Origin: Gemmatimonadota bacterium
GTDB taxonomy: Bacteria > Gemmatimonadota > Gemmatimonadetes > Longimicrobiales > RSA9
DNA: 64,000 nt
Direction: 5' to 3'
Assembly: GCA_052389275.1 (NCBI GenBank)
Contig: JBQTID010000004.1
Coordinates: forward strand, 581 to 64,580
Numbering within the stretch: position 1 is the stretch's first letter; each line of letters opens with the position of its first letter. The notes under the pieces are model-generated. The model worked only from the letters and a program-made list of their open reading frames with translations. It searched no databases and was not told the origin of the DNA. The translations under genes were made by a program, and so were the position numbers. Below are positions 1 to 64,000 of this stretch, in pieces.

Positions 1-2648
1 TGGCTGGTGTCGAAGTGGTCAGCTCCTCGGGCGTTCCGGGAGCTTCGTCGTCGATCGTTATCCGGGGCGTCAGCTCAATCAGCAGCAGCAATCAACCGCT
101 GATGATCGTTGATGGCCTGCCGATCGATAACAAGACTCTCAATACGACAGTTCTCGGTGCGGATTATCCGGGCTCGGCGATCGCATACAGCAACCGCGGG
201 CTCGACTTCACCAACCGGGCCGCGGACATCAATCCGGAAGACATCGAATCCCTCACTGTGTTGAAGGGCCCGGAAGCATCGGCGCTCTATGGCATCGATG
301 CAGCCAACGGCGCGATCGTCATCACGACCAAGCGCGGCAAGCCCGGCGTAGGCGGCTTCGAGTACAGCAATAGCTTCAGACTCGAAAGCACTAACGTCCG
401 GCCCGAGATCCAACAGACGTACGGCGTCAGCGGCGTAGGCGGCAGTGCTCCGAACGGCACATTCTTCTACTTCGGCGCACCCTTTGCGCCAGGCACGACG
501 CTGTATAACAACGTCGACGGCTTCTTCCAGACAGCGCTTACCAAGAAACACAATTTGTCCCTCAGCGGAGCCGCCGCGGACAGCAGGGTCAGTTACCGAC
601 TGTCCGGCAGCTCCACGCAGCAGGAAGGCGTCGTTCCGAACTCCAAACTCGACAGGATCAACATTACGGGAGCGTCCAGGGCCCAGGTCACGAGCTGGCT
701 GAATGCTGACGTGTCGATGCAGTACATGCACAGCGTTAACGATCAGCCCAGGAACGGGGCCGGTGGTCCGCTGCTCGGGCTGCTCGCGTGGCCGTCGTTC
801 GACAAGGCATCGGAATACCTCACTCCCGCCGGGACCCGGCGCACGCTGACCACACTGGCAGCATCAGCGGAAATCGATAACCCGTACCTGAGCACTAACA
901 GGAACATAAACAACACGCGGACCAACCACATGAACGTCAACGTCGGGCTCACGCTGACGCCGTTCTCGTGGGGCAGCCTGAAAACCAACATCGGAACCGA
1001 CAACTACACGACGCAGATCACGATCAACCGGGATCCCTTCAGCGCGCTCGGTTTTGCCAACAGCGGAATCCTCGACGTTACGGATGACATTACGCGGCAT
1101 CTGAATGCGCAGACGGTGCTCAATTTCAACAGCCGCGCCCTCACCAGGAGCATTTCGATCAGTGGTCTGCTGGGCAATGCGATCACGGAGAACAAGTCGC
1201 AGTATAACGGCATGGTCGGGATGGGCTTTTTGGATCCGAACTTCGTCGCAATCAACAACACAGATCCCGCGAGAAGACTCGCCCGCACCACGCTTTCGCA
1301 GCGCCGCCTGGTCAGTGCGTTCGGACAGGCAGTGATTGATTACAGGAATTACTTTTACCTGACCGTGACGGGCAGAAACGACTGGACCTCGACGATCCCG
1401 CAGGAGCGGAACTCGTTCTTTTACCCGTCGGTTTCCACCAGCTTCATCTTCTCCGACGCGTTTCCGGCGGTCCGTAATTTTATGACCGGAAAGGTCCGTG
1501 CGGCGTATGCTGAAGTTGGCAAGGACGCCAGGCCGTACGCCTTCCGGCCATCGCTGCAATCCAAAACGACGACGGCTGGCGGCTACGGCTACGACTTCTG
1601 GGGACCAAACCTCAACCTGCGGCCGGAGTTTGCGAGATCGCACGAGTTCGGCACCGAGTTGAGCTTCCTGAACAACCGGCTTGGCGTGGACGCCACGGTT
1701 TATCGCAAGCAGACCAAGGATCAGATCGTAGAGAATCTGCGCGGCAGCTACGCGACCGGATTCATTCTGTTCAACTTGAACGGAGCCGAGACGAGGAACG
1801 AAGGTCTGGAGCTCACGCTTCGCGGAACTCCGTTACTGAAGCGTGACTTCTCGTGGGATTTCATCGCGAACTTTGCAAAGGCACGCGGCAAGACGTTGAG
1901 CCTGCCTCACGACCTGCCGGAATCCTACGTCTCGGATACCTGGTTGTATGGAAACGTGCGGAATGGCACGAAACCGGGTTTGTCCACCATGTCGCTGACC
2001 GGGCTGTTCTATCTCAGGAACAACAAGGGCGAGCTGTTGATCGATCCGACGACGGGCCTTCCGCTCCGCTCGTCCGCGTTCATTGACGGCGGCTACGACC
2101 GCCAACCCGACTTCCTGATCGGCATAACCAACACGCTTCGCTACAAGCGCTTGTCGCTGGATTTCCTGGTTGACATCCGCAAGGGCGGCGACGTCTTCAA
2201 TGCGACCGAGCACTTTCTCACGGTGAGAGGGCTCAGCATGCGGACGCTGGATAGAGAGCAGCCGCGAATCATCAAGGGTGTTTTGAGAGACGGCAAGGAG
2301 AACACGTCGAATCCGACGCCCAACAGCATCGTCGTGATTCCGAGCGTGCAATCGAGCTACTACACGAACATGAGCGAGGAGCTGTTCATCGAGAAGGACA
2401 TCAACTGGCTGAGGCTCAGAGATGTCACGGTGAGATACAGCCTTCCTGAGCGGCTGGTGCTCAACGCCAAGAATGCGAGTGTGTTCGTGACCGCAACCGA
2501 CCTGTACCTGCTCACGAATTATTCGGGGTTGGATCCAATCGTGAACGGCAACAGCGCGGCGGTGGGAGGATCGAGTGGCGTGGGCATCGACCTGGGCAAT
2601 TTCCCAGTGCCACGTGGTATCAACTTCGGCGTCAAGATGGGATTCTAA
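1..2648 (+). CDS. SusC/RagA-family TonB-linked outer-membrane receptor (5' end outside window)
   Basis: ORF 15..2648. The frame stays open upstream to base 3 (AGVEV). Plug-domain motif IVIRGVSSISSSNQPLMIVDGLPIDN sits near the start, so the N-terminal region is missing. Long barrel region. C-terminus GINFGVKMGF ends in Phe. A SusD-like gene starts 3 nt downstream. Confidence 0.85.
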   Translation, partial: AGVEVVSSSGVPGASSSIVIRGVSSISSSNQPLMIVDGLPIDNKTLNTTVLGADYPGSAIAYSNRGLDFTNRAADINPEDIESLTVLKGPEASALYGIDAANGAIVITTKRGKPGVGGFEYSNSFRLESTNVRPEIQQTYGVSGVGGSAPNGTFFYFGAPFAPGTTLYNNVDGFFQTALTKKHNLSLSGAAADSRVSYRLSGSSTQQEGVVPNSKLDRINITGASRAQVTSWLNADVSMQYMHSVNDQPRNGAGGPLLGLLAWPSFDKASEYLTPAGTRRTLTTLAASAEIDNPYLSTNRNINNTRTNHMNVNVGLTLTPFSWGSLKTNIGTDNYTTQITINRDPFSALGFANSGILDVTDDITRHLNAQTVLNFNSRALTRSISISGLLGNAITENKSQYNGMVGMGFLDPNFVAINNTDPARRLARTTLSQRRLVSAFGQAVIDYRNYFYLTVTGRNDWTSTIPQERNSFFYPSVSTSFIFSDAFPAVRNFMTGKVRAAYAEVGKDARPYAFRPSLQSKTTTAGGYGYDFWGPNLNLRPEFARSHEFGTELSFLNNRLGVDATVYRKQTKDQIVENLRGSYATGFILFNLNGAETRNEGLELTLRGTPLLKRDFSWDFIANFAKARGKTLSLPHDLPESYVSDTWLYGNVRNGTKPGLSTMSLTGLFYLRNNKGELLIDPTTGLPLRSSAFIDGGYDRQPDFLIGITNTLRYKRLSLDFLVDIRKGGDVFNATEHFLTVRGLSMRTLDREQPRIIKGVLRDGKENTSNPTPNSIVVIPSVQSSYYTNMSEELFIEKDINWLRLRDVTVRYSLPERLVLNAKNASVFVTATDLYLLTNYSGLDPIVNGNSAAVGGSSGVGIDLGNFPVPRGINFGVKMGF

Positions 2649-2650
2649 AA

Positions 2651-4210
2651 ATGAAAAAGCCGATGAACAGAATATACGCCGCCGTCGTCCTGGGCGTTTT
2701 GACCCTGTCCGCGAGTTGTAAGGACTTCCTGGACGTCAATACCAATCCAAACGCACCTGAGATCGTTTCGCCGAATCTGTATCTCGCGCCTATGCTACAC
2801 TGGCTGGTGACGGGTCCCCAGTTCGATGGCCGCTTCATCGGACGCTATACGCAGCAATGGACTCTGCCGGGTGCGAGCCTGAGCACCTGGGACCGCATGG
2901 GCTATGACCCGTCGAGCGATAACGGTGGGCAGATGTGGCGCGATGTCTACTGGTCTTTTGGCCAGAACCTGGTCGACATGAACACCAGGGCCGAGGCCGA
3001 GCAGCGCTGGGACCTTCTCGGTGTTGGGGTGGTGCTCAAAGCATGGGGCTGGCAGGAGCTGACCGATGCTCATGGCGAGATCATCGTCAAGGAAGCCATT
3101 GACCAGTCGAAGTTCGCTTTCAACTACGATACGCAGGAGTATGCCTATCAGGAGGTCAAGCGCCTGCTGGATAGCGCAATCGTGCTGCTGAAGAGAACCG
3201 ATGGCGCTGTCGACCAGGCCTATCTCGCCAGGGGCGACAAGATCTACAACGGCGATCGCGCGAAGTGGCTGAAGCTGGCGTATGGAATGCTCGCCATTCA
3301 CCTGAATCACTACTCCAACAAGGCGGCCTTGTACAAGCCCACGGACGTGATCGCCGCAGTCGATCAGTCATTCTCGAGCAATGCTGACGATGCGCTGCTG
3401 GGGTATACCGCGATCGGCAACGACGACACCAACTTCTGGGGTCGCACCAGAGGCAATATCGCGAGCTACCGGCAAACCCGGTTCGTAGTCAACCTGATGA
3501 ACGGATCGCAGTTCGGCGGCGTGGTCGACCCACGGATGGCCCGAATGCTGTCGCCGTCACCTGACGGGCAATACCGTGGGCTGGATATAAACGTCGTCGG
3601 CTTCGGCGCGCTGACCGCGGCGCAACAGCCCAACAACTTCCATGGCTATTCTGGAACCGGCGGTGTGGCATCGCCTGGCCGTTATATTTTCGATGACAAA
3701 GCGAAGATTCCGCTGATTACCTATGCGCAGCTTCAGTTCGTGAAGGCGGAAGCCGCGTTGAGGATGGGAAATCAGGCGACAGCCGCGGCTGCATACCGGG
3801 CCGGAATCTCAGCTCACATCGATTTCGTGAACACCTACAGCAACACATTGGCCACGCCGATCACCGGAGCCGAGAAAGATGCGTTCCTGACGGCGATCGT
3901 TCCGGCTAGCTTGACGTTGTCGCACATCATGCCGCAGAAGTACATCGCGCAGTGGGGCTGGGGACACAACGAAGTGTGGCTGGACATGCGCCGCTATCAC
4001 TACACCGACATCGATCCGGTAAGTGGCACGCAGGTCTACCGGGGTTTTGCTCCCCCGACGACTTTCCATCCTGATAACGGCGGCAAGGTCGTACAGCGCA
4101 TCAGACCGAGATTCAATTCGGAGTATGTGTGGAACGTCCCGGCGCTGAGTGTTATCGGCGGACTGGCCCTGGATTACCACACGAAGCCTATGTGGATCAC
4201 TGAACCGTAA
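2651..4210 (+). CDS. SusD/RagB-family nutrient-binding outer-membrane lipoprotein
   Basis: 519 aa. Lipoprotein signal MKKPMNRIYAAVVLGVLTLSASC followed by KDFLDVNTNPNAP, typical of SusD-like N-termini. Directly downstream of the SusC-like gene. Confidence 0.85.
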   Translation: MKKPMNRIYAAVVLGVLTLSASCKDFLDVNTNPNAPEIVSPNLYLAPMLHWLVTGPQFDGRFIGRYTQQWTLPGASLSTWDRMGYDPSSDNGGQMWRDVYWSFGQNLVDMNTRAEAEQRWDLLGVGVVLKAWGWQELTDAHGEIIVKEAIDQSKFAFNYDTQEYAYQEVKRLLDSAIVLLKRTDGAVDQAYLARGDKIYNGDRAKWLKLAYGMLAIHLNHYSNKAALYKPTDVIAAVDQSFSSNADDALLGYTAIGNDDTNFWGRTRGNIASYRQTRFVVNLMNGSQFGGVVDPRMARMLSPSPDGQYRGLDINVVGFGALTAAQQPNNFHGYSGTGGVASPGRYIFDDKAKIPLITYAQLQFVKAEAALRMGNQATAAAAYRAGISAHIDFVNTYSNTLATPITGAEKDAFLTAIVPASLTLSHIMPQKYIAQWGWGHNEVWLDMRRYHYTDIDPVSGTQVYRGFAPPTTFHPDNGGKVVQRIRPRFNSEYVWNVPALSVIGGLALDYHTKPMWITEP

Positions 4211-4217
4211 ACGGAAT

Positions 4218-5036
4218 ATGAAAAATTATAGGTCCATACTGGTGCTGCTTTGCGCAGCCGCGCTCTCCTCGTGCGACAAAAATGCGCTTCAGGATATCAC
4301 TGAGCCGCCGCCCGGAGGAGCGCGCATCAAGTTCTTCAACTTCGGCGTGAGTGCGCCCGGCGTGAACTTCTACGCCAATGAGACGAAGATGACGGCGATC
4401 AGCTCCGCCACCTGTACCATCCTGACGGATGCGAACAGGGAGCAATGCACCACCGTCGGTGCCGAATCTGTCACCGGAGTGGCTTACGGCGGCGTGGGAT
4501 CGGGCGGATTCTATTCGGATATCGCGCCGGGGCAGTATACGTTTAGGGGAAAGATCGCAGCCGCGATCGACAAAGATCTGGCGGTTTCTAGCCTCTCCGC
4601 AACCATTGCCGACGGGAAGCAGTACTCGTTCTACCAGAGCGGGTTGTACGATGCCGGGGCCAAGAAGGTCGATGCTTTCATCGTCGAAGATGATTATGCT
4701 GCGGAAATCGATTATTCGGTGGCGTGCGTCCGATTTGTCAATGCGATTTTCAATTCGAATCCGATGGCGTTGTACGTGAAGAACACGACTACAGGCACCG
4801 AAACCAAGATCGGCAGTGAAGTGGCTTATAAGGCGGCGGGCGCATTTACTTGTCTGCCCGCAGCTTTTTACGACTTGAGCACGCGCACGGCGGGATCGAG
4901 CGCAAACGCTATTGCCCGAGCCGGCGTGTCCTTTGTAGCGGGACGGACCTACACAGTTGGTGCCAGAGGCGACATGACGGTGACATCAACCACAGCTGCG
5001 AACCGGCCTTTTCTGGATAACACCGCCAACAGGTAA
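4218..5036 (+). CDS. DUF4397-like lipoprotein
   Basis: ORF 4149..5036. The internal ATG at 4218 gives MKNYRSILVLLCAAALSSC (lipobox). Two repeated segments (ARIKFFNFGVSAPGVNFYANE and ACVRFVNAIFNSNPMALYVKN) resemble the DUF4397 repeat. Confidence 0.6.
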   Translation: MKNYRSILVLLCAAALSSCDKNALQDITEPPPGGARIKFFNFGVSAPGVNFYANETKMTAISSATCTILTDANREQCTTVGAESVTGVAYGGVGSGGFYSDIAPGQYTFRGKIAAAIDKDLAVSSLSATIADGKQYSFYQSGLYDAGAKKVDAFIVEDDYAAEIDYSVACVRFVNAIFNSNPMALYVKNTTTGTETKIGSEVAYKAAGAFTCLPAAFYDLSTRTAGSSANAIARAGVSFVAGRTYTVGARGDMTVTSTTAANRPFLDNTANR

Positions 5037-5062
5037 GGACCTATTATCCGAGTTCGGCGTCG

Positions 5063-5917
5063 ATGAACCCCGTGGTGCAGATGCGTCACGGGGTTCTTGC
5101 GATGGTGCTGCTGGCAGCATCGGCCGGAATTGCGCAACCGCAATCCCTGTTGAGCGGGAATGTGCTCACCCTGGACTCCACCTACATCGTCGCTGCACAC
5201 ATCACGCTTCACGATTCGGCTGGCAAGCTCAAAGCGGAAGCTCTGACCGATTCGGCCGGAGGTTTCCGCTTCCGCGTCGCGAATATGACACGGCCGGTGA
5301 CGCTCTACATAAGCATCATCCGTATCGGATATGTATCGATTGAGCTCGTGCCCGTAAGTCTAGGCAGGAGGGAAGACGTGACGGTGCGCGTGCATATGTC
5401 GCCGCACGCCGTCGAGCTCGCACCCGTGACAGTAGTCGCGCGCCAGCGCACCCGCTCGGCTGCGCTCGATGATTACTACGACAAGCTGGATGATATCAAA
5501 CGAGGCATCGGGCATGCACTCGAGCGCAATGTAATGGAGCAGCACGCAGGCTCCCAGCTCGTCAGCGCGCTCCAGCGAGTGCCTGGCGTGCAATACGGTA
5601 ATGTCTCACTGCGTGGCGGCATAAATTTGGCCGTCCCGAGGATGCGCGGTGGCTGTATCCCGCTAACGTTTCTCGATCGCGTGCCGATCGCCGCCGACGA
5701 GCTGGCAGTCATCGATCCGGCAAATCTCGAGGGTGTCCTGGTGTATGTGGGAGGACTGGAAGTACCCGTCGACTTCAGCCAGCTAAGCGCGGGAGTGCCA
5801 TGCGGGCTGATTCTCGCATACACAGCCCGCCCCTCGCCACGCAGAAGCACCATATCACTCCGTAACACCGCGCTCGGGGTGGTGGCGGTTGCCGCGATCG
5901 TTCTCATCTCCAGGTAA
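5063..5917 (+). CDS. hypothetical secreted protein: carboxypeptidase-regulatory-like N-domain plus TonB-receptor plug-like segment and a C-terminal TM helix, with no barrel
   Basis: Signal-like N-terminus. SGNVLTLDS...HDSAGKLKAEALTDSAGGFRFRV is CarboxypepD_reg-like. LVSALQRVPGVQYGNVSLRGG...LDRVPIAADELAVIDPANLEGVLVY is plug-like. The C-terminus ALGVVAVAAIVLISR is hydrophobic. Confidence 0.45.
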   Translation: MNPVVQMRHGVLAMVLLAASAGIAQPQSLLSGNVLTLDSTYIVAAHITLHDSAGKLKAEALTDSAGGFRFRVANMTRPVTLYISIIRIGYVSIELVPVSLGRREDVTVRVHMSPHAVELAPVTVVARQRTRSAALDDYYDKLDDIKRGIGHALERNVMEQHAGSQLVSALQRVPGVQYGNVSLRGGINLAVPRMRGGCIPLTFLDRVPIAADELAVIDPANLEGVLVYVGGLEVPVDFSQLSAGVPCGLILAYTARPSPRRSTISLRNTALGVVAVAAIVLISR

Positions 5918-5925
5918 TCACCACA

Positions 5926-6384
5926 TTGCACATACTGAGGACGATTTCCTGGTCGCTGCTCCTCTGGAGCGGCCTGTTGGCGGTTGTCGTCAATTCGTGG
6001 TGTCTGATGATCCTGCGCAAGCTCGGCACGACGCGCTATCTGCCGCGCGCATACTGGAGCTGCGTGCTGTTCGGCAGCGCCGGTGACGCAGCACTCGTTT
6101 TCGCCGGGCTGTTACGTATGGTTGCGATGATCGTGGTCTTCCCATTTTTTTACGTATTGGTGTTCGCCTATACCGGACGCGCTGAGGCGCTCGTCGGTCT
6201 GGCGCTCGGCGCATTGCATGGCCTGCTCGCCGGCTTCTTGCTGCCACTCGCCGCACGCCGTTGCGCCGGCGCGCATCCTCCCGGGCTGTTCGGCTGGCAG
6301 CTCGGACGCGCCACGCCGCTCGTGCTGCTCTTCGTACATGCTGTGTACGGTTCGCTGCTCGGGTATATTTACGTAAATGGGTAA
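5926..6384 (+). CDS. hypothetical multi-pass membrane protein
   Basis: 152-aa ORF with a TTG start. Four hydrophobic stretches. Overlaps the argR start by 8 nt. No recognisable family. Confidence 0.4.
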   Translation: MHILRTISWSLLLWSGLLAVVVNSWCLMILRKLGTTRYLPRAYWSCVLFGSAGDAALVFAGLLRMVAMIVVFPFFYVLVFAYTGRAEALVGLALGALHGLLAGFLLPLAARRCAGAHPPGLFGWQLGRATPLVLLFVHAVYGSLLGYIYVNG

Positions 6385-6826
6385 GTCGCAACGGCACGCC
6401 GCCATTCGTCAGGTGGTCGCGGAGCACCGCGTCGCCAGTCAGGAGCAACTCCGCGAGCTGCTGCTGGAGCGGAACTTCGATGTGACGCAGGCCACTCTGT
6501 CACGCGACATTCGTGAGCTGCGTCTCGTCAAGATGCCCGATCCGGATGGCGGCACCTACTACACCGTACCGGATACCGACCTGCGGCCTCCGCTCGCCCG
6601 ACTCCTGCCGACCCTGTTCGTCGGCGTCGAAGGCACCGGCAACCTGCTCGTCGTGAAGACCCTGGCGGGCGGAGCACAGGCCATTTCCGAAGCCATCGAC
6701 TGGGAGGAGTGGACCGAGATTCTCGGCACCCTCGCCGGCGACGATACCATTCTCGTAATCCTGCGCGATTCCGCCCATCTGCCGGCTGTCCAAAAGCGCA
6801 TCGAAGAGCTCGCCGGCAACGCATAG
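6377..6826 (+). CDS. argR: arginine repressor
   Basis: 149 aa. The N-terminal winged-helix region RHAAIRQVVAEHRVASQEQLRELLLERNFDVTQATLSRDIRELRLVK and the C-terminal GTLAGDDTILVI oligomerisation/arginine-binding motif are typical of ArgR/AhrC. Confidence 0.85.
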   Translation: MGKSQRHAAIRQVVAEHRVASQEQLRELLLERNFDVTQATLSRDIRELRLVKMPDPDGGTYYTVPDTDLRPPLARLLPTLFVGVEGTGNLLVVKTLAGGAQAISEAIDWEEWTEILGTLAGDDTILVILRDSAHLPAVQKRIEELAGNA

Positions 6827-6872
6827 GAATTCACTCCCAAGCCATTGACTGCCCACGGCTTGTAGCGCATAT

Positions 6873-6893
6873 TTATTCACAGAAGATGAATAA
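6873..6893. promoter_or_regulatory. ARG-box-like inverted repeat TTATTCA-N7-TGAATAA overlapping the argC start codon
   Basis: TTATTCA at 6873-6879 and TGAATAA at 6887-6893, in an AT-rich patch. ATTCA-N7-TGAAT is the spacing expected for the inner half-sites of two tandem 18-bp ARG boxes separated by 3 bp. The outer half-sites are poor matches. Confidence 0.3.
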
Positions 6894-7851
6894 ACAACCG
6901 AAATCCGCCGGTATCCTGGGCGCGAGCGGCTACACCGGACAGGAATTGGTGGGGTTGCTCGCGCGTCATTCTCAGCTCGAGCTGTCCTTCGTGACATCTG
7001 AGGCAGAGGCGGGGAAGCTATTGCCTGGCAGCGACTTGCGGTATGTGAGCGCAAGTGATGTAGAGCTCGCGTCGGTGGACGTGGTCTTCACCTGTCTGCC
7101 ACACGATGAGTCGGGAGCGTGGGCGCTGAAAGCTTCGCAGGCAGGCGTGCTGGCGATCGATCTATCGTCCGACCTGCGGGACGGCAAAAACGGGGCGACC
7201 TATGGTCTGCCGGAGCTTTGGCGCGACGAAGTCCGCAATGCGCGGCTTGTAGCCAATCCAGGTTGCTATCCAACCGGGGTGATGCTCGGGCTGGCGCCGC
7301 TCATCAAGGAGGGCCTGGTCGAGCACGGTCGGCCAATCGTCATCAATGCGGCGTCCGGTGTGACGGGCGCGGGGCGCTCGGCCAGGCGCGAACTGCTGTT
7401 CGGCGAGGTCGCGGAAGATTTTCGCGCGTACGGCGTGGGCAACGGCCATCGCCATGTGCCGGAGATGCGAGCGGGACTGGCCCGATTGAACGGTGGCGCA
7501 CCGCAGTTCGTTTTCACGCCCCATCTGCTACCGGTGCGTCGCGGCATTCTGGAGACGATGTACGTGCCGCTGGTCGATGAGCTGACCCCGGCAGAGGCGG
7601 TCGCGCTGTTTACGAAGCACTACGCAGGCGAGCGCTTCATCGAGATCTGCGGGACCGAATTGCCGACGCTGAGGCGCGTGCTGCATCGCAACATTGTCTC
7701 GCTCGGCTTCAGCGAGGTGCACGGTGTCGACACGCCCATGCTGATTGTCATCGCGGCGTTCGACAACCTGGTCAAGGGCGCTGCCGGCCAGGCGCTCCAG
7801 AACGCGAACATTATGCTTGGCTTCGACGAGAAGCTCGGGCTGCCGGCCTAA
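6886..7851 (+). CDS. argC: N-acetyl-gamma-glutamyl-phosphate reductase
   Basis: ORF 6709..7851. The conserved protein begins at ATG 6886 (MNKQPKSAGILGASGYTGQELVGLL, an NAD-binding GxxGxxG-type motif). NPGCYPTG active-site Cys motif present. Confidence 0.9.
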   Translation: MNKQPKSAGILGASGYTGQELVGLLARHSQLELSFVTSEAEAGKLLPGSDLRYVSASDVELASVDVVFTCLPHDESGAWALKASQAGVLAIDLSSDLRDGKNGATYGLPELWRDEVRNARLVANPGCYPTGVMLGLAPLIKEGLVEHGRPIVINAASGVTGAGRSARRELLFGEVAEDFRAYGVGNGHRHVPEMRAGLARLNGGAPQFVFTPHLLPVRRGILETMYVPLVDELTPAEAVALFTKHYAGERFIEICGTELPTLRRVLHRNIVSLGFSEVHGVDTPMLIVIAAFDNLVKGAAGQALQNANIMLGFDEKLGLPA

Positions 7852-7852
7852 C

Positions 7853-8614
7853 ATGTTGCAGGTCATCAAGGCTGGAGGCGCGGCTCTCAACGATGCGAGC
7901 TGGCTGGACCAATTCGCGGATGCGGCTGCGCAGGGCACCAACGAGCGCGTAATCGTGCACGGTGGCGGGCCGGACATCACGGCTTTGTCCGCGCAGCTGG
8001 GCATTGCGGTGGAATTTCATTCCGGTGGTCGCCGCATCACATCGGAAGCCGCGCTGGATGTGACATCGATGGTGCTGAATGGTCGCATCAACAAACGGAT
8101 TGTTCGGGTACTTCGCTCGCGCGGCCTGGATGCTTTCGGCCTGTCGGGTGAGGACGGTGGCGTGATCGTCGGCAAGCTGGTCGAGGGCGGCTCACTCGGA
8201 CGGGTGGGCGAAGTCATTTCGGTGCGGAGCAGCCTGCTCAAGGCTCTGATCGAAGCGCAGATGCTGCCGGTCGTTTCGCCGGTCTCGATCGCAACCGATT
8301 TCGGCGCGCTCAACATCAACGCGGACGAAGTTGCCGCCGCGATCGCGCAAAAGCTTGAAGCCGATGAGCTGCTTTTCCTTACCGATGTGGCTGGCGTTCG
8401 GCAGCATGACGCATATCTGGCCACGCTCAGCGTGCCCGCCGCGCAGCAGCTGATCGACAGTGGTGTTGCGACCGGCGGCATGGCGCTCAAGCTGCGCGCT
8501 GCAATCGCCGCATTGAAGTTCGGTGTCACGAAAGTACGTGTCGGGCCGCTCGAGATGTTGTCGAACGTGAATGCGGGAACGGCAATTTATGCGGAGGAAG
8601 TCGCGTGTCGGTAG
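7853..8614 (+). CDS. argB: acetylglutamate kinase
   Basis: ORF 7745..8614. ATG at 7853 gives MLQVIKAGGAALND...VIVHGGGPDI, typical of the amino-acid kinase family / ArgB. Starts 2 nt after the argC stop. Confidence 0.9.
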   Translation: MLQVIKAGGAALNDASWLDQFADAAAQGTNERVIVHGGGPDITALSAQLGIAVEFHSGGRRITSEAALDVTSMVLNGRINKRIVRVLRSRGLDAFGLSGEDGGVIVGKLVEGGSLGRVGEVISVRSSLLKALIEAQMLPVVSPVSIATDFGALNINADEVAAAIAQKLEADELLFLTDVAGVRQHDAYLATLSVPAAQQLIDSGVATGGMALKLRAAIAALKFGVTKVRVGPLEMLSNVNAGTAIYAEEVACR

Positions 8615-9768
8615 CTCTGACTGAACAGCTGGTATCGCAGGATGCTCTGGTCGGCACGTACAAGGCCGACCGGCCGACCCTGGTTGCCGCGCGCGGTTGC
8701 CGGGTCACGACCGATGATGGCCGTGATTTGCTCGACTTCGTAAGCGGCATTGGCGTCAACGCGCTCGGCTACGGCAGCGACGTCGTTACGCGCGCCATTG
8801 CGTCCGCGCTCGCGACCGGATTGCTGCACACCTCGAACCTGTATCGAAATGATGCGGCACAGAAGCTGGCGACGCTGCTCACGAATGCATCCTTCGCTGA
8901 CAAGGTGTTCTTCTGCAATTCGGGCGGCGAAGCCAACGAGGCGGCCTTCAAGTTCGCGCGCCGCTTGGCGCGCGACGCAGTCGGCGGCGACAAGTACGAG
9001 GTGGTCGCGCTGAAGGGTTCGTTCCATGGACGTTTGTTCGGCTCACTCGCGGCCACCGACCGTCCATCATTCCGCGCGCCGTTCGAGCCGCTGATGCCGG
9101 GTGTGAAATTCGTTGTGCCGGGCGACTTCGATGGCGCGTCCGCCGCAGTATCGCGCGCCCGCACGGCCGCCATTATAGCTGAGCCGGTGCAAGGCGAAGG
9201 TGGCGTGAAGCGGATTGACCCGGAATTTCTCGCACACTTGCGCGCGCTCGCTTCCGCGAACGATGCAGTCCTGATTTTCGACGAAGTGCAATGCGGCATG
9301 GGCCGCACCGGTTCCTTGTTCGCCTACGAGCAGACCGGGGTTACACCCGACATCGTGACACTCGCCAAGCCGCTTGCCGGCGGTCTGCCCATGGGCGCCA
9401 CGCTGGTGACCGAGAAGATCGCGGCAACCATCAAGCCTGGTGATCACGCCACCACGTTCGGCGGCGGTCCGCTCGTGAGCACGGTTGCTTGTGCCGTGAT
9501 CGAAACCATCGCAGCGCCCGAGTTCCTCGCTGACGTGAAGCGCAAAGGCGAGCTGTTGAGGAGCTCCCTTCAGAATGTCCGCGGTATTGGCTTGATGCTC
9601 GGTATCGAGCTGCCGGTTCCCGCCGCGCCATTCATTCAGGCTGCATTCGAGAAGGGTCTGCTGGTTTGCAGTGCCGGTGACAATGTCATCCGCCTGCTTC
9701 CTCCTCTTGTCATCTCGGACGACGAGATCGGGGAAGCGGTTGAGATTCTGAACGAGGTACTCGGTTGA
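8605..9768 (+). CDS. argD: acetylornithine aminotransferase (class III PLP aminotransferase)
   Basis: 387 aa with a GTG start. Motifs FCNSGGEANEAAFKFAR, IAEPVQGEGG, FDEVQCGMGRTG and LAKPLAGGLPMGA (PLP Lys region). Confidence 0.9.
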   Translation: MSVALTEQLVSQDALVGTYKADRPTLVAARGCRVTTDDGRDLLDFVSGIGVNALGYGSDVVTRAIASALATGLLHTSNLYRNDAAQKLATLLTNASFADKVFFCNSGGEANEAAFKFARRLARDAVGGDKYEVVALKGSFHGRLFGSLAATDRPSFRAPFEPLMPGVKFVVPGDFDGASAAVSRARTAAIIAEPVQGEGGVKRIDPEFLAHLRALASANDAVLIFDEVQCGMGRTGSLFAYEQTGVTPDIVTLAKPLAGGLPMGATLVTEKIAATIKPGDHATTFGGGPLVSTVACAVIETIAAPEFLADVKRKGELLRSSLQNVRGIGLMLGIELPVPAAPFIQAAFEKGLLVCSAGDNVIRLLPPLVISDDEIGEAVEILNEVLG

Positions 9769-10310
9769 GCACGCAGCGTTTGATCGTTTTGACCGGCAAG
9801 CAGCCCGTGCGGGCGCATCTGCATCTCGTGTCTCCCGCGTCTGCGAACGAGGTAGTGCTGCGCGAGGCGTTGCCGACCGACGTCGAGGAAATGCACTCGT
9901 TGCTCGACGGCTTCGCTCGGCAAGGGCTGCTGCTGCCGCGGGCAGTGGAAGAAGTCTATCGCAACTTCCGCGAGTTCGTGGTGGCCGAACACGATGGCCG
10001 CATCGTTGGCTGCGCCGGGCTGCGCCTTTATTCATCGGCTGTCGGCGAGATCGTTGGGTTGGCGGTGTCGGAGGAATCGCATGGGCGTGGTATCGGCCGT
10101 CTCATGATCGAGACGTTGCTGGCACAGGCGAAATCACTCGGGCTGACGCGGCTGCTCGCTTTGACGCTGCAGCCGGACTTTTTCTACAGGCTCGGTTTCG
10201 AGCCTACGCTGGTCGCGGAGTACCCGCAAAAGATCGCGGCTGATTGCAGCCGCTGCGCAAAAAGAGCGACGTGCATTGAGATCGCCGTCGCATATGACTT
10301 GACTGCCTAG
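9765..10310 (+). CDS. GNAT-family N-acetyltransferase, probable short-form N-acetylglutamate synthase
   Basis: 181 aa. TTG start overlaps the argD TGA (TTGA). GNAT core IVGCAGLRLY...GEIVGLAVSEESHGRGIGRLMIETLL. Embedded between argD and argG. The function is inferred from context. Confidence 0.6.
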   Translation: MSTQRLIVLTGKQPVRAHLHLVSPASANEVVLREALPTDVEEMHSLLDGFARQGLLLPRAVEEVYRNFREFVVAEHDGRIVGCAGLRLYSSAVGEIVGLAVSEESHGRGIGRLMIETLLAQAKSLGLTRLLALTLQPDFFYRLGFEPTLVAEYPQKIAADCSRCAKRATCIEIAVAYDLTA

Positions 10311-10324
10311 ACGGAGATGAAGAG

Positions 10325-11572
10325 ATGGCAATGACCGTTGTTCTGGCGTACTCTGGCGGCCTGGACACATCCATCATCGTGCCCTGGCTGCGCGAGAAAT
10401 ACGAGGCCGAGGTCATTTGCGTCGCCGCTGATGTTGGTCAGGGCGAGGAGCTCAGCGGACTGGAGGAACGCGCAAAGGCGCAAGGCGCGCAGACCTGCAT
10501 CGTGCAGGATCTTCGCGAGCAGTTCGTGCGCGAGATCATTTGGCCGACGCTGCGCTCGGGCGCGATCTACGCCCGCAAGTATCTGCTCGGCACTTCGATG
10601 GCGCGGCCGATCATCGCGCGCGCACAGGCGGAACTGGCTGTCCATTTGGGCGCCGATGCGCTCGCACACGGTTGTACGGGCAAGGGTAACGATCAGGTTC
10701 GTTTCGAGCTGGCGTATGCGGCCTTCGCGCCCAACATGCGGGTCATCGCGCCGTGGCGCGAATGGGAAATTCGGTCACGTGAGGACGCGATCGACTACGC
10801 AAACGCGCGTGGTGGTCTCGGCATCACGGCGACCAAGGAAAAAATCTACTCACGGGATCGCAATCTCTGGCATGTCTCGCACGAGGGCGGCCCGCTCGAG
10901 GACCCGAATGTCGAGCCGCCGGCGGACATGTTCATGCTGACGAACTCGCCGGAAGCTGCGCCGAACGCCGCGGAATATCTGGAAATTGGCTTCGAAGCGG
11001 GCTATCCGGTCAGCATCAATGGCGAGATTTTCAATCCGGTCGCGATGATCGAGGTCTTGAACGAGATCGGCGGCAAGCACGGCGTCGGCCGCGCGGACAT
11101 CGTCGAAGACAGACTGGTCGGCATCAAGTCGCGTGGCGTTTACGAGACGCCGGGTGGCACGCTGCTGTACATGGCACACAGCGAGCTGGAGCAGCTCGTG
11201 CTCGATCGACGGGCGCTGGCACTGAAGGATCAGGTTGCGCAAAAATACGCGGACCTGGTTTACGAGGGTCGCTGGTGGGGCACAGAGCGTGAAGCGCTCG
11301 ATGCGCTGGTCGACCGAACGCAGCAGCGCGTGACCGGCTCGGTTCGGATGAAGCTGTACAAGGGCAATGCGATCATCTCGGGTCGCAAGAGTCCATACTC
11401 GATGTACAACGAGGGTCTTGCTTCGTTCGGCAATGATGGCAGCTATGATCATGCCGACGCGGCCGGCTTCATTCACCTCTTCGGTTTGCCTACGCGCACG
11501 GAAGCGGCGCAGGCGCAGAAGGCGGAGGCCGAAGCAGCGGTTCCCACGCACAAGATCAAGGTGATTGCGTAA
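10325..11572 (+). CDS. argG: argininosuccinate synthase
   Basis: 415 aa. VVLAYSGGLDTS ATP-binding motif, AHGCTGKGNDQVRFE, GRADIVEDRLVGIKSRGVYETPGG. Confidence 0.95.
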   Translation: MAMTVVLAYSGGLDTSIIVPWLREKYEAEVICVAADVGQGEELSGLEERAKAQGAQTCIVQDLREQFVREIIWPTLRSGAIYARKYLLGTSMARPIIARAQAELAVHLGADALAHGCTGKGNDQVRFELAYAAFAPNMRVIAPWREWEIRSREDAIDYANARGGLGITATKEKIYSRDRNLWHVSHEGGPLEDPNVEPPADMFMLTNSPEAAPNAAEYLEIGFEAGYPVSINGEIFNPVAMIEVLNEIGGKHGVGRADIVEDRLVGIKSRGVYETPGGTLLYMAHSELEQLVLDRRALALKDQVAQKYADLVYEGRWWGTEREALDALVDRTQQRVTGSVRMKLYKGNAIISGRKSPYSMYNEGLASFGNDGSYDHADAAGFIHLFGLPTRTEAAQAQKAEAEAAVPTHKIKVIA

Positions 11573-11581
11573 GACGCACGC

Positions 11582-12985
11582 ATGCGAGAAGTGGCCAACA
11601 TGGAACATGGGACAGTGGTCCGGTTGTGGGGCGGCCGGTACGGGAGCGGACCGGCACCGACGCTCGCAGAGCTGAACAACAGTCTGCCGGTCGATCGTCG
11701 CCTGTGGCGCGAAGACATCGAGGCGAGTCGCGCGTGGGTGCAGGGCTTGTTGCGGGCCGATGTATTGACGCGCGACGAGGCGCAGACGCTCGACCATGGC
11801 CTGCTCGCCGTGCAATCGAGGCTGGCCGAGTCGTTTCCGCAGGACCTGCCCGATGAAGACATCCACTCGCTCGTGGTGCGAATGCTATTTGCTGAAGTCG
11901 GCGATGTAGCGGGCAAGCTGCACACCGGCCGTTCGCGCAACGATCAGGTCGTCACCGACACGCGTCTATGGACGATGCGAGCGGGCGCGCAGGTCGTAGA
12001 AGAGATCAAGGCGGTTCAGGCTGCGCTGCTCGAGCTGGCCAAGGCGAATGTCGACGTGCTGATGCCGGCCTACACGCATTTGCGACGCGCCCAGCCTGTG
12101 CGGGTTACGCATTGGCTGCTTGCTCATTTTTGGCCGCTCGAGCGTGACCGGCAGCGGCTGGTTCAAGCGCTCGAGCGTGTCGCCGTACTGCCGCTCGGTT
12201 CCGGCGCGATTGCGGGCTCCGGCTTCAATGTGGACCGCACGCTGCTCAAGGAGCTACTCGGATTCAAGTCGATCACATGCAACTCGATCGATGCGGTTGG
12301 AGACCGCGACTGGGTTGTCGAAATCGTGTTCACGGCGGCGCTGACCGGCTCGCATTTGTCGCGCATCGCAGAAGACCTCATCATTTTTTCGGGTGACGAA
12401 TTCGGTTTCATCACACTACCGGAGGCTTATACTACCGGCTCGAGTCTGATGCCGCAGAAGCGGAACCCTGACGGCCTCGAGCTGGCGCGCGGTAAAGCCG
12501 CGCGACTGCTGGGTGATGTGGCTGGTGCGCTCGCAATGTTGAAGGGTCTGCCGAGCGGCTACAACAAAGATGTGCAAGAGGACAAGGCACTGCTGTTCTC
12601 CGCGATCGACACGATGATGCTCGTGCTGCCGGCGACACGCGAGACAATTGCCGCGCTGCGCTTCAATAGTGAGCGGCTCGCAGCCGTGGTCGAGCGCGAA
12701 GATCTGCTCGCGACCGACCTCGCCGACGAGCTGGTCCGCCGGGGCGTGCCATTTCGCGAGGCGCACAGCGCGGTCGGCAAGCTGTTGCGTATTGGCGACC
12801 AAGCCGGAACCAGCGTTGGCGAGCTGGCCGATGCGATCTGGCAGAGCGTGCATCCGGCATTCGTGAAAGGTCCGGTACCGCGGCCGACCGCCGAAGCCTC
12901 GGTCGAAGCACGCCAGGTCGCAGGTGCGACCGGAAAAAGCGCGGTGCTGCACCAAATTGCGGAAGCGGAGGCTGCGTTGAAATAA
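11582..12985 (+). CDS. argH: argininosuccinate lyase
   Basis: 467 aa. LWGGRY..., fumarate-lyase signature GSSLMPQKRNPD. The start could alternatively be ATG 11600. Confidence 0.95.
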   Translation: MREVANMEHGTVVRLWGGRYGSGPAPTLAELNNSLPVDRRLWREDIEASRAWVQGLLRADVLTRDEAQTLDHGLLAVQSRLAESFPQDLPDEDIHSLVVRMLFAEVGDVAGKLHTGRSRNDQVVTDTRLWTMRAGAQVVEEIKAVQAALLELAKANVDVLMPAYTHLRRAQPVRVTHWLLAHFWPLERDRQRLVQALERVAVLPLGSGAIAGSGFNVDRTLLKELLGFKSITCNSIDAVGDRDWVVEIVFTAALTGSHLSRIAEDLIIFSGDEFGFITLPEAYTTGSSLMPQKRNPDGLELARGKAARLLGDVAGALAMLKGLPSGYNKDVQEDKALLFSAIDTMMLVLPATRETIAALRFNSERLAAVVEREDLLATDLADELVRRGVPFREAHSAVGKLLRIGDQAGTSVGELADAIWQSVHPAFVKGPVPRPTAEASVEARQVAGATGKSAVLHQIAEAEAALK

Positions 12986-13079
12986 TCGCTCTCATTGCTC
13001 CCATCGCTCCTATCGCAAACTGGCCCACCATTTGCACCCCCAAATGCCCCGACGACGGTAAACATCAGGGGCAATATCA

Positions 13080-13763
13080 GTGAAAAATCCGTTCGCATCG
13101 AAGGACTTGTCGGAAACGCTCCGCCGGCGCGTCGAGCTCGCGATCGCGGTCGCGCAGGAGCGCTTGTTGAGCACGCACGTCAATCACGCGCTCGGTCTGA
13201 TCCAACTGGTCGGCGACCAGGTCCCTTTCGAGAACGCTCTCAACATCTACACGCGCATGCTGCGTCTTTCGGACGACGAGGCGCGTGTCATCACCACGCG
13301 TGCGCTCGCAATCCTCGGCGAGCGGGCAGCCGAAACCGAGGAGTGGCCTGAGTTCGCGTCGAGCACGCCGTCACCGCCTGCCGCGCCTGGTGAAACTGCG
13401 CGCCGCAAATTCATGAATACTTTCCGGCAGCGCCTGCGCGGGCGTGTCAAAGATGATCTGCGCCGCTGGGTCGAGCTGGCGGCCGCCCGAACCGAAATCG
13501 CGATTCTGGATACTCATGTCGACAATGCGATGAATTTCGTCGATTTGCTGGGCTCGGAGCTGACCTTCAACGAGGGTGTGGAGCTGTACCTCGAGGCACT
13601 CGAGGTTCGCGAAAGCATTGCGGAAGTCGCGTACTACATGGCGCTGACGCGACTCTCGGAAAAGTTCTTGCCGAAAGGCCCCGGCACCCCCGAAACCGAC
13701 AGTCCTAATTCAATAATGAATGTGCCGCGGCGGTTGAAGGTAGTGCAGAAAGAAGGCGCATAG
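13080..13763 (+). CDS. hypothetical protein with an internal two-fold repeat
   Basis: 227 aa with a GTG start. aa 9-83 and aa 122-196 align (LRRRVELAIAVAQERLLSTHVNHALGLIQLVGDQVPFENALNIYTRML vs LRRWVELAAARTEIAILDTHVDNAMNFVDLLGSELTFNEGVELYLEAL). A Pro/Ser-rich linker lies between them. No recognised family. Confidence 0.5.
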   Translation: MKNPFASKDLSETLRRRVELAIAVAQERLLSTHVNHALGLIQLVGDQVPFENALNIYTRMLRLSDDEARVITTRALAILGERAAETEEWPEFASSTPSPPAAPGETARRKFMNTFRQRLRGRVKDDLRRWVELAAARTEIAILDTHVDNAMNFVDLLGSELTFNEGVELYLEALEVRESIAEVAYYMALTRLSEKFLPKGPGTPETDSPNSIMNVPRRLKVVQKEGA

Positions 13764-13810
13764 CCGGAGCATGTTCCCATTTTCCCATGTTCTTCGTAGA
13801 TTCCGACCCC

Positions 13811-14722
13811 ATGGCAAAGGCCCTCAGGACCCGACAGAAAACCGACCGCGATTTGAGTGCGTTGCGCACGCGCGCGACTCAGATTCGACGACACATCGTC
13901 GAGATGCTGGCGGAAGCTGCCAGTGGCCATCCGGGCGGCTCATTATCCGCCGTCGAAATCGTGACCGCACTGTATTTCGGCGGTTTTTTGCGTTACGACC
14001 CCGACTATCCCGAGTGGCCGGAGCGCGATCGTTTCATCCTATCCAAGGGTCACGGCGTGCCGGTTCAATACGCCGCGCTGGCGGAAGCCGGCTTCATCCC
14101 CTTCGATGAATTGAGGACGCTGCGCAAGATCGACAGCCGGCTGCAAGGTCATCCGGTGCTAGGCACTGCGCCGGGAATCGAAGCGTCCACCGGCTCGCTC
14201 GGCCAGGGTCTCTCGATCGGACTCGGTATGGCGTTGGCCGCGAAGATGGACCGCAAGGAAACGCGCGTCTATGTGTTACTCGGTGATGGTGAATGTCAGG
14301 AAGGACAGATCTGGGAAGCCGCTCTGGCGGCAGGTCATCATCAGCCCGACAACCTCATTGCCATCGTCGACTACAACAAGTTTCAGCTCGACGGCGCGAC
14401 CGCCGAGATCATCGGCCTCGATCCTTTCGCGGAGAAATGGCGTTCGTTCCGCTGGGCAGTAAAGGAGGTTGACGGGCACGATCTCGGCGCTGTTATGGAA
14501 GGACTCGATTGGGCGGTGTCGCAGGATGGGCCTACGTGTCTGGTCGCGCATACCGTCAAGGGCAAGGGCGTCAGCTTCATGGAGGGCGAGAACGCGTACC
14601 ACGGCGTTGCGCCGACCGAAGAAGAGCTCGCAAAAGCGCTTGGCGAGCTGGATGGCGCACTGCACCGCGCGGAAGTCTCCATTGAGCGCAGCGCCGCGCG
14701 TGATCAGAAGGAGGGTAGGTGA
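13811..14722 (+). CDS. transketolase, N-terminal (TPP-binding) subunit
   Basis: ORF 13787..14722 (ATG at 13787 or 13811). GHPGGSLSAVEIVTALYF, SKGHGVPVQYAAL, LGDGECQEGQIWEA, typical of split transketolase subunit A. Confidence 0.9.
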   Translation: MAKALRTRQKTDRDLSALRTRATQIRRHIVEMLAEAASGHPGGSLSAVEIVTALYFGGFLRYDPDYPEWPERDRFILSKGHGVPVQYAALAEAGFIPFDELRTLRKIDSRLQGHPVLGTAPGIEASTGSLGQGLSIGLGMALAAKMDRKETRVYVLLGDGECQEGQIWEAALAAGHHQPDNLIAIVDYNKFQLDGATAEIIGLDPFAEKWRSFRWAVKEVDGHDLGAVMEGLDWAVSQDGPTCLVAHTVKGKGVSFMEGENAYHGVAPTEEELAKALGELDGALHRAEVSIERSAARDQKEGR

Positions 14723-15681
14723 AGGGAATTTACCCGGGGCTGACGCTCGGCAAGGCAACGCGCGATGCATACGGCGAGGCATTGCGCGAACTCGGGCGTG
14801 AGCACGCTGAAATCGTCGTGCTCGATGCGGACCTCGCAAAAAGCACGAAGAGCGCAATGTTCGGCGAGAAGTTTCCCGAGCGCTTCTGGAATGTCGGAAT
14901 TCAGGAAGCCAATATGGTCGGAATGGCGGGCGGCTTCGCAAGCAGTGGCAAAGTTCCGTTCATCTCGAGCTTCGCGGCATTCGTCATTCTCAAGGGATTT
15001 GACCAGTTGCGCATGGCGGTCGCGTATCCGCGCTTGAACGTGAAAGTCACGGGCAGCCACGGCGGCATTTCCATTGGCGAGGACGGCGCCAGCCAGCAAT
15101 CGGTGGAAGATGTTGCGCTTGCGTGCAGTCTGCCCCATTTCGTGGTCTGCGTGCCTAGTGACGAACACCAGATGCGCGCGGTCGTGAAGGCGGCCTACGC
15201 GCATGATGGGCCAGTCTACATCCGGTCAGGCCGGCCGAAGGCTCCTCTCATTTACGACGACGAGCCACGCGATTTCGCATTTGGCAAGGCAACTCGTATC
15301 CGTGAAGGCTCGGACGTGACCGTGATTGCGAATGGCCTAATGGTAGGCGCCGCACTGGTTGCGCACGATCGGCTGGCGGCGGAAGGTATCAAGACGCGTG
15401 TCGTCGATATGGCAACCGTGAAGCCGCTCGACGAGGATGAAGTGCGCGCGGCAGCGGTCGACACGGGCGCGATCGTAGCAGCCGAAGAGCATCTCGTGCA
15501 CGGCGGTCTGGGAGCTCGCGTCGCGCAGGCGGTAGTTCGCACGCAGCCGGTGCCGATGGAATTCGTCGCACTGGATGATATGTACGCCGAGAGTGGCGAT
15601 CCGGAAGCATTGATGAAGAAGTACGGACTCACGGCGGAGCAGGTTATTGCAGCCATACGTCGCGTGCTGCAGCGGAAGTAA
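14719..15681 (+). CDS. transketolase, C-terminal (pyrimidine-binding) subunit
   Basis: 320 aa. GTG start overlaps the upstream TGA (GTGA). NVGIQEANMVGMAGG, THGGISIGEDGASQQ. Confidence 0.9.
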   Translation: MKGIYPGLTLGKATRDAYGEALRELGREHAEIVVLDADLAKSTKSAMFGEKFPERFWNVGIQEANMVGMAGGFASSGKVPFISSFAAFVILKGFDQLRMAVAYPRLNVKVTGSHGGISIGEDGASQQSVEDVALACSLPHFVVCVPSDEHQMRAVVKAAYAHDGPVYIRSGRPKAPLIYDDEPRDFAFGKATRIREGSDVTVIANGLMVGAALVAHDRLAAEGIKTRVVDMATVKPLDEDEVRAAAVDTGAIVAAEEHLVHGGLGARVAQAVVRTQPVPMEFVALDDMYAESGDPEALMKKYGLTAEQVIAAIRRVLQRK

Positions 15682-15694
15682 AGAGGAGGAAGTC

Positions 15695-16579
15695 GTGAAC
15701 CAGGAGATGCTTCAGAAGGTTCGTGAGGGCGACGGCTTCATTGCTGCCCTCGACCAGAGCGGTGGCAGTACCCCGAAGGCGCTCAAGGAATACGGCGTCG
15801 GCGAAGACGCTTACTCCAATGAGTCTGGGATGTACGATCGCATTCACGAGATGAGGACGCGCATCATCACGAGCCCCGCATTCGACGAGCGCGTCCTCGG
15901 CGCCATCCTCTTCGAGAATACGATGGACCGCGACATCGATGGACGCGGCACCGCCGAGTATCTGTGGACGCAGAAGCGCGTCGTCCCGTTCCTGAAAATC
16001 GACAAAGGGCTCGCTGCCGAGGAGAACGGCGTGCAGCTCATGAAACCAATCGGCGGCCTGGACGCGCTGCTCGCGCGCGGCCGTGAGAAGGGCGTGTTCG
16101 GCACGAAAGAGCGATCCTTCATCAAGCGCGCGGACCGCAATGGCATTCAGGCAATTGTGGATCAGCAGTTCGAGATCGGCCGCCAGGTTCTGGCCGCCGG
16201 GCTCGTGCCGATCCTCGAACCCGAGGTCGACATCCACGCGCCCGACAAGCGCGCGGCCGAGGCCATCCTGCGCGATGCGATCCTCGCCGGACTGGATAAG
16301 CTGCCGCAGGACAAGGTCGTCATGCTCAAGCTCACGCTGCCCGAAGAAGACAATTTCTACCGTCCCCTGGTTGAGCAGCCTCGCGTGCTCAAGGTCGTGG
16401 CACTGTCAGGTGGTTACAGCCGGGACGACGCAAACGAGAAGCTCGCACGCAACCCGGGTGTGATCGCCAGCTTCTCGCGCGCGCTGACCCAGGGCCTGCA
16501 TGTCGATAAGAGCGACCAGGAGTTCAACGCGACGCTCGACGAGGCGATCGGAAGCATCTACGCGGCGTCGATCGCATGA
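15695..16579 (+). CDS. class I fructose-bisphosphate aldolase (bacterial type)
   Basis: ORF 15647..16579. GTG at 15695 is preceded by AGGAGGA. GFIAALDQSGGSTPKALKEYGV and PFLKIDKGL motifs match bacterial class I FBA. Confidence 0.85.
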   Translation: MNQEMLQKVREGDGFIAALDQSGGSTPKALKEYGVGEDAYSNESGMYDRIHEMRTRIITSPAFDERVLGAILFENTMDRDIDGRGTAEYLWTQKRVVPFLKIDKGLAAEENGVQLMKPIGGLDALLARGREKGVFGTKERSFIKRADRNGIQAIVDQQFEIGRQVLAAGLVPILEPEVDIHAPDKRAAEAILRDAILAGLDKLPQDKVVMLKLTLPEEDNFYRPLVEQPRVLKVVALSGGYSRDDANEKLARNPGVIASFSRALTQGLHVDKSDQEFNATLDEAIGSIYAASIA

Positions 16580-16611
16580 CTGGTGACTGGTGACCGGTGA
16601 CTGGTGACCGG
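16577..16611. repeat. tandem heptanucleotide repeat (TGACYGG)x5
   Basis: TGACTGG TGACTGG TGACCGG TGACTGG TGACCGG read directly. The first TGA is the aldolase stop codon. Confidence 0.9.
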
Positions 16612-16679
16612 GGGAGAAGATGAACGATATGGCAAACGCTCGAAGCGACGCCAGTGTGGGAGTGTGAGAGTGTGCGAGG

Positions 16680-17381
16680 TTGAACAACGTCGATAAACAA
16701 AAGCGGGCGGCTGCCGAAAAAGCGGTCGAGCTGATCGAGGACGGAATGATACTCGGACTCGGGACCGGCTCGACCGCACGTCACATTCTGAAGGTGATCG
16801 CAGAGCGGCGCGGTCGCGGCGAGCTGCGCAAGATCCGCGGCGTGCCGACGTCGCGCGCGACGCACGATCTCGCCACCCAGCTCCGGATACCGCTCACCAC
16901 ACTCGATCAGGATCCGCATCTCGATCTGGCGCTCGACGGCGCGGACGAAGTCGATCCGGATTTGAATCTGATCAAGGGTCTCGGTGGCGCGTTGCTGTGG
17001 GAGAAGATGGTCGCGCACGCGGCCGAGCGCCTGATCATTGTCGTAGACGAAAAAAAGCTGGTAACACAACTTTGTGAGCGCGCACCAGTGCCGGTCGAGG
17101 TGGTGACTTTCGCGTGGACTACGCACCTGCGTTTTCTCGAGGATCTGGGCGGCAAGCCGAAGCTGCGTGAGACACGCGCCGACGAACCATTCCTTACCGA
17201 CAGCGGGCATTACATCATTGACTGCGCGTTCGCGGACGGACTCGCGGATGCATGGCAGCTCGAAATGGAGCTGCAACAGCGGCCCGGCGTCGTCGAAAGC
17301 GGATTGTTTCTCGACCTGGCGGAAGCGGTAGTGGTAGCAGCCGAGGACGGCGTCAATGTGCTCGCGCGAGGAGAACCGTGA
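16680..17381 (+). CDS. rpiA: ribose-5-phosphate isomerase A
   Basis: 233 aa with a TTG start. KRAAAEKAVELIEDGMILGLGTGSTA, DGADEVDPDLNLIKGLGGALLWEK. Confidence 0.9.
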   Translation: MNNVDKQKRAAAEKAVELIEDGMILGLGTGSTARHILKVIAERRGRGELRKIRGVPTSRATHDLATQLRIPLTTLDQDPHLDLALDGADEVDPDLNLIKGLGGALLWEKMVAHAAERLIIVVDEKKLVTQLCERAPVPVEVVTFAWTTHLRFLEDLGGKPKLRETRADEPFLTDSGHYIIDCAFADGLADAWQLEMELQQRPGVVESGLFLDLAEAVVVAAEDGVNVLARGEP

Positions 17382-18040
17382 ACGTGAAAATCGCGCCATC
17401 GATTCTCTCGGCGGATTTCGCACGTCTCGCTGACGCATTGAAGCAGGCCGAAGATGGCGGCGCTGACTGGATCCATGTCGATGTCATGGATGGTCATTTC
17501 GTGCCGAACCTGACAATCGGTGCGCCGGTTGTGAAAGCGTTACGGAAGGAAACCGATCTGCCGCTGGATGTGCATTTGATGATACAGAAGCCTGAGAATT
17601 TGATCGAAGCATTTGTCGATGCTGGTGCTGATTATTTGACGGTGCACGTGGAAGCGGCGACGCATCTGCATCGCACGATTGAGCGGATTCGTGAGCTTGG
17701 TGCAAGGCCTGGCGTTTCGCTCAACCCGGCTACGCCCTTGGATTCACTCCAGGAAATATTGCCGTACGTGGATCTCGTGCTGGTGATGAGTGTGAATCCC
17801 GGCTTTGGCGGACAGAGCTACATTCCGACGAGTACCAGGAAGATTGCGGCCCTGAAGAAGCTGGTCGAGGAGTGCGGACTTACAAACGTAGAGATTGAAG
17901 TGGACGGCGGTGTTTCGCCGCAGACGGCGCGGGAAATTGTAAGTGCGGGTGCGACCGTGCTGGTTGCCGGTGCGGCCGTGTTCAACAAACAGGGTAGTCC
18001 TGCCGAGAATATTGCCGCGCTACGGAAAAGCCTGGATTAG
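17378..18040 (+). CDS. rpe: ribulose-phosphate 3-epimerase
   Basis: ORF 17252..18040. GTG at 17378 overlaps the rpiA TGA. KIAPSILSADFARL, HVDVMDGHFVPNLT, MSVNPGFGGQ. Confidence 0.9.
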   Translation: MNVKIAPSILSADFARLADALKQAEDGGADWIHVDVMDGHFVPNLTIGAPVVKALRKETDLPLDVHLMIQKPENLIEAFVDAGADYLTVHVEAATHLHRTIERIRELGARPGVSLNPATPLDSLQEILPYVDLVLVMSVNPGFGGQSYIPTSTRKIAALKKLVEECGLTNVEIEVDGGVSPQTAREIVSAGATVLVAGAAVFNKQGSPAENIAALRKSLD

Positions 18041-18082
18041 CAATCCGTCGCGACGCCCAGCGCCTGACAAACTGCCTTGAAC
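18041..18082 (-). pseudogene. possible 3' relic of a second mazF-like gene
   Basis: The minus strand reads K-A-V-C-Q-A-L-G-V-A-T-D-C-stop, against K-T-V-C-Q-A-L-A-I-A-T-G-C-stop at the end of the intact mazF (18484..). 16 nt are identical (GTTTGTCAGGCGCTGG). The match is short and could be chance. Confidence 0.35.
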
Positions 18083-18130
18083 CCAAGGCACACGGAGTTA
18101 AATTCTCATGAGCGCGCAGGGTATTCCACC

Positions 18131-18379
18131 ATGGCGACGAAACGCATGCATCTTCTTTCGGCCGACGACGTGTTGCAACTTCCTCTTCCACCGGGCGTTT
18201 CCGGCTACGAGTTGGTGGACGGCCACGCCGTTGAAGTAATGTCTTCTGGCGAACTCCACAGCCACCTTACCGGCGAGGTGTTTGCCCGGTTGCGCAGCTT
18301 TGTGAAAGACCGTCCGGAGCGACCGAAGCACCTTCAGCAACGGATTCAAGATTATCTGGATGCCGGCCGGCGGGTGTAA
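18131..18379 (+). pseudogene. Uma2-family (DUF820) endonuclease, internally deleted and C-terminally truncated paralogue of 22181..22753
   Basis: MATKRMHLLSADDVLQLPLPPGVSGYELVDGHAVEV... aligns with the intact copy MATKPTRIYSADDVLYLTLPPDVSGYELVDGELVEV.... It jumps from VKDR straight to PERPKHLQQRIQDYLDAG, skipping about 60 codons that include PDLAVEVES, and stops after DAG. Confidence 0.7.
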
Positions 18380-18483
18380 TGTCGAATGCCCACGCAAGGA
18401 CGAGCGCGAGAGGAAACCCCAACAATGCGAGTACTAGGTTCATCCACGACAATCGTGAGGCCCTTTGTGCCGGGGCGTCGCCC

Positions 18484-18795
18484 TCAACAGCCAGTTGCAA
18501 TCGCCAGCGCCTGACAAACCGTCTTCATCTTTTCCGGTGCCAGTGTTCCGACATACCTTGCCAATGCTCGTTGCTCGACGGTTTGCACATGGTCAAGGTT
18601 GACCGCGGAACGCGATTTCAGACCTTCATCGGTTCCGACCACAACCTCGCTGGGTGCACCATGAATCGTGGACGTGATCGGAGCAACTATCACGGTGTGC
18701 AGTAAGCCGATCACTTCCTGTCGAGTCAAGACCAGCACTGGATGGCGCTTGTCCGGCGGACTGAATGTGTAGAGCCATATCTCACCCCGATTCAC
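18484..18795 (-). CDS. mazF: type II toxin, MazF/PemK family
   Basis: ORF 18484..18825. GTG at 18795 overlaps the antitoxin TGA (GTGA). RGEIWLYTFSPPDKRHPVLVLTRQ...VIVAPITSTI...AVNLDHVQTV is typical of PemK/MazF. Confidence 0.8.
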   Translation of the reverse strand: MNRGEIWLYTFSPPDKRHPVLVLTRQEVIGLLHTVIVAPITSTIHGAPSEVVVGTDEGLKSRSAVNLDHVQTVEQRALARYVGTLAPEKMKTVCQALAIATGC

Positions 18796-19025
18796 TCGTC
18801 GGGCCACGTGCCTTGCCTCTCCCAACCGCTGAACTCTTTGCCTAAGGCGTCCTTAGCCTTGTAGGCACGGGTGTAACGTTCGCGAATATGCATCGCATGC
18901 TGACGCTTGAGGTATTGGGCCAGGGCACGGCGCACTACGGCCGACCGCCCTTCCTTTCTGACCTCGTCAGTCGCATCGAGCCGACGCAGCAGTGCTTCAT
19001 CAAGGGTAATCTGTATAGCTTTCAT
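18792..19025 (-). CDS. ribbon-helix-helix (CopG/MazE-like) antitoxin
   Basis: 77 aa. MKAIQITLDEALLRRLDATDEVRKEGRSAVVRRALAQYL is an RHH fold pattern. Immediately upstream of mazF and overlapping it. Confidence 0.75.
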   Translation of the reverse strand: MKAIQITLDEALLRRLDATDEVRKEGRSAVVRRALAQYLKRQHAMHIRERYTRAYKAKDALGKEFSGWERQGTWPDE

Positions 19026-19057
19026 GTGGATAACTTATGTTGGTAACCGATTGCCCG

Positions 19058-19378
19058 TCAATCCACGTCGGAGAAATACTCGTTTTCTTGGTCATTGCTC
19101 ATATTCACGAACGGCAGCACCGCAATCGAACGCTGATCGTCGGCGAGTTTTTGTCTCGGGCGACGTCGCCACCGCACGCTCCGTACTCCGTTTTTCACCA
19201 TCGTTTCTTCACCCGTTCGAGCACCGGCTCACCCAGTGTCGTTCGCATAGTGAACCTCGGATCAGGCGTTGTCCGAGCGGATTCGGGTCGGGAGGTTGCG
19301 TGGCGACCTGGCGCCACGCGAGGTGAATACAAAGGTGTCTCGAGCCCGATCCTCGGACAAGCGTGGCTTGCGCTCAGG
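19058..19378 (-). pseudogene. relic of a TolB_N-like/TPR family paralogue, wedged between the two TA cassettes
   Basis: A single minus-strand frame reads ERKPRLSEDRARDTFVFTS...(stops at 19262 and 19229)...LADDQRSIAVLPFVNMSNDQENEYFSDVD-stop. The core 19067-19132 matches the family motif SIAVLPFVNMSDDRANEYFSDG. There is no N-terminal module and no TPR part. Confidence 0.5.
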
Positions 19379-19763
19379 CCGCCGGAATGACCTGGATGCC
19401 GTACGCCTCAAATCGAGGATCAGCAGTGATAATCGGAAGATTCTCCAGTTGCGCCTGGGCAATGAGCAGCCGATCGAATGGATCTCGATGATACGGCGGT
19501 AATCCTCCCGCCCGCGCGGCATGGTCATGGCTAATGCGAAGCGGAAACACGTTGGTCTGCTGCATGCGGCCGGGAATGTACGCTTCCGGCCGTTCCGGCA
19601 ATTTCAGTTTCCCGATCGCATACTTGATCGCAATCTCCCACGCGCTCGCCGCTGAAAGCAGCAAGTCATCGACTTCCGACTCGATCACCCCCAATGCCTC
19701 AGTAGAGAAGCGACCCGGCTCGTCGAGCATCCAGAGCCAGGCGTGCGTGTCAAGCAGGATCGT
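19374..19763 (-). CDS. vapC: PIN-domain toxin (VapC) whose canonical start position is ACG
   Basis: The track ORF 19374..19730 starts at an internal Met. The frame is open upstream and reads T-I-L-L-D-T-H-A-W-L-W-M-L-D, the usual M-I-L-L-D-T-H VapC N-terminus except for ACG (19763-19761) in place of ATG. C-terminal PFDRLLIAQAQLENLPIITAD is typical of PIN. Confidence 0.75.
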   Translation of the reverse strand, partial: TILLDTHAWLWMLDEPGRFSTEALGVIESEVDDLLLSAASAWEIAIKYAIGKLKLPERPEAYIPGRMQQTNVFPLRISHDHAARAGGLPPYHRDPFDRLLIAQAQLENLPIITADPRFEAYGIQVIPAA

Positions 19764-19989
19764 TGCCGTAGAAGTCCTCCAGCAACTCAGGTGTCAGCTC
19801 GTCGAAATCATCGGCTATCCAGATCTGGCCACGATCGATGCCGAGCTTGCGTCGAGGACCCTCTCGGATTGGAACGAGCCGCGCGATCGGCCGCCCGCCC
19901 TTCGCAATGACGATCTCTTCTCCGGCGGCCACCTCGCGCAACAGCTTGGAAAAGTTGGACTTGGCCTCGTAGATGTTGACCTTCTTCAT
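19750..19989 (-). CDS. Phd/YefM-family antitoxin
   Basis: 79 aa. MKKVNIYEAKSNFSKLLREVAAGEEIVIAKGGRPIARLVP is a classic Phd/YefM N-terminus. Its 3' end overlaps the vapC 5' region. Confidence 0.8.
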   Translation of the reverse strand: MKKVNIYEAKSNFSKLLREVAAGEEIVIAKGGRPIARLVPIREGPRRKLGIDRGQIWIADDFDELTPELLEDFYGNDPA

Positions 19990-20020
19990 GCCGGCAATCT
20001 AGCCTGACCAATTGGTCAGG

Positions 20021-20218
20021 TCAAGCCTGCGCGAAAAGGACCGGCATAGGGCGCAAGTTGGCGAGCACAATCGTGACCGACTGGCGCACTGCGAGCGACC
20101 AGCGGAACTGCTCGCCGATGAGATCGAGCAACTGTAGCGCGAGCCAGGCGCCCGCGAGACACGCAAGCGCCCATTGCGCGAGCTTGCGTTCTCTCAGGCG
20201 ATCAAGCGCGGAACGCAT
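20021..20218 (-). pseudogene. 65-aa stub of the TolB_N-like/TPR family: N-terminal module fused directly to the family C-terminal tail
   Basis: MRSALDRLRERKLAQWALACLAGAWLALQLLDLIGEQF is the family N-module. The tail LANLRPMPVLFAQA matches PLLANLRGMPEFTAILAEA near the C-terminus of 25448..27391 (CTCGCCAACTTGCGC is identical). Starts 6 nt after the stop of the upstream paralogue. Confidence 0.6.
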
Positions 20219-20224
20219 GCCTGT

Positions 20225-21955
20225 TTAATCCTCCAGCCCCATCTTCTTCAGCAGACGTTGAAAGCGCGGGTCGTTACGGACTGTGTCGAACATCGGATCG
20301 ACCCGGAGATAGAGCGGCCAGTTCGAGCGCTCCTCGACCGCGCGCTCGAGCCACTGGAACGCGCGCTCGCGATCGTCCAGGCCGAAGTAGATGATCGCCA
20401 TTAGGTCCGGTGACACGTAGCGTCGCCGCGATTCGTGCTCGAACTGCTCCAGGATGCGGCGCGCCTCCGCCGGTCGTCCGGACTTCGCATAAGCGTAGCC
20501 GAGTCCGCCCTGCGCCCACCATTGCGGCAGCCGGCCACCCGCCAGCGCAACTCCTCGCTGAAATTCGGCGATCGCTTCATCCGGCTTTCCCTGCTGCACG
20601 AGTGTCAGGCCGAGCCACGTGTGTACCACAGGGAAGTTCGGATCGAGCTCCAACGTTTTGTGGTATTGCGCGGCGGCCTCGTCGTAGCGTCGCGCGAAGT
20701 GCAGCTTCCAGCCGAGCGCCGCATTGATGATCAGCGACAGCGGCTCCAGCTCGACCCCGCGGCGCGCCTCGGCTATCGCCTCTTCCTGGCGGCCCGTGAT
20801 ATTCAGGTAATAGCCGTACAGCGTGTGCCCGGTCGAGTATCGCGGATCGAGCTCGATGCCGCGACGAAATGCGCGCTCGGCCGCGCGCCAGTCCCGATCG
20901 AAAGCCATGCTGATCATGGCCAAAGCCACGTGGGCCTGTCCGAGCGACGGGTTCAAGGCCAACGCTTTCGCAGCCGCCTGTTTCGCATTCGGAAACGCCT
21001 CACGTGCAGGAACATACGAGTAAATTCCCATGAGTATGTTGGCGTCGGCGAGTCCCGCGTACGCCCTCGCATAACCGGGGTCGCGCGCGACTGCCGCCTC
21101 GAAATACTCGATCGATCTCCGGAATCCCTCCTCGGTGCGCTTGTTCCAGAAGAAGCGGCCCTTCAGGTACAGGTCGTACGCGTCGACGTTCTCGGGCGCT
21201 TGCGCGACCAGCGTGGGCCGCGCCGTCCCCAACTCGAGCTCGAGCGCAGCGGCGATCGCCTTCGCGATCTGCTCCTGCACTGCGAACACATCGGCCAGTT
21301 CGCGCTCGTACGTCTTGGACCAGAGGTGATAGCCATCCGTCGCATTGACGAGCTGCGCCGTGATACGCAGCCGATTGCCCGCTTTGCGAACGCTGCCCTC
21401 CAGCACGGTGGCGACGCGCAGCCGTTGCGCGATCTCGTCCACAGGTACGTTTTTGCCTTTGAAGGAGAAGGCCGACGTTCGCGCGGCCACCCGCAGCCCC
21501 GGTATCTGCGCCAGTGCGTCGATCAGCTCCTCGGTGACTCCATCACTGAAGTACTCGTTCGCGCGGTCGTCGCTCATATTCACGAACGGCAGCACGGCGA
21601 TCGAGCCGCGCTCGGCCGTGGCGTCACTAGCCTTTGTTGCGGGCGACGCCGCCGTCTCGCGACTGGCATCGTCGCTCACGAACGCGACCGCTGTCGCTGC
21701 GATCACAAACAGCGTAGTCAACATCAGCAGCTCGGGCCCGCTCACGCGCTGAGATCCACGTTCGCCGTGATACCACGCGACGAGCAACGCGCCGAGGAAG
21801 CCAATGCCGAGCAGGGTGATTAATGCGCGCATAACAGCGGGGGGCCAGCCGAAGTGCCCGCCAATCACATCAGCTACTTGAAGCAGCAGCCACGCGCCCG
21901 CGAGGTATGCGAGCGCCCATTGCGCGAGCTTCCGGTCTTTCAGACGGTTCAGCAT
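20225..21955 (-). CDS. membrane-anchored TolB_N-like domain / TPR-repeat protein (intact paralogue, 576 aa)
   Basis: N-module MLNRLKDRKLAQWALAYLAGAWLLLQVADVIGGHFGWPPAVMRALITLLGIGFLGALLVAWYHGERGSQRVSGPELL (three hydrophobic helices). TolB_N-like SIAVLPFVNMSDDRANEYFSDGVTEELIDAL...LEGSVRKAGNRLRITAQLVNATDGYHLWS. About 300 aa of TPR-like repeats. C-tail WPLYLRVDPMFDTVRNDPRFQRLLKKMGL. Confidence 0.75.
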   Translation of the reverse strand: MLNRLKDRKLAQWALAYLAGAWLLLQVADVIGGHFGWPPAVMRALITLLGIGFLGALLVAWYHGERGSQRVSGPELLMLTTLFVIAATAVAFVSDDASRETAASPATKASDATAERGSIAVLPFVNMSDDRANEYFSDGVTEELIDALAQIPGLRVAARTSAFSFKGKNVPVDEIAQRLRVATVLEGSVRKAGNRLRITAQLVNATDGYHLWSKTYERELADVFAVQEQIAKAIAAALELELGTARPTLVAQAPENVDAYDLYLKGRFFWNKRTEEGFRRSIEYFEAAVARDPGYARAYAGLADANILMGIYSYVPAREAFPNAKQAAAKALALNPSLGQAHVALAMISMAFDRDWRAAERAFRRGIELDPRYSTGHTLYGYYLNITGRQEEAIAEARRGVELEPLSLIINAALGWKLHFARRYDEAAAQYHKTLELDPNFPVVHTWLGLTLVQQGKPDEAIAEFQRGVALAGGRLPQWWAQGGLGYAYAKSGRPAEARRILEQFEHESRRRYVSPDLMAIIYFGLDDRERAFQWLERAVEERSNWPLYLRVDPMFDTVRNDPRFQRLLKKMGLED

Positions 21956-22180
21956 GCAACACCTTCAAACTTGCTGACCTACGATCATTCCGCCGAGGTG
22001 GTAGGAGGGCTGGTAGAAAACTGCATCCCGTGCCGTCAAGCGGCAAGCTTGATGGTCACGACTGGGCTGTCTCAAACACCTATCGCTTCACCCCAGCCGC
22101 GACCGCACCCTGCGCGATATGGCAGCTTGAAATGAGATTCCGAAAGGGTAAATTGTCATGGGACGAACAGGCGAACTGTC

Positions 22181-22753
22181 ATGGCCACCAAACCGACTCG
22201 CATCTATTCCGCTGACGACGTGCTGTACCTCACGCTTCCGCCCGACGTATCCGGGTACGAGCTGGTGGATGGCGAGCTGGTTGAGGTAATGCCCGCTGGC
22301 CAGCTTCACAGCCTGCTTGCGGGCGAGGTTTACACGCACGTGCGCAATCACGTGAAGGACCGCGGAATTCGCGGCCAGGTGCATCTCGACGTCGGTTATG
22401 TTCTCGGCTTGCAGCGCGATCCGCAGCGACTGCGCGGACCGGACGTTTCGTTTGTTACGCCCGAAACCCTTCAGCGGCTCGGCGCCGAATCGGAGCACGG
22501 CTTCCTGCACGGCGCCCCCGATCTCGCGGTTGAAGTCGAATCCGCGGAGCGCCCAAAGCACCTGCAGCAGCGGATCCAGGATTACCTGGATGCCGGCACT
22601 CGCCTCGTCTGGGTGATCCACTCGCTCACGAAATCCGCCACCGTGTACCATCCGGACGGCTCGGCGCGGCTGCTGCGCGAATCCGATGCGCTAGAGGGCG
22701 AAGACGTGCTTCCCGGATTACGAATTGCGCTGAGCGAGCTGTTCGAGTCCTGA
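22181..22753 (+). CDS. Uma2-family (DUF820) putative restriction-type endonuclease, intact
   Basis: 190 aa. YELVDGELVEVMP, GAPDLAVEVES...K...IQDYLDAGTRLVWVI matches the PD-(D/E)XK-like Uma2 pattern. Confidence 0.8.
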   Translation: MATKPTRIYSADDVLYLTLPPDVSGYELVDGELVEVMPAGQLHSLLAGEVYTHVRNHVKDRGIRGQVHLDVGYVLGLQRDPQRLRGPDVSFVTPETLQRLGAESEHGFLHGAPDLAVEVESAERPKHLQQRIQDYLDAGTRLVWVIHSLTKSATVYHPDGSARLLRESDALEGEDVLPGLRIALSELFES

Positions 22754-23682
22754 GCGGTGCAGGCCGGCGCGACTCACACGTAGGTCTTTCTCGTGCCGGA
22801 TGCGCGTACGGACGAAGTCGCGCAGCTCCTTCAACGTCGCCTGGTACTCGCGATCCTTCCGAACGCGGTCGTAGCTCGGGAAGGAAAGCCAGAGCGGGTG
22901 CATGGCGATCGGGGTGAGGCGCACGAATTTCTTCACCCCATCGCGCAACCTTGCGCGCGATCTGCTCCTGCACTTCGAGGATGTCGGTGAGATTACTCTC
23001 GTAGCTGTCCGCCCAAAGATGTGTGTCGCTCGCGGGATCGATGAGCTGCGCCGTCACCTTGACGCGGTTGCCAGCGCGCCGCACAGAACCTTCGACGACG
23101 TGCCGGCACGCCCAATGTATCGGCAATCTGCGGCAGCGTGAGGCGGGAATTCTTCACTGCAACCACGGACGTACGCGAGATTACTTTCAATTCTTTCACC
23201 TTCGCCAGCTCACTGATAATCTCTTCGGTGATCCCTTCGCTGAAGTAGTCGTCCTCGACACCGCCAAAATCGTCGAACGGGAGCACCGCGACGGATGCCT
23301 GATAATCAGGCCGGTCGGCGGTAGGCTCAGTTTTTTGCGGCGACGACGTCGCCACATTCCCTGGCGATGGCTGCTCGTCGCCTACGAACGCGAACACACC
23401 GCCAGCAATGACGAATAGCGCGGTCAGCGTGAGCAGCTCGGGCCCGCTTACGCGCTGCACGCCTCGCTCGCCATGGTACCACGCGATAATGAGCACGGCG
23501 AAGAAGCCAATGCCGAGCAGGATGATTAATGCGCGCATAACAGCTGGGGACCAGCCAAAGCGCTCACCAACCACATCTGCGACTTGCAACAGCAGCCACG
23601 CACCTGCGAGGTACGCGAGCGCCCATTGCGCAAGCTTCCGTTGCTTCAGCCGGGCCAGCATCACATCACTCCATACCGCCAA
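22718..23682 (-). pseudogene. TolB_N-like/TPR family paralogue with frameshift(s) and deletion of the TPR region
   Basis: Three track ORFs on the minus strand, each in a different frame. 22993..23682 carries the N-module plus the TolB_N start, up to QIADTLGV. 22626..23126 carries HVVEGSVRRAGNRVKVTAQLIDPASDTHLWADSYE...EVQEQIARKVA. 22718..22948 carries HPLWLSFPSYDRVRKDREYQATLKEL, the family C-tail. The frame change near 23096 is consistent with a 1-nt indel. Confidence 0.7.
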
Positions 23683-25393
23683 GCAGCCCTGTTCTTTTCA
23701 TGAGCTGCACGAAGCGCGGATGCGCGCGCAACCCGTCGAACCGCGCATCTGCGCGCAGGAAAACGAGCCAATGAGAGCCCTCGCGGCGCGCCTGTTCCAG
23801 CACAGCGAGTGCGGCCGCAGTATCGCCAATTGTGAGCTGTGCGGCGGCGACATCGAGCGGCGCGGTCCAGGCCATCTCAGCCACGGCGCGCAGCGCTCGC
23901 GCCTCGCGCAGTGCGTCCACCTCTCGTCCCGCCCGGGCGTATGCAAAGCTCAGAGCGCCCAATAAACGCACGCTATTCGGCGAGTAACGCAGCCCGCGCG
24001 TGAGCAATCCAATGGCTTCGTCCGTTCGACCGAGCTCGATGAGCGAGAGTGCCGGCCAATACGGCGTATGTACATTGGTCGAATCCATTTCGGCAGTGAA
24101 TGCGAACATCCGCGCGCCCTCCTCGTAGCGATGGGTCCAGAAGCAAACGGCCGCAAACGTTGAAGCGATCGCATACGACAATGGATCCAGTTCACGCGCG
24201 ATCTCAATCTCGCGCACTGCATCCCGTGCTCGGCCAACTGCGCTCAGGTAAACAGCGTAATATTGATGTGCAGTAGGGTAGCGCGGATCAAGCGCAATGG
24301 CTTTGCGGTAGAGCGAGTCGGCACCCGCGAAATCCCGGTCAATTACGGCCCGAACGTGTGCAAGTGAGGTGTAAGCTTCAGCCGACATGCTGTCGAGCGC
24401 GACCGCGCTGAGTGCCGCGCGGGTCGCACGCGGGAATTCTTCACGCGGCGACCGGAAAAAAATCCCCAGCAGAATGTGAGTATCGGCGAGACCCGCATAC
24501 GTCGGCGCATGCGTCGAATCAATGGCTGCGGCCTGCTGGAAATAATCCACCGCCTTCAGCAGTGCCGCTTCCGATCGCCGGCTCCAGAAGTAGCGTCCCT
24601 TGAGGTACAACTCGTACGCGCGCAGATCGGGCGGGTGTGCGGCAATGGTCTTTGCGACGTCGCCCAATTCGAGCCGCAGCGCGTCAACGATGGAACGCGC
24701 AATCTCTGCCTGAACCGCAAAAACATCCGCAACATCGCGTTCTTAGGTATTCGACCACAGGTGGAATCCATCCGCGGCGTTGATGAGCTGCGCGGTCACT
24801 TTGATGCGTCCACCTGCGCGCCGCACGCTGCCTTCCACCACTGTGCCGACGTTCAACCGCTGCGCGACCTCGGCAATGTTCGCCTTTTCACCCTTGAACG
24901 CGAAGGAAGACGTACGTGCGGCCACGCGCAGGCCTGGTACATTCGCGAGCGCATTGATGAGCTCCTCCGTCATGCCATCGCTGAAGTACTCGTTGGCAGC
25001 ATCATCGCTGAAGTTGGCAAACGGAAGCACTGCAATCGAACGTTGCTCCGCGATCGGCGCTCGCGGATTCGCGGCATGAGACACGGCAGAGCTGCGTTCA
25101 CTCGGAGTTGTGCCGACAAACGCGACCACACCGCCCGCAATCACGAACAGCGCAGCGAGCATGAGCAACTCAGGCCCACTCACGCGCTGCACCCCTCGCT
25201 CGCCGTGATACCATGCGACTATCAGGGCGCCGAAGAAGCCAATGGCGAGCAGAGCGATCAACGCGCGCATGACGGCGGGGGGCCAGCCGAAGTGCGCGCC
25301 AATCACATCAGCGACTTGCAGCAGCAGCCACGCACCCGCGAGGTACGCGAGCGCCCACTGCACCAGTTTCCGGTTCTTCACGTGTTCGAGCAC
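23666..25393 (-). pseudogene. TolB_N-like/TPR family paralogue interrupted by a single in-frame TAA
   Basis: ORFs 24743..25393 and 23666..24667 are in the same frame. The sequence reads LWSNT-TAA-ERDVADVFAVQAEIARSIVDALRLELGDVAK where the intact paralogue has LWSKTYERELADVFAVQEQIAKAI. The TAA (24745-24743) sits at the conserved Tyr position. Confidence 0.8.
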
Positions 25394-25447
25394 CAGATCA
25401 GCCCATCACAATGTCGAAGCTGCGCTGGTTAGTACGGTTCGCATGGG

Positions 25448-27391
25448 TCATCCTCCTGTGGGGGTGTTTTCGAGGAGCTGCCGTTGGTGCGTCGCGAGCT
25501 TGCGCGCCTCGGCGAGAATCGCGGTGAACTCTGGCATACCGCGCAAGTTGGCGAGCAAGGGGTCGTCCAGTGCGGCCGATGCGCGGGGACGGACCGTAGT
25601 CGCATCGCGACCGTAACCCAACGAACTCAACCCTGCTCCTCTAAGTGATTTCTTGAGCCACTCAGCGGCCGCGCGGTTGTCATTGCGCAACGCGTGAATC
25701 TGAGCCAACTGATAGCGCACATCCGCACGCCCATCCCCGCCTCGCACGCGCGCCATGTGCTCTTGTAGCACGCCGTCTAACAGCGAATCGGCTCGAGCCG
25801 TGACACCGCTCTTTTGCAGGACGTAGGCGTAGAAAATGGCGGCACGCTGTGAGCGCCAGGTATCGGCGGGTGCGCCGCGCCACGCTGCTTCGCATGCCGA
25901 GCGTGCTCTCTCGATTTCCGCCAGCCAGATCGCAGCGAGGCAGAAGATGCCGAGCGCGGACGTGTTCGCGCGGGCGAGTCCATCCAGGCGATCGAGGGTT
26001 TCTCGCGCGCGAGGCCGATCCCCACGTGCCGCGTGCAAATATACCAGGCCGGCGACTGCGTCAGGGTTGTCGGGTTGAAACTCGAGTGATGTCCTGAATG
26101 CCTGCTCTGCCTCATCGTCATAACCGAGCGTTGATAGGTAGCGGCCCAGCCACAGGTACTCCCGCGCATTGCGCGGATCCAGAAGCAGCGCCTTGCGCGA
26201 CCAGCGTACGGCATCGGCGAGTTCGCCCACGCCGGCGTAGCGACGCGACATGGCACCGGTTATCGCCGCAGACCCCGGATTCAAGCTCGCGGCCTTATAT
26301 TGCGCCTCGAACGCGCGTTGCTGCCATCCCTTCAACGCGTAAGCGAGCCCGAGCGCCATGTACGCTTCACCCAAATTTGCGTCGAGCCGCACCGCTCTTG
26401 CCGCAGCAACGCGCACCGAATCCACCCACGCCGCCGGTTGATCGAAATACAGGAATCCATTGCCGTAGGCGACGGCCAACCCCGCATGAGCGTCTGCATA
26501 CGTGGAATCGATGGCGATCGCGCGGCGGAATAGCTCGATCGCAGTAGCGTTATCGTCCTTGCGCACCGTGCCGATCAACTCGCGACCGCGGAGATAGTAG
26601 TCGTATGCGCTTACTGCAATGGCTCGTTCAGAGGTCAGTCGCGCGCGCTCACCCGCGGAAAGCCGCGCCTTCAGCGCTGCTACAATCTGATGCGCGATCT
26701 CGGTTTGGATTGCGAATACGTCCCGCAGCTCCCGATCGTAGGTCTCGGCCCAGAGATGCCGGTCCGTTTTGCTATCGATCAGCTGCGCATTTATCCGCAC
26801 CCGATCACCGACTCGCCGCACACTGCCTTCCAGAATCGTGGCGACGCCGAGTTCCTGCCCGATTACGCGCAAGCTCTTGACGTGAGTGCGGTACTGCATT
26901 GTGGACGTACGCGAGATTACTACCAGGTCGGATACTTTGGAGAGCTGCGTGATGATGTCTTCCGTGATGCCATCGCTGAAATACATGTCCGCGGTGTCGC
27001 GGCTCAGATTCTCGAACGGCAACACCGCAACCGAGCGCGGATCGACATCAGCAAGCGCGGCCGCCGGTCCATCGGCGCTGCCGGAGCGCTCCTCATCCGG
27101 GCCGACGAACGCAAGCACACCGCCGGCGATCACGAACAACGCAGCGAGCATCAGGATCTCCATACTCGTGACGCGCTGGCTGCCGCGCTCGCCGTGATAC
27201 CAGGCGAGGACGAGCGCGGCGAAGAAGCCGATGCCCACAATAACCGTGATGCTGCGTCGCATCTCGACGGGCCAGTCGAACTGCCCGCCGACTAGCTCCA
27301 GCACCTGTAGCGCGACCCAGGCACCGGCCAAATAGGCGAGAGCCCATTGCGCCAGTTTGCGCTCTTTCAGGCGTTGCAGCAGCGAGGACAT
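25448..27391 (-). CDS. membrane-anchored TolB_N-like domain / TPR-repeat protein (intact paralogue, 647 aa)
   Basis: MSSLLQRLKERKLAQWALAYLAGAWVALQVLELVGGQFDWP...AWYHGERGSQRV, then SVAVLPFENLSRDTADMYFSDGITEDIITQL...LEGSVRRVGDRVRINAQLIDSKTDRHLWAETYDRE, then a longer and divergent TPR region. Confidence 0.75.
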   Translation of the reverse strand: MSSLLQRLKERKLAQWALAYLAGAWVALQVLELVGGQFDWPVEMRRSITVIVGIGFFAALVLAWYHGERGSQRVTSMEILMLAALFVIAGGVLAFVGPDEERSGSADGPAAALADVDPRSVAVLPFENLSRDTADMYFSDGITEDIITQLSKVSDLVVISRTSTMQYRTHVKSLRVIGQELGVATILEGSVRRVGDRVRINAQLIDSKTDRHLWAETYDRELRDVFAIQTEIAHQIVAALKARLSAGERARLTSERAIAVSAYDYYLRGRELIGTVRKDDNATAIELFRRAIAIDSTYADAHAGLAVAYGNGFLYFDQPAAWVDSVRVAAARAVRLDANLGEAYMALGLAYALKGWQQRAFEAQYKAASLNPGSAAITGAMSRRYAGVGELADAVRWSRKALLLDPRNAREYLWLGRYLSTLGYDDEAEQAFRTSLEFQPDNPDAVAGLVYLHAARGDRPRARETLDRLDGLARANTSALGIFCLAAIWLAEIERARSACEAAWRGAPADTWRSQRAAIFYAYVLQKSGVTARADSLLDGVLQEHMARVRGGDGRADVRYQLAQIHALRNDNRAAAEWLKKSLRGAGLSSLGYGRDATTVRPRASAALDDPLLANLRGMPEFTAILAEARKLATHQRQLLENTPTGG

Positions 27392-27411
27392 GACCGCATC
27401 ACTCCGTCATC

Positions 27412-28494
27412 CTACCGGATCACATTGGCTGCACTGCGCAGGAGCGTCTCGGGCACTGTGATCCCGAGTGTGCGCGCCGTTTTCAAGTTCACCGTGTACA
27501 GGTACGGAACGGATTGTTCAACAGGGATGTCGCCGGGGCGTGCACCTTTGAGTACGCGATCGACCATTACCGCGGCTCGGCGCGACCAATACCTGAAATC
27601 CGGCATCCACGAAACCAGCACGCCCGCCTCGGCGGTTTCGCGATACGGTGACAGCACGGGAAGGCGGTGGCGCACCTGCAGCTCGGCAAGTCGCTGCGCC
27701 GGTTGGCGGAACATTCCGTGGTTCATGACGACGACCGCGCGCACGTGATTGCTCGCAAGCTTCGCAAAAGCACCTTCGAGGGCGACCGGACCGTGCACCT
27801 CCACGACCTCGAGTGGAACACCTAATTCAGCCGCGGCCTCCCGCGTCTGTCGCAGTACACCCACACCAGGCAAATAACCTGGGTTGATCAGAATGCCGAT
27901 AGGTCCATTTCCGCGACCAAGTTGACTCGCGAGTTCCAAGTTCTCGCGCGCCGCTTCTCGCCGCACGGTGATGCCGGTTGCGTTGCGGCCAGGCCGCTCG
28001 TAGCTGTCGATGAGACCTTCGGCGAGTGGCTCCTGCGACCAGAAGACGATCGGAATCGCGGGCGCTGCCTGCTGCGCCATGAGCGCTTCGGTGGAACCGC
28101 CGGCCACGATGAGATTCACTCGGGCATCGACCAGCTCGCGGGTAAGTCGTCGTAAATCATCTTCGACTTCGAGCACGGGGCGCAGCGCTCCATCACGGCG
28201 GGTTTCCGGCGTGCGTGCCTCGAAGATGATTTGCTCAGCTTCAAAATATCCCAGCTCATTCAGCGCGGTGCAGAATGTTTGAAAACGCGGTGAGCCGCGC
28301 GTAAGACTGCTTTCGCCCGTCAAGCTCGCGTAGAGTAACCCGATGCGAATCGGATCGATGCGCTGAGTAGTCTGCAATGCGTCATGCACCACGGTCTGGG
28401 CGACCGCGGGAACGGCGAACGCCAGCGCAACACCCAGCGTAGCCGTGGGCAGAAGTGCTCCACCCCATATGATGTAACATTTGCGCACGCGCAT
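27412..28494 (-). CDS. orphan ABC-transporter-type periplasmic binding protein (uncharacterised 'ABC_sub_bind'-like family)
   Basis: ORF 27412..28635. ATG at 28494 gives MRVRKCYIIWGGALLPTATLGVALAFAVPAVAQ (signal peptide) and shares one base with the upstream TGA. LIVAGGSTEALMAQQAAPAIPIVFWS...GRNATGIT is typical of this binding-protein family. No permease or ATPase gene nearby. Confidence 0.65.
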   Translation of the reverse strand: MRVRKCYIIWGGALLPTATLGVALAFAVPAVAQTVVHDALQTTQRIDPIRIGLLYASLTGESSLTRGSPRFQTFCTALNELGYFEAEQIIFEARTPETRRDGALRPVLEVEDDLRRLTRELVDARVNLIVAGGSTEALMAQQAAPAIPIVFWSQEPLAEGLIDSYERPGRNATGITVRREAARENLELASQLGRGNGPIGILINPGYLPGVGVLRQTREAAAELGVPLEVVEVHGPVALEGAFAKLASNHVRAVVVMNHGMFRQPAQRLAELQVRHRLPVLSPYRETAEAGVLVSWMPDFRYWSRRAAVMVDRVLKGARPGDIPVEQSVPYLYTVNLKTARTLGITVPETLLRSAANVIR

Positions 28495-29171
28495 CAGATT
28501 AGCCCCTCCCGCTGCGCGATGCGGCGCTGCTCGTCGACCATCACTTGCACACTCACCATGAGCTGCTGAAAGCGCGGCTGCCTGTTGAACCTGGAGAAAA
28601 TCGGCTCCGATTGCGCTTCGCGGTACGCGCGCCACCCTGCCTTAACAGCGCGATCGAGCCAGGCGTACGCTTCCGCATCGTTGCCGCGCACGGCCGCAAT
28701 CTGCGCGAGCCAGTAGCGTGGAATCCAGCGCTCGTCGCCGCGAGCGATGAAGCGTTCGGCCCACTCTTCTGCCTGCTCCAGCAAACGTGCAGCCGTGCTC
28801 TTATCAGCTTCGCTCATCAGTAGGTGCGCCAGATTGATCGTGGCCACCACCGGCATCGTCCCTTGCTCGCGCGCCCGCTCGAAGGAGCGCTTGGCCTGGG
28901 CGTAATTTCCTCCTAGCAGATACGCGCGTCCCAGCGTGCGGTGCGCGTTGCTAAAGGCCGGATCCAGCTCGACTGCGCGCTGTGCGTGTGCGAGCGCTTC
29001 AACCCGCCGGCCCTGCAGCTGAAGCAACTCGGCGAGTTCCTGGTGCGTCTGAATCTCATCCGGCTGCAGCTCGAGTGCGCGACGCAGCGCGGCTTCAGCC
29101 AGGCTGTCGGCATTCAGCATTCGATACCATCTAGCAGCTTCAAGCTCGACCAGAAATGCATGCTGAACCAC
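28494..29171 (-). CDS. TPR-repeat protein carrying the family C-terminal tail but no N-terminal anchor or TolB_N-like domain
   Basis: 225 aa with an uncertain GTG start. TPR-like ALELQPDEIQTHQELAELLQLQGRRVEALAHAQRAVELDPAFSNAHRTLGRAYLLGGNY. Tail EPIFSRFNRQPRFQQLM resembles DPMFDTVRNDPRFQRLL of the array paralogues. Its 5' end abuts an AT-rich patch and the tRNA-Leu fragment. Confidence 0.6.
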   Translation of the reverse strand: MVQHAFLVELEAARWYRMLNADSLAEAALRRALELQPDEIQTHQELAELLQLQGRRVEALAHAQRAVELDPAFSNAHRTLGRAYLLGGNYAQAKRSFERAREQGTMPVVATINLAHLLMSEADKSTAARLLEQAEEWAERFIARGDERWIPRYWLAQIAAVRGNDAEAYAWLDRAVKAGWRAYREAQSEPIFSRFNRQPRFQQLMVSVQVMVDEQRRIAQREGLI

Positions 29172-29244
29172 TCGAGGAAGCGCAGGTTGGTTCTGAACAA
29201 ATTAGACTGCTGTGGCCTAAATATCTATATTTCAATACAAAGGA

Positions 29245-29302
29245 GCCGGGGTGGCGGAATGACATACGCAGAGGACTTAAATCCTTGGCCCGCAAGGGCA
29301 TG
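29245..29302 (+). pseudogene. 5' fragment of tRNA-Leu(TAA) (acceptor 5' strand, D-arm, anticodon arm, variable arm) with a 1-nt deletion in the anticodon loop
   Basis: GCCGGGGTGGCGGAATGaCATACGCAGAGGACTTAAA-TCCTTGGCCCGCAAGGGCaTG aligns with 30184-30242. There are 2 substitutions and the loop is CTTAAA instead of CTTAAAA. Similarity is lost where the T-arm should begin. Confidence 0.7.
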
Positions 29303-29342
29303 CAAGTTTTCGCTCGAGCGTAACGGCGCGCGTTGACCGCGA

Positions 29343-30037
29343 TCAACGCCGCGTCAGCGTCCACGTGCCGGTCCCCGGATTGCACGACGGCGACAGCACC
29401 AACGCGTAATTGCCGTTGGCAGTCGCGCGCGTGACGCCGCTCGCCAGCGACGTGGTGATCTGCCCGCTCAAGTCGACGCGACATCCGGATGGAGCAGCGG
29501 GGATCGTCGCGCTAATGCTGCCGCTCGTTGCCACGGTTCCAGCAAAGTTTCGCTGGGACCCGGAAATCGGGGAAACCTCGCCTCGCACGGAACCGTTGTT
29601 GACCGTGAACGCGATCGGTCCGGTGAGCACTGCGCCGGATGATTGCTGGTCGGTCCAGGTGCCGCTGTAGTCGCCATCGTACTGACGCACGTCGGTCGCA
29701 GGATTGAACACGCCGATGACCATACGGTTTTGCGTCATGCTTATCGTGCAGGGATTCGCCGTCGCAGTCCCACAATCATCTCTCCAGCCGACGAGGACGG
29801 ATCCCTGAGCCGGCGTGGCGCTGATCGTGGCGGTAGTGCCGAGCAGGTGTGTTGGACCGGGTGGCGAGACGGCGAGTGTGCCGATGCCGGCTCCTACCGT
29901 CGCAAGCGTGATCGTAAAATGGGCCTGAACTCGACTTCCGGCTCGAGTTCATTCGTGTCCTCACATGCTGCTGCGAGCAGGCAAAGCAGAAGCCAGGCGG
30001 CACGCGGAACTGCGCGGCATCGCAGAAAAGACGGCAT
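29343..30037 (-). pseudogene. frameshifted lipoprotein with a divergent InlB B-repeat-like domain
   Basis: ATG at 30037 gives MPSFLRCRAVPRAAWLLLCLLAAAC (lipobox), and this frame stops at 29894. The body frame (open from 29948, in phase with track ORF 29343..29738) reads FTITLATVGAGIGTLAVSPPGPTHLLGTTATISATPAQGSVLVGWRDDCGTATANPCTISMTQNRMVIGVF. This implies a 1-nt indel between 29894 and 29948. Confidence 0.6.
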
Positions 30038-30145
30038 TATCTCCTCGAAAGCATGTGACGGGATGCTGCCAATATGCTGCAGCAGGGAACGCGGCCGGTA
30101 GCGCGTCGTGCGGCGCGAGGCTAAGTTGCGGCGCAGACGCCGGCT

Positions 30146-30174
30146 TTGTTAAACGGCGTAAGTTGTTGTAGATT
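30146..30174 (+). promoter_or_regulatory. candidate sigma70-type promoter of tRNA-Leu
   Basis: TTGTTA (30146-30151), 17-nt spacer, TAGATT (30169-30174). The tRNA 5' end at 30184 is 10 nt downstream. Confidence 0.35.
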
Positions 30175-30183
30175 TAAGGATTA

Positions 30184-30266
30184 GCCGGGGTGGCGGAATG
30201 GCATACGCAGAGGACTTAAAATCCTTGGCCCGCAAGGGCGTGTGGGTTCGACTCCCACCCTCGGCA
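30184..30266 (+). tRNA. tRNA-Leu, anticodon TAA
   Basis: Cloverleaf folded by hand. Acceptor GCCGGGG/CCTCGGC (one G-U) plus discriminator A. Anticodon stem GAGGA/TCCTT, loop CTTAAAA. Long variable arm. T-arm GTGGG-TTCGACT-CCCAC. No encoded CCA. Confidence 0.9.
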
Positions 30267-30282
30267 TAACCCGAACAATACG

Positions 30283-30627
30283 ATGACTCTCGTTCTGATC
30301 CTGCTCGCCCTTCCCGGCGTGTTGGCGGTGCTGCTGCGCCTGTCGATGGCGCTGCTGCGCGCCGGTCGCTATTCGGTCGAGCGCTACGTGGCGCATCAGA
30401 TCGTGGACCAGCGTGCAAGCCGCGGCGATCTGAGCGGAATGGCTGAAGCCGACAAGATTCGTGTGGTGGCCGCGCGCAAGCAGATGCGCTTTGTCGGCGA
30501 AGCACTAATGTGGGGTGTGCTGCTCGGGCTGCCGCTGCTTTTCCCGCCCGCGATCGTGTTGTATCCGTTCTACTCCATCTTCTGGCTGGTTCCGTGTGGC
30601 GCGAGCCGCAAACAGGCGGCGTCGTGA
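30283..30627 (+). CDS. hypothetical small membrane protein
   Basis: 114 aa with two hydrophobic segments. Its stop overlaps the rnz GTG start (GTGA). No family recognised. Confidence 0.4.
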
Positions 30628-31550
30628 TCCGCGTCATCTTCCTGGGCACCGCGGCCAGCCGGCCGACGGTCGGCCGAAACGTCACATCACTGATGATTGC
30701 ACGCGCAGGCGAATCTCTCATGTTCGACTGCGGCGAAGGCACGCAGCGACAGATGATGCGTTTTGGCACCGGGTTTACCGTCAATGACATTTTCTTCACG
30801 CACATGCACGCCGACCACTTTCTCGGTGTGATCGGCCTGCTACGCACGATGGGACTGCAGGGACGTGAGGATCCGATGCACCTGTGGGGGCCCGAGGGTG
30901 CCGGCGAGATCCTGCACGAGGCGGTGCATCTGGGCGTCGAACGCGTGCCATTCGAGATCGTCATACACGAGACCGCACCTGACACCGTCATCAATCGCGG
31001 CGATTATGACATTGTTGCATATCGCACGCACCACGGCATTCGTTCGCTCGGTTATGCACTGATCGAGCATGAGCGGCTTGGACGGTTTCATCCCGATCGC
31101 GCGCGCGAGCTGGGTGTGCCGGAGGGTCCGCTGTTCGGCAAGCTGCACCGCGGCGAGCCGATCGAACTGGACGGCCGCACGATTTCGGCCGACGATGTGG
31201 TTGGTCCGCCACGCGCCGGCCGCAGGATCGTGTATACCGGCGACTCGCGTCCGTGCAAGGCGACGCTCGAGATCGCGCGTAATGCCGATCTGCTGATTCA
31301 CGACGCGACGTTCGGCGAGGAGGAAGCCGAGCGCGCGGCTGTTACCGGCCATTCCACGGCGCGCGAAGCGGCCGAGGTCGCGAAGCAGGCAGGCGTTCTG
31401 AAGCTCGTGCTCACGCATCTTTCCTCACGTTATGCTGACGACCCACGCGGTCTCGAGCGCGAGGCGCGGCATGTGTTCCGCCAGACGGTGACGGCACACG
31501 ACGGCATGCACATTGAGGTTGCATTCAGGGATGCGGATGAAACAGACTGA
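30624..31550 (+). CDS. rnz: ribonuclease Z (MBL-fold tRNA 3' endonuclease)
   Basis: ORF 30510..31550. GTG at 30624 gives [25 protein letters not shown]...FDCGEGTQRQM...FFTHMHADHFLG (HxHxDH). Confidence 0.85.
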   Translation: MIRVIFLGTAASRPTVGRNVTSLMIARAGESLMFDCGEGTQRQMMRFGTGFTVNDIFFTHMHADHFLGVIGLLRTMGLQGREDPMHLWGPEGAGEILHEAVHLGVERVPFEIVIHETAPDTVINRGDYDIVAYRTHHGIRSLGYALIEHERLGRFHPDRARELGVPEGPLFGKLHRGEPIELDGRTISADDVVGPPRAGRRIVYTGDSRPCKATLEIARNADLLIHDATFGEEEAERAAVTGHSTAREAAEVAKQAGVLKLVLTHLSSRYADDPRGLEREARHVFRQTVTAHDGMHIEVAFRDADETD

Positions 31551-32811
31551 CGCTCTCGAGGTCATAGTGCCCGGCGACAAATCGATCTCGCATCGCGCGC
31601 TGATGCTCGCCGCACTGGCATCGGGCGAGAGCGCCATCCGGTCGATTCTCGACAGCGAGGACACGCGCTCGACAGCTCGTGTGCTGCGCGCGCTGGGCGC
31701 GGAAATTCCGGCGCTCTCGAACAACATCGTCATTACCGGCCGCGGTTTGCGCGGGCTGCGCGCCCCGTCGGATATACTGGATTGCGGCAACAGCGGCACC
31801 ACGGCCCGACTCATGATGGGCATCGTTGCCGGGCATCACTTCGCAGCGAGATTCGACGGCGATGCTTCGCTGCGCTCTCGGCCGATGCGGCGTGTGACCG
31901 GCCCGCTGACGCAGATGGGGGTGCGCGTGCGCGAGCTGGCGCAAGCGGACCGCCTGCCACTCGAAATCGAAGGTGGCAACCTGCGGGCGGCCGAAATTCT
32001 GAATGAGAAATCGAGCGCGCAAGTAAAAAGCGCGGTTTTGCTTGCGGCCCTGGTCGGCGGCGTGAGCGCGGCGGTGCGCGAGCCCGTACACTCGCGTGAT
32101 CACACCGAGCGAATGCTGAACGCGATGGGCGTCGAGCTGCGAACCGTCGTGGATCATGGCAGCATGCGCATCGAAATCGATCCGGTGGCTGAGCTCAGAC
32201 CGTTCGACATGGATATCCCGGCGGACTTCTCGTCCGCCGCCTTCTTTCTCGCGCGCGGACTCCTCGCCGCACCCGGCATCCGGATCGACAATGTCGGCGT
32301 CAATGCTACGCGCACCGGTTTTCTCGACGTCGTGCGCCGGATGGACGGCGTGATTCACGTCGAACACCGGCATGGCAGCGCAGGTGAACCGCTTGCCACG
32401 CTCAGAACGGAGCCGTCACGGCTGCGCGGCGCTCACATCGAAGCGCCCGAAATTCCGCATCTCGTAGATGAAGTGCCGATCCTGGCGGTGCTCGCGGCAT
32501 GCGCCGATGGCGAGACTCTCATTCACGGAGCCGGCGAGCTGCGTGTGAAAGAGACCGATCGCCTCAAAGCCATCGCCGACAACCTGCGCACGGTAGGTGT
32601 GGTTGTGGAGGAGCAATCTGATGGTCTCGCGATTCACGGCAGCGAGCGGCCCTTGAAGGGACGCATTGTCACGCACGGCGATCACCGCATTGCGATGGCA
32701 TTCGGGATTCTGGGCAGCATCGCCGGCAACGACATCACGGTAGACGACCGGGCGTGTGCCGCTGTAAGCTTCCCGACGTTCTGGGAGCAGCTGGAGAGAG
32801 TGTCTGCGTAA
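31537..32811 (+). CDS. aroA: 3-phosphoshikimate 1-carboxyvinyltransferase (EPSP synthase)
   Basis: ORF 31513..32811. PGDKSISHRALMLAALASGES, LDCGNSGTTARLMMG, VKETDRL, HGDHRIAMAF. Confidence 0.9.
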   Translation: MKQTDALEVIVPGDKSISHRALMLAALASGESAIRSILDSEDTRSTARVLRALGAEIPALSNNIVITGRGLRGLRAPSDILDCGNSGTTARLMMGIVAGHHFAARFDGDASLRSRPMRRVTGPLTQMGVRVRELAQADRLPLEIEGGNLRAAEILNEKSSAQVKSAVLLAALVGGVSAAVREPVHSRDHTERMLNAMGVELRTVVDHGSMRIEIDPVAELRPFDMDIPADFSSAAFFLARGLLAAPGIRIDNVGVNATRTGFLDVVRRMDGVIHVEHRHGSAGEPLATLRTEPSRLRGAHIEAPEIPHLVDEVPILAVLAACADGETLIHGAGELRVKETDRLKAIADNLRTVGVVVEEQSDGLAIHGSERPLKGRIVTHGDHRIAMAFGILGSIAGNDITVDDRACAAVSFPTFWEQLERVSA

Positions 32812-32814
32812 TTC

Positions 32815-33489
32815 ATGATCATTGCGATTGATGGGCCTGCGGGCTCGGGAAAAAGCTCGACGGCAAAGGCTGTGGCACGGCGGCTCGGCTTTCGCCATCT
32901 GGATTCGGGCGCATTTTACCGCGCGATCACATTTGCTGCGCTCGAGCAGGGCATCCCGGTGGAATCCTGGCCCGAACTCGCGGAATCGAAGCTGCACGAC
33001 CTGGATGTGCGAGCAGAGCCGGGCGAGAAAGGATTCGAGTTCTATAGCGGCGACCGCAACATCACGCACGAGATCAGATCTCCCGAAGTGAATGCGCATG
33101 TGTCGACAATGGCAGCGGTGCCGGCGGTTCGAGACTGGCTCATGGGTCAATTGCGAGACGCCGCTATGTCGTCCGATCTGGTAGCGGACGGCCGCGATAT
33201 TGGAACCGTCGTCTTTCCGAATGCGGCCGTGAAGGTCTTCCTCATCGCGCAGTCCGAGACACGAGCGAAGCGGCGGCTGGCGGAGCACGGCAACGAAAAC
33301 CCGACATACATCGACATCCAGAACGAAGTCGATCGCTTGGGCAAACGCGATCGCATGGATTCGCAACGCGCGACCGCTCCGCTGAAACAGGCGCCTGACG
33401 CGGTCGTCATCGACACGACTGCTTTGGATTTTGATGAACAGGTGGAGAAGATCGTGTCGCTTGCGGAGACCAGGAGAACGCAGAGTTAA
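32815..33489 (+). CDS. cmk: cytidylate kinase
   Basis: IIAIDGPAGSGKSSTAKAVARRLGFRHLDSGAFYRA, typical of Cmk. Confidence 0.9.
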   Translation: MIIAIDGPAGSGKSSTAKAVARRLGFRHLDSGAFYRAITFAALEQGIPVESWPELAESKLHDLDVRAEPGEKGFEFYSGDRNITHEIRSPEVNAHVSTMAAVPAVRDWLMGQLRDAAMSSDLVADGRDIGTVVFPNAAVKVFLIAQSETRAKRRLAEHGNENPTYIDIQNEVDRLGKRDRMDSQRATAPLKQAPDAVVIDTTALDFDEQVEKIVSLAETRRTQS

Positions 33490-33521
33490 GTCATTTCACC
33501 GTGGAGCCCATACATCGGTAA

Positions 33522-33631
33522 GCGGGCCAGGGCTGGGGATAATGGGAGTGGGTGGGAGCAAGTCGGGGCTGCGTCGCGCACCACTCCCGCTTCGTTCCCA
33601 CCCATTATCCCACTCCCAAGCCCCAGCCCGC
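33522..33631. repeat. 110-nt imperfect palindrome (G/T-rich arm and C/A-rich arm) between cmk and rpsA
   Basis: GCGGGC-CAGGGCTGGGG-ATAATGGG-AGTGGG-TGGGA...TCCCA-CCCATTAT-CCCACT-CCCAAGCCCCAG-CCCGC. The outer and inner blocks are complementary, and two internal blocks are in swapped order. Confidence 0.7.
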
Positions 33632-33655
33632 CGTTTAATCAGTGTGATTCGTCGG

Positions 33656-33684
33656 TTGACGAAACTCCTTCTCCTACCTATTGT
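33656..33684 (+). promoter_or_regulatory. candidate sigma70-type promoter of rpsA
   Basis: TTGACG (33656-33661), 17 nt, TATTGT (33679-33684). A leader of about 100 nt precedes ATG 33793, with a CAGGAG RBS. Confidence 0.35.
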
Positions 33685-33792
33685 TAAAGGCTATCCGGCC
33701 GCGCATTTCCGCGCCCTCCGGGTAGCTGAACCCTCAACCTGTCGGGTCCGCCAGGACCTGCGGCAGCAGCCAGACAGGAGCTTTTCGCATTC

Positions 33793-35565
33793 ATGGCCGA
33801 CATCCAGGACACCAGAGACGAAGTAGAAGATGTGGCAGTAGTCACGCCCAGGAAAAAGGCGAAGTGGACTACAGCTCGTAACGACTTCTTCGAGGAAGAC
33901 GAGTACTCCTCCGAAGAGTACGAGCAGATGATGCAGATGTACGAGGAGACCCTCTCGAACATCGAAGAGGGCGAGATCGTGAAGGCACGCGTGCTGCGCG
34001 TGACCGACAACGCGGTCATCCTCGATGTCGGCTTCAAGAGCGAAGGCTCGATTCCGCGCGACGAATTCAAGAGTCCCGATCAGCTGCAGCCGGGTGACGA
34101 GGTCGAAGTCTTCCTCGAGAACCTCGAGGACTCGGAAGGCGTCGTCGTCCTCTCGAAGAAGAAGGCCGACTTCCTGCGCGTCTGGGAGAAAATCAAGCAG
34201 TCCTACGAAGCGAACGAGAAGGTGCCGGGCACGCTGACCCGCAAGATCAAGGGTGGCGTAACCGTCGACCTGATGGGCGTGGATGCGTTCCTGCCGGGCT
34301 CGCAGATCGCGCTGCGCCGGGTTCCGAACATTGAAGACCTGATTGGTCAGACCTTCGATTTCAAGATCATCAAGCTGAACAAGCGCCGTCGCAACATTGT
34401 CGTTTCGCGCCGCGTCATCCTCGAAGAGGAGCGCTCGACGAAGCGTGAACAGCTCGTGAAGGAGCTGCTGGTCGGCCAGGTACGCAAGGGTGCCGTGAAG
34501 AACGTCACCGACTTCGGCGCCTTCATTGACCTGGGCGGCCTCGACGGCCTGCTGCATATCACGGACATGAGCTGGGGGCGCATTGGCCATCCGTCGGAGA
34601 TCGTATCGATCGGCGACGAGCTGGACGTCAAAGTGCTCGACATCGACTGGAACCGCGAGCGCATCTCGCTCGGTCTCAAGCAGCTGATGCCGTATCCGTG
34701 GAAGGACATCGAGAACAAGTACCCGGTCGGCGCGCGCGTGCGCGGCAGGGTCGTATCGATCACGAACTACGGCGCGTTCATCGAGCTGGAGAAGGGCGTT
34801 GAAGGTCTCGTCCACATCAGCGAGATGTCATGGACGCGCAATGTGAAGCATCCCTCGAAGCTGGTGAACATTGGCGACGAGATCGAGGCGGTCGTGCTGA
34901 AGGTCGATCGCGATGACGAGAAGATCTCGCTCGGCATGAAGCAGATCGAGGAAGATCCATGGCTCGCGCTGCCGGTGAAGTACCCGATCGGCACGCGCGT
35001 CAGCGGCAAGGTGCGCAACCTCACGTCGTTCGGCGCCTTTGTCGAGATCGAGCCGGGCATCGATGGCCTGATCCATATCTCCGACATGAGCTGGACCAAG
35101 CGCGTGCAGCATCCGTCGGAAGTGCTCCGTAAGGGCGACGACGTCGAAGTCGTGGTTCTCGGCGTCGATCCGGAGAACAAGCGCATCTCGCTGGGCTTGA
35201 AGCAGACGCAGGAAGATCCGTGGGATCAGATTGCGCAGCGTTTCTCGCCGGGAGTTGAGGCCGAAGGCAAAGTGGTTCGTCTGCTCGAGGACGGTGTGGT
35301 CGTCGATCTCGGCGATGACATCGAAGGCTTTGTGCCGCGCAGCCACGTGCCGATCACCAAGGGCGATCTCGCCGATCATCTGCGCAGCGGGCAGCGCATG
35401 GATCTGCGTGTCATCGAGACCGATGCGGCGAACCGCCGGATTGTGCTGACGGTCACGCTGGTCCACGAGCCGCCACCGGAGGCCGAACCGGTCAAGATCG
35501 AGACGCCGATTCCGGCGCCGGACGAGATTCCGGCCGATGCCGGCGCCGACGAGTCCACCGACTAG
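33793..35565 (+). CDS. rpsA: 30S ribosomal protein S1
   Basis: 590 aa with six S1-domain repeats (e.g. GEIVKARVLRV, GTLTRKIKGGVTVDL, VKNVTDFGAFIDLGG, GRVVSITNYGAFIELE, GKVRNLTSFGAFVEIE). Confidence 0.95.
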   Translation: MADIQDTRDEVEDVAVVTPRKKAKWTTARNDFFEEDEYSSEEYEQMMQMYEETLSNIEEGEIVKARVLRVTDNAVILDVGFKSEGSIPRDEFKSPDQLQPGDEVEVFLENLEDSEGVVVLSKKKADFLRVWEKIKQSYEANEKVPGTLTRKIKGGVTVDLMGVDAFLPGSQIALRRVPNIEDLIGQTFDFKIIKLNKRRRNIVVSRRVILEEERSTKREQLVKELLVGQVRKGAVKNVTDFGAFIDLGGLDGLLHITDMSWGRIGHPSEIVSIGDELDVKVLDIDWNRERISLGLKQLMPYPWKDIENKYPVGARVRGRVVSITNYGAFIELEKGVEGLVHISEMSWTRNVKHPSKLVNIGDEIEAVVLKVDRDDEKISLGMKQIEEDPWLALPVKYPIGTRVSGKVRNLTSFGAFVEIEPGIDGLIHISDMSWTKRVQHPSEVLRKGDDVEVVVLGVDPENKRISLGLKQTQEDPWDQIAQRFSPGVEAEGKVVRLLEDGVVVDLGDDIEGFVPRSHVPITKGDLADHLRSGQRMDLRVIETDAANRRIVLTVTLVHEPPPEAEPVKIETPIPAPDEIPADAGADESTD

Positions 35566-35589
35566 AGGTAAAGTTGCTCGGGCAGGTCC

Positions 35590-35630
35590 ACGCCCCGCCG
35601 CTGTTTGTTCAGCAGCGGGGCGTCTTTTTT
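35590..35630 (+). terminator. rho-independent terminator after rpsA
   Basis: 14-bp stem ACGCCCCGCCGCTG / CAGCAGCGGGGCGT (one mismatch), 6-nt loop, followed by CTTTTTT. Confidence 0.7.
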
Positions 35631-35706
35631 ACTGGCCCGCCTTGCGCAGGGCCTCACGCGATAATTAGGTTGGCGATCAATATAATTTAGTTCAACCTAA
35701 AATCCC

Positions 35707-36849
35707 ATGAGCCCTATGTTCGGTATGTTTGTCGTGAGTGCCGCAATGGCCGCTACGGCCGCCGACGTGAGTCGCGCCGAAGCGATTCCGTATTTTGCCC
35801 GCAAGTACGGCGTTAGCTGTCAACAGTGTCACGTTGCGCCACCCAAGCTGAATGCGTTTGGCGAGCGGTTCGTGGCGGCGGGGTACCGCGGGCCGGGACT
35901 GACTGCGCGCCGTACGGTGCCATTGGCGCTATGGGTCAGCGGACGCTCGGAATCACTACCGGGGGGGCAAACATCGGATGCGTATCGAGGGTATGCCAAC
36001 CGCATCGAGCTGATTTCCGGTGGAGCTCTCACGGACTGGCTCAGCTATTTCGTGGAATGGCGACCGCTGAGCCTGGAATCGCGAGGCAACGGCACGCTGC
36101 GCGATCGGTCCGGTCGTTTTGAGGATTTGTTCCTGACGCTCTCGCACGGCGCGGTCGAAGTGACTGGCGGGCAATTCAGACAGTTGGGACAAATCGATGT
36201 GTCGCGCCGCCTCGGTCTGAGTGAGCCCCTGGTATTTTCGTCGTCACTGCGGGGCAGAGGTGGCGGCACGAGTCGCGAGATTGCTCTGCGTGCCTTCTCA
36301 CCTGCCGGCAGATCTCCAGCTCTGCGCGCCAGTATAGCGCGCGGTGATGTTTCCCGGTTGCGCTGGACAGGTTCGGTCGCGCTGCCGATCGCCGGCGAGT
36401 TTTCTCTGCCACTGAGTGATAGTGCGCGTGTTCAGGCGAGTAATGAGATCGAGTGGCGGGCCAAAGGAATTTTCGTGGAAAGCTACGCGCGTCGTGATCT
36501 ATGGTCGATCGGTGCGCATCTGTTCTACGATGATAGCCGTCGTTACCTCGCCCAGGCGGTGGGCACGGGTTCGTCGGGATCGCTCTACTTGACGGCAGTG
36601 GGGGGCTTGGCCCAAGCGGGCAGAGTGACGCGTGGACGTTGGTCAGTTGAGGGCGAGTTTGTGCCCCGTTCCTTCGCCGCGCTCGGCATGCGCGTGGAAG
36701 ACCAAGCCGCTGATGGCCAGCCGGAGGCGATACTGCCCTTCGTGAATCTGCACTTCCCGGGGACGCGTTACACAATTCGGCTCACCCTGGAGCGGCGGTT
36801 TCAGCGCGACCGCAATGCCACGTTTCTGGAGGTGGGCGGCATCTTTTGA
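35707..36849 (+). CDS. hypothetical secreted protein with an N-terminal CxxCH motif and an outer-membrane beta-barrel-like body
   Basis: 380 aa. Signal-like N-terminus. IPYFARKYGVSCQQCHVAPPKLNAFGERF (CQQCH is a c-type heme-binding consensus). C-terminal ...FLEVGGIF ends in Phe. No confident family call. Confidence 0.5.
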   Translation: MSPMFGMFVVSAAMAATAADVSRAEAIPYFARKYGVSCQQCHVAPPKLNAFGERFVAAGYRGPGLTARRTVPLALWVSGRSESLPGGQTSDAYRGYANRIELISGGALTDWLSYFVEWRPLSLESRGNGTLRDRSGRFEDLFLTLSHGAVEVTGGQFRQLGQIDVSRRLGLSEPLVFSSSLRGRGGGTSREIALRAFSPAGRSPALRASIARGDVSRLRWTGSVALPIAGEFSLPLSDSARVQASNEIEWRAKGIFVESYARRDLWSIGAHLFYDDSRRYLAQAVGTGSSGSLYLTAVGGLAQAGRVTRGRWSVEGEFVPRSFAALGMRVEDQAADGQPEAILPFVNLHFPGTRYTIRLTLERRFQRDRNATFLEVGGIF

Positions 36850-36872
36850 ACGAACACCTGTGAGGAGCGGCT

Positions 36873-36899
36873 GAAGGAGTTTTCGCTACTCCCTTTTGT
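36873..36899 (+). terminator. weak candidate terminator hairpin
   Basis: GAAGGAGT-TTTCGCT-ACTCCCTT followed by TTG. The stem has a bulge and the T-run is short. Confidence 0.25.
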
Positions 36900-36952
36900 C
36901 CGTTCCTGCTATGTCCTGCCACCCAGCAACTACTGCATCGTTGCGTAGTCCA

Positions 36953-36978
36953 GCATCAATTTCACGCGGGGTACGCGG
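36953..36978. repeat. left arm of the inverted repeat bracketing the GxxExxY gene
   Basis: GCATCAATTTCACGCGGGGTACGCGG. The reverse complement of 37407-37431 is GCATCA-TTTCACGCGGGGTACGCGG: 19 nt perfect, 25/26 with one extra A. Confidence 0.9.
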
Positions 36979-36987
36979 AGGAGCGGA

Positions 36988-37428
36988 GTGCGCGGGGACA
37001 GCGTCGAACTCAACAAGATTACCGGCACAATCATAACTCTGGCGATCGACATTCATACGGCCATCGGACCTGGGCTGTTTGAGTCCGTTTATGAAGTGTT
37101 GCTGGAAGCTGAACTGAAGAAGTTGGGTTTCTTCGTAGAACGCCAGAAAGCCATGGGATTCGAGTTTCGCGGTTATCGGTTCGAAAACGCCTTCGTCCTC
37201 GATTTGTTGGTGAATAACAGCGTTATTGTTGAATTGAAATCCGTCGAACGTTTCGCGCCTGTATTCGAAAAACAACTGCAAACCTACCTTCGCCTGAGCA
37301 ACTGCCGGGTGGGTCTCCTGATCAATTTCAACGAATCATCTCTGAAGAATGGGATCCGGCGAGTGGTAAATCGTCTCGACGAAGCAACTCCGCGAACCCC
37401 GCTGCCCCGCGTACCCCGCGTGAAATGA
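36988..37428 (+). CDS. GxxExxY protein (PD-(D/E)XK nuclease-like family)
   Basis: 146 aa. GTG start preceded by AGGAG. ITGTIITLAIDIHTAIGPGLFESVYEVLLEAELKKLGF...VLDLLVNNSVIVELKSVE...QLQTYLRLSNCRVGLLINFN carries the GxxExxY signature (GLFESVY) and a D...ELK core. Visibly lower G+C than its neighbours. Confidence 0.8.
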   Translation: MRGDSVELNKITGTIITLAIDIHTAIGPGLFESVYEVLLEAELKKLGFFVERQKAMGFEFRGYRFENAFVLDLLVNNSVIVELKSVERFAPVFEKQLQTYLRLSNCRVGLLINFNESSLKNGIRRVVNRLDEATPRTPLPRVPRVK

Positions 37429-37431
37429 TGC
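37407..37431. repeat. right arm of the inverted repeat bracketing the GxxExxY gene
   Basis: CCGCGTACCCCGCGTGAAATGATGC. Includes the last codons and the stop codon of the gene. Confidence 0.9.
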
Positions 37432-37574
37432 GAGTCATCGCGATGCCGCGGCTGCCGTCCGCCCGGGCGATCCGGAGTCCTTCAGGTGAGGTTTGTTGAG
37501 CGAGGAATGCCTTGGCTTTGGCGTTCATGCCGGGCGTAGCAGCATAAGACATTCCGCGTTAGCTTCCCGCGCCT

Positions 37575-39125
37575 ATGAGCATGCGCGACAAGCTGAACCA
37601 ATTGGAGGCACTGCGGCGGGACGCCGAACTGGGCGGTGGTGAAGACCGGCTGAAAGCACAGCACGAGCGCGGCAAGCTGTCGGCTCGCGAGCGGCTGGAT
37701 CTGCTGCTGGACGATAACAGCTTCGTCGAGCTTGACCGCTTCGTTACGCAGCGCGCGACCACGGCCGCTCCCGGAGAGCAGAAATATTTCGGGGACGGCG
37801 TCGTCACCGGCTACGGCACCATCAACGGCCGGCTCGTCTATGTTTTCAGTCAGGACTTCTCGGTATTCGGCGGCTCACTGGCGGAGGCGCACGCGGCGAA
37901 GATCGTGAAGGTGATGGACCTGGCAATGAAGACGGGCGCGCCGGTGATTGGACTGAACGATTCCGGCGGCGCACGCATTCAGGAAGGCGTAGTCAGTCTT
38001 GGCGCGTACGCGGACATCTTCCTGCGCAACACGCTCGCGTCCGGCGTCGTGCCGCAGATCAGCGCGATCCTTGGTCCGTGCGCTGGCGGCGCCGTTTACT
38101 CGCCTGCCATAACGGATTTCATCTACATGGTGCGCGGCACCAGCTACATGTTCGTGACCGGGCCGAACGTGGTGAAGACCGTGACGCACGAATCGATCGA
38201 TATGGAAGGGCTGGGCGGGGCGGACGTGCATGCGAGCACTTCGGGTATCGCGCATTTCGCGCATGACTCGGAGCTCGAGTCTCTGCAAGCCATCCGAAAG
38301 CTCTTCGATTTCATTCCGCAAAACAACCTCGAGGATCCGCCGCGCCGCGAAACCACTGATCCATTCGACCGTGCCGACGAGGAGCTGCTCGAAGTCGTGC
38401 CCGATGAGCCGGCCAAGCCGTACGACATGCACGACGTCATTCGTCGCATTGTCGATGAAGGCGATTTCTATGAGATCCACCGCGACTATGCGCAGAACAT
38501 TATCGTGGGCTTCGCTCATTTGGGCGGCCACTCGGTTGGCGTAGTGGCAAACCAGCCGGCAGTACTCGCCGGCGTGCTGGACATCAACAGCTCGGTCAAA
38601 GGCGCGCGCTTCGTGCGTTTTTGCGACGCCTTCAACATCCCGCTCGTTGTCTTCGAGGACGTGCCCGGCTTTCTGCCGGGCGTCGGGCAGGAGCATGGCG
38701 GCATTATCCGTCACGGCGCCAAGCTGCTCTACGCGTTCTGCGAAGCAACGGTGCCGCGCCTGACCGTGATCACGCGCAAGGCTTACGGTGGCGCCTATGA
38801 CGTCATGAACTCGAAGCACATCCGCGGCGACATCAACCTGGCGTGGCCGACCGCCGAGATCGCCGTGATGGGACCGAAAGGCGCGGTCGAGATTCTGTTT
38901 CGCAGAGAAATTGCCGAAGCCGACGACCGGGAAGCCGCAACCCGGGCGCGCGAGCAGGAGTATCGCGATCAATTCGCGCATCCGTACGAAGCGGCAGCAC
39001 GCGGCTTCATCGACGACGTGATCGATCCGCGCGAGACGCGCGCGCGCCTGATCAGCGGCCTGGACATGCTGCGCACCAAGAAAGACTCGAACCCGCCCAG
39101 AAAACACGGGAACATCCCATTGTGA
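37575..39125 (+). CDS. pccB: acyl-CoA (propionyl-CoA) carboxylase, carboxyltransferase beta subunit
   Basis: 516 aa. [63 protein letters not shown]...[14 protein letters not shown]. Confidence 0.9.
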
Positions 39126-40630
39126 GCATAAAGAGCGTTCTCGTAGCGAATCGTGGCGAGATCGCCGTCCGCATCATCCGCGCATGTCGTGAGCTAGGTA
39201 TTGAGGCCGTTGCAGTCTATTCCGAAGCCGATGTCACCGCACCGCATGTACTGCTTGCCGATCGGGCTTATCTGATCGGTGCCGCGCCGTCTGCACAGAG
39301 TTACCTGCGCGCTGATACGCTCATCGAAACCGCGGTCCGCGCGGGCTGTGACGCGCTTCATCCCGGCTATGGATTTCTGGCCGAGCGCGCACACTTTGCG
39401 ACAGAGGTCGAGGCTGCGGGTCTCATTTTCGTCGGCCCAACTCCCGAGGCGATCAATGCCATGGGTGACAAGACGGAGGCGAGGCGGCGTATGCAGGCGA
39501 CCGGCGTTCCGGTGGTTCCGGGCACAACGACGCCTGCCCGGGACGCAAAGAGCGCCGCGGAGGATGCCAGGGACATCGGCTTGCCGGTCCTCCTGAAGGC
39601 GGCTGCCGGCGGTGGCGGCAAAGGCATGCGCATCGTCGATAGCGAGGAGAATATCGCACGCGCGTTCGAGGCGGCATCGAACGAAGCGCGCTCCGCTTTC
39701 GGTGATGGCAGCGTCTACATCGAGAAGTATCTGAGTGGTCCGCGCCACATCGAGATCCAGGTGCTCGCGGATGCGCACGGCAACACCGTGTATCTAGGTG
39801 AACGCGAGTGCTCGATCCAACGCCGCCATCAGAAACTGATCGAAGAAGCGCCTTCGCCAGTGCTCACGCCGCAACTTCGCAGCCAGATGGGCATGGCGGC
39901 CGTCGCGGCCGCCAAGGCGGTCGCTTACCGCAACGCCGGCACCATCGAGTTTCTATTGCAGGATGACGAGTTCTATTTCCACGAGATGAACACGCGCATC
40001 CAGGTGGAGCATCCGATCACCGAGCTGCTCACAGGCATCGACCTGGTGCAATGGCAACTGCGCGTCGCGGCCGGTGAGAAACTCGCCTTCCGTCAGGATG
40101 ACGTTGCCATTTCCGGCCATGCGATCGAATGCCGCATCACAAGTGAAGATGCGGGCAACAATTTCATGCCTTCGACCGGCCGCATCACATTGCTGGCTGT
40201 GCCAGCCGGACCGGGCGTGCGCTGGGATAGCGGCATTCACGAGGGCTCCGACATCTCGCTGCACTATGACCCCATGCTCGCCAAGCTTATTGTCCACGCA
40301 GACACTCGCGAGGCGGCGATCGAGCGCATGCGACGTGCGCTCTCCGAATTGACCATTGTCGGCGTGGAAACCAGCATTCCATTTCATTTGCGCGTGATGG
40401 CGGAACCGGATTTCATGCGTGGCGACATGGACATCCGTTACGTCGAGCTGCATCCGGACGTGACAGCGCTGAAACCGACTGAATCAACCGCGCGCGCGGC
40501 CGCGATCGCTGCCGCATTGCTGGAAGATGAGGACCGCCACCGGCGAACGGTATCCAGGTCCGAAGCGAGAGCCGGATCGGGAGTTGCGGCCGGATCGCGG
40601 ACGGGTTGGCTGCGCCGCGGGTGGCGCTGA
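39122..40630 (+). CDS. biotin carboxylase subunit (no fused biotinyl domain)
   Basis: ORF 38843..40630. GTG at 39122 overlaps the pcc[66 protein letters not shown]. Confidence 0.9.
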
Positions 40631-41901
40631 TGTCCGAGCTCGTGCAGATCACGAACATTGCAGCGGGTGGCGCCGGCGTCGGCCGCTTGCGGGATGGGCG
40701 CGCCGTTTTCGTGCATCGCACCGCGACGGGTGATCGCGTGAACGTTACCCTCGTCGAGAAGAAGAAAACGTGGGCGCGCGGTGCGCTGGAACGTATCGAA
40801 ACGCCGGGTCCCGGCCGGCGCGACGCACCCTGCCGCTACTATGACAAATGTGGGGGCTGCACACTCGAGCATCTCGAGTACGAGACGCAGCTGGCCGCGA
40901 AATCGCAGATCGTACACGATGCGCTGACTCGCATCGGCAAGCTGACGGTCGAGGCGCCGGTCGTGATCGGCTCACCGCACGAATTTCGTTATCGCAATCG
41001 CGTTTCGTTCACGCTACTGCGACTTGCCAATCGCGTGGTCGCGGGGTTCCACGAGCTGGAGCAGCCGGGTCGCGTGCTCGATGTCGGATCGGCATGTCTG
41101 CTGCCCGAAGAGGCGATCGCGGCTGCGTGGAAACAGCTGCGCACCGTTTGGGGCGAGCGCGCTCTGTTGTTGCCCGCGGGACAGAAGCTTCGCCTCACAT
41201 TGCGAGCAACCGCCGAAGGCGTGGTATCACTGGTCGTCGAAGGCGGCAACAACCCCGGCCAACCCGATGCCCTGCTTGCCGCCGCAACCAGGATCGCATC
41301 CATCTGGCACCGGCCACGCCCGGACGCTCCGCTCGTTCTGCTCGCCGGCAGCGAAGCGATAGCGGAATCGTGGCAGGACGAAGATCTCGACCTTTCCGGC
41401 TCGGTTTTCCTTCAGGTCAATCGCGCGGCCGCGCAACTGCTCGAAGAGCATGTGATGAGCATGCTCGGCGACGTGACGGGCAAAGGAATCGTTGATGCGT
41501 ACTGCGGGGTTGGGCTGCACGCGCGTCGTCTTGCGCGTATGGGTGCGCTGGTGATCGGCATTGAGCTGGACCCGCTTGCGATCGACGAGGCCAAAGCCGC
41601 AAACGTCGAGGGCACGCGTTTCGTGTGTGGACGCACCGAGGATGAAATCGCGCGCTTTCTGCCTGCCGACATCGTGATCCTCAATCCACCTCGCGCCGGC
41701 ATTCACGAATCAGTCGCGCGGATTCTGGTAAAAAAGACGGGCAAACGGCTGATCTACGTCAGCTGCAACCCGGCCACGCTGGCGCGCGATCTGGATCGGC
41801 TGCGTGCGTGCTATCATGTCGAATCGGTGCGCGGTTTCGATCTGTTCCCGCAAACCGCACATGTCGAGACCGTGGTTGAGCTGAGATGCGCTACTACGTA
41901 A
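40630..41901 (+). CDS. RumA/TrmA-type SAM-dependent RNA (uracil-5) methyltransferase with TRAM domain and Cys cluster
   Basis: ORF 40606..41901. ATG at 40630 shares a base with the upstream TGA. TRAM-like ITNIAAGGAGVGRLRDGRAVFVHRTATGDRV. CRYYDKCGGCTLEHL is an Fe-S-type Cys cluster. DAYCGVG...ILNPPRAG...YVSCNPATLARD. Confidence 0.8.
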   Translation: MSELVQITNIAAGGAGVGRLRDGRAVFVHRTATGDRVNVTLVEKKKTWARGALERIETPGPGRRDAPCRYYDKCGGCTLEHLEYETQLAAKSQIVHDALTRIGKLTVEAPVVIGSPHEFRYRNRVSFTLLRLANRVVAGFHELEQPGRVLDVGSACLLPEEAIAAAWKQLRTVWGERALLLPAGQKLRLTLRATAEGVVSLVVEGGNNPGQPDALLAAATRIASIWHRPRPDAPLVLLAGSEAIAESWQDEDLDLSGSVFLQVNRAAAQLLEEHVMSMLGDVTGKGIVDAYCGVGLHARRLARMGALVIGIELDPLAIDEAKAANVEGTRFVCGRTEDEIARFLPADIVILNPPRAGIHESVARILVKKTGKRLIYVSCNPATLARDLDRLRACYHVESVRGFDLFPQTAHVETVVELRCATT

Positions 41902-42395
41902 CCATCGGCGAACGGACGTTCGAGGTCGACCTCGCCGGTGGCAAGGTGACGGTGGACGGTGAGCCGGTCGACGTCGAGCTGCTGCCAGTGAGTGGCACGC
42001 CATTGCGGCGTCTCGCCGTGAACGGACAGTCGCACCGCCTGATCGCGGATCGCGGCGATGTGCGCGGCGAATGGGACTTGCACCTGGATGCCGAGCGCGT
42101 AATAGCGGATGTCGTCGATGAGCGCACCCGAGCCATTCGCGCACTTACCGCGCGCAGCACGGCCACGCATGCTCCCAAGCCGGTGCGTGCGCCGATGCCG
42201 GGGATGGTGGTGCGCGTGGAAGTGCGGCCCGGCGACAAGGTGAAGGCAGGGCAAGGCGTCGTCATCATGGAAGCGATGAAGATGGAAAATGAACTAAAGG
42301 CGGATGCGGCCGGCACGGTTTCCAAGGTGGCGATCGCTGCGGGCACCGCCGTCGAAAAGGGCGTAGTGCTGATCGAGTTTGCCGCGGATGGCTGA
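41886..42395 (+). CDS. biotin carboxyl carrier-type protein (biotinyl domain, EAMKME motif)
   Basis: 169 aa. C-terminal [44 protein letters not shown]. About 100 aa at the N-terminus are of unknown type. Confidence 0.8.
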
Positions 42396-43893
42396 GCAAG
42401 AGCAGGCCGGCGAGTTTCCGTTCACGCGCGGCGTGTATCCGAGCATGTATAGCGGCCGCTTGTGGACGATGCGGCAGTATGCGGGGTTTGGCACCGCCGA
42501 GGAAACCAACCGGCGCTATCGCTATCTGCTGGATCACGGCCAGACGGGTCTGAGCGTTGCATTCGATCTGCCGACGCAAATGGGGCACGACTCGGACGCG
42601 GCCATGGCCGAGGGTGAGGTCGGGCGGGTTGGTGTTGCGATCAGCTCGATCGAAGACATGCGTGCGCTGTTCGATCAGATCCCGCTCGACAAAGTGTCGG
42701 TATCGATGACGATCAACTCGACGGCCGCGATATTACTTGCGCTGTATGTCGCGGTTGCGGACGAGAGAGGCATCAGCCGATCGCAGCTCGCCGGCACCGT
42801 TCAGAACGACATCCTGAAGGAATACATCGCGCGCGGCACCTACATCTATCCGGTCGAGTCGAGCCTCAGGCTGGTCACGGATCTGTTCGCGTTTACAGCG
42901 GCGCAGGTACCGAAATGGAATCCAATCTCGATCAGCGGTTATCATATTCGTGAAGCGGGCTCGACCGCCGCGCAGGAAATCGCATTCACCTTCGCCAACG
43001 GACTCGAATACGTTAGGCGCGCGCTGGCGCGCGGCATGCCGCTCGAGTCGTTAGGGCCACGGCTGTCGTTCTTATTCGCGGCGCACAGCAATATGTTCGA
43101 GGAAGTCGCGAAATTCCGTGCTGCCCGGCGCCTGTGGGCGAAGCTGGTGAGGGAACGGTTCAATGCGTCGGATGAGACGGCTCGCATGCGTTTTCACACG
43201 CAGACCGGCGGCGTGACGCTCACGGCGCAGCAGCCGCTCAACAACGTAGTCAGAGTCACGATCCAGGCCCTGGCGGCTACGCTGGGTGGTACCCAGTCGC
43301 TGCACACGAACGCGTACGACGAGGCGCTTGCGCTGCCGACCGAGCAGTCGGCGAAGCTCGCGCTGCGGACGCAACAGATCATCGCAAACGAATCCCGTAT
43401 CGCCGAAGCCGTTGATCCGCTGGGCGGCAGCTACTACGTGGAGGCGCTGACCGACGAGCTGGAAGCACGCGCACTGGAATACATTTGCGAGGTCGATGGT
43501 CTGGGCGGTGCGAGCAAGGCGGTGGAGTATTTCAAGAACGAGATACACAAGGCGTCCTACCAGCACCAGCTGGATGTGGAGGCGGGGAAGCGCATGATTG
43601 TCGGCGTGAACGTGTTTCGCGAGGACGAGACCGCTCTGCGCATCGAGCGGCCCGACTATTCAACGCTGGAAGCCGCGCAACGCGCCAGGCTGGCGGTGCT
43701 GCGCGAGCGCCGTGATGCTGGCGCAGTGGCGGCCGCGCTCGGGCGCGTGCGCGACAGCGCACGTGATGCCTCGACCAACCTGCTGCCGATTCTGATCGAC
43801 GCAGTGACGGCGTATGCTACGCTGGGCGAGATATCGGATGTGTTGCGACAGGAATGGGGCGTCTACCGCGGAGTAGCGGGGCAGCAAGGCTAA
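42388..43893 (+). CDS. methylmalonyl-CoA mutase-family large (substrate-binding) subunit, with no B12-binding domain
   Basis: ORF 42379..43893. [76 protein letters not shown]. It ends before where the B12-binding domain would start. Confidence 0.85.
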
Positions 43894-43908
43894 GTGTAGT
43901 ATTCAGAT

Positions 43909-44232
43909 ATGCCTACGTATGAATACCGGTGCGCGAAAGGCCACGAATTCGAGGTCTTTCAGCGCATGAATGAGCCGCCCGTCGAGAAGTGCATTCATTG
44001 CGACGCTGTGGCCGAAAGGCTGCTGAGCGCGGGCTCCGGTCTCATTTTCAAGGGCTCGGGCTTCTATATAACGGATTACGCTCGCAGCGACAGCTACAAG
44101 AAGGCCGCTGAAACCGAGAAGGGTGGCTCTACGCCGCCGGCGCCGGCAACGCCGGCGAGCTCACCAACCCCCGCGAAGCCGGCCGATTCCGGTACTTCCA
44201 ACAAGTCATCCGGCTCGACCGGTACTGCGTGA
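43909..44232 (+). CDS. FmdB-family zinc-ribbon protein
   Basis: MPTYEYRCAKGHEFEVFQRMNEPPVEKCIHCDA...GSGFYITDY (CxxC...CxxC zinc-ribbon pattern) with a low-complexity tail. Confidence 0.8.
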   Translation: MPTYEYRCAKGHEFEVFQRMNEPPVEKCIHCDAVAERLLSAGSGLIFKGSGFYITDYARSDSYKKAAETEKGGSTPPAPATPASSPTPAKPADSGTSNKSSGSTGTA

Positions 44233-45926
44233 TGGCTTCCGTTCCGGTCGCAGAACAGCTCGAGCGTATCGTGCAATCGTTCGGGCTCGAGGACAGCGTG
44301 GCGGTACAACTCGAGCGCCCGCGCAATCCGGAACATGGTGACCTTTCGACCAATCTTGCACTCATGCTGGCGAAGCGTGTGGGTGAAAAGCCGCAGGCGG
44401 TGGCACGCACGATCATCGATCGTCTCGACCTGGTTGCCGCGGGTCTGAGCGGCGCCGAAATCGCCGGCCCCGGCTTCATCAACTTCCGTTTCGCGCACCA
44501 CAGCATACAGGCAAATCTGGTCGAGATTATGGATGCCGGCGTGCGCTTCGGGCGTGCGGAGCTGCCCGAACAACGTCGCATTCAGATCGAATTCGTGTCG
44601 GCGAATCCGACCGGACCACTGCATGTCGCTCATGGGCGCGGTGCCGCACTCGGCGATGGCATGGCGAGCCTGCTGGATTGGACTGGTTACGACGTGCAGC
44701 GCGAGTTTTACGTGAACGATGCTGGCGTGCAAATGGAGCGGCTCGGCGAGTCACTGGAAGCGCGCTGGCGGGAGACGCGCGGCGAGAGCGTAGAGATTCC
44801 TGGGGGCGGCTATCACGGCGCCTATCTGGTCGATCTTGCGAAGCAGGTCAATGCGGAACACGGCGACCAGCTTGCGGCCATGCAGCAGCGTGAGCGCGTT
44901 GCATTTCTGCGCCAGTGGGGCGCACGCATGCTGCGCGAGCGCCAGGAGCGTGACCTGCGCGACTTTGGTGTGGTATTCGACGAGTTCTATTCAGAGCTCA
45001 GTTTGTACGAGCAGGACAAGGTCAAGGAGACGCTGGCGGCACTGATCGAGCGCGGCGTGACCTACGAATCGGAAGGCGCCACCTGGCTGCGCACCACTAC
45101 GTTCGGTGACGACAAGGACCGTGTCATCGTGAAGAGCGATGGTACGTATACGTACTTCCTGCCAGACCTCGCGTATCATCGTGACAAGGCGCGGCGTGGC
45201 TTCGACCACGTCATCGATATCTGGGGTGCCGACCATCACGGCTACGCGCCTCGCATGAAGGCGGGTCTTGCCGCACTGGGTTATCCGGATTTTCTGGACG
45301 CCGAAATAGTGCAAATGGTTCGCATCGTGCGTGGCGGCGGCGAGCTGAAGATGAGCAAGCGGTCCGGCGAGTTCATCACTCTGCGCGAGCTGTTCGAGGA
45401 GACGGGCGCGGATGTAGCGCGCTATTTCTTCCTGATGCGCCGCGGTGATGCGCAGATGCTGTTCGACCTGGACCTCGCGCTAGATCACTCCGAGAAGAAC
45501 CCGGTTTACAAGATTCAATATGCGCATGCGCGCATGATGAGCATTTTCCGGAAGGCCGGAGTCGACCCGGATGACAGCGCAGCCGCCGGCACCGCGCTCG
45601 AGCGATTGAATCATCCGAGCGAGATCGAGCTGATCAAGCAGCTGTATGTCTTTCCGAACCTGGTCGCGCGCGCGGCCGACGCGCGAGCGCCGCACATCGT
45701 CTGCGAGTATCTCGAGACGACCGCCGGTATGGTGAACTCGTGGTACCACGCCGGTAATCCGAGCCGCAATCCGGAGCTTGCGGTGCTGGTGAGCGATTCG
45801 GAGCTGCGCGCGGCGCGTCTGGCTCTCGCCAAAGCGATTCGCATCGTTCTGCAAAACGGCCTTGCATTGCTCGGGCTCAGCGCACCCGACCGCATGCAGC
45901 GCGAGTCCGACGAACAAACGAATTGA
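44229..45926 (+). CDS. argS: arginine--tRNA ligase
   Basis: 565 aa. FVSANPTGPLHVAHGRGAALGD (HIGH-type motif), a KMSKRSG-type motif (LKMSKRSGEF), and a C-terminal anticodon-binding DALR-like region. Confidence 0.95.
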   Translation: MMASVPVAEQLERIVQSFGLEDSVAVQLERPRNPEHGDLSTNLALMLAKRVGEKPQAVARTIIDRLDLVAAGLSGAEIAGPGFINFRFAHHSIQANLVEIMDAGVRFGRAELPEQRRIQIEFVSANPTGPLHVAHGRGAALGDGMASLLDWTGYDVQREFYVNDAGVQMERLGESLEARWRETRGESVEIPGGGYHGAYLVDLAKQVNAEHGDQLAAMQQRERVAFLRQWGARMLRERQERDLRDFGVVFDEFYSELSLYEQDKVKETLAALIERGVTYESEGATWLRTTTFGDDKDRVIVKSDGTYTYFLPDLAYHRDKARRGFDHVIDIWGADHHGYAPRMKAGLAALGYPDFLDAEIVQMVRIVRGGGELKMSKRSGEFITLRELFEETGADVARYFFLMRRGDAQMLFDLDLALDHSEKNPVYKIQYAHARMMSIFRKAGVDPDDSAAAGTALERLNHPSEIELIKQLYVFPNLVARAADARAPHIVCEYLETTAGMVNSWYHAGNPSRNPELAVLVSDSELRAARLALAKAIRIVLQNGLALLGLSAPDRMQRESDEQTN

Positions 45927-45936
45927 CGGGGATTCG

Positions 45937-46872
45937 ATGAGCTTACTGGTAGTTGGCAGTGTAGCGCTCGACACGATCGAGACGCCTTTCGGCGTGGCGA
46001 CCGATGTGTTGGGTGGATCTGCTACCTTTTTCAGCGCTGCGGCGTCGCTGTTCTGCAAGGTGCAACTAGTCGGCGTGGTCGGCTCCGACTATCCGACCAC
46101 TGATCTTCAGTTCCTGGCGCAGCGTGGCGTGGATCTGACCGGGCTCGAACAGGTCGAAGGCGAGAGCTTCCGCTGGGGGGGTGTTTACAGCTTCGACCTG
46201 AATTCGCGTGAAACCCGCGAGACGCGGCTCGGTGTGTTTGCGGATTTCAGGCCGCGCATCCCCGACAGCTTCAGAGATGCGGAATGGGTGTTTCTTGGAA
46301 ACATCGACCCGGATCTTCAGCACGAAGTACTCGATCAGGTGCGGGCCCCCCAGCTGGTCGCATGCGACACCATGAATTACTGGATTTCCGGACCGAAGCG
46401 CGATTCGTTGATCAGTCTGCTGAGGCGGGTCGATCTGCTGCTCGTCAACGATACCGAAGCGCGCGAGCTGTCCGGTGATTACAATCTCCTGCGCGCCGCT
46501 CGCTGGATTCATCGGCAGGGTCCGAAGCTGGTGATCGTGAAGAAAGGCGAGCATGGCGCGATTCTGTACTGCAACGACTTCATTTTCTTCGCGCCCGGCT
46601 ATCCGCTCGAGGAAGTCTTCGACCCCACCGGTGCCGGCGACGCATTCGCTGGCGGCTTCATGGGCTACCTCGCGCGCGCCAGGACCATGGATGCGGCGCA
46701 TCTCAGGCGCGCGATGGTCTATGGCTCCACACTCGGCAGTTTCGCGGTAGAGAAGTTCAGCGTCGACCGACTCCGCGATCTGACATCCGATGAGGTTCAG
46801 GATCGCGTTGCAAGCTTCCGCGATCTCACCGCATTCGATCACATCGGCTTTGTCGCGCTGGACGCGCAATGA
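45937..46872 (+). CDS. PfkB-family carbohydrate/nucleoside kinase
   Basis: ORF 45862..46872. ATG at 45937 gives MSLLVVGSVALDTIETPFG. C-terminal DPTGAGDAFAGGF is the PfkB signature. Confidence 0.8.
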   Translation: MSLLVVGSVALDTIETPFGVATDVLGGSATFFSAAASLFCKVQLVGVVGSDYPTTDLQFLAQRGVDLTGLEQVEGESFRWGGVYSFDLNSRETRETRLGVFADFRPRIPDSFRDAEWVFLGNIDPDLQHEVLDQVRAPQLVACDTMNYWISGPKRDSLISLLRRVDLLLVNDTEARELSGDYNLLRAARWIHRQGPKLVIVKKGEHGAILYCNDFIFFAPGYPLEEVFDPTGAGDAFAGGFMGYLARARTMDAAHLRRAMVYGSTLGSFAVEKFSVDRLRDLTSDEVQDRVASFRDLTAFDHIGFVALDAQ

Positions 46873-46879
46873 GATCGCC

Positions 46880-47914
46880 ATGAGCTCGCCTACGACGTAC
46901 CGCGACGCGGGTGTCGATCGTGATGTGGCGCGGGTTACCAAGCATCGCATCCTCGATCTCGTGAAGAGCACCGCCACCGCGCACGTGGTCGCAAATCCAG
47001 GCGGTTTCGGCGCCCTCTTTCGCGTGCCGCAGGACATGAAAGAGCCGCTGCTGGTTTCGAGCGCGGATGGCGTGGGCACGAAGCTGAAGGTCGCCATGAT
47101 GAGTGGCCGCCACGCCACGATCGGTCACGACCTGGTGAACCACTGCGTCAATGACATTCTGGTCGAAGGCGCCCGCCCGCTTTTCTTTCTCGACTACGTC
47201 GGTATGGGTGCGCTCGAGACGGGCACAGCGGAGCAGATCGTAGCGGGCATTGCGGCCGGCTGCATCGAGAATGGCTGTGCGCTGGTCGGCGGCGAAACCG
47301 CCGAGTTGCCCGACTTCTACGATCCCGGCGAGTACGACCTCGCGGGCTTCATCGTTGGAGCAGTGGAGGCGCACGACCGGCTGGGGTCGCACCGAGTGCA
47401 AAGCGGCGACGTGCTGTTGGGTCTCGCGGCGAACGGGTTTCACACGAATGGCTACTCGCTGGTCCGCAAAGTCCTGTTCGAGAAATTGGCGTTGTCGGTC
47501 GCCGACAACTATCCAGGCAGTTCGGAAGTCATTGGCGACGTCCTGCTGCGCGTCCATCGCAGCTATCTGGGGTCGCTGAAGCCGCTGCTGCCCGAAGCCG
47601 GGCTACATGCGCTTGCGCACATCACGGGTGGCGGCATTCCGGAAAATCTCGACCGGGTTATTCCGCAAGGACTCTGTGCGCGCGTGCGGCGCTCGGCCTG
47701 GACAGTGCCGCAGGAATTTGTTGCGATCCAGGATGCCGGTAGCGTTCCTAGCGAAGACATGGAACGTACGTTCAACATGGGTATAGGAATGGTAGCGGTT
47801 GTCGCGGCAGACGCGGTCGAGCTGATCACTGCGCGTTTGACCGCAGCCGGCGAGCAGGTTTACACGATCGGCGAAATAATCAAAGGCGAGGAGCCGGTGA
47901 GGATGGAAGCTTGA
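46880..47914 (+). CDS. purM: phosphoribosylformylglycinamidine cyclo-ligase (AIR synthetase)
   Basis: ORF 46790..47914. ATG at 46880. YRDAGVD, SSADGVGTKLK, GHDLVNHCVNDILVEGARPLFFLDY, GGETAE. Confidence 0.95.
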   Translation: MSSPTTYRDAGVDRDVARVTKHRILDLVKSTATAHVVANPGGFGALFRVPQDMKEPLLVSSADGVGTKLKVAMMSGRHATIGHDLVNHCVNDILVEGARPLFFLDYVGMGALETGTAEQIVAGIAAGCIENGCALVGGETAELPDFYDPGEYDLAGFIVGAVEAHDRLGSHRVQSGDVLLGLAANGFHTNGYSLVRKVLFEKLALSVADNYPGSSEVIGDVLLRVHRSYLGSLKPLLPEAGLHALAHITGGGIPENLDRVIPQGLCARVRRSAWTVPQEFVAIQDAGSVPSEDMERTFNMGIGMVAVVAADAVELITARLTAAGEQVYTIGEIIKGEEPVRMEA

Positions 47915-48849
47915 AGACGTGGCTCGTTGTCGGGTGCGCATTGCTGATCTGTGCAATTCCGGCCCGCGCACAGGATTGCTGGATTACCGCCGGTACGGAT
48001 GCGAATGCACGCTACTGTAATGCGGTAGCGCAGGCGGCCACGATAGCTCAGCCGACGATCGGTCTTGCTTTCACGGCCGGCAATCCAGTTCCCGGTGCAA
48101 GCAGTACGCTGGGCATGCGCATCGGCAAGATTCCACGCATTACGGTCGCCGGCCGTATCTCAGGCGCGTTCATGAATCTGCCGAAGGTTCAGACCGCCAC
48201 TTCGAGCGGCAGCGACAAAAGCCTTGCGCGCACACTCAACGTGGATGCCGCGGTTGGCATTCTCAGCGGCTGGTCTCTGGCTCCAACCATCGGCGGGTTC
48301 GGTTCGCTGGATCTGATTGCGAGCGCAGGCAAGCTGAGCCTGCCGGATGAGTTCAGCGAGACGCCATCCAGCTGGGCGGTCGGCGCGCGCCTCGGAATCC
48401 TGCGAGAGTCATTCACCGCGCCAGGCATTTCAATAACGGGTATGTACCGGCGGATCGGCGATGTTCAATACGGAGAAAGCTCGACCAGTGACGTCACATT
48501 CACGTTACAGGACAATTCCGCACTCAGTGTTCGCGCGATTGCCGGCAAGCGGCTTTTCGTGGTTGGCGCGAATGTCGGGCTAGGCTATGACCGTTTTTCG
48601 AGCGAGGCACAAGCGCGTCGTCATGACATTCCGACCGACGACGTTCTGCGCCCGCCCCATGACCTCGATGCAAATCGCTACACGGCCTTCGGTAATCTCA
48701 CCTGGACCATGCTCATCCTCAACGCGGTAATCGAAGGCGGCTATCAGCGCGGTGGTGACGAGTTTACTGCACCCCTGCCGGCCGGACACCAAAGCAGGAC
48801 TCAGAACAGCACGTACTACGGAAGCCTGGCAATTCGTCTGGCTCTTTGA
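47911..48849 (+). CDS. hypothetical secreted / outer-membrane protein
   Basis: 312 aa with signal peptide MKTWLVVGCALLICAIPARAQ. Alternating beta-strand-like composition. No family recognised. Confidence 0.45.
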   Translation: MKTWLVVGCALLICAIPARAQDCWITAGTDANARYCNAVAQAATIAQPTIGLAFTAGNPVPGASSTLGMRIGKIPRITVAGRISGAFMNLPKVQTATSSGSDKSLARTLNVDAAVGILSGWSLAPTIGGFGSLDLIASAGKLSLPDEFSETPSSWAVGARLGILRESFTAPGISITGMYRRIGDVQYGESSTSDVTFTLQDNSALSVRAIAGKRLFVVGANVGLGYDRFSSEAQARRHDIPTDDVLRPPHDLDANRYTAFGNLTWTMLILNAVIEGGYQRGGDEFTAPLPAGHQSRTQNSTYYGSLAIRLAL

Positions 48850-48861
48850 GCGGGAGACCTC

Positions 48862-49953
48862 ATGAGCGACCACGCGCGCCACCTGCGTAGCGCGCTCGAG
48901 CTGGCTGAGCGCGGCTGGGGTCGCGTGCATCCCAATCCGCTGGTAGGCGCGCTCGTGGTTCGTGACGGCGTTGTGGTCGGCACAGGGTGTCATCGTGAGT
49001 TCGGTGGCGCGCATGCCGAGGTCGAAGCGCTCACGCAGGCTGGCGAAGCCGCGCGCGGTGCCACCCTCTACGTCACACTCGAGCCGTGCTGTCATCACGG
49101 CAAGACGCCGCCATGCACGCACGCAATTATTCGCTCAGGCATCGCGACTGTCGTCTTCGGTACGGCTGACCCGCATCCGCAGGCGGGCGGTGGCGCGGAT
49201 GTGTTGCGGCGCGCCGGCATCAATGTGGTGGGTGGCGTGGAGAGCGAGGCGGTGCGCCAGCAGAACGCGCTCTTCTTTCACACGCTCGAGCAGCCGGCTC
49301 CATTCGTCGCGCTGAAGCTCGCCATGTCGCTGGACGCACGCATCGCGGGCGCACCGGGCGAGCGAACCAGGATCACAGCCGACGAAGCCGACCGTGAAGT
49401 ACACCGCCTCAGAAGCGGTTTCGATGCCATTCTGATCGGCAGCAACACCGCACGTATCGACGATCCGCTGCTGACGGTGCGTTACGCGCCGGCTTCGATT
49501 CGGCCGCCTATTCGGATTGTACTCGACTCGAAAGCAACGCTCTCCACCAAGAGCGCCTTGCTGCGGACCGTGGCGGAAGCGCCGGTATGGGTGGTCTGCG
49601 GAACCGGCGCGTCGGTCTCGCGCGTTGCAGATCTTGAGCGAGCGGGCGCGCGTCCGATCGTGGTGCACAGCCGCAAACGGCGGGTCCCGATCGGGATGCT
49701 TCTGGAGCGCCTGAAGGCAGAGGGGGTTGGTACGATCCTCTGCGAGGGCGGCGCCACAGTCGCCGCCGCGCTGCTGGATGCGAACGCGGTCGACCGGCTC
49801 TACGCGTTTATTGCGCCGGTTTTGCTTGGCGAGGGGGGCGTCGCCGCGTTCCCGGTTTCGAATCCGCTGAAATCCGGCTCATGGCGCGCGTCGCGAATTG
49901 CGCAACTCGGCAATGACGCGCTACTAATGTTCGACAAATGTTTACCGGATTAA
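48862..49953 (+). CDS. ribD: bifunctional riboflavin biosynthesis deaminase/reductase
   Basis: HPNPLVGALVV, HAEVEAL, TLEPCCHHGKTPPC (CMP/dCMP deaminase zinc motif), plus the C-terminal RibD reductase domain. Confidence 0.9.
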   Translation: MSDHARHLRSALELAERGWGRVHPNPLVGALVVRDGVVVGTGCHREFGGAHAEVEALTQAGEAARGATLYVTLEPCCHHGKTPPCTHAIIRSGIATVVFGTADPHPQAGGGADVLRRAGINVVGGVESEAVRQQNALFFHTLEQPAPFVALKLAMSLDARIAGAPGERTRITADEADREVHRLRSGFDAILIGSNTARIDDPLLTVRYAPASIRPPIRIVLDSKATLSTKSALLRTVAEAPVWVVCGTGASVSRVADLERAGARPIVVHSRKRRVPIGMLLERLKAEGVGTILCEGGATVAAALLDANAVDRLYAFIAPVLLGEGGVAAFPVSNPLKSGSWRASRIAQLGNDALLMFDKCLPD

Positions 49954-50555
49954 TCGAAGAGGTCGGGACGGTCCAGGCGATCCACGCGGTCGAGGCGATC
50001 CAGGCGGACCGTGCACTGCGAATCGAGATCAGCGCTGCTCGAGTTCTCGAGAACCTCCGCATTGGCGACTCGATTGCCGTCAACGGCGTGTGTCAGACGG
50101 TAATCGTGTTGAATGATCGCGGCTTTGGTGTCGAAGCCATGGCACCGACGCTGGCACGCACCACGCTCGGTGAACTGGAGCAAGGGTCGCGCGTCAATCT
50201 CGAGCGCGCGCTCGCATTCGGCTCACGCGTGGGCGGTCACCTGGTACAGGGACACGTGGACGGTGTTGGCACGATCGAAAAGATCGAGCGGGTCGGCGAG
50301 CACGTTGTGCTGGATCTAGCTGTTCCCGAGGATGTGGCGGAGGTGACGGTGCTGCACGGCTCGATCGCGATCGACGGCGTGAGTTTGACCGTGAACGAGA
50401 TTCCGTATGAAGGCGTGGTGCAGGTGGCGTTGATTCCGCACACCTGGGCACACACCAGCCTTTCCGGCCTCGCCGCAGGCAGCAGTGTGAATCTCGAGGG
50501 TGACATGATCGGCAAATTCGTCATCGCATACCTTAGGAAAGCAAATGCCATTTGA
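49938..50555 (+). CDS. ribE: riboflavin synthase alpha chain
   Basis: [25 protein letters not shown] and the second lumazine-binding repeat [12 protein letters not shown]. Confidence 0.9.
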
Positions 50556-51768
50556 TCGCGTAGAAGACGCCATAGAAGACATTCGGCAAGGCAAGCTGGT
50601 CATTGTCGCCGACGACGAGGATCGTGAGAACGAAGGCGATCTGGTCGGCGCTGCTGCTGCCGTCTCTCCCGAGATGATCAACTTCATGGCCGTGCATGGG
50701 CGCGGCTTGATCTGCGTGCCGCTGAGCGCGGAGCGCGCGGATGCGCTCGGCCTGTCTCAGATGACGGAGCAGAACCAGGATTACATGGGCACTGCGTTCA
50801 CGATCTCCGTGGATGCGCATTCCAAGTTCGGCGTTACGACGGGTATCAGCGTGTACGATCGCGCGAAGACCATTCAACTGCTGGTCGACCACAACACAAA
50901 AGCCACCGATCTGCGACGGCCGGGGCACGTTTTTCCGCTCAGAGCCGTTCCGGGCGGCGTGCTGCGCCGTGTCGGCCAGACGGAAGCGTCCGTTGATCTA
51001 GCGCGCCTGGCCGGCTTACCGCCGGTCGGCGTCATCTGCGAGATTCTCAATGCCGATGGCACCATGGCGCGCCGGCCGCAGCTCGAGAAGTTCGCGGCGG
51101 AGCACGAGCTGCGCTTCATCACCGTCGCGCAAATCGTAGCGTATCGGCTGAAGCACGAGCGGCTGGTAAAACGGGTAGCCGAAGCGCGTCTGCCGACGCC
51201 GTACGGTGATTTCAATCTCATTGCGTTCGAGAACCAGATCGATCACCGCGAGCACGTCGCGCTCGTGAAGGGCGATATCGCGGGGCAGAAGAACGTACTG
51301 GTGCGCATGCACTCGGAGTGCCTGACTGGCGACATCTTCCACTCGCAGCGCTGCGATTGCGGCGAGCAGCTGCACGCCGCCATGCGTAGAATCGACGAGG
51401 AGGAACTCGGCGCCGTCATCTACCTGCGCCAGGAGGGGCGTGGTATCGGTCTGCTCAACAAGGTGCGCGCGTATGCGCTCCAGGATGCCGGTCAGGATAC
51501 GGTTGAAGCCAATGCGTCGCTCGGCTTCAAGCCGGACCTGCGCGACTACGGTGTCGGCGCGCAAATCCTGCTCGACCTCGGCCTTTCATCGATCCGTCTG
51601 CTGACGAACAATCCGAGGAAAATTGTCGGGCTGGAAGGCTACGGGCTGAAGATAACCGGTCGCGAGCCCATTCAAATCGTGGCGACTCCCCACAACCGCG
51701 GCTATCTGCATACCAAGCGTGAAAAGCTTGGTCATCTGCTTCCCGAAAATCTCCCGCTGCCTGGCTAA
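50545..51768 (+). CDS. ribBA: bifunctional 3,4-dihydroxy-2-butanone-4-phosphate synthase / GTP cyclohydrolase II
   Basis: [55 protein letters not shown]. Confidence 0.9.
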
Positions 51769-52241
51769 TGGGCGAGCACCGAGGTCAGGCCGCAGCAAGC
51801 GGCCGGCGTTTTGCCATTGTGACCAGCCGGTTCAACGCGCACGTAACGGATCGTCTGCTCGCAGGTGCGCGCGCGTGTCTCGAAGAGCACGGCGCCCGCG
51901 CTGACGACGTGGACATCTTCTCGGTGCCGGGCGCGTGGGAATTGTCGGTCGCGGCCTTGCACGCCGCGCGTTCGGGTTACGCGGCAGTGATCGCGATCGG
52001 TTGCGTGATTCGCGGTGATACGCCGCACTTCGATTATGTCGCGGCTGGCGCCGCGCACGGTCTGGCCAAAGTTGGTGTCGAGACGGGTGTGCCGGTGGTG
52101 TTCGGAGTGCTGACCACCGACAATGTCGAGCAGGCTCTCGAGCGCGCTGGTGGCAAGGCAGGGAATAAGGGATGGGAAGCAGCGTTGACCGCACTGGAAA
52201 TGGCGGATTTGATCGAACGGATGACCATTGAGAGCACGTAG
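51768..52241 (+). CDS. ribH: 6,7-dimethyl-8-ribityllumazine synthase
   Basis: FAIVTSRFNAHVTDRLLAGA, VPGAWELSVAA, IGCVIRGDTPHFDYVA. Confidence 0.9.
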   Translation: MGEHRGQAAASGRRFAIVTSRFNAHVTDRLLAGARACLEEHGARADDVDIFSVPGAWELSVAALHAARSGYAAVIAIGCVIRGDTPHFDYVAAGAAHGLAKVGVETGVPVVFGVLTTDNVEQALERAGGKAGNKGWEAALTALEMADLIERMTIEST

Positions 52242-52656
52242 CAAAGCGCGCGGCTGGGCGCTTCAGGTGTTGTACGCGTGGGAATCACGTGGACACGAGC
52301 TGTCGCCGACCGCGATACTCAACGATTTCGAGACGGAACGCTCGATCGCTGAAGACAGTCGCGATTACATGCGTGAGCTGGTGAAAGACGTCGCCGAAAA
52401 CCGTGAGAAGATCGACCGCGAGCTGGAACATTCGTTGACGAACTGGCGGCTGGAGCGGCTCTCGGTCATCGACCGAAATATTCTGCGGCTGGCAGCAGCA
52501 GAAATGCTGTACGGGGACGATGTACCGCCGGCTGTCGCGATTCAGGAGGCGATCGTGCTGGCCGAAAAATACGGCACGCATGAAAGCCCGCGTTTTGTTA
52601 ATGGCGTACTCGACGCATTGAAGAAGTCGATCGAGCCAGGGAGCTCATCTGACTAG
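52228..52656 (+). CDS. nusB: transcription antitermination factor NusB
   Basis: RSKARGWALQVLYAWE, LERLSVIDRNILRLAAAEML, VAIQEAIVLAEKYG...RFVNGVLD. Confidence 0.9.
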   Translation: MRARSKARGWALQVLYAWESRGHELSPTAILNDFETERSIAEDSRDYMRELVKDVAENREKIDRELEHSLTNWRLERLSVIDRNILRLAAAEMLYGDDVPPAVAIQEAIVLAEKYGTHESPRFVNGVLDALKKSIEPGSSSD

Positions 52657-52704
52657 TCTGCGCGCGGCCTGTGGCCGCAAGCGCCCTTCACCTACCGAGC
52701 GACC

Positions 52705-53829
52705 TTGAAGCTTCTGGTCGCGAATTGGCAGGACCGACTCAATCCACAGGCGGGTGGCGCCGAAATCCACCTCCACGAAGTTTTTGGTCGCCTGGCCGGG
52801 CGCGGGCATCGGGTTACGCTGCTGGTATCATCATGGCAGGGCGCGGAAGCACGCCTGGCCCTGGACGGCATGGACGTGCATCGGGTCGGTGGCCGCTATA
52901 CCTTTAACCTGGCCGCTCCCGGCTACTACCGTCGTCACCTTCGGAACCTGGGGTTCGACCTCTTTGTAGAGGATCTGAACAAGGTGCCACTGTTCGCACC
53001 TTACTGGGCGCGAGAGCCCGTCACCCTGGTCGTGCACCATCTATTCGGCGCGACCGCGTTTCAGGAGGCAGCGCTTCCTCTGGCAGCCGCAACCTGGCTC
53101 CTCGAGAAACCCATCCCGCTGGCGTACCGCGGCGTTGCAACGGTCGCCGTGTCGGAGAGCACCGCGCAGGACCTGGTCCAACGCGGCTTCAAGCGTGACC
53201 ACATCGAAGTGATCCCGAACGGCGTGGATTTGAGTTTTTACGCACCGTCCCCAAGCTCGCCCAAGTCGCCGGATCCGCTGGTGCTGTATCTCGGCCGCCT
53301 GAAGCGCTACAAGCGCGTGGATTTGGTCATACGCGCATTTTCCAGTGTAGTGGCGGCAACCCCCCGCGCCCGCCTGATTATTGCGGGGCAAGGCGACGCG
53401 CGCCCCGCACTCGAGCAGCTGGTGTCACGGCTCGGGTTGGAGCGCAGCGTCGAGTTCGCGGGCTTCGTGTCGGAGGAGCAGAAGGCCAACTTGTTCCGCC
53501 ACGCGTGGGTTCACGTCCTCACATCGTCGAAAGAAGGATGGGGCATCACGAACATCGAAGCCGCCGCCTGCGGCACGCCGACCATCGCGAGCGATGTTGC
53601 CGGGCTGCGCGATTCGATTCAGGACGGAGTCACTGGATTCCTGGTTCCACACGGCGACATTGCCGTTCTCGTTTCACGTCTCAAGGATGTTATTGGCAAT
53701 CCCGAGCTGCGCGCGCGGCTGAGCGCACAGGCGATACTGTTTGCGCGTCAATTCGCTTGGGACACCACCGCCGAGCGCATGGAAAGGTTTCTCCGGAGTG
53801 CAGTCACCGACTCTAAACGTGGGGGTTAA
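52705..53829 (+). CDS. GT4-family (GT-B fold) glycosyltransferase
   Basis: MKLLVANWQDRLNPQAGGAEIHLHEV... and the C-terminal E(x7)E-type region VLTSSKEGWGITNIEAAACGTPTIASDVAGLRDSIQDGVTGFLV. Confidence 0.8.
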   Translation: MKLLVANWQDRLNPQAGGAEIHLHEVFGRLAGRGHRVTLLVSSWQGAEARLALDGMDVHRVGGRYTFNLAAPGYYRRHLRNLGFDLFVEDLNKVPLFAPYWAREPVTLVVHHLFGATAFQEAALPLAAATWLLEKPIPLAYRGVATVAVSESTAQDLVQRGFKRDHIEVIPNGVDLSFYAPSPSSPKSPDPLVLYLGRLKRYKRVDLVIRAFSSVVAATPRARLIIAGQGDARPALEQLVSRLGLERSVEFAGFVSEEQKANLFRHAWVHVLTSSKEGWGITNIEAAACGTPTIASDVAGLRDSIQDGVTGFLVPHGDIAVLVSRLKDVIGNPELRARLSAQAILFARQFAWDTTAERMERFLRSAVTDSKRGG

Positions 53830-53832
53830 ATC

Positions 53833-54195
53833 ATGCAGGTGAACATTACCGCACGTCATTGCAGAGTTCCCGAGAAGGTCCGAGTTGAGGCCCAGGAGCG
53901 CGTTCAGCGCCTGCACCGATACGAGCCACGGTTGGGCAACGTGGTCGTTGAATTCGACACCGATCACGGTGACAAGAAAGTCGAGACGCGCATCTATCTC
54001 GCCGGGGGCCACAGCATTGTAGCGCATGGCAATGGCGAGACATTCAGGACCGCACTCGATCAATCGCTCGGCCGCCTGACCAGGCAGCTGAAGCGGCGGC
54101 GCGAGCGCGTGCGCGAGCATAAGAGCGTGAAACTGGCGGAGGTTCACGCATTCGCTTCCGGGAGAGTCGCGGTAAGTGAAAACACTGACGATTGA
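53833..54195 (+). CDS. hpf: ribosome hibernation promoting factor (short HPF/RaiA family)
   Basis: MQVNITARHCRVPEKVRVEAQERVQRL...VETRIYLAGGHSIVAHGNGETFRTALDQSLGRLTRQLKRRRER. Confidence 0.8.
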   Translation: MQVNITARHCRVPEKVRVEAQERVQRLHRYEPRLGNVVVEFDTDHGDKKVETRIYLAGGHSIVAHGNGETFRTALDQSLGRLTRQLKRRRERVREHKSVKLAEVHAFASGRVAVSENTDD

Positions 54196-55132
54196 GGATC
54201 TGCTAAACACCAAAGGCCAAACCCTGGCGCTGGAGCTGCTGACCAAATGCAGTCTCCAGCGCCCGATTCAATCACCGACAATCTCGTCACCCGGCCTTGT
54301 GCTCGCCGGTTTTACGGATCGGTTTCCCACCGGCCGCCTGCAGGTCTTTGGCGAAACCGAGATTCGTTTTCTGGATTCACTGTCCGAAGCCAGGCGGCGT
54401 AAATCGCTCGAGACGTTTTTCTCGCTCGAGATGCCGGCAGTAGTCGTTACGAAGGGGTTGAAGGTGCCCGCTCTGCTGCCCGAACTCGCGCAGCAGAACG
54501 ATGTGCCGCTGCTGAGGTCGCGCCTGAAGACCGGCGATTTCTACCGGCGGCTACAGCCGTATCTGGAGGAGGCGTTCGCGCCGACCACCACGATGCATGG
54601 CTCGCTCGCCGACGTTTATGGTGTAGGGCTGCTTTTCATCGGACGCAGCGGCATCGGCAAGAGTGAATGCGTCCTCGACCTGGTCGAGCGAGGCCATCGT
54701 CTGGTTGCGGATGATCTGGTTTACGTTGCGCGTCGCGGTGTCGACGTTCTGATCGGCAAAGGGCATGAGCTGCAACAGCACCACATGGAGATCCGCGGCA
54801 TCGGTATCCTGGACATAAAGACGTTGTTCGGGATTCGGGCCATTCGGCAGCAGAAGCGCATCGAGGTGGTGGTTCAGCTCGAGGACTGGGATGCCCGAGG
54901 CAAGTACGATCGCACCGGCCTGGACGTCCAGCAAATCGATGTGCTGGGCGTCAACCTGCCGAAGGTGGTAGTGCCCCTGAACGCGGGCAAGAACAATACG
55001 GTACTGTCGGAAGTCATCGCCATGAATCACCTTTTGAAGTATTCGGGCGTTGATTCTGCCAAGCTGTTCAATGAGCGGCTCCAGAATGCGATGCAGCCGC
55101 TGCGTGATTATTTAGAGGAAGACTATGAGTAA
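54176..55132 (+). CDS. hprK: HPr kinase/phosphorylase
   Basis: 318 aa with a GTG start. MHGSLADVYGVGLLFIGRSGIGKSECVLDLVERGHRLVADD (P-loop). IEIRGIGILD-type signature (MEIRGIGILDI). Confidence 0.9.
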   Translation: MKTLTIEDLLNTKGQTLALELLTKCSLQRPIQSPTISSPGLVLAGFTDRFPTGRLQVFGETEIRFLDSLSEARRRKSLETFFSLEMPAVVVTKGLKVPALLPELAQQNDVPLLRSRLKTGDFYRRLQPYLEEAFAPTTTMHGSLADVYGVGLLFIGRSGIGKSECVLDLVERGHRLVADDLVYVARRGVDVLIGKGHELQQHHMEIRGIGILDIKTLFGIRAIRQQKRIEVVVQLEDWDARGKYDRTGLDVQQIDVLGVNLPKVVVPLNAGKNNTVLSEVIAMNHLLKYSGVDSAKLFNERLQNAMQPLRDYLEEDYE

Positions 55133-55550
55133 TGAAGGGGTGCGTGGCATCGTACTCACGCACGGCGACATGGCGCAGGGCATCATCGATGCGGTGCGCT
55201 ACATTGCCGGCGCGGGCGGCGATTCACTCGTGCCGGTCAGTAATCGCGGACTTGGGCCAGACGCGCTGGCGGAGCTGATCGCGCAGCAGGCGCGTGCGGG
55301 GCCGGCCATTGTCTTTACTGACCTGCAAAGCGGCAGCTGCGGCTTTGCGGCGCGGCGTTGCATACAGAACAATCCGCGACTGGTCGTTATTTCAGGCGTG
55401 AATCTGCCGATGCTGCTCGAATTCGTCATGCGGCGTCAACTGCCGCTCGAGCAGCTGGTACCGTTTCTAATTGAGAAGGGTCGCGCGGCAATCGGCTCCT
55501 CGCCGGCAACGTTCGAAAACAATGAGCATCGTGCTGTATCGGGTGGATGA
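55125..55550 (+). CDS. PTS EIIA component, mannose family
   Basis: 141 aa. GIVLTHGDMAQGIIDAV (phosphorylatable His in the THG motif). Confidence 0.8.
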   Translation: MSNEGVRGIVLTHGDMAQGIIDAVRYIAGAGGDSLVPVSNRGLGPDALAELIAQQARAGPAIVFTDLQSGSCGFAARRCIQNNPRLVVISGVNLPMLLEFVMRRQLPLEQLVPFLIEKGRAAIGSSPATFENNEHRAVSGG

Positions 55551-56019
55551 GCGTCTCATCCACGGGCAGGTCGTAGTCGGGTGGGGCAACCAGCTCCATC
55601 CGGATGAGATCGTAGTCGTCGACGACGAGCTTGCGAACTCCGCGTGGGAGCAGGAGCTCTACGCAATGGGACTGCCCGATGAGCTGAAGACCGCGTTCGA
55701 AAGCGTGTCGGCTGCACGCGAGCACCTGCAGAACTGGCGCGATAGCTGTGCCCGCATCGTTGTCCTGACGCGTGATGTCAACACGATGCGCCGGCTCGCG
55801 AATGCCGGTGCCATGCGGGGAGAAGAGGTAAACATTGGTGGCATTCATTACGCACCCGGGCGTGAGGCAGTGCTGCCGTACCTGTACCTGAGCCGGAGCG
55901 AGATGGGTGAGATGGGAGCTCTCGCTGGTGAAGGCGTGCGCGTTACGGCGCGCGATGTGCCCGGCGCCCGCGGCGTCGATTTGAAGGAAATGCTGAAGGG
56001 ACGCACGAACGGCGGATGA
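55522..56019 (+). CDS. PTS EIIB component, mannose/sorbose family
   Basis: ORF 55471..56019. ATG at 55522 gives MSIVLYRVDERLIHGQVVVGW (active His in the IHGQ motif). Confidence 0.8.
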   Translation: MSIVLYRVDERLIHGQVVVGWGNQLHPDEIVVVDDELANSAWEQELYAMGLPDELKTAFESVSAAREHLQNWRDSCARIVVLTRDVNTMRRLANAGAMRGEEVNIGGIHYAPGREAVLPYLYLSRSEMGEMGALAGEGVRVTARDVPGARGVDLKEMLKGRTNGG

Positions 56020-56687
56020 ATTGGATCGGCGTGGCGCTGCTGGGTGGGGCGGTGGGTGTCGATGCGACGTCGCTGGCACAGACGATGTTGTCACGCCCGT
56101 TCATTGCGGCGACGCTGACCGGCCTGATAGCCGGCCGCCCTCAGGAAGGCGCCATCCTCGGCGCGATTCTCGAGCTGTTCGCTCTCGTCATTCTACCGGT
56201 TGGTGCAGCGCGTTATCCCGAGTCCGGCACCGCCGCGGTGGCCGCTACCGCGGCATACACGAGCGCGACGGCGTTGATGTCGCCGGCGGTGATGCTGCTT
56301 GCCGTTCTGTTTGCGCTGATCTGGGAGCGTATTGCCGGCTGGAGCGTGATTCTCGATCGGCGATTCAACGAAGCATTCGTCGCGCGCGCGCCGCTCCTTT
56401 CAGACCGGCCGGATCGTGAGCTGGAGCGGCGCCACGCAGCTGCTATCGCGGTCGACTTCGCGCGCGCCGTGGCCGTGACCATGGGCGGTTGGGTGCTGGG
56501 CACCGTCGCTTTGCGCAGTGTCGCCGAGCTCTGGAGCATGAGCTCGGCAATCGCGCCGGCGATTCTATCGATCGGCCTCAGCTGCATGGTAGGCGCGGCG
56601 CTGCCTCTGTTTGGCGGACTGCGTGCACGCGCGCTGGCGCTGCTGGTCGGCATCGCGTGCGGCTCGCTGATCGTGTTCCTGCGATGA
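56016..56687 (+). CDS. PTS EIIC component, mannose family (short form)
   Basis: 223-aa polytopic membrane protein in the EIIB-EIIC-EIID order. N-terminal LLGGAVGVDATSLAQTMLSRPFIAATLTGLI resembles ManY/SorA. Confidence 0.7.
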   Translation: MNWIGVALLGGAVGVDATSLAQTMLSRPFIAATLTGLIAGRPQEGAILGAILELFALVILPVGAARYPESGTAAVAATAAYTSATALMSPAVMLLAVLFALIWERIAGWSVILDRRFNEAFVARAPLLSDRPDRELERRHAAAIAVDFARAVAVTMGGWVLGTVALRSVAELWSMSSAIAPAILSIGLSCMVGAALPLFGGLRARALALLVGIACGSLIVFLR

Positions 56688-57427
56688 CGCGCTTTCCACG
56701 CAGTGTGTCGACGCGCATGTTCCTGCGATCATTCACGATTCAGGCATCGTGGAACTACCGCACACTGATTGGCAGCGGTTTCGGGTTTTGTCTGTTGCCG
56801 GCATTGCGCGTGATCTATCGCGATCGGCCCGATCAACTGCACGAGGCCGTGCGCCGGCACACTGAGCTGTTCAATAGTCATCCGTATCTCGCGCCGCTTG
56901 CGCTGGGCGCGGTAGCGTCACTCGAGGCCGAGGGCGAGCCGTTGATTGCAACGCGCTTCAAGGCGGCGGTGCGAGGCTCGCTCGGGACGCTCGGAGATCG
57001 GCTGGTCTGGTCCGGCTGGCGGCCGGTCTGCGCACTGGCGGCATTGACGATGGCGGCGTTGGGCGCGGCCTGGTGGACATCAGTCGCAGTCTATTTCGTG
57101 CTCTACAATGCCGGCCACCTCGCGTTGCGCATCTACGCGTTCCGCCTCGGAATGGCGCACGGCAGGCGAGTCGGTGAAGTATTGAAGAGCTCGCGCCTGA
57201 ATGATGCGCACCACGCGCTGGCTGTAATGGGCGCCGCACTCGTCGGTGTTCTGCTCCCTTTGACGGTCGCGCGCCCAATTTTTCCTGGCTGGGGCGGTGC
57301 GCTTTGGACGGTCGCGCTTGCGGCCGCCGCGGTGCTCGGGCTGATTTTCGGAGGGCGCGTCAGAACACCCGTTGCTTTGGTGTTGGCGAGTGCAACGATC
57401 GTAGCGCTGCTGGTGAGCGTGCTGTGA
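56684..57427 (+). CDS. PTS EIID component, mannose family (short form)
   Basis: ORF 56489..57427. ATG at 56684 overlaps the upstream TGA (ATGA). MFLRSFTIQASWNYRTLIGSGFGFCLLPAL...LFNSHPYLAPLALG is typical of ManZ-like proteins. Confidence 0.7.
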   Translation: MTRFPRSVSTRMFLRSFTIQASWNYRTLIGSGFGFCLLPALRVIYRDRPDQLHEAVRRHTELFNSHPYLAPLALGAVASLEAEGEPLIATRFKAAVRGSLGTLGDRLVWSGWRPVCALAALTMAALGAAWWTSVAVYFVLYNAGHLALRIYAFRLGMAHGRRVGEVLKSSRLNDAHHALAVMGAALVGVLLPLTVARPIFPGWGGALWTVALAAAAVLGLIFGGRVRTPVALVLASATIVALLVSVL

Positions 57428-57690
57428 GCGAGCAGACGATCCAGATCAAAAACAAGTTCGGCCTGCACGCGCGGCCGGCTGCCGAGTTTGTCAAACTCGC
57501 CGCCCGCTTCGACGCGGACATTTGGGTGCGCAAGCAGGAGCTGGAAGTGAACGGCAAGAGCATCATGGGCATGATGATGTTGGCGGCGGAGTGTGGTGCC
57601 GAGATCACGATTCGCGCGCATGGCGCTGATGAAAGGGAAGCAATTGGTGAGCTGGTGGCGCTTGTGAACGACCGCTTCGGAGAGGAATAG
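57424..57690 (+). CDS. ptsH: phosphocarrier protein HPr
   Basis: ORF 57304..57690. GTG at 57424 overlaps the upstream TGA. IQIKNKFGLHARPAAEFV (His15 motif) and NGKSIMGMMML (Ser46 motif, the HprK target). Confidence 0.85.
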   Translation: MSEQTIQIKNKFGLHARPAAEFVKLAARFDADIWVRKQELEVNGKSIMGMMMLAAECGAEITIRAHGADEREAIGELVALVNDRFGEE

Positions 57691-57695
57691 CCAGC

Positions 57696-59480
57696 GTGTC
57701 GTCATTGATCCGGGATGGGATTCCGGCATCACCGGGAATCGTGATCGGTCCCGCGTATGTGCTGCAGTGGGAGCCGCCACGGGCGCCGCACGTCACGGTG
57801 CCTGCCGGCGAAATCCAAAGCGAGACCGAACGCTTCAATCAGGCGCGCGAGCTTGCGAAGGATCGCATTCGCGCGATTCAGCTCGACACCGCCGAGCGTC
57901 TGGGCCGGGTCGAAGCGCAGATCTTCGAGCCGCAGATCCTGATGCTCGATGACATCGACCTGGTGGACGGCACCCTGACATACATTCGCGACAATCATCT
58001 TTCGGCGGCACGTGCGTTCGAGCTGCGCATGCTCGAGCTACAGTCCGAGTGGTCTCGTTCCGGCCATCCGATGATCATGGATCGGCTGAACGATTTGCTC
58101 GACATCGAAGTCCGCGTGCTGCACCATCTGATGGACCTGCCGGATCCCGATTTTACGTTGCGCGATGTCGGCGACAAGGTGATTCTCGTAGCGCGTGACC
58201 TGACGCCGAGCATAACGGCGCAGCTTGATAAGAAGGGAATTCTCGGCATCGCGACCGACGCGGGCACGCGCACCTCGCATTCGGCGATCCTGGCACGCTC
58301 AGCCAATATCCCCTGCGTCGCCAGTCTCGGCGATTTCTCGAGCCTGATCCATTCGGGCGACGAGCTGATCCTCGACGGTCGTGAAGGGCGCGTCATCGCC
58401 CGGCCGACCGACAGCGAAAAGCAGATGTACCGCGAGCGCGACATCAAGATGCGCGAATGGGAGCAGGAGCTCATCCTGCTCGCGCACCTGCCGCCGGTTA
58501 CGCCCGATCATCAACCCGTATTGCTGCGCGCGAACATTGATTTGCCGGACGAGGCGGAGAGCGCACGGCTGCACGGTGCGCATGGCGTCGGCCTGTACCG
58601 CACCGAGTTCTTCGTGGTTGGACGCAGCACCATGCCGGAAGAGGAAGAGCAATACCAGTGCTACAAGCAGGTCGCGCAAGTCTTTCCGCACGATGCGGTA
58701 TACATCCGCACGTTCGATCTGGGCGGCGACAAATTCCCACTCTTCCTGCACATGCCCGCGGAGGAGAACCCGTTTCTCGGCTGGCGCGCGATCCGTGTTT
58801 GTCTGGACACACCGGACCTGTTCAGGGCGCAGCTGCGCGCGTTGCTGCGGGCTACGGCGCATGGCGACGTGCGCATCATGTTACCGCTGGTCAACGAGAT
58901 CGAGGAGATCAAGCGCACGCGGGTCATGCTCGAGGAAGAGGCCGTCAGCCTCGAAGCGGCGGGCGTAGCGTTCAATTCCGCGTACAAGCTCGGCATCATG
59001 ATCGAAACGCCCGGCGCGGCGCAGATTGCCTCGAAGCTCGCGCGTTATGCGGACTTTTTTTCGATCGGTACAAACGACCTGGTGCAGTACACGCTAGCGG
59101 TAGACCGCGGCAACGCGCGTCTGGCGCCGCTGTACAATCCGTTTCATCCCGCGGTCGTGAAGCTCATCAATCATGTTGCCATCGCGGGGCGGGAGGCGGG
59201 CATCGAAGTGAGCGTGTGCGGCGAGATGGCGGGAAATCCGTTGGCCGTTTTCATGCTGATTGGCCTGGGCATCAGTGCGCTCAGCGTGGGTACCGCATCG
59301 CTGCCGGAAATCAAGAAGGTGATCCGCAGCGTGCCGTCCACCGATGCACGCAGCGCCGCCGCCGCAGCATTGGACGCAGCCACCCCGAACGAAGTCGTCG
59401 AGATTCTCACGCAGGAAATTTCGAAGTGGCTCGATCTCTCGCTGTTCTCGGGTCGCTGGAACTTGTCACCATCTGCGTGA
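57696..59480 (+). CDS. ptsI: phosphoenolpyruvate-protein phosphotransferase (Enzyme I)
   Basis: 594 aa. GIATDAGTRTSHSAILARS (active His), GLYRTEF, FFSIGTNDLVQYTLAVDR, CGEMAG. Confidence 0.95.
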   Translation: MSSLIRDGIPASPGIVIGPAYVLQWEPPRAPHVTVPAGEIQSETERFNQARELAKDRIRAIQLDTAERLGRVEAQIFEPQILMLDDIDLVDGTLTYIRDNHLSAARAFELRMLELQSEWSRSGHPMIMDRLNDLLDIEVRVLHHLMDLPDPDFTLRDVGDKVILVARDLTPSITAQLDKKGILGIATDAGTRTSHSAILARSANIPCVASLGDFSSLIHSGDELILDGREGRVIARPTDSEKQMYRERDIKMREWEQELILLAHLPPVTPDHQPVLLRANIDLPDEAESARLHGAHGVGLYRTEFFVVGRSTMPEEEEQYQCYKQVAQVFPHDAVYIRTFDLGGDKFPLFLHMPAEENPFLGWRAIRVCLDTPDLFRAQLRALLRATAHGDVRIMLPLVNEIEEIKRTRVMLEEEAVSLEAAGVAFNSAYKLGIMIETPGAAQIASKLARYADFFSIGTNDLVQYTLAVDRGNARLAPLYNPFHPAVVKLINHVAIAGREAGIEVSVCGEMAGNPLAVFMLIGLGISALSVGTASLPEIKKVIRSVPSTDARSAAAAALDAATPNEVVEILTQEISKWLDLSLFSGRWNLSPSA

Positions 59481-59524
59481 CGCACCATTTTCGTTAGCGA
59501 TAGCGAGCGGGTCTTTTTTCCGGG

Positions 59525-60706
59525 ATGTATGTGAGCCGATATCTTTTTACATCCGAGTCTGTCACCGAAGGCCATCCGGACAAGATCGCCGACCAGACCA
59601 GTGACGCGGTACTCGATGCAATCCTCACGGATGATCCGGCCGGCCGCGTTGCATGTGAAGTCGTGGTCACCACCGGGCTCGCGCTGGTCGTGGGCGAAAT
59701 CACTACGACGACGTATGTAGACATTCCCGGCATCGTACGTGGCACGATCCGTTCGATTGGATACACGGACTCCAACTACGGCATCGACGGCGAGACGTGC
59801 GCCGTGCTCGTCACAATCGACCGGCAATCGCCCGACATTGCGCAAGGCGTAGATCCGGGCGGCGCGGGCGATCAGGGCATGATGTTCGGGTACGCGGTCA
59901 ACGAGACGGAGGATCTGATGCCCGCGCCCATCGAGCTGGCGCATCGGCTGACCAGCAGATTGGCGGAAATGCGCAAGAGCGGCCGCTTGCCATGGCTGCG
60001 TCCCGACGGCAAGGCGCAGGTCTCGCTCGAGTATGAAAATGGCAAACCAGTCCGCGTCGATACGGTGGTCGTCAGCACGCAGCATGCGCCGGAGATCGGC
60101 ATCGATGAAGTACGCGCCGCCGTTGTCGATCGGGTTATCGTGCCGGCCCTGCCGCCCGACCTCTTCGATCGCGCGAAATGCACTATTCACGTTAATCCGA
60201 CCGGCCGGTTTGTGGTTGGCGGGCCACACGGTGATGCGGGTCTCACCGGGCGCAAGATCATCGTGGATACTTACGGCGGTGCGGGCCGTCATGGCGGCGG
60301 CGCCTTCAGCGGCAAGGATCCATCGAAAGTCGATCGGTCAGCCGCTTATGCGGCGCGCTGGGCCGCGAAGAACGTGGTCGCAGCGGAGCTCGCAGACCGG
60401 TGCGAAGTAAGTCTTGCGTATGCGATCGGCGTGGTGGATCCGGTCGCGATCCACGTCGAGACATTCGGTACGGCCAAGGTGCCCGACGCCGTCATTGAGC
60501 GCGCGTTGCGTGAGGTGTTCGACTTCCGCCCGCGCTCGATCATCGAGACGCTCGGTCTGAGAAATCCGATCTACCGGCCGACGGCTGCGTACGGCCATTT
60601 CGGCCGCAAGCCCTACAAGGAACGCGTGGATGGACGCGAGCTCCAGTTCTTTGCCTGGGAACTGACCAATAGGGTGGATGAGCTGAGAGTAGCGGCGAAA
60701 TTCTAA
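59525..60706 (+). CDS. metK: S-adenosylmethionine synthase
   Basis: [48 protein letters not shown]. Confidence 0.95.
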
Positions 60707-60797
60707 GGAGAGTGTGTGAGTATGGGAGTGTGGGAATGTGAGAGAGATGTCTCACACTTACACATTCTCACAATCTCACACTCACACTCACATTCAC
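60707..60797. repeat. 91-nt imperfect palindrome (GT/GA-rich arm, then CA/CT-rich arm) between metK and the DUF151 gene
   Basis: GGAGAGTGTGTGAGTATGGGAGTGTGGGAATGTGAGAGAGATG | TCTCACACTTACACATTCTCACAATCTCACACTCACACTCACATTCACA. The arms are complementary with bulges. Shares a TGGGAGTG(T/G)G(G)TGGGA-type core with 33522-33631. Confidence 0.7.
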
Positions 60798-61334
60798 ATG
60801 ATTGAAGTAAAGGTCCAGAGTCTCGGCTTGGACAGAACGTCCAACACCCCGGTCGTCATTCTACAGGAGAAGGACGGCAGCAGGGTCCTGCCCATTTGGA
60901 TCGGTCCGGGCGAAGCGAGTGCAATTGCGATGGAGCTCGCCGGTATGAAGTTTTCCCGGCCACTCACGCACGATCTTTTCGCCTCCATGATCCGTGGACT
61001 GGGCGGCACGCTGCTGCGAGTCATGATCACGAAAGTCATAGAGAACACTTACTACGCGGAGCTGATTGTCCAGCGCGGTAGTGAAGTCATTAGCATCGAC
61101 GCGCGACCATCGGATTCGATCGCGATCGCGCTGCGCATGGAAGCGAGCATTTACACGACCGACGAGTTGCTCGAGAACACAGCGATCGAGATCGCGGACG
61201 GTACCGCTTCGCCGGAGGATTTTGTCAGCGAGCCCGGCGAGGGCGAGCCGAATGTGGGCGGTCTGACTCCGGAGGAGCTGCGCGAGTACCTGCGGCGCAT
61301 GAACCCGGAAGACTTCGGTCGCTTCAACCCGTGA
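60798..61334 (+). CDS. bifunctional nuclease family protein (DUF151)
   Basis: ORF 60738..61334. ATG at 60798 gives MIEVKVQSLGLDRTSNTPVVILQEKDGSRVLPIWIGPGEASAIAMEL...RPLTHDL...ARPSDSIALA-like motif. Confidence 0.8.
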   Translation: MIEVKVQSLGLDRTSNTPVVILQEKDGSRVLPIWIGPGEASAIAMELAGMKFSRPLTHDLFASMIRGLGGTLLRVMITKVIENTYYAELIVQRGSEVISIDARPSDSIAIALRMEASIYTTDELLENTAIEIADGTASPEDFVSEPGEGEPNVGGLTPEELREYLRRMNPEDFGRFNP

Positions 61335-61942
61335 AATCCGTTTTGCTCGCCGTTATCGGCGGGTTGCTGCTGGCTCCGCCCGTTCATGCTCAAAGCCATA
61401 TCACAGGGCGCGTCCTCGACGCGCAACAGAATCCGGTTGCCAATGTCGAGGTGTTGCTGCACGCTGTTACCGAGACGTCCGGTACTAATGTCGACACCGA
61501 CACGACCGATGCGAACGGCGCGTTTCGCGTGGACGCCGATGCTGTAATCTCGAATGCAGTTTACTTCGTTGCGGTCGTGTATGATGGCGAGTTGTACATG
61601 GGCGATCTAATGCGCGCGCCGTTCCCGGCCCGCCAGGAATACATTGTTCGGGTCGGTGTCAATCCAGTCAACCTTCCGACGGCGGCGACCGCACGAGAGC
61701 TGGCCGCGCCGCCATCGGGCAAAGAGCGTGCTGCCGGGCTGGTTGTGATCGTAAGTGCAATCGTGATGATCGCGGCGCTGCTCGTGATCGGATTTCGGCG
61801 CCGCCCGCCGGTGCGTCGACGCTGGCTGGTCGAGCTGGCGCGGCTGGAGGATGAATTGGACAGCGGCACGGATGCGCGTGACGCGCTCGCACGTCGGCGC
61901 CATGAGCTGCGCGAGCGCCTGAAAGCGCCGCGGAGCGGTTAG
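61331..61942 (+). CDS. hypothetical protein: signal peptide, carboxypeptidase-regulatory-like domain, one TM helix, charged C-terminal helix
   Basis: MKSVLLAVIGGLLLAPPVHAQSHITGRVLDAQQNPVANVEVLL...DANGAFRV, a TM segment AAGLVVIVSAIVMIAALLVIGF, then RRWLVELARLEDELD.... Confidence 0.45.
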   Translation: MKSVLLAVIGGLLLAPPVHAQSHITGRVLDAQQNPVANVEVLLHAVTETSGTNVDTDTTDANGAFRVDADAVISNAVYFVAVVYDGELYMGDLMRAPFPARQEYIVRVGVNPVNLPTAATARELAAPPSGKERAAGLVVIVSAIVMIAALLVIGFRRRPPVRRRWLVELARLEDELDSGTDARDALARRRHELRERLKAPRSG

Positions 61943-61944
61943 CC

Positions 61945-62694
61945 ATGAGCCTGGTCAGTAGCGATGCGATCATTCTCCAGACGTTCAAGTACAGCGACAC
62001 GAGCAAGATCCTCCGACTCATCACACGCTCGCATGGTCTCCAGTCGGTGATTGCGAAGGGCGCACTTCGTCCCAGGAGCCAGTTCGGCGGTATACTCGAA
62101 CCTTTCGTGGAGGGCATTGCCAGCTTTCATGCAAAGGAGAATCGGGAGCTGCATACGCTCAGTGGTTTCGAGCTGGTGCGCAGCCGACAGCGGCTCGGCG
62201 CCGATCTGGTTCGTTTCGGCGGTGCATCGCTGATCGCGGAGGTGGTGCTCCGGTCCGGAATCGAAGCCGCCGATTCGCACCTGTTCGACACGGTTCGGGA
62301 AGCGCTGGACCGGCTCCAGGACGCGCAAGTCGAGCGCGTAGAGTCGGTCGTACTGGGCGAAACCTGGGCCCTGATCGCACAGCTCGGCTTCGCGCCCGCG
62401 CTCGACGAATGCATCGAGTGCGGCAGAGTGCTCGCGGCAGCTGAAGATGTGACATTTGATCATGTCGCCGGCGGCGTCCGCTGTCAGACATGCGCAGTCG
62501 GATTGCCCGGCAAAACACTGCCGCCACATGCGCGTGATGCGCTGATGCGCTGGTTGCGCGGTGAACAGGTCACACTCGATCGCACCGCGGCACACTGGCG
62601 GCTGTTGTCTCGTTTTCTCGCGCATCACGTGCTCGATGGCACTGCTCTCAACTCGCTGGTGTTTCTGGCAGAGACACTCGGGGATTCGGAATGA
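61945..62694 (+). CDS. recO: DNA repair protein RecO
   Basis: [33 protein letters not shown], a C-terminal zinc-binding CxxC...CxxC (CIECG...CQTC). Confidence 0.85.
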
Positions 62695-64000
62695 GAAGAT
62701 TCATTCTCGGTACGGCCGGCCACATCGACCACGGCAAGACCGCGCTCGTGCACGCGCTCACCGGCGTGGATACCGATCGGCTGCCGGAAGAAAAGGCACG
62801 CGGTATAACCATCGATCTCGGCTTTGCCAGTCTTCAGCTTGGCGACCTGAGCTTCGGCGTCGTGGATGTGCCCGGACACGAGAACTTCATCCGCAACATG
62901 CTCGCGGGCGCTACCGGTATGGATGCGGTGCTTTTGGTCGTCGCCGCGGACGAGGGTGTAATGCCGCAGACGCGCGAGCACCTCGCGATTCTCGACTTGC
63001 TGGCTGTGCGCTCCGGTGTGGTCGCAATCACGAAGCTCGATCTCGTCAGCGATGAATGGAACGAGCTCGTTATCGACGAAGTGCGCGCCACGTTGCGCGG
63101 CACGTCACTCGCCCATGCGCCGATCGTGCCGGTGTCCGTCAGGAGTGGCGCCGGGCTCGACGAACTGCGCAGCGCAATCGTGCAGCAGGTAGTGACGCCG
63201 ATGGGGCGCGACGCGGACGACCTGTTCCGTTTGCCGATCGACCGCGCGTTCACGGTGCGCGGCACCGGTACCGTAGTCACGGGCACGGTTTGGAGCGGGG
63301 CAGTGAATGTGGATGAGACCATCGAGCTGGTACCAGCCGGCAGGAGTGCGCGCGTGCGCGGAGTTCAGGTGCATGGTGTGGCGGTCGCAAGCGCGCGCGC
63401 CGGCGAACGCGCGGCGCTGGCTATCACGGGCATAGACAGAAGCTCGGTCGCGCGCGGCGACGTGGCTGTAAGTGTGCACTGGCCCCGGGCGCGCATGCTG
63501 ACGGTTAGAGTGCGCGTGATCGAAGGCACGGATTGGTCGCTGAGGATGCGCCAGCGGGTACGCGTGCACCTCGGCACAGCGGAAGTGCTGGCGCGCGCAG
63601 TGCTGCTGGATGCGTCCGAGCTGCGTGCCGGTGAAAGTGGCTGGGTACAGCTGCGGCTGGAGCAGCCGCTGCTGGCGCGCACCGGTGACCGGGTTGTGCT
63701 GCGGTCTTATTCGCCCGTCACGACAATTGCCGGCGGAGTTGTGGCCGAGATCGCAGAGATCAAGCGGAATCGCCTGAGCTCGGCACCGGCGGCGAGATTC
63801 GCGTCGATCATCGACAGCACAGCGACCGATGCCGTGCGCGCCGTCCTGGACGAGCGTGGTGCGGCCGGCACGACAGCGGCGGACCTTGCCATCCACACGC
63901 CACATGCGCCCGCCGCGGTGGTTGCGGCGCTCGCAGCGCTTGGTGACGACGTGGTTCGCGTTGGCGATCGCAGCTTTTCGCGCGACGTCGTCGAAGGCAT
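62691..64000 (+). CDS. selB: selenocysteine-specific translation elongation factor SelB (3' end outside window; not in the supplied ORF track)
   Basis: ATG at 62691 overlaps the recO TGA (ATGA). My own translation gives [46 protein letters not shown]...[44 protein letters not shown]...ITKLDL. The frame is open to base 64000. Confidence 0.85.

Follow-up and report, generated by a model that had tools for sequence, protein, structure and literature searches.

Several families of bacterial elements resemble the locus described here. The ORF-bearing intervening sequences (IVS) of 23S rRNA, found in Leptospira and Coxiella, reside in helix 9, 25 or 45 of the 23S rRNA and carry a small ORF of about 0.4 kb, of the S23p/four-helix-bundle family, in the loop of a long stem made by terminal inverted repeats. 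In Coxiella, tandem heptamers lie in the 5' arm next to the Shine-Dalgarno (SD) and start sites, the stem is cleaved by RNase III, and the element, which is transcribed only as part of the host transcript, is regarded as a selfish insertion of unknown mobility (PMC4990558). In REPIN-RAYT systems, or REPtrons, an HUH/Y1 (IS200-like) transposase gene is associated with GTAG- or CGTC-tagged short palindromes (PMC3733652) that are also dispersed without the gene in hundreds of copies, and the RAYT gene itself is a single, syntenic gene under purifying selection (PMC5581495). Free-standing homing endonuclease genes are small nuclease genes of lower GC than their host that are inserted precisely in intergenic spacers of conserved operons and leave no target duplication. 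Finally, MITEs and terminal-inverted-repeat transposons possess inverted ends and give rise to internally deleted and ORF-less derivatives.

Here, we describe a 479-bp segment of a Gemmatimonadota genome in which a small nuclease gene occupies the loop of a predicted 41-bp hairpin built from short tandem repeats. The segment lies in the window, the 64-kb stretch of contig JBQTID010000004.1 that was analysed as a whole. A sequence-only reading had proposed that a low-GC GxxExxY gene is bracketed precisely by a 25/26-bp inverted repeat, and this observation is confirmed, with its sequences and coordinates correct. The 19-nt core of the repeat, TTTCACGCGGGGTACGCGG, occurs within the window only in the two arms, even when 3 mismatches are allowed; 0.02 occurrences are expected by chance, and 0 of 100 shuffles reached 2 matches. 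The repeat is longer than had been reported, however, with arms of 37 nt that are 89% complementary. Folding the sequence had been named in advance as a check, and in the minimum-energy fold of positions 36940-37445, 41 long-range pairs join the two arms, with a fold z-score of -4.9; the arms alone give a duplex of -77.6 kcal/mol. One detail of the earlier description requires correction: the left arm does not end before the ribosome-binding site, since AGGAG and the GTG start, as well as the stop codon, lie inside the helix. The features of the locus are collected in the following table.

Coordinates of the hairpin cassette and its parts within the 64-kb window
Feature	Position	Strand	Description
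Outer extension	36940-36950	+	Weak extension of the helix, pairing with 37434-37444; not conserved in relatives and probably not part of the element
Left (5') arm	36953-36997	+	GCATCAATTTCAC followed by tandem units of about 8 nt (GCGGGGTAC, GCGGAGGA, GCGGAGT, GCGCGGGG); matches the family consensus
Inverted repeat, left	36959-36995		37 nt
19-nt core, left	36960-36978	+
SD-like site	36979-36983	+	AGGAG, inside the left arm; 36980-36983 are paired in the predicted helix
GxxExxY/PDDEXK_3 nuclease ORF	36988-37428	+	146 aa, GTG start at 36988; motif G29-x-x-E32-x-x-Y35
GC trough	37000-37390		0.47-0.50, against 0.60-0.66 in the flanks; covers loop and ORF
Putative catalytic D72	37201-37203
Putative catalytic E82	37231-37233
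Putative catalytic K84	37237-37239
Right (3') arm	37388-37431	+	Tandem units CCGCGAACCCCGC / CCGCGTACCCCGC, then GTGAAATGATGC; contains the last codons (PRVPRVK) and the TGA stop
Inverted repeat, right	37390-37426		37 nt
19-nt core, right	37407-37425	-
Stop codon	37426-37428

The enclosed ORF is a member of the GxxExxY family, matching TIGR04256 at 126.6 bits (cut-off 35) and PF13366 (PDDEXK_3) at 124 bits (cut-off 22). The motif residues and D72, E82 and K84 fall in columns that are invariant (G29 nearly invariant) across 78 homologues. An AlphaFold model (pLDDT 90) shows the element order H-H-E-E-E-H-E, as expected for a restriction-endonuclease-like core, and its best PDB neighbours are Cas4, lambda exonuclease, RecB-type nucleases and Hjc, all of them weak and generic PD-(D/E)XK matches with a TM of about 0.5 or less; a sequence search of the PDB returned no hit. 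With E32, D72, E82 and K84 intact and a confident fold, the nuclease is probably active, although no experiment exists for this family. Residues 128-146, encoded by the right arm, form a tail predicted to be disordered (pLDDT 55-60), which is conserved as PRxPLPRVPRVK in relatives of about 70% identity. An exact lookup of the protein as read from its GTG codon (leading V instead of M) found nothing, whereas the same protein from the source MAG was recovered as P0001 in the search for relatives. No match to PADLOC or PHROGs profiles was found, and Rfam scans of the window region and of 10 related loci gave only spurious miRNA-like hits to hairpins. Literature searches on GxxExxY, PF13366 and TIGR04256 returned only incidental mentions, and surveys of REP sequences do not describe these repeats.

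The local GC profile had been proposed as a criterion that could overturn the reading, and it came out in its favor: the loop and ORF contain the lowest-GC 400-bp bins of the window, and a GC deficit is general for the family, being present in 95% of 79 loci with a mean of -0.08. The downstream gene is a carboxyltransferase (PF01039), consistent with pccB, but the upstream gene, labelled a beta-barrel gene in the sequence-only reading, has no Pfam or NCBIfam hit to back that label.

The bracket is not a local oddity. In 69 of 79 GxxExxY loci from many phyla, the gene is bracketed by an inverted repeat with a score of at least 33, against a shuffle maximum of about 20-33, and the consensus has the form TCAC-(GCRRAG-RC)x3 ... 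GTGA. The window arms, TTTCAC-GCGGGGTAC-GCGGAGGA-GCGGAGT..., conform to this class, defined in the present study, in which the inverted repeat tightly brackets the ORF and the arms comprise about 3 tandem 7-9-nt units capped by TCAC...GTGA. In a minority of loci (those we designate L044, L047, L060 and L219) the gene instead lies between separate repeats, as in REP systems. A metagenome scan with TTTCACGCGGNGTNNGCGG returned, among the rows listed, mostly single chance matches, and only a few paired-arm loci were informative.

Multiple lines of evidence indicate that the unit moves. Close relatives of the window copy lie in unrelated neighbourhoods, two of them in one MAG. In four unrelated genomic contexts (the window and three loci holding relatives, L081, L085 and L086), sequence similarity begins and ends at the outer ends of the inverted repeat, GCATC(A)TTTCAC...GTGAAATGATGC, stopping at GCATC / GATGC. 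Two copies that are 93% identical lie on different contigs of one MAG. A copy deleted internally within intact arms (locus L026) was found, as were short-loop hairpins next to genes, and ORF-less hairpins with the same arms are dispersed in genomes. In S. parapaucimobilis YK209 there are 27 arm sites, of which only 2 flank the gene, and only one gene was found; 125 sites of the GCGGAG type occur in 44 plasmid or chromid records, including Gemmatirosa. In S. parapaucimobilis, and in other Sphingomonadales and Gemmatirosa, the gene is flanked by inverted copies of a repeat that is also dispersed without it. For the window genome this point is left undecided, since only 64 kb was available and it holds no further hairpin copy; a candidate extra arm at 43868 has no inverted partner. 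Target-site duplications of 3 nt or more abut the repeats in 1 of 56 loci, equal to the permuted expectation. Vacant insertion sites, which had been named at the outset as a test of mobility, were sought for the window locus through orthologues of the upstream gene, but the closest orthologues are 62-66% identical and have different neighbours; no empty site or presence/absence polymorphism was obtained for any locus.

The cassette can also be stable. Conserved synteny across distant relatives had been set down beforehand as an outcome that would refute a mobile cassette, and this condition is fulfilled in another clade: in 24 of 24 Sphingomonadales genomes the cassette sits between fabD and fabG, where the ORF is under purifying selection with a median dN/dS of 0.14. 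The element can therefore be a long-term vertical resident and not only a recent insertion. In the alignment of these orthologous arms, 94% of cells are paired and 13 of 26 pairs have changed on both sides, a value reached in 0 of 500 shuffles, indicating compensatory evolution. The left arm abuts the fabD stop and the right arm ends about 20 nt before the fabG ATG, so that the cassette lies between co-oriented fab genes; from this layout we infer that it is co-transcribed, transcription itself not having been measured. Co-orientation with neighbouring genes across the loci, at about 70%, does not differ from what we would expect for adjacent bacterial genes in general, but no control was computed, the gene calls were crude, and this line was dropped.

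The analogy to 23S rRNA IVSs, raised in the sequence-only reading, was a good lead. Six of six four-helix-bundle genes examined outside rRNA, members of the family of the 23S-IVS ORF, carry the same kind of tandem-repeat hairpin bracket. Like an IVS, the window copy has terminal inverted repeats forming a predicted stem that encloses a small ORF, with short tandem repeats at the 5' side next to the SD and start, and in our comparison transcription only as part of the host transcript and the status of a selfish insertion of unknown mobility are also counted as common to both. Unlike an IVS, it lies in an intergenic spacer between protein-coding genes, with no clusters of 23S rRNA motifs in any of the 80 loci, its ORF is a PD-(D/E)XK nuclease rather than a four-helix bundle, and its arm units are 8 nt with a TCAC cap; excision by RNase III was not assayed. 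The comparison with REPIN-RAYT systems rests on a gene that was single-copy where it could be counted (one found in strain YK209, but two copies in one MAG) and flanked by inverted copies of a repeat, on dispersal of that repeat as ORF-less hairpins in lineage-specific variants, and on vertical, syntenic inheritance under purifying selection in Sphingomonadales. The enzyme, however, has a predicted PD-(D/E)XK fold rather than HUH/Y1, the repeats are arrays of tandem 8-nt units with a TCAC cap rather than tagged palindromes, the gene mostly lies in the loop of one long hairpin, and the copy numbers seen are tens of sites. The parallel with homing endonuclease genes, a small nuclease gene of lower GC than its host inserted precisely in an intergenic spacer without target duplication, is limited by the absence of an intron or intein, by the lack of any demonstrated cleavage of an empty allele, and by the long inverted tandem repeats, which are not a feature of those genes.

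These results partly support the interpretation originally offered, that of a mobile or recombination-delivered cassette: the locus is a discrete, repeat-bounded single-gene unit, but it is neither a classical terminal-inverted-repeat transposon nor an integron-type cassette. With moderate confidence, we regard the segment as one complete copy of a widespread hairpin cassette, IVS-like and REPtron-like, in which a GxxExxY nuclease gene of about 120-145 aa sits in the loop of a long stem whose arms are each about three tandem 8-nt units capped by TCAC...GTGA; the window copy is a solitary, intact and probably functional member. What the analysis demonstrates is the family-wide bracket across phyla, the boundaries at the outer arm ends, the occurrence in unrelated contexts and as paralogues within one genome, the deleted and ORF-less derivatives, and the very long vertical inheritance inside a core operon with compensatory change of the arms. 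The mechanism, in contrast, is our inference and has two levels. First, the arms must pair in single-stranded nucleic acid, most plausibly in the transcript, where the helix would loop the ORF out of the host mRNA, hide its SD and start codon, and present an RNase III-sized duplex, as has been demonstrated for ORF-bearing 23S rRNA IVSs; this would make an insertion between co-transcribed genes tolerable. Second, at the DNA level, the module and its ORF-less derivatives would have been spread by a mechanism that leaves no target duplication, with the encoded nuclease, acting on the repeat hairpins, as the likely agent, analogous to a RAYT with its REP/REPIN sequences. Several observations weigh against this view. 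There is no excess of G-U over A-C mismatches between the arms (68 against 67), and sense and antisense duplexes are equally stable (p = 0.86), so that nothing points specifically to the sense RNA, and the comparisons made here do not separate an action of the arms in RNA from one in DNA. The TCAC / GC..AG skeleton is conserved across phyla, which a pure stem does not require and which hints at a sequence-specific protein reader. Three of six ORF-less copies examined lie between divergent genes, where an RNA role is less obvious. Finally, the four-helix-bundle cassettes have the same architecture without a nuclease, so the nuclease cannot be the universal mobility factor.

Of the alternatives, a DNA-only, REPtron-like system survives best, although we consider it unlikely. 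In this view, the arms are hairpin or duplex DNA sites recognised and cleaved by the encoded nuclease, which copies ORF-less hairpins around the genome; the arms co-vary because both are read by the same protein, and the RNA stem is incidental. Dispersed ORF-less hairpins whose arm variant matches the arms of the resident gene, the single syntenic gene under purifying selection, the conserved skeleton, the absence of G-U / A-C asymmetry, the DNA-nuclease-like fold, and the ORF-less copies in divergent intergenic regions are all in its favor. Against it, four-helix-bundle genes, which are not nucleases, carry the same bracket, loops of 380 nt or more fold back readily in RNA but poorly in DNA, the SD and start codon are built into the arm, the only experimental precedent for this architecture is RNA processing (PMC4990558), and the enzyme is not an HUH/Y1 transposase and has no known activity.

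Somewhat less likely still is an RNA-only device, in which the stem exists solely to process, stabilise or translationally gate the mRNA in the manner of an IVS, the cassette is an ordinary and mostly vertically inherited gene, and the ORF-less hairpins are decayed cassettes or unrelated REP-like terminators. The long residence in the fab operon with compensatory arm changes, the sequestered SD and start, the IVS precedent, and the deleted copy, which shows that decay does occur, agree with this reading. However, about 25 ORF-less arm sites of one species-specific variant in a single strain are hard to derive from decay of a single gene, and the unrelated contexts, the paralogues within one genome, the family-wide GC deficit and the lack of a G-U tolerance signal also argue against it.

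A classical terminal-inverted-repeat transposon or MITE mobilised in trans by a DDE-type transposase is very unlikely despite the inverted ends and short ORF-less derivatives, given target-site duplications at no more than the permuted expectation, no transposase in or near the unit (its only ORF is the GxxExxY gene), arms that are tandem-repeat arrays of 26-45 bp unlike known IS ends, and order-level vertical persistence. An integron-type or other site-specific-recombination cassette, suggested by a single promoter-less ORF with a flanking imperfect repeat, is equally unlikely, because the repeat lies on both sides rather than as one 3' attC, the copy is solitary between a hypothetical gene and pccB rather than arrayed, and no integrase-like gene was seen among neighbours of the relatives where gene calls or annotation were available. 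A chance repeat, or a by-product of coding constraint on the conserved tail (PRVPRVK or SASPRLRVN), is refuted by the shuffles, by the many family members that stop before the arm yet keep it, by the predicted disorder of the tail, and by arms that occur without any ORF.

A broader possibility, which we put forward only tentatively, is that GxxExxY nucleases would be the dedicated enzymes of a second, RAYT-independent class of bacterial hairpin repeats, REPIN-like but with periodic arms. The ORF-bearing IVSs of 23S rRNA would then be merely the rRNA-resident subset of one broad class of looped-out cassettes, in which tandem-repeat stems let small selfish genes, GxxExxY nucleases and four-helix-bundle proteins, live inside essential transcripts for hundreds of millions of years.

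GxxExxY (PF13366) and four-helix-bundle (TIGR02436) proteins are small uncharacterised bacterial families, and at least about 8,000 relatives of GxxExxY were found in our search. On a practical level, annotators translate the arms into spurious tails and N-terminal extensions (SASPRLRVNQ, RRDAE...), and some pipelines misname these genes. If both families are cargo of one hairpin architecture, this gives them a concrete and testable biology, the binding or cleavage of their own periodic stems, and offers an origin for the 30-year-old puzzle of ORF-bearing 23S rRNA intervening sequences. It also adds a second example, besides REPIN-RAYT, of a repeat-plus-enzyme system that persists vertically, here wedged inside the fatty-acid synthesis operon of a whole bacterial order.

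The inverted repeat that a sequence-only reading had placed around a single low-GC GxxExxY gene is real, and both of its arm sequences are present where they had been reported. The 19-nt core TTTCACGCGGGGTACGCGG occurs only twice in the window, once on each strand, even with three mismatches allowed (chance expectation, 0.02). The repeat is, however, longer than had been reported, extending over 37 nt at 89% complementarity, and RNA folding of the region yields a minimum-energy structure whose closing helix has 41 pairs (z = -4.9), the two arms alone forming a duplex of -77.6 kcal/mol. One correction is required: the left arm had been thought to end just before the ribosome-binding site, but the AGGAG site, the GTG start, and the stop codon are all inside this predicted helix. 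The enclosed ORF (146 aa) is a clear member of TIGR04256 / PF13366, and an identical protein in the public collection (P0001) is named as coming from a Gemmatimonadota MAG. Computation of local GC content had been proposed as a test of the insertion, and GC drops to 0.47-0.50 against 0.60-0.66 in the flanks, these being the lowest-GC 400-bp bins of the window. The downstream gene is a carboxyltransferase (pccB-like), whereas the upstream gene has no family match, so that its earlier label of beta-barrel gene was not confirmed. A weak terminator-like hairpin (GGAGTTTTCGCTACTCC followed by CTTTTGTCC) lies between the stop of the upstream gene and the left arm, but is within chance expectation for the scan. 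The coordinates of these features, and of those at other loci, are collected in the table.

Coordinates of the cassette in the window and of related features at other loci
Locus	Feature	Coordinates	Strand
Window	19-nt core, left copy	36960-36978	+
Window	19-nt core, right copy	37407-37425	-
Window	37-nt inverted repeat	36959-36995 with 37390-37426	
Window	Region folded as RNA	36940-37445	
Window	Predicted closing helix	36953-36997 with 37388-37431	
Window	AGGAG site	36979-36983	
Window	GTG start	36988	
Window	GxxExxY ORF	36988-37428	
Window	Weak terminator-like hairpin	36876-36901	
L211 (Sphingomonadales)	Cassette between fabD and fabG	2461-2926	
L036 (Sphingomonadales)	Cassette between fabD and fabG	2974-3444	
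L220 (Nostoc sp. TCL26-01 plasmid)	Four-helix-bundle gene with hairpin arms	404-982	
L101	Arms around an ORF-less loop	1668-1940	
L124	Arms around an ORF-less loop	1167-1395	
L129	Arms around an ORF-less loop	1129-1458	
L216 (S. parapaucimobilis)	Composite hairpin	560-815	
L218 (S. parapaucimobilis)	Composite hairpin	565-770	
L226 (S. parapaucimobilis)	Composite hairpin	495-735	
L062 (Chitinophagales)	Tandem copies of the left arm, upstream of the gene	956-1142	
L062 (Chitinophagales)	Copies of the right arm, downstream of the gene	1623-1820	
L219 (Gemmatirosa kalamazoonensis plasmid 1)	GxxExxY gene next to hairpin repeats	1380-1980	

Alignment of homologues revealed that the C-terminal tail encoded by the right arm (PRxPLPRVPRVK) is conserved in relatives of about 70% identity, while more distant relatives end in SASPRLRVNQ, and some miscalled N-terminal extensions read like reverse-complement translations of such tails. 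Many JGI records (protein hits P0006, P0015, P0016, and others) name these GxxExxY proteins 'iron complex transport system substrate-binding protein', which looks like a propagated misannotation. Whether other GxxExxY genes carry similar flanks had been posed at the outset as a test of the cassette, and we fetched 80 genomic loci from many phyla, with GxxExxY genes 44-58% identical to the window protein, and aligned the 200 nt upstream of the domain with the reverse complement of the 200 nt downstream. Of 79 usable loci, including the window, 69 have an inverted repeat scoring 33-112, against shuffle maxima of about 20-33. The arms share one architecture, a TCAC (or TCGC / TCTC) cap followed by about three tandem 8-nt units, TCAC-(GCRRAG-RC)x3, with variants that are specific to lineages (GCGGAG, GCAAAG, GCAGAG, GCGAAG, GCAACG, and ACAGAG), and the version in the window, TTTCAC-GCGGGGTAC-GCGGAGGA-GCGGAGT, fits this pattern. 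The bracket is tight: the left arm typically ends 10-40 nt before residue 10 of the domain, the right arm starts 3-30 nt after its end, and the loop is usually 370-450 nt. When the ORF runs on, the right arm is translated into the tail, which is disordered in the AlphaFold model (pLDDT 90). Low GC relative to the flanks also holds across the family (95% of loci, mean -0.08).

Several lines of evidence indicate that the unit is a discrete, mobile-like module. Three close relatives of the window copy lie in unrelated neighborhoods, two of them (L085 and L086) in one MAG, and in a four-way alignment similarity begins at GCATC(A)TTTCAC and ends at GTGAAATGATGC, that is, at the outer repeat ends. 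The two same-genome copies are 93% identical over 534 bp and also share about 57 nt upstream of the inverted repeat (GTATTGCTCACCGGATTC...), which the window and the third relative, L081, do not clearly share, and which may be a lineage-specific extension of the unit or a promoter. Another GxxExxY locus, L026, carries, 800 bp from its intact cassette, a second pair of identical arms around an internally deleted GxxExxY remnant, and several loci have short-loop hairpins with the same arms beside the gene. Empty sites had been suggested as a further test, but no empty site or insertion polymorphism was found, and the 64 kb of this genome that was examined holds no second copy. No target-site duplication abuts the repeats (1 of 56 loci, equal to the permuted expectation). 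At three loci (L101, L124, and L129), arms like those in the window (TTTCACGCGGAGTTCGCGGAG...) enclose a 200-300-nt loop with no ORF, and this loop carries a conserved inner hairpin module (GACCCCAAA..TTTGGGGTC, then GGCATTCAGCCG) that may be a different, non-coding cargo. The Chitinophagales locus L062 has four tandem copies of the left arm at a 42-nt period and six copies of the right arm at a 35-nt period, and the arms can therefore be amplified as arrays.

Arms are also dispersed without the gene. Searches of plasmid and chromid records with bare arm sequences found the GCGGAG-type arm at 125 sites in 44 records, mostly Sphingomonadales, and at 13 + 8 sites in the two Gemmatirosa (Gemmatimonadota) megaplasmids, while the GCGAAG-type arm was found at 27 sites in seven replicons of Sphingomonas parapaucimobilis YK209, only two of which flank its one detectable GxxExxY gene; these counts come from BLAST of short, repetitive queries. 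The six ORF-less copies that we fetched are intergenic long hairpins, and several are composite. Such composites recur at several intergenic sites of one S. parapaucimobilis strain, with outer arms of the GCGAAG type enclosing inner arms of the GCGGAG type (up to 5 units), and the composite may itself be the repeated unit. In Gemmatirosa kalamazoonensis plasmid 1 (L219), a GxxExxY gene with an apparent frameshift lies next to hairpin repeats with 9-nt units; a complete hairpin (GAACCGCAGAGGACGCAGAGG...) follows the gene, and a matching right-arm fragment (TCCTCTGCGGTTC) lies at the upstream edge of the stretch read. This looks like a gene between hairpins rather than a gene in the loop.

Conserved synteny had been named beforehand as an observation that would count against a mobile or recombination-delivered cassette, and it was encountered in the Sphingomonadales. 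The S. parapaucimobilis gene lies between fabD and fabG, and re-examination of the loci revealed the same arrangement in 21 Sphingomonadales genomes, with FabD identity of 65-98%. Three further Sphingomonas genomes have it too, so that it holds in 24 of 24 genomes examined, the cassette sitting within the fatty-acid synthesis gene cluster. The interpretation of the unit as a mobile or recombination-delivered cassette is supported only in part. In the window the cassette sits directly upstream of the acyl-CoA carboxylase genes (pccB, biotin carboxylase), a shared link to fatty-acid synthesis that is unexplained and may be coincidence. In the fabD-fabG loci, the left arm starts 0-15 nt after the fabD stop and the right arm ends about 20 nt before the fabG ATG, leaving only the SD of fabG in between. 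Among these orthologues the ORF has a median dN/dS of 0.14. The arms differ between species, but the left and right arms change together: on a 26-pair helix, 94% of cells are paired and 13 pairs show changes on both sides, values that none of 500 shuffles reached, whereas shifted registers give 27-61% pairing. Complementarity, or identity of the two arms, is therefore actively maintained at an orthologous site.

We looked for a signature specific to RNA and found none. Mismatches between arms are G-U-compatible on the sense strand 68 times and on the antisense strand 67 times, and sense and antisense duplex energies do not differ (p = 0.86), results that do not exclude an RNA stem but give no support for one over a DNA-level constraint. 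In favor of an RNA role, the cassette in the fab operon lies between co-oriented fab genes with too little room between the arm and the start codon for a promoter of its own, from which we infer co-transcription, although transcription was not measured. Additionally, the SD and start codon are part of the arm, loops of about 400 nt close readily in RNA, and the only experimentally studied elements with this layout are 23S rRNA intervening sequences (IVSs); in Coxiella, the stem of inverted repeats is cut by RNase III, the loop holds an S23p ORF, and three tandem heptamers follow the SD (PMC4990558). In favor of a DNA role, dispersal of ORF-less copies requires some DNA-level mechanism, the cap and the GC..AG skeleton are conserved across phyla, arm variants in a genome match those of the resident gene, and three of six ORF-less copies lie between divergent genes. 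Furthermore, the nearest structural neighbors of the protein are DNA nucleases (Cas4, lambda exonuclease, RecB-type, and Hjc), though all matches are weak.

A link to the IVS ORF family emerged by chance from one metagenome locus (L180), in which AT-rich periodic arms (AAAAGT units) surround a frameshifted four-helix-bundle gene; our stitched reconstruction of this ORF scores 87.6 bits against TIGR02436. We then examined five annotated four-helix-bundle genes from plasmids of Nostoc (two), Treponema, Chlorohelix, and Bernardetia. In this small sample (n = 6 with L180), all five are bracketed by inverted repeats made of tandem 6-8-nt units such as AAAAGT, GAAAGNG, GATTAGT, and CAATTCG, with scores of 35-67 against shuffle maxima of 23-29. 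One of these genes, with (AAAAGT)n hairpin arms, lies between cas2 and cas1 on a plasmid of Nostoc sp. TCL26-01 (L220), on the opposite strand to both, and others lie between a helicase-related gene and an N-6 DNA methylase gene (L222) and just upstream of recF (L223). The tandem-repeat hairpin bracket is therefore shared by two unrelated small-protein families, one of which is the ORF family of the classical IVSs.

As far as we could tell, the systematic bracket around GxxExxY genes, its fixation between fabD and fabG in Sphingomonadales, and its sharing with four-helix-bundle genes have not been described, although curators' database notes or papers in subscription journals may mention it. 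In the literature that was searched, GxxExxY, PF13366, and TIGR04256 receive only incidental mentions, and Rfam has no matching family. Surveys of REP families describe GTAG- and CGTC-tagged palindromes, not these repeats, and note that the CGTC repeats lack a dedicated enzyme. We regard the element as IVS-like and REPtron-like, a variation on these systems rather than something categorically new.

We conclude that the segment is one intact copy of a widespread hairpin cassette. The analysis itself demonstrates the family-wide bracket, the discrete and mobile-like behavior of the unit, its long vertical residence in Sphingomonadales, and the bracket shared with four-helix-bundle genes, whereas every step of the mechanism is inference. 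A model combining RNA and DNA levels is, in our estimate, about as likely as not; a reading in which the arms act only in DNA is unlikely, and one in which they act only in RNA is slightly more so. A classical transposon, an integron cassette, and chance are, even taken together, very unlikely. In the combined model, the arms pair in single-stranded nucleic acid, most plausibly the transcript, which would loop the ORF out of the host mRNA, gate its translation, and provide an RNase III-sized duplex, making the insertion tolerable. At the DNA level, in this view, the module and its ORF-less derivatives were spread by a mechanism that leaves no target duplication, with the nuclease as the likely agent, as RAYTs are for REPINs.
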